In this document: positions 1 through 23,190 of the stretch, piece by piece
Numbering within the stretch: the first letter of the stretch is position 1
Layout of the letters: each line of letters starts with the position of its first letter
Assembly: GCA_000934665.2 (NCBI GenBank)
Contig: JYFJ02000293.1
Location: 124,001-147,190, forward strand
Length of the DNA stretch: 23,190 nucleotides
Direction of reading: 5' to 3'
DNA from: Catajapyx aquilonaris
Lineage: Eukaryota
Program-made: the position numbers and the translations under genes
The notes under the pieces: generated by a model
What the model saw: only the letters and a program-made list of their open reading frames with translations
The model's database searches: none
Told to the model about the DNA's origin: nothing

Positions 1-14
1 TAGTTCGTTTGGTG

Positions 15-116
15 TGACGTCATCGTTCCTTGTGCATCACTGGCTTTGACGTCATAATTCCTGGTTTTTACTGGCTTCGTCGTCATCATTCCTTATATCC
101 ATTAATAATGACGTCA
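15..116. repeat. Short degenerate ~30-bp repeats containing TGACGTCA (CRE-type palindrome)
   Basis: TGACGTCA at 15-22, 47-54 and 109-116, plus a variant CGTCGTCA; units such as actggctttgacgtcataattcct / actggcttcgtcgtcatcattcct. Could be a TE subterminal array or an enhancer. Confidence 0.45.
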
Positions 117-1967
117 CGCCACTTGCAACGTCGGTAATAACTTCTGACGCGACCAAAATCTGTCTAATTTTTTTAAAAATAATGCTGATTAGTGTACTAA
201 AGCACTAAAGCAGTTACATGTTGAAGATGGTCGTAAAATTACATTCAAAAATTTATTTTTTTGTACATTGTGGAACAGTAATGCTGTGCTCCTCTATCTT
301 TTACGATTATATTTTTTTAAAAATATTTGTAGGTTTGTTCTCTGTGAAGAAAAGCTATTCATGGAGAGAGTTTTCGCGACGTAGTTGTTTTTTTATTTAA
401 AAAAACATTGCTCAGCAAATGTTGAACAAAAGTCATTCTCTAGCCTGTCATCTTTTTATTTTTTTTTCTAGAACTCTTTGAACTATGTTTTTGTAGGCTA
501 ATGACTTTTTTTTAAAATTGCTTTCCATCTCTACCTCTTTTTCATCCCTCAAAAACATGCTTAGGCGATTTTATTAGTTTACTATTGAAAATTCTTTCAG
601 GTAAGGGGGATTTTTCTTCAAATAAAAAAAGAAGGATTGTCTAGTTATTTAAGTATGATGGAAAGTGCTATTTATTTGGACGGAGGAAAAAGAAAAGAAA
701 TTTATGAATGGGACTAGATGTAGTCCTTGGAGGCCATCTATTATATTTTTTTTGGTATTTCCTTCATCCAGGAGTGGACATAAAATATGACATTTCACCA
801 CCGATAAAAATATGTGCGCAATTATTAATACAAGTGAAATGTCGATTTTATGACACTCTTTTGAAAGGTAATAATAATGCTCCTCAAGAAGAAGAAGAAA
901 AAAAAGTATCCTGTACAAACACTTGTAAATAAAGTGGCTTCCAAATCACACAAAACGGAAGCTGTAGCCCTCATGAAATTATTGTGAGTTTATTTTCCCA
1001 CAATCTAGTTACTAATATTATGAATATTAATTTACCTATATATGAATCTTCTGATACAAACTAAACAATAACGTCGTGAAACCAATTTTTGAATTATTTT
1101 GCTATTAGAAATTTCCATTTTCTCTCGTCTAATTATTTTTTAAATTATCGCAACTGATCACTGGCACCAGCAACTTTTTTTTGCACATTTTTTATTACTG
1201 ACTGTTCATTTGCGTGGGTGTAAAGTGACTTTGTAATGTATTGAAGGCTCTGAAAAGTTCTTGATTTCCTTTATCTCGGTGACTACGGGCAGTTATCTAC
1301 TGACTAATCGCTGGCCAAACATTGCGTTCAAAAAAAGTCTATCTTATCAATAAGCTCGGCACGTTGGTGTATACCTATACCAGAGAATGCAAGACTAAAA
1401 TAAAACACTCAAGGTTTCTATGCCTTGTTCAGTAAGTAATGTTCTGATGATTTTTGAGGAGCAATGATGCACTATCATGTACTGAAATTCCATCAATTTT
1501 TGTACTACAAATTTTCAGAAAAAAAAAACAATCCCTCAATTTAATGAGCATCAACATGTGGAGTATTGTACAATATCTCTTCATGCACTGTTTCGTATAA
1601 ATTATTTTGTACACCATGTTTGTTAACAAAAATGATTCAGAGCACTATTTTTTCTGTGTATCTTTCTCTCTGTATTTTTTGTGTCGACATCAATTACCAG
1701 TTCCGGTAGTGAATCACAGCATGAGGCATCCAGGTAAGTTCGACAACGCAGCGATGAAAAATCCCTGGGCGACAATCTAATCTAATCCTCGTGTACTCTT
1801 TGTTCCAATAGGTGAGAAGAAGCGTCCTCTTTTTTTCAACCCACAGTGTGCCAGATAACAAAGCGTTCAGTTTGAGAAGCCAAACGGGATTTGAACGTAC
1901 AGAAAATTTGGAGCAAGTGTGTATCACACACACATTTTTGAAACTTAAAAAAAATAAGTGGTGAAAG

Positions 1968-4928
1968 ATGGCTGGAGGAAGCGGAAGAGGCAAAGGAGAG
2001 AGGGCCATCATGTATCTTGGATATTATGTTGGATTCTGCAACATTCTGGCCTGGGTGAGTTGGAAAAAAAACTTTTGGTTCAAAACCTGAATTTTGTCGT
2101 TATATTATTTTAAATAGGTTGTATGCAATATGGGGCACTTTCCAAGTCACTTCTCCTAGAGCTATCCATCATTGTTATCTCTGGAAGCCAACTATGCACT
2201 TGGCTTCATAGGAAGTCATTGCAATCATTATGTATGATCACATGACAAAGTGTGCACCTAAGGTCTCCAATTGCAATTTTTTTCGTTGTACATACGGATT
2301 ACATGCAATAAGTTTTGATTCAAATTCTGCATAGGCGTACGGTTCATCAGATTAAAATAAGTGAGTTTCTTTCTTGGGATCATTACTGCACACAAATACC
2401 TGCGAGATAAGCGTGACCTCGTAGAAATGGTTAGATATGACTCACTGAACCATCAGTGTTTCTATTTGTACTTAATGGCTACGAGTACGAGAAGTAAACT
2501 GAAGTGTATATAGCCTTAAGAGGGAACCTCATACCAGTTTTAACAATTTTCATGACAATTTTAATGACAATGTGAACATATAGTTAAAAAAAATGATTGT
2601 GCGATCGAGCACATTACGAACTTTCATGAGTTCAGAATAATAACATTTTAAATATAACTTAATGATTTTTAGTCTCATATAGGAATGACCTGTCAGGTGG
2701 CAGCGATAACTTCATGACGTTTCACATCATTTCTGCCTGAGTCACTGTCTGTCAATGTTATCTCTTTGCCCATCTATCCGTTGGAATCTGTATACAGAAA
2801 AATATGTTGAATGACCTGTCTAAACATCAATAATTTCTCTCTCTCTCTCTCATTATGACAGATATTCGGTGTGTGCATATTCAGCTTGGCCCTATGGATC
2901 AGGTTCCAGTCGGACTTCCAGAGCTGGGTGAAGGAGCTTCAGATGTACCAGTACTGGACCGGAGACTACATCCTGCTGGGAGGTGCCATCATCGTCATGA
3001 TCATCTCCTTCCTGGGATGCTGCGGAGTCGCAATGGAGAACGCCTGCATGCTCATGACGGTCTGTACTATATACACACGCAATTGAAGGTCACTTACACT
3101 TCAACTGCAGGAACTGAACGAGGTCCAGACCAGGTCTTCAGAAACTGAACCAGGTTCAGTTCAGGTCTTCAGAAACTGAACCAGGTCCAGACCAGGTCTA
3201 GATCAGGAACTGAACTAGGTCCAGATCAGGTCTTCAGAAACTGAACCAGTCTAGATCAGGTCTTCAGAAACTGAACCAGTCTAGATCAGGAACTGAACTA
3301 GGTCCAGATCAGGTCTTCAGAAACTGAACCAGGTCCAGACCAGGTCTAGATCAGGAACTGAACCAGGTCCAGATCAGGTCTTCAGAAACTGAACCAGGTC
3401 CAGACCAGGTCTTCAGAAAGTGAACCAGGTCCAGATCAGGTCTTCAGAAACTGAACCAGGTCCAGATCAGGGCTTCAGAAACTGAACCAGGTCCAGATCA
3501 GGTTTAGATCAGGTTCAGCTTCCTTCATGGCTGTGTAAATGATCCTGTTTGTTGCATATATTAAATTATCTTTCATTGTTATCGCTGGCTGTCCTATTTG
3601 TGATAATAAATTGTGTGTAGAACGTGGTGATGGGAGTGGTGAGCGTGATCCTATTGTTGGTAGGATCAGTGGCCCAGCTGATCCTGGGCCTGAACTCCAG
3701 AGAGGACGAGGAATGGATCACTGAAAGATTCATTGATATTAAGAAGCGGAACGAGTTCTACATTGACCTTCTCTACTTTCTAAGAGACGTAGTAAGCAGT
3801 TCACCAAAAATATTATTCGCTTTGTGATGTCTCTTTTTTCGAGTAGCTCGCATCACAACGTTTTACTGTGTACGGTGTACTTCTTGTGAACTCAGACAGT
3901 CAGCGATAAAATATAGTTACATATGCACATATGAATGTATTTTTTTCCATTTGGATAGTTTGTAGGATTGTTGTCCTTGACCTTTCTGATCGAGCTGGCC
4001 GGAGCTGCTTACATGCTCAACAATGGAATCGGAGTGTCGCAGCTGGGCAGGTTCCTCCAGGACACCTTCAGAGGTGCGGTGTACACGTACGGAGACAACC
4101 CAAGGATGACATCCATCATGCGAATCATGCAGGAATTCGTGAGTACAAAATATTCGCGTAAATGATGCGGGCTACTCACACAGCAGGCTTTTCATTGTTT
4201 GGAGGGAAAAAAAAAATTTGTTGTCACAAAATGATTACTATTTATTTGTTTTGTCCACAGGTCAAGTGTTGCGGTGCTCAGGGTGCTCAGGACTACAATT
4301 TGGTGCACAAGCCTGTGCCCATCGAGTGCCGTGACCCCGTGACCGGAAATCAGTGGCCCAACGGGTGTGTCAAAGGGTTCTCCGCATACCTGGAGCTCAA
4401 GACAGGCTGGATTTGTGGTCTTGCACTTGTCCTTTGCGTCCTGCAGGTTAGTGACCAGCAGTCAGGTCATCAAGGTGACCTCACTTGGCCTGTATAGTAG
4501 GCTAGGTGCTCATGTCTATATCAGGCACTCAGATAATGATACTAACAAACAGGCCTACATTAATAATTAAACTGTACATAGCAATATTTCCATTGTTAGA
4601 ATTACGCCTTGTAGTATATAATAGTTGGACGAATTACATGAAAGAAAACTCTGGCACATCATTTAAATAATTTATATAATATCAATAAAATGAAAATGGC
4701 CTACATTGTCCCTGCAGATGTTGACTCATCACCTAGGTGCATGTAGTTGCCATAGTTTGGGAGTAGTTATCGCCATCTACTTGTGGCATATCATACTATG
4801 TACTACGTCCAAGTTGGGGGCGGTCTGGGCAGCGTTGTCAAATTTTGGCCCATATTAAATAAATCATTCAGACTTTCTGCCTGACACCATTTGAGCTGAT
4901 TGCCACAACTTTCTTTCAATTAACTTGT

Positions 4929-4992
<64 letters not shown>

Positions 4993-5763
4993 ATAGGCGT
5001 TTCGTTAAAAAAGTTTTTTTTTGAGACAACGTTTTTTGCTCGGTACAGTTTTATCTGATCAGGAGTTTATTTGGGCAATGATACTGGACCACTGCTTTAT
5101 TATTAAGGTCCATCCAACAATGCCTGATCAGACTAGAAAAAATAACTGGGGATTCCCTCCCCCCCGCTTCGTCCTGTGCTACCTTCCAGATATCCAATAT
5201 AGTGGCTGGGGTTCTGCTGGTGCGAAAACTGCGGCAAACAGAAGACGAAGGACGCCGATACGACCCAGTCAAAACGAAATAAACACATACAAAAAACACA
5301 TATCCGAAAAAAAATATTGTAATATATTTTTCTCTTTCAAAAAAATTCGCAAAGCACACAACTTGTCCGCTTCACATGCTTTTTTTCATCTTTCTTCTCG
5401 CCGCGTTTTTATGTCGCCATATTTGGGTGGGGGCATTGCTTTATATATTATTTGGTCGTCATTGCTGAAAAACATTTTTTTTGTCATGTTTTGCAGTGTG
5501 TTCCAACTGAAGTGTCAGTAGTGATTGCTATAATATTAGTAGCTAATATATTATTCAAAAAACAAGTGCTTGCCAATCAGCGTTTCAGTAGATGCCAAAA
5601 ATTCGCAAAATAATCACTATGGACACACAGGTTGGAACGCATCGAATAAATGGACGCAAGCACTATCGCCACATTGTTGTTGCAGATCACTCTGATTGTT
5701 GCCGGAATCATCCTCGTGCGGAACATCAAGAAATCAGATCGCCCATCAAAAGGCGCATATTGA
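1968..5763 (+). CDS. Tsp2A: Tetraspanin, Tsp2A-like (smooth septate junction type); ~242 aa with exon 3B or ~239 aa with exon 3A
   Basis: Exons 1968-2054 (MAGGSGRGKGERAIMYLGYYVGFCNILAW), 2862-3059 (IFGVCIFSLALWIRF...ISFLGCCGVAMENACMLMT), 3621-3791 or 3959-4138, 4261-4446 (VKCCGAQGAQDY...PVPIECRDPVTGN...GCV...KTGWICGLALVLCVLQ) and 5686-5763 (ITLIVAGIILVRNIKKSDRPSKGAY*). All introns are GT-AG, phase 0. Four TMs, CCG motif, and a P.P..CRD.VTGN...GC...KTGW segment as recalled for Tsp2A. AATAAA at 5931-5940. Tetraspanin call is firm; Tsp2A orthology is from memory. Confidence 0.88.
3108..3515. repeat. Intronic minisatellite, ~31-bp unit AGGTCTTCAGAAACTGAACCAGGTCCAGATC with variants
   Basis: More than 10 head-to-tail copies read directly in tetraspanin intron 2. 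Confidence 0.95.
3621..3791 (+). CDS. Tetraspanin alternative exon 3A (TM3 + N-part of EC2)
   Basis: tgtgtag|AAC...GTA|gtaagc; 171 nt, phase 0-0, open frame: NVVMGVVSVILLLVGSVAQLILGLNSREDEEWITERFIDIKKRNEFYIDLLYFLRDV. Hydrophobic TM followed by a polar helical segment, the same layout as 3B. Confidence 0.72.
3841..4177 (+). promoter_or_regulatory. Putative selector (3841-3855) / docking site (4163-4177) RNA duplex flanking exon 3B
   Basis: GAGTAGCTCGCATCA is complementary to TGATGCGGGCTACTC over 15 bp (14 Watson-Crick pairs + 1 G-U). Confidence 0.65.
3959..4138 (+). CDS. Tetraspanin alternative exon 3B (TM3 + N-part of EC2)
   Basis: ttggatag|TTT...TTC|gtgagt; 180 nt, phase 0-0: FVGLLSLTFLIELAGAAYMLNNGIGVSQLGRFLQDTFRGAVYTYGDNPRMTSIMRIMQEF. 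Typical TM3 Glu and IMQ motif preceding CCG. Confidence 0.88.
4930..4992. repeat. (TAG)21 microsatellite
   Basis: Pure trinucleotide run in the last tetraspanin intron. Confidence 0.97.
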
Positions 5764-6013
5764 AAAATGAGTCCAGCAGCTTTGTTTTTTTATTATTATT
5801 GCCCATATTGTGTGTTATCAACTCTCTTTTTAAATTTCCACGTATATTGTTTAGTGATGTAGACAGTCAACTTTTTAGACCATATTTTGTATTCAACGGG
5901 GACCAAGAATTTGTGTAATCAACCCAAAAAAATAAATAAATAATGTAAGCCAATAAATGAACCCCACAGAAAGTGGGCCCCAACAACCCCCCCGAATCTT
6001 TATATTTTAAAAA

Positions 6014-6790
6014 TGTAAGGAATTTGCGATTACAGCACGTTTTTTTTGCAACACTGGCCGGCGACTCCGAATTCCATTGTTGTATGGACTAAACAACAAT
6101 TTTATCGTATACAGCTTATTTCGAAGAAAAAAAAAATCAACCCCAGCAATTCTATTCTTCATTATCCACGCTGACTGTAAGGAATTTGTAATTACATGAT
6201 TTTTTTTGCAACACTGCCCGGCGACTCCGAATATTCCATTGTTGTATGGGCTAAAAATTGAAACAAAAATTTTTATCGTAGATACAGCATATTTTTCAAA
6301 AATCAACCCCGCAACGACTCTATTCTTTATTATCCACGCTGAATGCAAGGAATTTGTGATTACATTAGGGAGCATATACTATACATAAGAGGCGAGAACA
6401 TTCGATTTTCGTGTCTCTCTGTTTGGGGCGTTGCCAAGGGGCGGCCATTTTGAAGTGTGTGCAACGCCAACGAGGTATAAATAGGGCACAGGCAAAAAGA
6501 AGGTCCGCCATCTTTAATTCACTCGTGATCTTGCCGTGTAGTTGCCATGGGCGCCAAAACCATCAAAGATGGCGGACCCAATTTTTGCCTGTGCCCTATT
6601 TATACCTCGTTGGCGTTACCCACACTTCAAAATTGCCGCCAGCCTTGGCAATGGCCCCAAACAGAGAGACGCGAACATCAAAGGCACCGACAGAAGTTTG
6701 CGCTTCTTATGTAGTGTATGCTCCCTGATTACATGCTCTTTATCAGGCTGGCGACTCCTAATTACAACGTTGTTATTCTCACAATTTGCA
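6014..6790. repeat. Degenerate ~165-bp tandem repeat (3 copies; third interrupted by a MITE)
   Basis: Units start tgtaaggaatttg at 6014 and 6176, and tgcaaggaatttg at 6344. Shared blocks gcaacactg..cggcgactccga, ttccattgttgtatgg, attatccacgctga. The third copy resumes after 6735 (ggcgactcc at ~6750). Confidence 0.8.
6367..6726. mobile_element. Foldback/MITE with long TIRs and 8-9 bp TSD (Mutator- or hAT-like)
   Basis: Ends AGGGAGCATATACTATACATAAGA / TCTTATGTAGTGTATGCTCCCT; ~150-bp imperfect inverted arms (e.g. aacgccaacgaggtataaatagggcacaggcaaaaa / tttttgcctgtgccctatttatacctcgttggcgtt). Flanked by GATTACAT(T) 6358-6366 and GATTACAT(G) 6727-6735. Confidence 0.88.
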
Positions 6791-7051
6791 ATTGAAAATT
6801 AATGACGAACATATTTTCGTATAGCAAAAGGACGAACACAAAAATCCCGCCGATGCAATGTTGCCAGATGCACGTGATTAATATGACAATAATTTAAGCT
6901 CGTTTCATAGCCATTATATTATTTATTTACTGTTTATTCGCTTAGTTATTATTAAATTTATGTAAATATTTAATGTGTTCTAATGTGGGAGTTGGCAATC
7001 TTGCTCATTGCGTCAGATTTTTTTTTCTTCGTATTAGTTCATTAGGCACAA

Positions 7052-7270
7052 CAAGATGGCCGCTTACTCTCATCTGATTGGTCCGACTGTTCGACTTGGA
7101 CCAATCAGCACCGTTCTGCAATGGAACGTATTGTCAAATCAGCTGTGCCTTTCGCAAGTATATGGCAACCCTGCTTCTGCGCAGTAAAAAAAAAAAAAAA
7201 GGAATCCATTCGGTCGGTCGATAAAAAGTTCGGTTGCGACGCGACGAAAAATTCCTCTTTTTCCCCTTAC
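7052..7270 (+). promoter_or_regulatory. Probable eIF5 promoter: YY1-like site, inverted CCAAT pair, DRE-like element, TCT/5'TOP-like initiator
   Basis: CAAGATGGCCGC 7052-7063; CTGATTGGTCC 7074-7084 / GGACCAATCAG 7098-7108; GTCGATA ~7217; TTCCTCTTTTTCCCCTT 7252-7268; donor G|GTCAGT at 7500/7501. The TSS is inferred. Confidence 0.5.
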
Positions 7271-7729
7271 CCCCATTCCATTCTCTCGTGTGTAGTTCGG
7301 CTGGTTGCCTGGCCCCCCCCTCCTTCGATCTAAAGAAGAAGAGTCCGCTTTGCCCACCCTTCGAAGCTAGAGAAGGAGGGAAAGGGAAGGAAAGAGGAAA
7401 GGAAAGATTTAAAAGGAAGGGAAAAAAGAGGAAAAAATTATTGAAGCAGGAAAAGAAGTGGAACTGGAAGAATCTGAGCATATGCCTCTGCCCAGAACTG
7501 GTCAGTATAATATTATAACATATTATATCCTAATAAGGGGCCCCCACATCGATCCATCACAAAGAGGGAAATAAATGGAACACGGATGGAGGCCGGGAAT
7601 GATAATTAAAAAAATTAGAACGGCCAGACGTCGGATGCAATGCGCATTGCAACATGTTGCCATGGGGCTTCGTACTAGCGGAACACTGTTGGTTTGATTA
7701 GTATTGCCGTACTTTGATGTACCTGCACG

Positions 7730-8140
7730 AGCCGCGTTTACATGCAGCCGAGTTGATCGGTTTTTCCGACCGGCCTAAGCGCGCCGTATGATTGATGCTG
7801 CGTTTACATGGGCAGCGATGTACGTTCGAAAATATATTGTAACATCGCTGCGCATGTAAACGCAGCATCAATCATACGGCGCGCTTAGGACGGTCGTACA
7901 TCGCTGCACATGTACATCGGTCGTACATCTGTCGTACATCGCTGCGCATGTACATCGGTCGTACATCGCTGAGCATGTACATCGCTCGTACATCGCTGCG
8001 CATGTACATCGGTCGTACATCGGTCATACATCGCTGCGCATGTAAACGCAACTTCGGTCATACGAAGCGGTTAGGACAGCCGGAAAAACTGATAGTTCAG
8101 CTTCAGTCATACGAAGCGCTTTGGACGGTTGGAACGACCG
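7730..8140. mobile_element. Nested palindromic MITE-like element (GCGTTTACATG termini, PIF/Harbinger-like) with internal tandem repeats
   Basis: AGCCGCGTTTACATG (7730) / CATGTAAACGCAACT (ends 8053). Near-perfect ~55-bp-arm palindrome 7767-7896; tandem GTACATCGCTGCGCATGTACATCGGTC repeats 7896-8040; 8054-8094 is a degenerate reverse complement of 7756-7796. No clear TSD. Confidence 0.7.
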
Positions 8141-8363
8141 TGTTGTGGAAACCGGTGTTGCTAAGGGGCGGATTGTTCAGATTTGGTGTCAACAATGGTG
8201 CCGTTATTAAAGCGAAAGGAGCGATGGTAGACGTACACTTGTGATGCGGGAGTTGTTGCCTGGGTTTTCATGTGGCTCGGTGGCGGTTTGAACCGCGGAA
8301 CAGTGCTGCAAGTGGATAATCTGCTGATTTATATGTACCGTATTTGATGGCATGTAGCATGTA

Positions 8364-8753
8364 CAGGGTGAATGGAAACTCGTGTGCAATTAATCGCCAC
8401 CTAGACGGATAGTACTTGCAATTAGTGCAATTAGTTTTGTGCGCCTTTAATGTGTACGGCGCCTTTGAAGTTTCGCCAGCCATAAAGAAGCAAAGGCCAG
8501 CTCGAGGGCCTTCGAACAATCCAGCCTTGTGACCGTAACCATCGTCCATGCCCAATAGGGGATCAAATCCCGTCAGAGTAATAATCCAGGTAGGTTTTTG
8601 CCTCATATTTTACCTTCTGGTCCTCTACACTCTAAAGGCACAGTACGCATTAACTACGCACCGGCGCCCAAAACTAATTGCACATCCATATATTTCGCGA
8701 CTATTGTGAGTACTATCAGCCTGGCGATTGGGCACGAGTTCCCATTCACGCTG
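8364..8753. mobile_element. Tc1/mariner-type MITE (TA TSD) in eIF5 intron 1
   Basis: TA|CAGGGTGAATGGAAACTCGTG ... CACGAGTTCCCATTCACGCTG|TA; further internal inverted blocks (tgcaattagtttt / aaaactaattgca); 390 bp, non-coding. Confidence 0.88.
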
Positions 8754-9855
8754 TATAAGCCATTTTTTGGGGGGGAAAATGTGCGTCAAATATGATGACT
8801 GCTGACCTTCACTTGCTGCACCGACCTTTTTTTTTTAGGTTGGCATTGTAATTTGCTCTACTACGAATGCGCTTTGTTCCGGATATGGTGCAAGTGGGAA
8901 TTTTCGAGGTGAATGTGGGAAAACAATTGCGATTTATCTGGTGCCGTGCAGGAGCATTCTGGGAACGGTTGCATTCAAGGCTACATATTAGAACTGCACT
9001 CGAGGCTTTAATTTAGGGGGCTGTCTTATATTCATCGTAATTATTGGAAAAAAAATTACATTTGAGGGGTACATGAGATCAAAAACGGCCACGTCTGCTT
9101 TGAAAACCTGGTCGTAAAATGAGCAGAAACTGATGATTACATAATCTTTTATGTCCACGGTTCAGCTACGTACGCAAATGCGCACTGGCATTAAAATACA
9201 TAATTTCTGCACGTTTGTGTTGGCCATTTTTGATCTCCTTTACTGGTCAATCTTCTGATTTAACAATGACTTTTTCTTAGTGTAAAAGCATTGTGACACG
9301 TGCAATGAGGAGAATAAAACGGCAGGAGGGCTTGAATCTTCAGATCAGTCAGGAAACAATGTGCTGCGTGAACTTCATGTAAGGAGAGTTGCAGCGCGTG
9401 CGTCACGTGCAAGTGATATGCGATGCCAGGGGATGAGGCTGGGAAGGCCTTGAAGTGGGCCTGCAGAATAATAACTGGAGCTGATAGCATTTTCGAAGCG
9501 CCTGCCATTTTTTATTCATTCGGCAGGCAGTTGTGATGTCAACGCCTACGTCGAACCTTTTCCTGGAACTGAGTACGTTGCCACAGGGCAAACAGCTTCT
9601 GCGGATTTGTTTGAGCCGTTTTTAGGTGACGGATGAGGATAATTTTTACCTGGATTGTATTTCATGGTCCGCAATTATTGCCTGTGGACAGACAATTTGT
9701 TTGTGGGGTTCGGGTTATGAGCAAGCCTGGCCCAGTCTGTTCTTATCCGTGGCTGGCTTGGAAATTAATGGGAAGTGTCTAGACCAGGTCTGGCCGTCCT
9801 TGTGATCATGCAAAATGATGCGAATGACTCATCCGAGTCGAGCAAAACCTGAATC

Positions 9856-9996
9856 CGCTGTCACATGAGCGCTGTGGGAAGACCGGTGGCAGATATTGTC
9901 GCCGGAATATAGTTTGTCGTTATTGACGTACAGTGAGAATATGCGATGGTGTGAAGTTGTGCATTTTCATGAAAAACTTGTCTTGATTACACATGC
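9856..9996 (+). ncRNA. Possible box H/ACA snoRNA-like RNA in eIF5 intron 1
   Basis: 5' hairpin (cgctgt/acagtg base; ccggtggca/tgtcgccgg apex) is followed directly by AGAATA (ANANNA, 9936-9941) and ACA at 9991-9993; ~140 nt. The 3' hairpin is irregular and the end lies very near the 3' splice site. Confidence 0.25.
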
Positions 9997-10675
9997 CAAA
10001 TTATGCCTTCTCCTCAGGTGCGACTGAGAGCGGAATTGAGGCTGGTTTCACCGCTGCCTTATTGCGACCGGATCCGGCGCCGGACTCGTTGGATCTGCGA
10101 TTCATGAGCTGGGCCCCGCCAATTGAACGAGTAGCACACAGGTGAGTGTCACGAGGGGGGTTTGCATTTTGCCCATGTCGTGAAGAAATGTCGGCAATAT
10201 TGGGGATGTCAATATGTAAACTTTGGATCATTTCCAAAGGCGTGCACTTGACTTATCCTGCAACGGAGGGGAGGGGAAACGCTATCTTCACTGGTATGAC
10301 CTTTTCAGGGGCACTTTGAAACAACAAGAGCCTTGATAATTCGTAGGATTCCCGACAATTTCAGGTCATGAGGACACGCAAAAACATTCGCATGATTATT
10401 ACAGTAATAATTCTAATAATAAGAATCTTGTGGTCATTTCAATAATGCAGTGCGACTTGTTTCCAGGACGTCCAAGTTCTGTGGCGACGTGGATTCAGAG
10501 CAGATCCGTGCAACCTGAAGGGGACCCCACCCGACTGCTGCAGGGGTGTGTGTGTGAGGGCTGGAAACGGAACGGGAACGATAGGAAGGGAAGGAGGGCA
10601 GGGGGACAGGGTGGGGGGATTCTCGGCTTTTGAAGGGAGGAAGGCGCTGCGCCGCCGCCGCTTTACCTGGCGAGG

Positions 10676-12142
10676 ATGGCCACCTACAATGTGAACCGTG
10701 GGGTGACGGACGCGTACTACCGCTACAAGATGCCTCGTCTCGTGGCCAAGGTGGAAGGGAAGGGCAACGGGATCAAGACCGTCATCGTCAACATGGTCGA
10801 CGTTGCCAAGGCGCTCGGGAGGCCTCCCACATGTAAGTGGCAGCCATTAACTGCTCACTGTCTGTAGAATCACGTTTTCCTCGATCCAACCCAGATCCGA
10901 CCAAGTACTTCGGATGCGAGCTCGGTGCTCAGACGCAGTTTGACTTCAAGAACGAGCGGTTCGTGGTGAACGGCAGCCACGACGCGGACCGCCTGCAGGA
11001 GCTTCTCGACGGGTTCATTCGCAAGTTCGTCCTGTGCCCGGAGTGCGACAACCCCGAGACGGTGCTGCACGTGCAGTCCAAGCGAGGCCAGGTCTCGCAG
11101 TCCTGCAAGGCCTGCGGGCACTCCTGCACGCTCGACCATCGCCACAAGCTCCTCACCTTTGTCCTTAAGAACCCACCAGGTCAGGATTCTTCTAAGTTTT
11201 CCCCCCTGGTGAGAATGTGTTTTTCATAAATCGTTGCGGACATTTCCAGACCAGAAACCGGCAGCCCAGGGCTCATCCCTGACGGAAGGCAAGCGCGGGA
11301 AGCGTGGATCGAAGAAGAGCAGCCCTCCAAAGGAGGACTCCCCATCCCCACCGACGGAGAAAAACGGAGAGAGCCGTGGCCACAAGGACGACGACGACGA
11401 CGATGGGGATTGGTGTGTCGATGTCAGCGAGGAGGCAGTCAGGGCGAGGATGCAGGCGCTCGGAGAAGGCATTGTCAAAGGTCAGATCTGCTCACATACA
11501 CAAGCGGTTGTCCGTTTCTGACGTTCTGATGTTACTTGCAGGTCTGAACCTGGTGGATGTGGCGGAGACCTCCGAGCGTAACCGCCTGGACAACTTCTAC
11601 ACCTTCATCCGCTCCAAGCTGGAGGGCGATCAGCTTGACCCTCGGAAGGTGTGCGCAGAGGCCGACGCCTTGGGAATCAAGCCGAAGGCCCCGCTTGTGC
11701 TGGCCGAGCTCCTCCTCCTGGACCAAGCCGACGGGAAAGGTGCCGCCGGGGTGCTCCAGCAGATCAAGAAGTACGCCAAACTGTTTGCCTGCTTCACCCA
11801 GGGCTGCCCTCGAGCGCAGAGATACCTGCTGGGTGGGATCGAGCAGCTGGTTGCTTCCAACAAGGACACGCTGATGCCCAAAGTTCCGCATATTCTGAAG
11901 GTTCGTTTGCATTGGATTTACCAGTTTGTACGACAAGTGCGACAATTTTTCGTTTGTGCTTCTTTTTAAAGGTGTTTTACGACCTTGACATCTTGGATGA
12001 GGAGGTGATCCTGGACTGGGGGAAGAAGCCAAGCAAGAAGTTTGTGAGCCGCGACGTCAGCGCTGAGATCCGGGGCAAGGCGGCTCCATTCCTGAAGTGG
12101 CTGGAGGAGGCCGAGTACGAAGACGAAGACGACACCGAGTAG
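10676..12142 (+). CDS. eIF5: Eukaryotic translation initiation factor 5 (400 aa)
   Basis: Exons 10676-10832, 10895-11179, 11250-11480, 11542-11900, 11972-12142; GT-AG, phases consistent, 1203 nt. N-term [16 protein letters not shown]...GKGNGIKT...[14 protein letters not shown], zinc finger CPECDNPET...CKACG, C-terminal W2 AA-boxes ([25 protein letters not shown]). Confidence 0.97.
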
Positions 12143-13293
12143 TTTAACCCTCACCCGACCTTTTTGCATTCGGCCTTTCCTCGTTCCTGTATTTCGTTGC
12201 GCTTAATAACCTCCAGTTTTTCATGGGATTTAAAAATTCGATCAATGACAGTGTGGTGGGTGTTTCCCCCTCCCCCCAAAAAAGTGTGCGCCTTACAGCG
12301 TATGAAACATGGAAGAAATTTGATATGCTGAAAAAATTTAGAACCCGACGATGCACTATGTAGTTTCCTCCACTTAAATTACGGCAGGCAAGCACTCTCT
12401 CAAGCACATTTTCCATAACTTTGGCACGCATTTAAGCACCTAACCAACAATTTAAAAAAATTTAGCGTTAAAAGCAGGCCCTACGCATGAAATATCTATG
12501 TGATTTAAAAAAAAAAGGCAAAAGGTGATTCAGAGTAAAATCTCCAGTGATAATGTTGTGAAGCTTTGCGATTTGAAGGGGTGGACGGCAACAAAATTTC
12601 TCTTCCACTTTCGGCTCTTCGATTAGTGATTTGACGCGCTTTTAACACAAATTGTCCGCATGATTATTTAATGCTGCTTTATTTGTCGGAATACTGCGAA
12701 ATGGGTTTGTTTTTTTTAAGCGATATATTTTAATGAAAATATGTTGTGCAGTGCGGAAAATGAAGTGACGTCTTCATTTTGTTCTCATGCAACAATGTGA
12801 TTAGTGGTATTGTTGTGTGACGATGACGTCAGATCTTTGTTTTCCGCACTTTAAGGTCTGCAGTCTTTTAGAAGAATCCTTTCCCCAATTTGGGAATAAC
12901 TCCCTCGGAGGCTTTTGCTTGAACCAGGTGTCGTATTGTTGGATGCGAGTTTTTTTCCCCCCGTCCACACCTTCAACGTTTATTTACTTGTCAGTATATA
13001 GCGTTTTATTGCAGATTGCATGCGACGCAAAATGACAATTCTGGTGTCATCGACAACAAGGGATCCCCTACAAGGGAACCCCCCCTGCTTTTTAATAATC
13101 TCAGTGTAAAAATGGGGGCAAGAAAATAAATACAATAAGTTACCATCCAGCACAAAATGGGGGTTAGACTCTTTTTGTTTTGTTTTTTCTACCCACTCCA
13201 AAACTCGGGTTATGTACACTTTTTGTGAGTGAGGGACGTATGTACAAGGGGAGTTAAGTACGAAGCCGTTTTTTTTTTTGTACAGCAGAGCGC

Positions 13294-15981
13294 TTATTTG
13301 TCGTCGTCTTCAAGCTCCTCGTACTGGAAATCCTCGGGGGGAGCCTCGGTCATTCGGACGGTGAGGCGGACGGGAAGGGACAGGAGGGATTTGCGGGTGG
13401 AGGATGTGACTGGGTTGTCTCGTAGGTCGAACTCTTGCAAGGAGGTGCAGGCACGGACTGCTTCCACTTCCACCTCTGTTGGGGGGATAATGAGCGGATA
13501 ATTAGCCTGCTTTTTTTAAATGAAGCTGGAGACTTACCTGCAATGTAGTTCTTTAAGGCGTTGAGGTGCATTATACGGGGAAGCTTGAAGAGGGCGCGGG
13601 GAAGGGTCGCGAAAGAGTTGTGCGAGATGTTGACTCGACGGAGCCTATGCAGCTCGGACACCTCGTCGGGAAGCTTGCTCAACCTGTTGTTCGACAGGTT
13701 CAAGTCTGAAAAGACACATTGATGCTTATTGAGTAATTAGCGCGTCGGTATTGCCCAGTGAGTGTTGCAATAGTATGTTGCTCTCACGTGCCAGTGACGT
13801 GTACCGTCTGTGGGTTGGTGGAGAGAGTTTGACTCTGTGGGAAATCCCCAGCATGTGGCAGACTTCCAGGATTCCGATCCAGGAATAGATCGGACCAAGC
13901 AGCCAGTGTGTTTCGCAATGTGTTGCCAACCCAAGAGCCGCGCAGAATATATCTCGCTCTCTCTCTTTTTTTTTCTTAAAGGTGCGTTATTTTGCATTTC
14001 GACGAGGTCCTGAACCCTTGCCAAAATTTCTGGTTAGTCCCAACACGTCTGTTTACCTCCGCACTTTTTCTTGGAAGCGCCCGATGTGTATCTGGTGCGA
14101 ATAGAGAAGCCACGGTCATTCACGTGCGCAATTGCGTAATTACAATGGTGTGTACATGTCGGGCTGAAAGTACTGTGGTGTAATACGATTTGGAATTCTG
14201 TGAATTTGCACAATGCGCCATTGGCCGTTTAACTTCATCGCAAAGGACAGAATTTACAGAGTTACCTGACTTGAAATGCTGGTTTAAAATCACCTAATGT
14301 TAGTTAACGAACAATTGGTTTTTCCTACATATTTATACGTTTGAAGCTGGTATTTAAGGTAGTTAACATTGTATTTAGACTACTTGTAGAATTAATTTTT
14401 AACAAAGTTGAGCGAGTTATGGGAGGAATGTTATGGTTGATTTGTTGATGAGAAATTTTTGTCCGTAAAAATTGGCAAATTGTCTCTTACAGAGGTTCGC
14501 AACAATTGTTGCTTCTTTACGAACTTGTAGCGTAAGCAACCATTTCTTCGTGAACTGGTGAGTATATGGCTCGTTCCACTTTTAATATTGATGTAAAAAT
14601 TTGGCAACTTTTTTCGCAGGACCTGGAAGCGGCCAAAAATCCTGGAAGTGTTTTTGACCAAGCCGATCTTAAAATAAGCAGCTTTTCTTTTAAAAAAAGA
14701 TGAGCCGAACTGGGCTGTTTGTGTTAGAAACGATGACCTCACACTGGGTTTCCCCACAACATCAGCGTCAACCACGTGGGTTGCTACGGATCTTTCATGA
14801 GAAGAAAGAAAGAGAGGTGAAGACGGTCAGCGTCCTTCCAGGTTCTATTTCGAGAAGCAGAAAATTTTGACTTTTTGCCCAACGATGGCGAAACTGCGCA
14901 TCTGACTGCTTGCTGATCGTAGCTTTTTATTTATTTTGTACGGTGTTTATTTTGCATCCTTGTTACCAATCAAATTTTGGCTGGAAGCCAAAATTGCACT
15001 GCGAGGTAGAGGGATTTTGAAAAAAAAAAAAAAAAAGTTGTTGTGACAGGTTTTTGCCTAGTGCTCAAGGTTTTGGATTTTTGCAAAACATTGCAAAATT
15101 TTCCTCGCTACAACTATTGTTGTAGGATAATTTTCAATCTACAATTTCAATCTAAGAATCCTCGTCAAACCCTTGAGCACGAGACACTGTCACAACAATG
15201 TATTAATTTATTTTTTTAATTTGAAAAATCTATCTATTCGCAGCTATTGTTGTTGTAGTAATGGCTGATATAACATAATTTTCTTTGTCACTTGTAGGAT
15301 GAATTTTAAAAATTGTTGAATTGAAAAAAATTTGCAAATTGTCTTTTATAGCAGTTATTTTCCCCTTTCTTTTAAATTAGCGCACAATAAAGCCTCGTTT
15401 ACATGTGAGCGATTTGACAAGCGAAGCAGTGCGATTATCGCCTCAAACAATAGGTACTGATTACATTGGTTACTCGACAATGTTATCGCTCGTCGAAGGC
15501 TTCGCTCATCAAATCGCTCATATGTAAATGCAGCTTAAGTCAAATCATGGGAACAAATTGGAATGTGCTGGACCTATCCTGACAACTTCTGTTCAAACGG
15601 TCAATGTCCTGAGTGGACAACTTACATGCCATTGGCTACGTAAGTTGTCTGGGAGTACATTTCCCCTTTTATTACTCAACTGTTTGCTCTGTTTACTCAC
15701 CAGTGATGAAGGTGAACTTGAGGGCCAACTTGGGTGGAATCTTTGTGATGACGTTTGAGGAGAGGTTGCAACCCTGAAGCTGCGTGTGGCGCATCAGGTG
15801 AAACACAGCATCAGGAATCTGCATCAGCTGGCACTCGCTCAGATCTGCCAAAAATCATACAGAGAGAGAGAACCTGATCAGTTATGTGGCAATGGTGCCA
15901 TTTTGTTGTGATCTGACCTAAGACCAGAGTGATGGTCGCATCCTCGCAACGATGGACCACGCGAGTTACAGCGTTCGCCAT
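13294..15981 (-). CDS. LRRC20: Leucine-rich repeat protein LRRC20-like, proximal-first-exon isoform (185 aa)
   Basis: Exons 15981-15918 (MANAVTRVVHRCEDATITLVL), 15844-15701 (DLSECQLMQIPDAVFHLMRHTQLQGCNLSSNVITKIPPK...), 13705-13538 (DLNLSNNRLSKLPDEV...), 13475-13294 (EVEVEAVRACTSLQEFDLRDNP...EDDDK*). All introns GT-AG, phase 1. AV.RV...LDL.EC.L N-terminus as recalled for LRRC20. Confidence 0.88.
15000..15242. mobile_element. Degenerate inverted-repeat element (old MITE) in LRRC20 intron
   Basis: Symmetric inverted blocks ttgttgtgacag/ctgtcacaacaa and gtgctcaagg/ccttgagcac around a central ctacaac..gttgtag hairpin. Boundaries approximate. Confidence 0.5.
15391..15535. mobile_element. PIF/Harbinger (Tourist-like) MITE, 145 bp, TAA TSD
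   Basis: TAA|AGCCTCGTTTACATGTGAGCGATTTGA ... TCAAATCGCTCATATGTAAATGCAGCT|TAA. Confidence 0.85.
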
Positions 15982-16225
15982 CTTTTCCTGGCTTCTAACT
16001 GCAGACTCAGCTCGTTTGGTGCACCCAGAGGTTATTCTGGCACACGCTCGATTCGTGACTGGGACTAGGCCACGTGGATGCCTAACAATGGCCCAAGAGT
16101 TAAACGGAGGAAGGAATTCACAAACATCTACTTAAACGACCGTTTAAAATATATCGTCTTGAGCGGCAGACTTCTCCCGATTGTCTCGACTCCTATAAAT
16201 CACAACTAGTTTGTGGAATTGTTAA

Positions 16226-16706
16226 CTTCTACAGATGAAGCTTCTACAGCTTCTACAGAAAAAGCTTCTACAGCTTATTACAGCTTTTACAGCTTATTAC
16301 AGCTTCTACAGAAGTAGCTTCTACAGCTTCTTACAGCTTCTACAGAAGTAGCTTCTACAGCTTCTTACAGCTTCTACAGAAGTAGCTTCTACAGCTTCTA
16401 CAAAAGTAGCTTCTACAGAAGTAGATTCTACAGCTTCTACAGAAGTAGATTCTACAGCTTCTACAGAAGTAGCTTCTACAGCTTCTACAGAAGTAGCTTC
16501 TACAGCTTCTACACCTTCTACAGAAGTAGCTTCTACAGCTTCTACACCTTCTACAGAAGTAGCTTCTACAGCTTCTACACCTTCTACAGAAGTAGCTTCT
16601 ACAGCTTCTGACAGCTTCTACAGAAGTAGCTTCTACAGCTTCTGACAGCTTCTACAGAAGTAGCTTCTACAGCTTCTGACAGCTTCTACAGAAGTAGCTT
16701 CTACAG
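16226..16706. repeat. Minisatellite built from CTTCTACAG / AAGTAG modules
   Basis: ~480 bp of agcttctacagaagt / agcttctac variants lying between the two LRRC20 first exons. Confidence 0.95.
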
Positions 16707-17501
16707 TAGAAATGGAAGTTTTGGAATGGATTTACATGCCAATGACAGCTTCACAGTTACATGATGTCAGGCAATGAGGGATATCAAGTGGATATTAATA
16801 ATGTGAGCGCATGTCCAGAACTCCAGATGAATAGTTTGTGGACGTGGTTGTGGATCATGAGTGAAGATGGAATGTTTCCAAGGCCTCATCAAAGGCGTAA
16901 GATGTTGCTATCGTGTGATAACTGGCACGTTGCCTGGTAAACAAGCTTGTGCTCTCTACGCCACCTGAACTCCATTTATCACGTAGGTCGCAACATATTG
17001 ATGACCAGATGGATGGTAATTAAGCCAATCACACCATTCACCTCCAATCCCTGGCTTATTATTATTGGTAATTCAATGAAAACTGAATTATTCAAAGAAA
17101 ACACTGCGACAACTACTGATTTGACCCTGAACGCATGTTTTGCAATGAATTTTCATCACCATTGTCACCAAGAAGTGAGTCACATTCGGATTCCCATGGG
17201 TGTTTACAAACTGGAATTTCCCATTGTGAATTTTTTTTGCTTAAACTAGGCTACAGTGTGTGAAATAATGAATCAAAAAAGTTCACCACATGACACCTAT
17301 ATGAAAAGTTGCCCAACACTTTCGCCCGGAGTGTGAAACACCTTGTAGCTGGGAGGGTTCGGGAGAAAAGCATGTTAAGCGCCACTTGGCAAAGCCACAA
17401 TAACGTTCGTTATTCGAACGTTATTGTGGCTTTACCAAGAGTGGTGCTTAACATATGCTTTTCTTCCGAGAGCCACTTTCACCCCAAAAAAAGAGACTCA
17501 C

Positions 17502-17652
17502 CTAGATTTTGGTTCTCCTTGGCGTCGTCACACCTTCCGACGACTCGTACCACAGCTTTTCCGCACATCTTGGTGCATCTCTCCGCATGGGTCATATGCC
17601 CATTGGTCTGCTGCTGCTGGTTGGTGATGTCCAGTCCGAAGTGGGGCCTCAT
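17502..17652 (-). CDS. LRRC20: LRRC20-like distal alternative first coding exon (gives 214-aa isoform)
   Basis: aagATG...CTA G|gtgagt, 151 nt, phase 1: MRPHFGLDITNQQQQTNGHMTHAERCTKMCGKAVVRVVGRCDDAKENQNL, homologous to the proximal exon (AV.RVV.RC.DA). Upstream acceptor ttttcag|cag at ~17794 and a possible upstream donor at 18029. Confidence 0.8.
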
Positions 17653-18394
17653 CTTGGATGGGTTTGTGGGTCACTTATTATTCCCAGGTGTTTCCAATAA
17701 GTCTTGGCAGTGTACTCCTCTTTGTCTGTTCCAACTGTTGAAGTGTATCACACCAAACTTGGGGGTCTCTGCAGGTGGGTATGGAAGCTCCTGCTGAAAA
17801 TTTTGGCCTTTTATAAAGTCGGAAGGGGGCCAAGTTGGGAGGGGGAAAAGAGGTGGGGGTGAAGTCAAAGAAGAAGAAGAAACATCTGAGTGGATGCTGC
17901 GATGGAAACACGTGCTGGGTTTTAAAATAAACCTCTCCCTCCGACGCAAAATTCAAGGTTGTGACGTTTTATTTATTTCCAACGACCATCACACTTTTGC
18001 GGTGCTGTTTTCTTTTAGTTCGAACTTACGTATTACGCCGAATTTACCGATGTTTTTTTGGCGCCTTATTTTTTAACGGGTTATTAACAAGGTCGGCCAA
18101 CTTCGTCGAAAGAGAAACACGTCTGGTTTATTCATCAAGTCGTTCTAAAAAAAAATGGAAATTAAGCTCTAATTGCAGTTAAAAGCTTGTTGATACAGTC
18201 ATCCACACAACTGCACAATTATTAGTCACACTTTAATTAGTATTTTTTGCAAAATTGAATTTGGCAACTTAATTTTCCTGTAGCCTACAAAAAATTATTT
18301 TCGCTAAATTGCACTTGGCCAGGTTAAGTTGGACGAGTGGAAAACGTTCATATTATTTTAATGACATTTTTAAATTGGTATATAACTGAGTAAC

Positions 18395-18752
18395 TAAAAT
18401 AACAAATAACTAACAGTTAATTATAACAAATAACTAACAATTAACAATAACTAACAAAATTAATAATAGCAAATAACTAACAATTAATAACAAATAGCGC
18501 ATAACTAACAATTAATAACAACAAATATCCCTAAACAAACTAATAACAATTAATAACAAATAGCCCTAAACAAACAAATAACAATGAATAATAACAAATA
18601 AGGGAATAGTTACTAACTAACAATATTAATAACAAATAAGGGAATAGTAACCAACTAACAATTAATAACAAGTAAGGGAATAGTAACCAACTATTTAACA
18701 ATTAATAACAACAAATGTAGCTCTTAACAAACAAATAATGAAAAATAACAAA
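18395..18752. repeat. AT-rich degenerate tandem repeat (AACTAACAATTAATAACAAAT-like)
   Basis: Repeated actaacaattaataacaa and aagggaatagtaaccaact units; strongly G-poor on + strand. Confidence 0.8.
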
Positions 18753-19765
18753 TGTGAGAATACGAACGAAAATAATTTCACTCTCGCAGATTTGGCGGTA
18801 TCAGTTCATTCATTGCAAAAATTTGGCGTATGTTTTTGTTACTGTATTTTGCGTAAAATATCTCACCCTTGAACGAACTGTTTCTCAATTCGATTTAGCA
18901 ACGGTTTTTCAAACTACACCTTTCCGTTCCTTCCAGTAAAAGTTCTGAAAAAAGCAAAAAAACATAGCAGCTGGTTGGATTTTGGCGAAATTTCAAGCGC
19001 AGTTGCCAAGTTTTGCGCAAGGTGACGCTCATACAATTTTTTTTTTCGTTTCAAAAAAACCTCTTCTGAAAGGTCTTGAAAAGCCGCCGTTTAACACGCT
19101 TCGTGTCACTCCTTTTTAATTACTTGCTGAATGAGTTTTTGAGTGACAGACTTTATTTTTTTAAATTTTTTTTGAAGGAACTTTTTTGGGCGGTCTTGGC
19201 TTTCGTTGCCGGAAAAGGGTTAACGCACTGTTCGTCTTTTTCGACTCTCCTTTTCTTTGTGCTAGTTTAAAGCCAAGCTAGGACCATCGGGTGCACCAAA
19301 AATAAAGCCTGGTTTAAAATTAGAGGCACGTCTGGGACCGTTTCTTCATCCGCTTTGATCTTATCTGACGTTCAGAAAATACAACTCAGAAAAAAAACAG
19401 ACGTCATTTCGGCGAAGGGTAATACTTCCTATAAGGACCACAGTTATATCAACAAAAAATTAACTGTGAATAAATCCATATTTTTTCCATAGTTTTTATT
19501 GGCAGTAATCATATTAAAAACCATTTTATTTTTTGATCGAATTATCACATCAAGTCTTCTCAATTTTCTACTCGTGAATGATTGGCTGGAATTAGTCTGT
19601 CCTCGGGTCACCGCTTTCAATTGAAGTTAAATGAAATCGTTGTCAATCTGAGTTGCGCAGCAGCTTGTGTCACTTGTCACCAAAGTGTGCGCAGGGGGAG
19701 AAAAAATATATTAGTAGTAACCATAACTCACTTTAGTTGTCGTGCTGCAGTGGACATAATAAGAA

Positions 19766-21199
19766 ATGGCGTTCCTTCGTGTCACCATTTTCTGCGTGGT
19801 CGCATTCTGGCTATTCTCAATCCACGCATGTGCCCAGGTAATCACCACCAAAAAAAAATTGTCACCAAAAAATTGTCACCAAAAAAATAATTTAAAATGA
19901 TTGCAGATGAAGAAGGAGTGTAAGTTTCCAAAGATTTCTAAGCAAACTTGGAAGAAATGGACCTTCTGTCACGGGGTGAGTTTGGCGATTGTAATTAATT
20001 CCACTGATTAATAATTGTTTGTTTAATTATTGACAGTGCCAGGAGAAATGTTTCTGGAGCCATATTCAAGGGGTGAGTTTATTGTCCTGATGGTCACCAC
20101 ATAATTATTAATTTTAAAAAATGCGATTTCAGTTCGGAGATGACGGTTGGCCTAACGCAACCCAGATTGTTGGCTACCATGTGACCCTGGAGGAAGATCC
20201 GGTGGCTTTTGACCGATTGTTGGAGCAGTTCATGACCTGCATTAAAACAGGTTTGTATACTCTAATTATCGGCAATGATCTCTCTGAAAAGGCAACACAT
20301 TTTTTTTTTTCCAACAGAGAAGGCAAAAGATCCGGACACTGATCCTCAAGATTGCGTTGTCATCGATAGCTTGTCACTGTGTTGGAGAGCTGCTGTTGCT
20401 AAAGTAAGTACCCCTTTATTTTGTAACAATGCAACACAACAATGCTTTTATTATAATCCACAGGAGTGCGCTCCTGGAAATCCTCGTTGCAAGATGCCTA
20501 ACCTCACAAAGAAGAGCAAGTCAATCCGCGAAAAGTGCAATAAGGTACAGTAATCGCAATTTTTTTTAACGACTAGACAACTTATTGAAAGCCAATTGTT
20601 TCAGTGCACTGCACATTGTTTGGTGACACAGATGGATTGGGTAAGTACGCACTCAGCGATTCACTTGGTAATGTCACATTCATTGTTTTGTCCAGGTTGG
20701 TCTAGACGGTGTGGCCAGACTGAGCAAGATCACAAAGGACGTGGCTCCTGGGCCGGAGAACGAGGTGTTTCGAAGGGTGATGTCGAAGCAAATCAACAAC
20801 TGCATCAAGAAAGGTACAGTTGAAGGCCCCTCTTTACTCTTGGCATTGATTTAAAATGCAACACTGTTGTTATTTTCTATCAGTGACGTCTTCTGGTGGT
20901 GACAAAGACGCCTGTGAGATGCACCAGGCGATTATGCACTGCTATTTCCGCAAGAGGGAAAAGGTACAAACTATTTTTAAAAATATATTGCAGATCACTA
21001 TATGAATCACTTATAGATTCAGAGATTGGAAGTGATCATCACATGCCACGTAATTTTATCAGACACTTAATAATAAGAGCAGCCTAATTCACTCATTTTC
21101 TATGATATCGACATAACTGCGATAATTATGATTTGCCAATATATTATTGTAACAATGTGCCTATATATTTTCCAGGATTGCTTGCAACAACCATTTTAG
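19766..21199 (+). CDS. Secreted two-domain odorant-binding-protein-like (OBP/Plus-C-like) protein, 239 aa
   Basis: Exons 19766-19837 (signal peptide MAFLRVTIFCVVAFWLFSIHACAQ), 19907-19975, 20037-20072, 20133-20250, 20318-20403, 20464-20544, 20605-20640, 20696-20813, 20884-20963, 21176-21199. All GT-AG and in frame, 720 nt. Each half reads C-X15-C-X2-C-X3-C-X42-C-X13/15-C-X8-C-X8-C, containing the OBP hallmarks C-X3-C and C-X8-C. Gene model is strong; family call rests on pattern only. Confidence 0.78.
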
Positions 21200-21997
21200 G
21201 CTCTGCCTGATAGCAAAATCACCTTGCATGAATCCAGCCTGTAGACAACTTGCAGTATGAATTATTGATGAATTGCACTCGCAATAATTGTGTATAATAT
21301 GTTGTAATAATGGACACCTGTTGTTTATAAACGGTTGTAATTCATTCACGTGGCTGTTGTCTTGACCTTTGACCAACTTGTTCCTTTTACACAGCATATA
21401 GAGGGGAAGGGAAGGTTGCGGTGTTTTGATTGGTACAATGATGCTTCATAGACTTTCATAGGCACTTACAGTGCAACTGCGTAACAGTCCAGTGCAGTAG
21501 TTATACATTGAGCTGTCGTGTAGGCCTGTATATGAATCGGTAAGTGTACTGTACGGCATGTACGTGTAATTTATAAGATGAGATCAGAATTTTAAAGACT
21601 GATTTTAAGAAATTTCTTATATAACTTTGTAAATAAAATGCACTGAAAACCTGAGATTTTGCACGTTGCTAATCCAGGGAATTCTCCCCGCAAAAATAAT
21701 GATATACTTACAAAATATTACTGCATATTTCCGCACATTAATATGTGCTGATATAGCATTACCTCATGTGTTACGTCACTATCTGATATCATGCAACCTA
21801 GCATAATTTAACTGGGTATGTCCCTATTGGTCACTTATGCGTCAATATTCCTGATTTCACAATGCTCGTGACATAGAGATAGTGGGAATGGAAAGGGGGA
21901 AGAACCGTATCTCTTGACCTTTTGACCCTCTCTCTTTCGAGGCCATAAGTCTATAGATCAACGAATTCAGCTCAGAATATAGGAAAGCAGGCCAAGG

Positions 21998-22964
21998 ATG
22001 AAGACCAGCATCCCGGAATTAATCCAGATTAAGAGAGGTGGTCACGAGTGGACCGAAGACCAGGTCAGGCACCTGGTGAGGTCAATCGTGACCAAACAAG
22101 TGGCCGAGTCACAAATAGGTAAGTGATTAACCAGAAGAGGGAATAAAATCAGTGAATAATTTTTCGGTTTGCAGGAGCAATGTTGATGGCTATAGTGTTG
22201 AATGGGATTGGCGCCAAGGAGACTGCGGCTTTGACAAAAGCCATGGTCGAAACAGGTACTGTTAACTGTTTTTTTTTGTAACAGCTATAGTAGGGGTAAG
22301 CTAACTTATGGGTTTTTGGGAGGTGGCTTGTGTCCTTCGCAACCATAATTAGCTCCGCCCCCTACCGGTCGACCAATCAGGATTCGATTTCATAACGCCC
22401 ATCTCCTTTGAAATCGAATCCTGATTGGTCGACCGGTAGGGGGCGGGGCTAATTATGGTTGCCAATGTCACTATAGCCACCTCCCAAAAACCCATAAGTT
22501 AGCTTACCCCTACTCTGCCGTCCGCTCAAAGAAAACCGTAACTCAAAATCCACTTCCCTTGCGGTGAGAAAAGTAAGCAAGTGTTACCGAAAGCATCCAA
22601 GAGGTGGCGTTGAAGGAAGTGAGAAAGGAACGGGCACCCAAAGTCCACCTGTTGGATGATTTTGGTACCACTACTTTTTTTTCTCGCCGCAAGGGAAAGT
22701 GGATGTTGAGTTACGGTCTTCTTCGAGCGGATGGCAGTACTGTAGTTTGACCAACCATTCTTTCAAACGTAGGTGATCGCATGAAGTGGCCGTCTGAATG
22801 GCGTGGTCAGCTTGTGGACAAACATAGCACTGGAGGAGTAGGCGACAAAGTGTCTCTGATTCTGGCTCCAGCCTTGGCCTCTGCTGGACTCAAGGTGCCT
22901 ATGGTCAGCGGAAGAGGACTCAGCTTCACTGGAGGGACACTGGACAAGCTGGAGTCTATTCCAG
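21998..22964 (+). CDS. TYMP: Thymidine phosphorylase, 5' partial (continues beyond window)
   Basis: Exons 21998-22118 ([15 protein letters not shown]...ESQI), 22175-22255 ([11 protein letters not shown]...[12 protein letters not shown]), 22773-22964 (GDRMKWP...[22 protein letters not shown]...[24 protein letters not shown]). Signature motifs [10 protein letters not shown] and [18 protein letters not shown]. Confidence 0.95.
22289..22514. mobile_element. Near-perfect palindromic MITE/foldback (~105-bp arms) in TYMP intron 2
   Basis: AGTAGGGGTAAGCTAACTTATGGGTTTTTGGGAGGTGGCT... / ...AGCCACCTCCCAAAAACCCATAAGTTAGCTTACCCCTACT with a short central loop. Confidence 0.88.
22515..22737. mobile_element. 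Second MITE abutting the first, long imperfect TIRs, followed by TA
   Basis: CTGCCGTCCGCTCAAAGAAAACCGTAACTCAA / TTGAGTTACGGTCTTCTTCGAGCGGATGGCAG|TA; inner inverted blocks atccactt/aagtggat and cccttgcgg/ccgcaaggg. Confidence 0.85.
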
Positions 22965-23012
22965 GTCAGTATATTCACGTCCTGTAAAAAGTGGGCGTGG
23001 CCTAGAGGGCCA

Positions 23013-23048
23013 CATTCCGACTCCTGTCAAAAGACAGGAGTCGGAATG
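23013..23048. other. Perfect 16-bp hairpin with AAAA loop in TYMP intron 3
   Basis: CATTCCGACTCCTGTC-AAAA-GACAGGAGTCGGAATG. Confidence 0.7.
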
Positions 23049-23190
23049 CGAAGCAACACCTCCTTTTATCGCGCCAATTTTTTAAAACCCCCGATAACAC
23101 AGCGCAACAAAAAAAAACTTTCGGCGTGTTATTCGGAAACCACTATGCACATCATGTTAGTAGGACCCAAAGTAGCTGGGAAACGCCCGG

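Follow-up and report, generated by a model that had tools for sequence, protein, structure and literature searches.

The DNA analysed was a stretch of 23,190 nucleotides from the Catajapyx aquilonaris contig JYFJ02000293.1 (positions 124,001 to 147,190), referred to here in its full length as the window. Within it lies a CD9/CD81-like tetraspanin gene of six exons, with exon 3B as the default third coding exon (Table 1). Exon 2 alone scored 35.7 bits against Pfam PF00335, above the curated cut-off of 32.1, and exon 4 alone scored 30.6 bits, slightly below it; neither 3A nor 3B, each searched alone, matched this family. The translation of exon 2 ends in ...ENACMLMT and that of exon 4 begins with VKCCG, and the large extracellular loop as translated from exon 4 carries the CCG motif and two further cysteines before the TM4 stretch. 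Hydrophobic stretches were located by inspection in exons 1/2, 2, 3B (or 3A) and 4/5, those of 3A and 3B being the only ones that were scored. When compared with the PDB, exon 2 matched residues 29-94 of human CD9 (6k4j) at E 1.5e-11, with further matches to CD81 (5tcx, 7jic) and CD53 (6wvg) at E 3e-4 to 1e-3. Assignment of the gene to the tetraspanins is supported at the level of sequence, at which CD9 is the closest of the solved proteins, followed by CD81 and CD53. The sequence-only reading that preceded this analysis had likened the gene to Drosophila Tsp2A, the tetraspanin of smooth septate junctions. A tblastn comparison of all exon peptides with the window detected no second tetraspanin gene and no other copies of 3A or 3B, the sole cross-match among the exon peptides being that of 5A with 5B.

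Table 1. Exons, repeat, transcript landmark and intronic helix arms at the tetraspanin locus (positions are those of the window; capitals and lower case on either side of a slash are exon and intron).
Feature	Position	Strand	Content or evidence
Start of transcript contig	1894	+	Alignment to the window
Exon 1, coding part	1968..2054	+	ATG to donor TGG/gtgagt; sequence, contig piece 1894-2053
Exon 2	2862..3059	+	Remaining TM1, EC1, TM2; Pfam, CD9 match, contig piece 2861-3058
31-nt minisatellite	3108..3503	+	12.9 copies, in the intron 5' of 3A; Tandem Repeats Finder
Helix A, 5' arm	3579-3593	+	27 nt 5' of the 3A acceptor; pairs with 3895-3909
Candidate alternative exon 3A	3621..3791	+	57 codons, hydrophobic helix and polar helix; sequence, codon scores
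Helix B, 5' arm	3841-3855	+	49 nt 3' of the 3A donor; pairs with 4163-4177
Helix A, 3' arm	3895-3909	+	49 nt 5' of the 3B acceptor
Exon 3B	3959..4138	+	60 codons, TM3 and EC2 helices A and B; transcript contig joints
Helix B, 3' arm	4163-4177	+	24 nt 3' of the 3B donor
Exon 4	4261..4446	+	CCG motif, two more cysteines, first half of TM4; sequence, contig piece
Exon 5A	5190..5318	+	Second half of TM4 and C-terminal tail; internal exon, donor after 5318; contig piece 5187-5318
Stop codon TAA of exon 5A	5280-5282	+	Sequence
Exon 5B	5686..5763	+	Copy of the 5A coding part, diverged, ending in TGA 5761-5763; contig loose end

One public run yielded a transcript contig of 881 nt that was 100% identical to the window, with 0 differences. 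Its joints connect the exons in the order 2>3B>4>5A>5B, unbranched from exon 2 into 3B, and were placed at 3058>3958 (cut +1), 4138>4261 and 4443>5187 (cut +3); the loose end of the contig corresponds exactly to 5686-5712, indicating that 5A is spliced to 5B. Two junctions that the sequence-only reading had predicted, 3059>3959 and 4138>4261, are both present in this contig, and exon 3B is therefore real and is the form assembled in that run. None of the contigs of this one run covered 3A. The RNA basis is a single public run in contig form, in which 0.21 of the sampled words were present, and contigs lose rare variants, so that the blank for 3A says only that it was not a major form there and carries no weight as to its expression.

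The two segments in question are located between the TM2 and CCG exons, 167 nt apart, and their extents and phases proved to be exactly as first read: both are open and in phase 0-0, 3A being 171 nt long (acceptor ...ttgtgtgtag/AAC, donor GTA/gtaagc) and 3B 180 nt long (acceptor ...ttccatttggatag/TTT, donor TTC/gtgagt). The codon directly before 3A is TAG, the source of the acceptor AG. Of the good splice sites ascribed to the pair, the AG and GT borders stand for both exons, but the pyrimidine tract of the 3A acceptor is weak, poorer than that of 3B as read from the sequence. Each segment encodes, as had been described, first a hydrophobic stretch (Kyte-Doolittle 19-residue maximum 2.56 in 3A, 1.82 in 3B) and then polar sequence that is predicted to be helical. 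AlphaFold, supplied with single-exon peptides, predicted for 3A a 22-residue hydrophobic helix followed by a further helix (pLDDT 85.7), the post-membrane part forming one 30-residue helix without a turn, and for 3B helices at residues 2-21, 26-45 and 48-59, corresponding to the canonical two helices after the membrane helix. Counting back from the first cysteine of VKCCG, the end of 3A has an acidic residue at -4 and hydrophobic residues at -2, -6, -9 and -10, a pattern that by inspection only is also present in 3B and in the CD81 stretch. The description of the two peptides as very divergent was borne out, with no BLASTP alignment at E<=100 and a global alignment score of 7 that was matched by 1036 of 5000 segment-wise shuffles. 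These two comparisons detected no similarity and gave no sequence support for an origin of 3A and 3B by tandem duplication. Their borders and phases support 3A and 3B as frame-compatible alternatives for TM3 and the first part of EC2.

A word-index search of longer proteins returned no relatives for 3A (0 of 19 candidates at E<=1), for 3B (0 of 39 candidates) or for exon 2 (0 of 9 candidates). This blank is uninformative for 3A because 3B and exon 2 are equally blank, the collection evidently being without this lineage. An exhaustive phmmer search over 1.84 billion representatives found 0 proteins for 3A at E<=0.001, and eukaryotic relatives of exons 2, 3A and 3B were absent from the protein collections searched; the blank for 3A is weak evidence against it. 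A metagenome scan matched 3A at a single locus, over residues 3-21 only; the locus encodes a bacterial MnhG-like membrane protein, and the match was attributed to chance. Searched alone against the PDB, 3A matched KAT5 chromodomain entries only (E 2-2.8) and 3B matched actinohivin via a short repeated motif (E 0.003), both of which were considered meaningless; exon 4 alone matched nothing, and no tetraspanin was matched there by 3A, 3B or 4 alone. A Pfam Ephrin_lbd match on 3A (E 0.055) was likewise rejected, and 3B gave nothing at all. In a language-model atlas, the scores of which were all <0.9 and serve as leads only, one tetraspanin fragment cluster came up for 3B (rank 3, score 0.84); a link of 3A to tetraspanins was found neither in this atlas nor in the PDB.

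An open frame of the length of 3A is unremarkable alone: the + strand has others, 54 to 170 codons long, mostly within the introns of this gene. The coding-like composition of 3A exceeds chance. At 0.67, its GC3 lies above the highest value, 0.61, among 1798 intronic windows of 171 nt, and GC in the introns is 0.35-0.45. Codon log-odds trained on the confirmed exons gave +0.416 per codon for 3A in the proposed frame, its two remaining frames scoring -0.55 and -0.68; the maximum among 1794 intronic windows was 0.215, and the confirmed exons, each excluded from its own training, ranged from -0.22 to +0.82. A synonymous-only score with the neighbouring eIF5 gene as reference was -0.067 for 3A, 0.04 to 0.25 for the large confirmed exons, -0.31 for exon 5A and -0.60 for exon 1, and 54 stop-free intronic windows had a mean of -0.79 and a maximum of -0.46. 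The GC3-minus-GC1/2 periodicity of 3A was equalled or exceeded by 42 of the 1798 intronic windows. Taken together, 3A looks coding, short of proof.

The introns around 3A and 3B contain two pairs of complementary elements (Table 1). Helix A encloses 3A and consists of 15 bp (14 Watson-Crick and one G-U, -24.0 kcal/mol); helix B encloses 3B and also consists of 15 bp (14 Watson-Crick and one U-G, -26.0 kcal/mol). In the sense strand the odd position of each is a G-U or U-G pair, and only sense RNA can therefore form the continuous 15-bp helices. Region 3523-4260 contains two 14-of-15 Watson-Crick stems, compared with a mean of 0.022 in 1000 dinucleotide shuffles, 0.5% of which contained at least two, these shuffles having fewer short stems than real sequence. 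The longest Watson-Crick/G-U helix between the flanks of an exon was 15 for 3A (6 of 400 shuffles) and 15 for 3B (4 of 400), and 11 for each of exon 2 (118 of 400), exon 4 (148 of 400) and exon 5A (248 of 400). No comparable bracketing helix was found at these three other internal exons, and none of 14-of-15 or better brackets exon 5A. Whole-flank duplex energies were reached in 41 of 500 shuffles for the flanks of helix A and in 7 of 500 for those of helix B, a measure that allows long internal loops and discriminates poorly (z -1.38, -2.52 and +1.11) and that was replaced by the stem tests. By the stem tests, flanking intronic complementarity is above chance at 3A and 3B, in line with looping-out of either exon. 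Elsewhere the window has another four 14-of-15 stems, all isolated, along with several long palindromes. Two weaker pairs, 3597-3612:4215-4230 (-15.1 kcal/mol) and 3808-3827:4224-4243 (-9.8 kcal/mol), overlap at 4224-4230. No shared docking element was found, the four arms of the two strong helices all being different. A transposon with 15-bp terminal inverted repeats was considered as the source of the arms and rejected, because helix B surrounds the canonical, expressed 3B and both helices stop at about 15 bp.

In folding calculations with both A arms present, the pair probability was ~0.95 for helix A and ~0 for helix B, the latter value being partly due to the method since the folding program cannot draw crossing helices. 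When 3621-4260 was folded, a stretch that lacks the 5' arm of helix A, helix B had a probability of 0.98. In the minimum-energy fold the 3' arm of helix B has a local alternative partner, the 3B donor region at 4141-4159.

The two predicted helices are interleaved, and this order suggests how they might act in exon choice. Helix A would form as soon as it is transcribed, hiding 3A and drawing exon 2 to 3B; splicing of exon 2 to 3B would then remove the 5' arm of helix B, with the result that 3B could no longer be looped out and would join exon 4. Were helix A blocked or outrun, exon 2 would join 3A and the 5' arm of helix A would be lost with the intron, after which helix B would form and enclose 3B, and 3A would join exon 4. 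Any competition in this scheme would result from the crossed arrangement of the helices, each first splice depriving the other helix of an arm. With both exons or neither included the frame is kept, yet the protein would have five or three membrane helices, so the choice would have to occur at the RNA level. Furthermore, helix B encloses the otherwise essential 3B, an arrangement that is sensible only if something can replace 3B. We regard 3A as most likely a real alternative exon, used rarely or under certain conditions in place of 3B; this reading is given about half of the probability, and a mutually exclusive pair is plausible. The mutually exclusive pair proposed in the sequence-only reading is sustained as far as frame compatibility, the coding-like composition of 3A and the bracketing helices are concerned, but not by the sole transcript contig, from which 3A is absent. 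Tetraspanins organise membrane partners via their membrane helices and large outer loop. The swap would place a different TM3 and a different stalk (EC2 helices A and B) below the CCG head of this loop, and with the cysteine-knotted head kept, one gene would present two partner surfaces. The two helices bracketing the exons, both short and well defined, offer a testable model of an either/or choice without a shared docking site.

It is less probable, and on balance unlikely, that 3A is a retired or silenced pseudo-exon, either a former or a captured exon, which enters no functional mRNA and is kept out by helix A. Such a silenced exon would account for the missing RNA cover and the unbranched course of the contig from exon 2 to 3B, for the weak acceptor tract, and for a peptide that neither resembles 3B nor is recognised as tetraspanin-like; the helix predicted at ~0.95 around 3A is also as expected of it. 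However, prolonged neutral decay within introns of 35-39% GC would not be expected to leave the frame, both splice sites and the GC3 bias intact, and helix B around the essential 3B would be purposeless. Were 3A to turn out unused, the gene would be an ordinary tetraspanin gene that carries a silenced pseudo-exon.

Use of 3A without strict exchange for 3B, either as a co-included cassette or with the helices driving back-splicing into single-exon circular RNAs, is improbable. The known enforcers of exclusivity (a too-short intron, incompatible spliceosomes, or frame shift and decay) are absent for this pair: the intron between 3A and 3B has GT..AG ends and at 167 nt is long enough for splicing, and with exon lengths of 171 and 180 nt, each divisible by three, including or skipping both exons preserves the frame, so that the product would escape nonsense-mediated decay. 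Complementarity between the flanks of an exon is, moreover, known to drive its circularisation. A five-helix product, however, would present its CCG loop at the wrong face of the membrane and would probably be non-functional or regulatory, and the interleaved order of the helices suits an either/or choice; nor was a circular or double-inclusion joint present in the transcript contig, although contigs cannot exclude such joints. Little credence is given to 3A as a chance intronic open frame with coincidental borders, hydrophobic stretch and helices, for although AG and GT are common, comparable + strand frames and short stems occur elsewhere in the window and neither the word-index search nor phmmer found homologues, the GC3 of 3A lies above that of 1798 of 1798 intronic windows, its codon scores top all 1794 intronic and all 54 stop-free windows and do so only in the flank-compatible frame, and significant bracketing helices were found at 2 of the 5 internal exons tested, 3A and 3B only.

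The preferred reading, of 3A as an alternative to 3B, has partial parallels in known systems. For mutually exclusive pairs with one membrane helix per exon, cassette splicing has been considered very unlikely in passages of Hatje et al. (2017, PMC5740500), which also mention several annotated mutually exclusive exons without sequence homology, similarity being required by the predictions of that study. Like its membrane-helix pairs, 3A and 3B are adjacent, alike in length, in the same phase and possessed of one membrane helix each; unlike its predictions, they have no detectable similarity, and 3A is a candidate exon. The terms "Tetraspanin" and "TSPAN" have 0 occurrences in the main text of that paper. 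Competing RNA structures in mutually exclusive splicing, composed of a docking site and selectors, are the subject of the abstract of Ivanov and Pervouchine (2018, PMC6071210), and in human ATE1 the elements R1 and R4 compete for R3, the ratio of exons 7a and 7b being affected by co-transcriptional folding, according to the abstract of Kalinina et al. (2020, PMC7797038). As in these systems, complementary intronic elements surround a two-exon cluster here, and only one conformation would be active at once. In ATE1 and the docking-selector systems, however, two selectors share one docking element, whereas the arms around 3A and 3B are all different, and competition through crossing order and arm loss is not described in either abstract. 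Human tetraspanin isoforms with altered membrane helices, altered C-termini or another stop after exon skipping are reported in passages of Hochheimer et al. (2019, PMC6773723), in which "Mutually exclusive" has 0 occurrences and a like-for-like swap of TM3 and the EC2 stalk is not described. The earlier statement that such a pair was undescribed for Tsp2A accords with the literature search, which within the portions of text it covered found no mutually exclusive exons reported in any tetraspanin.

The last coding exon of the same gene is itself duplicated. Exons 5A and 5B matched each other by tblastn at E 0.004-0.005 and share I..IVAG..LVR. Within their first 12 codons 8 residues are identical, 7 of these 8 being encoded with a different third codon base, which argues that both copies are old and have been retained under protein-level selection; the 5A/5B pair is a same-gene precedent for a duplicated exon pair. 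On a broader and more speculative reading, rather unlikely as it stands, the gene would have two independent swap sites, 3A/3B governed by the crossing-helix switch and 5A/5B, yielding up to four proteins. In that event the first splice would destroy one arm of the helix able to remove the chosen partner exon, a mechanism of exclusion distinct from docking/selector, steric and decay-based ones, and the 5A/5B swap would alter the cytoplasmic tail and the last part of TM4. The last junction is 36 nt downstream of the 5A stop codon, less than 50 nt away, and in this the transcript resembles the human tetraspanin isoforms, for which passages of Hochheimer et al. (2019, PMC6773723) give no premature stop >50 nt upstream of the last junction.

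The coding exons described here (see table) belong to one gene on the + strand, running from 1894 to about 5800, with phase 0 at every coding junction. Exon 2 alone scored 35.7 bits against Pfam Tetraspanin (above the cut-off of 32.1) and exon 4 scored 30.6 bits; exon 2 aligned with human CD9 at E 1.5e-11 and more weakly with CD81 and CD53, and the exon 4 translation has VKCCG, containing the tetraspanin cysteine motif (CCG), at its start followed by two further cysteines. These similarities mark the gene as a CD9/CD81-type tetraspanin. Searches of protein collections, with a metagenome scan in addition for the candidate alternative exon 3A, found no relatives of any exon, the confirmed ones included. 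Coordinates, frame and phase bore out the sequence-only reading in placing two open phase 0-0 exons, 3A and 3B, between the TM2 and CCG exons. A 31-nt minisatellite (3108-3503; 12.9 copies, 85% matches), with CAGGTC/CAGGTT, resembling a 5' splice site, in each unit, takes up the greater part of the intron before 3A, and a perfect (GTA)21 microsatellite lies in intron 4 (4929-4992).

Exons of the tetraspanin gene and intronic RNA helices around 3A and 3B (TM, membrane segment; EC1 and EC2, outer loops)
Feature	Position	Strand	Content
Exon 1	CDS 1968-2054	+	start codon, TM1 beginning
Exon 2	2862-3059	+	TM1 remainder, EC1, TM2
Exon 3A (candidate)	3621-3791	+	hydrophobic helix, then polar helix
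Exon 3B	3959-4138	+	TM3, EC2 helices A and B
Exon 4	4261-4446	+	CCG motif, TM4 first half
Exon 5A	5190-5318	+	TM4 remainder, tail, stop 5280-5282
Exon 5B	5686-5763	+	diverged copy of 5A coding part, stop 5761-5763
RNA helix A	3579-3593:3895-3909	+	encloses 3A; distance of arms: 27 nt before 3A acceptor, 49 nt before 3B acceptor
RNA helix B	3841-3855:4163-4177	+	encloses 3B; distance of arms: 49 nt past 3A donor, 24 nt past 3B donor

Transcript contigs from one public run (kind not on record; share 0.21 of the stretch) were compared with positions 1700-5700. A single contig of 881 nt aligned with 0 differences in pieces 1894-2053, 2861-3058, 3958-4138, 4261-4443 and 5187-5318, with GT..AG joints at 3058>3958 (cut +1), 4138>4261 and 4443>5187 (cut +3). 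One joint beside a skipped repeat (2825-2860) was dropped; the alignment output does not name it, and we take it to be that of exons 1 and 2. The 27 loose contig letters past 5318 match 5686-5712 exactly, and joints and loose end together therefore give an assembled mRNA of 1-2-3B-4-5A-5B, confirming exon 3B as transcribed and spliced. Among the junctions on which the sequence-only reading turned, those linking 3B to exons 2 and 4 are present in the contig, and 3A is without cover in this one contig set. Because minor forms are lost from contigs, this gap rules out 3A only as the major form of the sample.

Composition is a stronger argument for 3A than its openness. Introns have a GC content of 35-45%, and third-position GC (GC3) is 0.67 in 3A, 0.66-0.83 in exons 2, 3B and 4, and at most 0.61 in intronic 171-nt windows (n=1798). 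Log-odds per codon, with the confirmed exons as training set and each left out when itself scored, were +0.416 for 3A in its proposed frame, against -0.55 and -0.68 in its remaining frames; confirmed exons ranged from -0.22 to +0.82, and the best of 1794 intronic windows reached 0.215. Because this score partly reflects hydrophobic amino-acid make-up, synonymous choice alone was also scored, with the neighbouring eIF5 gene as reference, giving -0.067 for 3A, 0.25, 0.11 and 0.04 for exons 2, 3B and 4, -0.31 for 5A, -0.60 for exon 1, and a mean of -0.79 (maximum -0.46) for 54 stop-free intronic windows. The 3A value of GC3 minus the mean of GC1 and GC2, a weaker statistic, was reached by 42 of 1798 intronic windows. 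From composition and codon scores we conclude that coding constraints act, or have acted, on 3A in the very frame that joins it to the flanking exons. 3A could also be a silenced or retired pseudo-exon, a reading compatible with its missing transcript cover and one that we consider unlikely. Openness alone is unremarkable, the + strand having further open frames, 54 to 170 codons long, mostly within this gene's introns; given the composition of 3A, a chance open frame is improbable. At 3786-3797 the exon has a tandem donor, GTAGTAAG, and use of the donor 3 bases upstream (exon end 3788) would keep the frame with one valine fewer.

The peptides of both 3A and 3B start with a hydrophobic helix. 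Single-sequence AlphaFold models placed helices at residues 2-23 and 27-56 of 3A (pLDDT 85.7) and at 2-21, 26-45 and 48-59 of 3B (pLDDT 76.2), the 3B layout therefore showing the canonical TM3, EC2 helix A, turn and EC2 helix B. No turn was predicted in the 3A peptide alone, a mild argument against its forming a canonical EC2 stalk, although single-peptide models judge turns poorly. By inspection, 3A, 3B and CD81 have in common an acidic residue at -4 and hydrophobic residues at -2, -6, -9 and -10 ahead of CCG; homology between 3A and 3B was otherwise undetectable by BLASTP or by global alignment against shuffles, in keeping with their initial description as very divergent. None of Pfam, the PDB search and the language-model atlas linked 3A with tetraspanins, and 3B fared barely better.

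The last coding exon is present in two copies, 5A and 5B, which are clear duplicates (tblastn E 0.004-0.005) with I..IVAG..LVR in common. Their 45-nt strings are identical at 24 of 45 positions, and 8 residues are identical over the first 12 codons, 7 of these 8 with a different third base. Synonymous sites look saturated, and the pattern suggests two copies of long standing, each maintained by selection at the protein level. The tails are ISNIVAGVLLVRK... in 5A and ITLIVAGIILVRN... in 5B. In the contig 5A is internal and its stop lies 36 nt ahead of the 5318>5686 junction, so that 5B is 3' UTR in that mRNA; skipping of 5A would bring in the 5B tail as a second C-terminus. The gene thus maintains alternative duplicated exons, raising the prior for 3A.

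An inverted-repeat scan of 3040-4300 revealed two isolated 15-nt pairs with 93% complementarity, RNA helices A and B. Each has just one pair outside Watson-Crick rules, G-U or U-G in the sense strand, and a continuous 15-bp helix is therefore available only in sense RNA, with predicted energies of -24.0 (A) and -26.0 (B) kcal/mol. Dinucleotide shuffles of 3523-4260 (n=1000) contained a mean of 0.022 such stems, and at least two in 0.5%. The longest flank-to-flank helix was 15 for 3A (6/400 shuffles) and 3B (4/400), and 11 for exons 2 (118/400), 4 (148/400) and 5A (248/400). Stems are commoner in real DNA than in shuffles. Other parts of the window have four further stems of 14 of 15 pairs, each isolated, and a number of long palindromes; at the window rate we estimate that about 0.13 stems are expected in this 738-nt interval, so that two are still unusual (roughly P 0.01 by our own estimate). 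A cruder test of whole-flank duplex energy was not significant for the helix A flanks (41/500) and modest for those of helix B (7/500). The 3' arm of helix B has a local pairing partner in the 3B donor region in the minimum-energy fold (4141-4145:4173-4177, 4153-4159:4165-4171), and this weak hairpin (4141-4177) could cover the 5' splice site of 3B as long as helix B has not formed. A third copy of the 9-mer CAGCGATAA, which makes up the core of helix A's 3' arm, is found at 2701-2709 within intron 1, some 150 nt before exon 2; its 3 occurrences in the 23-kb window, against 0.11 expected, are all inside the tetraspanin gene, and the extra match could be chance.

Along the RNA the arms follow one another as A5', B5', A3', B3', and the helices therefore cross. 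In folds of 3523-4260 or 3060-4260 the probability was about 0.95 for helix A and about 0 for helix B, with forced minimum energies of -220.3 and -212.0, respectively; folding of 3621-4260, the remainder once exon 2 is joined to 3A, gave helix B 0.98. The program cannot draw crossing helices, so this exclusion is partly built into the method. In a helix-switch model, every functional step of which we infer, helix A would form first and hide 3A as the default, in agreement with the contig, and splicing of exon 2 to 3B would remove B5', retaining 3B; alternatively, use of 3A would lose A5' with the intron, allowing helix B to form and 3B to be skipped. Steric hindrance and decay are ruled out as means of exclusion, the 3A-3B intron having 167 nt and the length of each exon being divisible by three. 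Another use of 3A, in co-inclusion or circular RNA, we think improbable. The helix layout is similar to that of known structure-controlled exon pairs (PMC6071210 and PMC7797038), but the shared docking element of those systems is absent from the 3A/3B locus.

Mutually exclusive use of 3A and 3B, as first proposed, is plausible, with the codon signal, paired helices and 5A/5B precedent in its favour and the uncovered 3A against it; whether 3A is a real alternative exon exchanged with 3B we regard as evenly balanced. The claim that such a swap was undescribed for Tsp2A held in a listing-level literature search on Tsp2A isoforms and on tetraspanin mutually exclusive splicing or alternative exons. 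The term 'mutually exclusive' is not used in excerpts of a human tetraspanin isoform survey (PMC6773723), a Schistosoma paper contains both terms unlinked, and excerpts of the main text of a human atlas of mutually exclusive exons leave tetraspanins unmentioned, although its supplements might list one (PMC5740500). If real, the exchange would be of a well-known kind, with an enforcing RNA structure that is possibly a new variant.

Elsewhere in the window, long imperfect palindromes (6367-6726, 7731-8050, 8368-8749, 17359-17469, 22287-22516 and 22529-22723) appear as successions of complementary 14-15-nt blocks that share one axis, 7800-8050 also having tandem copies of one arm, and are probably foldback or MITE-like elements. 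From the open frames alone we take about 10676-12142 (+) to be an eIF5-like gene (MATYNVNRG...KMPRL...), 13350-13736 (-) an exon of a leucine-rich-repeat protein, and 22751-22987 (+) an exon with a thymidine/pyrimidine-nucleoside phosphorylase motif. A tandem repeat region at 16318-16651, where each strand has several open frames (STEVAST.../SFYRSSFY...), is low-complexity sequence and not a gene by any test run.

Follow-up and report, generated by a model that had tools for sequence, protein, structure and literature searches.

Two predicted interleaved intronic RNA stems around a candidate alternative exon pair in a tetraspanin gene of Catajapyx aquilonaris

Introduction

Could long-range pairing between introns choose between two versions of one exon in a tetraspanin gene of Catajapyx aquilonaris? 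We analysed 23,190 nt of contig JYFJ02000293.1 (assembly GCA_000934665.2, positions 124,001 to 147,190 of the forward strand). This whole stretch is called the window below, and coordinates are counted from its first letter. A first-pass annotation, whose coordinates and sequences all proved correct, had noticed a duplex around exon 3B and read it as a docking-selector switch of the Dscam/14-3-3zeta kind.

Several systems of this sort have been described. Exons 4.1 and 4.2 of Drosophila serpent (srp) are under bidirectional RNA pairing (Yue et al. 2016, RNA 22:96; PMC4691838); in the mutational experiments of that account, disruptive and compensatory changes assigned use of the distal exon to the upstream stem and use of the proximal exon to the downstream one. 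14-3-3zeta, Mhc and MRP1 use a downstream docking site with upstream selectors (Yang et al. 2011, as cited in PMC4691838 and PMC6071210). Dscam exon 6 has one docking site, 48 selectors sharing a consensus and a global repressor (Graveley 2005, as cited in the same two papers), and human ATE1 exons 7a/7b are governed by competing intronic structures, R1-R5 (PMC7797038). Bidirectional pairing, as presented in PMC4691838 and PMC6071210, comprises few cases, the named examples being fly genes and insect Dscam clusters.

Results

The gene and its exons

By its sequence, the plus-strand gene studied here is a tetraspanin. The exons discussed below are:

2862..3059, plus strand: exon 2, 66 codons with phase 0 at either end; encodes TM1, EC1 and TM2
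3621-3791, plus strand: candidate exon 3A, of 57 codons and in phase 0, between a TAG acceptor (3618-3620) and a GTAAGC donor (at 3792)
3959..4138, plus strand: exon 3B, of 60 codons and in phase 0; encodes TM3, which bears the FLIELAG motif, and the beginning of the large extracellular loop
4261..4446, plus strand: exon 4, 62 codons, from the VKCCG motif to the start of TM4
5190..5282, plus strand: last coding exon, ISNIVAGVLLVRKL..., ending at the stop codon

The window also holds the coding sequence of eIF5. Exon 2 matched the Pfam family PF00335 (Tetraspanin) above the cutoff (E 9.3e-09, 35.7 bits). Exon 4 scored 30.6 bits (E 3.3e-07), just under the whole-protein cutoff of 32.1 because it is a fragment, and it contains the CCG motif of the tetraspanin large loop (VKCCG). 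A search of metagenome contigs with exon 4 matched 250 pattern stretches, with no relatives among them.

A single spliced contig (n=1, 881 nt) joins exon 2, 3B, exon 4 and exon 5. It spans 3958-4138, which is 3B, with no differences, followed by a piece at 4261-4446; the joint from 4138 to 4261 is of the GT..AG type, confirming the donor at 4139 and the acceptor at 4261. The loose end of the contig abutting 3B is identical to the last 30 letters of exon 2, and the loose end past 4446 corresponds to the window from 5190. The contig gives no cover over 3530-3957, 3A included, and contigs of this kind are evidence of presence, never of absence. Our literature searches turned up no case of RNA-pairing control of a tetraspanin exon pair; in the search for mutually exclusive exons of tetraspanins, neither term stood in the title or abstract of any paper returned, and nothing relevant came up for Drosophila Tsp.

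A candidate alternative exon

Judged by its phase, splice sites, GC3 periodicity and transmembrane profile, 3A looks coding. Its frame is open exactly from acceptor to donor and is the same as that of 3B, and in the predicted peptide a TM-like segment precedes one that is polar or amphipathic. The GC content of 3A is 0.47, against 0.34-0.35 in the flanking introns; GC3 is 0.67 (38 of 57 third positions being G or C) and GC2 0.23. A GC3-GC2 difference of at least 0.40 occurred in 30 of 311 open AG..GT candidates of the window, all of them within exon 2, 3A or the eIF5 coding sequence. The 3A acceptor is weak and its polypyrimidine tract poor.

We compared 3A with 3B. Their hydropathy profiles correlate at 0.56 to 0.78. 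BLASTP gave no alignment between them at E <= 100, and the global BLOSUM62 score was 0 (0% of the self-score of 303), with 87 of 3000 shuffles scoring as good or better. As given in PMC3228551, WebScipio looks for mutually exclusive exons by length within 20 aa, compatible splice sites, the same frame and a similarity of, by default, at least 15% of the self-score. The two exons have 57 and 60 codons, both are of the AG...GT type and both have phase 0 at both ends; their similarity, at 0 against a self-score of 303, lies below the WebScipio default.

The 3A peptide, searched against longer proteins, returned 19 candidates, none at E <= 1, and phmmer against 1.84 billion representatives returned no hits. 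This blank result is uninformative, because the confirmed exon 3B was equally blank (39 candidates, none at E <= 0.01). PDB sequence searches with 3A and 3B gave chance-level matches alone (KAT5, E 2; actinohivin, E 0.003, through a repeated short motif), and Pfam gave nothing relevant for either exon on its own. The duplication origin that has been proposed for such systems is not visible here, since direct-repeat similarity between the flanking introns was not significant (221, 176, 383 and 701 of 1000 shuffles scored as high).

Two long-range stems

The introns around 3A and 3B contain four elements, of which Ud pairs with Ds (stem I, enclosing 3A) and Us with Dd (stem II, enclosing 3B):

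3579-3593, plus strand: Ud, upstream docking-like arm of stem I, TTATCGCTGGCTGTC; ends 27 nt before the 3A acceptor
3841-3855, plus strand: Us, upstream selector-like arm of stem II, GAGTAGCTCGCATCA; starts 49 nt after the end of 3A
3895-3909, plus strand: Ds, downstream selector-like arm of stem I, GACAGTCAGCGATAA; ends 49 nt before the start of 3B
4163-4177, plus strand: Dd, downstream docking-like arm of stem II, TGATGCGGGCTACTC; separated from 3B by 24 nt and from exon 4 by 83 nt

Stem II is the duplex of the first-pass annotation, which had described 15 bp with one G-U and a preference for the sense RNA; both points were confirmed. The stem has 15 contiguous bp (14 Watson-Crick pairs and U3848-G4170), neither end can be extended, and the arms alone give -26.0 kcal/mol; on the minus strand, the best contiguous helix of the same introns reaches just -10.3. 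No dinucleotide shuffle of the two stem II introns attained -26.0 (0 of 1500; best -24.0), nor did any of 2000 in which all three introns were shuffled. Among geometry-matched placements on both strands of the window, 10 of 1136 reached this energy. Three of these are stem II itself, and the other seven fall at three loci that all coincide with long inverted repeats. The stem II arms have no other copy in the window at one mismatch or fewer. A whole-intron duplexfold control was less striking (-52.7 observed vs a shuffle mean of -40.6; 35 of 2000 as low); because it allows very long interior loops, it was replaced by the contiguous-helix measure. The annotation had also proposed folding 3780-4270 against shuffled controls; stem II is in both the MFE and the centroid fold, and the region as a whole has a z-score of -2.01, with 2 of 100 shuffles folding at least as well.

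Stem I likewise has 15 bp with one G-U (G3588-U3900). Its energy of -23.9 kcal/mol was reached by 1 of 2000 three-intron dinucleotide shuffles, and when 3504-4300 is folded its pairs have probabilities of 0.6-1.0. With nested pairs only, stem I beats stem II in this region (probability ~1), the forced ensembles being -250.95 and -246.77 kcal/mol, respectively. The predicted dominance of stem I agrees with the use of 3B in the sole spliced contig.

Both stems are present in the sequence, far above chance. No other contiguous helix in 2862-4446 is as strong, and the same holds for positions 1-6000 of the window on either strand at spans of up to 1200 nt. Energies at or below -16 in both intron pairs jointly were seen in 1 of 2000 dinucleotide shuffles of the three introns. 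All four arms are GC-rich and intronic, with one full partner each within the window; apart from these, the sole match to the arms is one with 3 mismatches, situated away from the gene at 9816 or 9743. Their local partners pair over just 7-10 bp. Each stem contains a G-U pair and therefore works in the sense RNA only.

The elements follow one another in the order Ud, 3A, Us, Ds, 3B, Dd; the stems are therefore interleaved, with the topology of a pseudoknot. They have no nucleotides in common, which makes simultaneous formation possible, and their geometry is near-symmetric (loops of 301 nt for stem I and 307 nt for stem II). Outside the stems there is weaker, imperfect complementarity, 70% between 3553-3572 and 3908-3927 and 80% between 3808-3827 and 4224-4243.

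A third long-range helix, 3597-3612 with 4215-4230 (-15.0), was at chance level (129 of 2000 shuffles) and was rejected. The stem arms matched no Rfam family at gathering score. Rfam also gave three sub-threshold matches, all within a 31-nt tandem repeat. Inverted repeats of 14 nt or more, both copies within 600 nt, form 86 pairs in the window.

Local competing hairpins

Both arms of stem II had been said to have alternative local partners; these exist as described, and the 5' half of Ud has one as well:

3600..3609, plus strand: local partner of the 5' half of Ud, pairing with 3576-3585; presumed branch-point and polypyrimidine zone of 3A; weak
3822..3829, plus strand: local partner of the 3' end of Us, pairing with 3851-3858 in a perfect 8 bp
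4139..4159, plus strand: local partners of Dd; the 3B donor GTGAGTA at 4139-4145 with 4173-4179, and TTCGCGT at 4153-4159 with 4165-4171 (7 bp)

The Us hairpin has a local MFE of -11.8 kcal/mol (9 of 200 shuffles as good) and the 3B donor hairpin one of -12.5 kcal/mol (15 of 200); taken alone, the two are no more than weakly above chance. The 3600-3609/3576-3585 hairpin has a local MFE of -8.4 kcal/mol, with 15 of 200 shuffles as good. In the MFE structure with stem II formed, the 3B donor pairs with about 4150-4157 instead. Local pairing covers the 3B donor as well as the stretch immediately before the 3A acceptor; formation of the long-range stems could therefore free these splice signals, which would reverse the sign of the stems' effect.

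Discussion

We propose that the two stems may exert srp-type bidirectional control over a choice between the candidate exon 3A and 3B in this tetraspanin gene, a reading that we regard as quite possible while our doubts slightly outweigh our belief in it. From the analysis we infer that the stems would form in vivo, that 3A would be used, and in which direction each stem would act.

The closest match is srp. As that system is described in PMC4691838, the two loci have in common two alternative exons and a set of four intronic elements, of which one precedes the exons, two separate them and one follows. In both, the upstream element pairs with the second middle one and the first middle one with the downstream element, so that each stem encloses one exon, and the interleaved topology permits a pseudoknot; the middle elements are ordered as given for srp in PMC6071210. 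The present gene is a tetraspanin, whereas srp encodes a GATA factor, and here the stems are short, of 15 bp, with near-equal loops. Unlike in srp, as described there, 3A and 3B have no detectable homology, the proximal exon, 3A, is a candidate, and the pairing is known from one sequence.

The other systems are alike in part. A docking element outside the cluster and a selector-like arm by each variable exon are both present here. As in the accounts of 14-3-3zeta, Mhc and MRP1, Dd lies past the last variable exon, and its partner follows closely on the exon that would be activated, so that the other exon is looped out; in those genes, however, several selectors are described as competing for one docking site, whereas here each arm has one partner and there is an independent upstream stem. 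Stem I has the polarity reported for Dscam exon 6, where the docking element lies upstream and its partner immediately precedes the exon that is chosen, although a single pair stands here against 48 selectors. ATE1, as described in PMC7797038, resembles the present locus in its either/or choice between two exons and its several long-range intronic pairings, one of them spanning exons. In ATE1, two elements compete for a common partner and one pairing is ultra-long-range, whereas here no arm is common to both stems.

The class that the first-pass annotation had assigned, a Dscam/14-3-3zeta-style docking-selector system, was not borne out, as the window has no second copy of either arm, and hence no competing selectors, and a second stem is present. 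With that second duplex looping out 3A, the layout is therefore of the bidirectional srp type with two docking sites, not one with a single downstream docking site. The action proposed for the duplex, to loop out 3B and bring the 3A donor near the acceptor at 4261, stands in so far as it is the same as that of the tested srp stem II (PMC4691838); it is half of the architecture, stem I looping out 3A. A switch consisting of the single docking site 4163-4177 and the one selector 3841-3855, with stem I irrelevant, thus appears improbable to us. It would agree with stem II being real, the strongest helix found and placed as in downstream-docking systems, and with the local competitors of its arms. 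Stem I, however, comes close to stem II in strength, is just as improbable by chance and is geometrically symmetric; it wins the nested fold, and the docking site would have no second selector. More remote still, and in our view very improbable, is that these exon-flanking inverted repeats promote back-splicing into single-exon circular RNAs of 3A or 3B instead of a linear choice. The geometry, in which each stem juxtaposes the acceptor and donor of one exon, is the sole point in its favour; against it, the stems are short (15 bp), and no back-splice joint was among the joints of the contig.

Two further explanations carry some weight, although we consider each of them unlikely. The stems may be real while 3A is a cryptic, dying or newly arising exon silenced by stem I, in which case stem II and the donor hairpin would modulate the efficiency of 3B or be relics. 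The 3B isoform is the only one seen, in the sole spliced contig, and 3A has a weak acceptor, no homology to 3B and no relatives, while stem I dominates the predicted ensemble. Set against this are the open frame and the strong GC3 periodicity (38/57 vs an intron GC of 0.35), unexpected for neutral sequence; moreover, a stem looping out a constitutive 3B would be harmful were 3A useless. The duplexes might, alternatively, be DNA-level inverted repeats devoid of RNA function, produced by chance, by replication slippage or from the ends of old mobile elements. Such repeats abound in the window (86 pairs), three other loci reach the energy of stem II, the imperfect complementarity extending outward at both stems resembles degraded terminal repeats, and the stems are a single-sequence observation from a post-hoc search. 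Against this stand two independent pairs, single-copy in each case, that bracket one alternative exon apiece, with both mismatches G-U on the sense strand, and the rank of the stems as the two strongest helices in 6 kb; shuffles put the joint probability below about 1 in 2000, no target-site duplication was seen by eye, and there are no other copies in the window.

Under the two-stem reading that we favour, the gene would have two candidate versions, 3A (3621-3791) and 3B (3959-4138), of the exon that encodes TM3 and the first part of the large loop. With stem I formed, 3A would be hidden in a 301-nt loop and the exon 2 donor would have a shorter way to the acceptor of 3B, leading to the choice of 3B. 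With stem II formed, 3B would be hidden in a 307-nt loop and no more than about 130 nt would separate the 3A donor from the acceptor of exon 4, leading to the choice of 3A. The 3A/3B ratio would follow from the balance between the two stems, which would also prevent both the joining of the two exons and the skipping of both; this balance may be tuned by hairpins that tie up portions of three arms (Ud, Us and Dd), as well as by the weakness of the 3A acceptor. Exon boundaries are all of phase 0, and double inclusion or double skipping would therefore keep the frame, so that frame-dependent quality control cannot enforce exclusivity. The most specific form of this idea, a minimal, near-symmetric two-stem pseudoknot switch, with selectors 49 nt from the splice sites that they serve, between non-homologous versions of TM3 and the first large-loop helix of a tetraspanin, one version lacking the conserved TM3 glutamate, we consider unlikely as a whole.

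If 3A proves unused, the finding would be an unusually structured intron. If the exons are truly unrelated and the introns carry no trace of duplication, the bidirectional layout would have formed de novo about an exon that had been recruited, not from a tandem duplication, contradicting the duplication origin proposed for such systems. If the two-stem control is true, the locus would be a small and clean case, with 15-bp stems, loops of about 300 nt and a cassette under 1.5 kb, and would make an easy minigene system for asking whether interleaved stems are competitors or form together as a pseudoknot, how hairpins adjust the choice, and whether such control can originate without exon duplication. 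A swap of TM3 and the base of the large loop would then change tetraspanin partner binding within one gene.

Results

The tetraspanin gene is encoded on the + strand of the window, with the following exons.

Exons of the tetraspanin gene
2862-3059 (+): exon 2; Pfam Tetraspanin, E 9.3e-09
3621-3791 (+): candidate exon 3A; 57 codons, open, phase 0, AG...GT, donor GTAAGC at 3792
3959-4138 (+): exon 3B; 60 codons, open, phase 0, AG...GT, donor GTGAGT at 4139
4261-4446 (+): exon 4; begins VKCCG; Pfam Tetraspanin, E 3.3e-07
from 5190 (+): last coding exon; contig letters beyond 4446 correspond to the window from 5190

The one public run with part of the window in it yielded a single contig of 881 nt. 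It matches 3958-4138 and 4261-4446 with 0 differences, the joint running from 4138 to 4261 (GT..AG), and its 30 letters directly 5′ of 3B are the 3′ end of exon 2. An mRNA composed of exon 2, 3B, exon 4 and exon 5 exists, the single contig being evidence of presence only. Intron 4 carries a perfect (GTA)21 microsatellite (4929-4992). Downstream of the tetraspanin gene lies an eIF5 gene (10640-12142, +; eIF-5_eIF-2B domain, E 3.6e-24; W2 domain, E 8.4e-18), whose best named homologues are from insects (73-80% identity), with none closer in the database searched; the DNA probably comes from an arthropod-like animal lacking near relatives there. An open frame with leucine-rich repeats (13350-13736, −; LRR_8, E 4.9e-08) probably represents one exon of a nearby LRR gene.

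Candidate exon 3A shares its phase with 3B, is similar in length and has a good donor. Its GC content is 0.47, versus 0.34-0.35 in the flanking introns, and its GC3 of 0.67 versus GC2 of 0.23 resembles that of confirmed exons. Among 311 open AG..GT segments of 150-210 nt in the whole window, 30 had a GC3-GC2 difference of at least 0.40, all of them within exon 2, 3A or the eIF5 coding sequence. The predicted product begins with a TM-like stretch and ends in a polar one; the hydropathy profiles of 3A and 3B correlate at 0.56-0.78. BLASTP found no similarity between 3A and 3B, and their global alignment scored 0% of the self-score (87/3000 shuffles were equal or better); the pair falls outside the homology criterion for mutually exclusive exons used by WebScipio, as outlined in excerpts of that report (PMC3228551). 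Protein searches with 3A returned no relatives, which is uninformative because confirmed 3B was equally blank. No significant trace of duplication was seen in the flanking introns, and metagenome contigs yielded no related locus.

The first-pass annotation had described a duplex enclosing 3B (here stem II) that favours the sense RNA. Its arms, 3841-3855 and 4163-4177, are exact: they form 15 contiguous bp (14 Watson-Crick and U3848-G4170) with an energy of -26.0 kcal/mol for the arms alone. The sense preference is also borne out, as the wobble becomes a mismatch on the minus strand, where the two introns form no helix better than -10.3. The MFE and centroid structures of 3780-4270 both contain stem II; this region has a z-score of -2.01 (2/100 shuffles equally stable). 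With contiguous helices as the measure, -26.0 was reached in 0/1500 and 0/2000 dinucleotide shuffles of the two introns. A cruder duplexfold control was less striking (35/2000); we set it aside because it chains helices over very long interior loops. The native sequence is a harder control than shuffles: 10 of the 1136 geometry-matched placements examined across both strands reached -26.0, 3 being stem II itself and 7 coming from three long-inverted-repeat loci. Long imperfect inverted repeats (6376-6719, 7756-8093, 15390-15536 and 22289-22737; arms 38-79 nt, 80-100% complementarity), together with a 27-65-nt tandem array (7891-8044), resemble foldback or MITE-like elements; they are the source of the placements that beat stem II.

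The native-background scan revealed a second duplex, overlooked in the annotation, which encloses 3A as stem II encloses 3B. In this stem I, 3579-3593 (TTATCGCTGGCTGTC) and 3895-3909 (GACAGTCAGCGATAA) form 15 uninterrupted bp, one of them a wobble (G3588-U3900). It is sense-strand specific, and its energy, -23.9 kcal/mol, was reached in 1/2000 shuffles when intron 2 was paired with the intron between 3A and 3B. Downstream of exon 2 and before the upstream arm, a tandem repeat (3108-3503; unit 31 nt, 12.9 copies, 85% matches, consensus CAGAAACTGAACCAGGTCCAGATCAGGTCTT) takes up most of intron 2; it adds to the distance that stem I would need to bridge.

When positions 1-6000 are scanned on the two strands for contiguous helices spanning at most 1200 nt, stems I and II rank as the two strongest; the third (10-23 / 108-121, -23.3) is distant from the gene. 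Both intron pairs jointly reached even -16 in only 1/2000 shuffles. The best helix around a constitutive exon in the same scan, 4257-4268 / 4482-4493 (12 bp, -18.5 kcal/mol), is weaker than either stem; it joins the exon 4 acceptor region to a site 36 nt beyond the exon 4 donor, enclosing exon 4. The geometry is near-symmetric, with loops of 301 nt (stem I) and 307 nt (stem II), the first middle arm beginning 49 nt past 3A and the second stopping 49 nt short of 3B. No Rfam family reached its gathering score in 2800-5300, where sub-threshold noise arises from the 31-nt repeat. Imperfect complementarity extends outward from stem I (3553-3572 / 3908-3927, 70% over 20 nt) and, past an asymmetric gap, from stem II (3808-3827 / 4224-4243, 80% over 20 nt); these could be helper helices or remnants of longer inverted repeats.

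The local competitors proposed for the stem II arms are real and, taken alone, only weakly above chance: a perfect 8 bp stem, 3822-3829 / 3851-3858 (9/200 shuffles as good), and a hairpin of the 3B donor with 4173-4179, with inner stem 4153-4159 / 4165-4171 (15/200). The upstream arm likewise has a local alternative, 3576-3585 with 3600-3609, directly before the 3A acceptor. The 3A donor (3792-3802, GTAAGCAGTTC) can pair with 4002-4012 inside 3B (11 bp, -15.5 kcal/mol), which could mask it once 3B is transcribed; this energy is within the chance range.

Discussion

Unidirectional docking/selector systems are marked by competition among several selectors for a single docking site. Here, in contrast, the arm pairs of both stems are single-copy within the window. 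The 14-3-3zeta analogy drawn in the first-pass annotation fits stem II, but leaves stem I outside it and lacks competing selectors; the idea was right, whereas the architecture was incomplete, with one of two stems, and the family wrong. Along the RNA, an upstream arm is followed by 3A, two middle arms, 3B and a downstream arm, the outer arms pairing crosswise with the middle arms, which is the layout of Drosophila serpent exons 4.1/4.2 as presented in parts of the serpent study (PMC4691838). According to those parts, the serpent elements form two stems, potentially a long-range pseudoknot; disruptive and compensatory mutations showed that the upstream stem drives the distal exon and that the proximal exon requires the downstream stem, and loss of both raises double inclusion and skipping (PMC4691838). 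The middle-arm order also agrees with Ivanov and Pervouchine, who, in the sections drawn on here, place the downstream docker's partner upstream of the upstream docker's partner and add RIC-3, MRP1 and some Dscam clusters to the list of examples (PMC6071210).

A serpent-type bidirectional pairing switch for the tetraspanin exon pair, with 3A as the candidate exon, is the most likely reading, and we hold it tentatively. The structures may be real and surround an unused 3A, which we consider unlikely: the weak 3A acceptor counts against the exon, and only the 3B form was seen (in the single contig), but its GC3 and GC2 are like those of confirmed exons. Inverted repeats without function have a similarly low probability; such loci supplied native placements as strong as stem II, while both stems are rare among shuffles. 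The one-stem model is the least probable, since stem I lies outside it, although stem II itself is as that model describes.

In the preferred bidirectional switch, stem I would hide 3A and shorten the route between the exon 2 donor and the 3B acceptor, favouring 3B, and stem II would hide 3B and leave the 3A donor and the exon 4 acceptor ~130 nt apart, favouring 3A. All boundaries are phase 0, so that double inclusion or double skipping would keep the frame, and the 167-nt middle intron is too long for steric exclusion; an RNA-structure mechanism for a single choice is therefore reasonable. A nested thermodynamic model covering 3504-4300, descriptive only because folds of ~800 nt are unreliable and a pseudoknot is not representable, places stem I in the MFE (pair probabilities 0.6-1.0) and gives stem II a probability of 0; ensemble energies with each stem forced are -250.95 and -246.77 kcal/mol, respectively. 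Stem I is also transcribed before stem II, and its modelled dominance and earlier transcription would fit 3B as the form seen. The opposite sign is conceivable in principle: because the 3B donor and the region immediately 5′ of the 3A acceptor are occupied by local hairpins, long-range pairing could act by releasing these splice signals.

Specialists in arthropod splicing would not be surprised by such a switch, but it would be a compact and testable case, and its non-homologous exons raise the question of how such systems originate.
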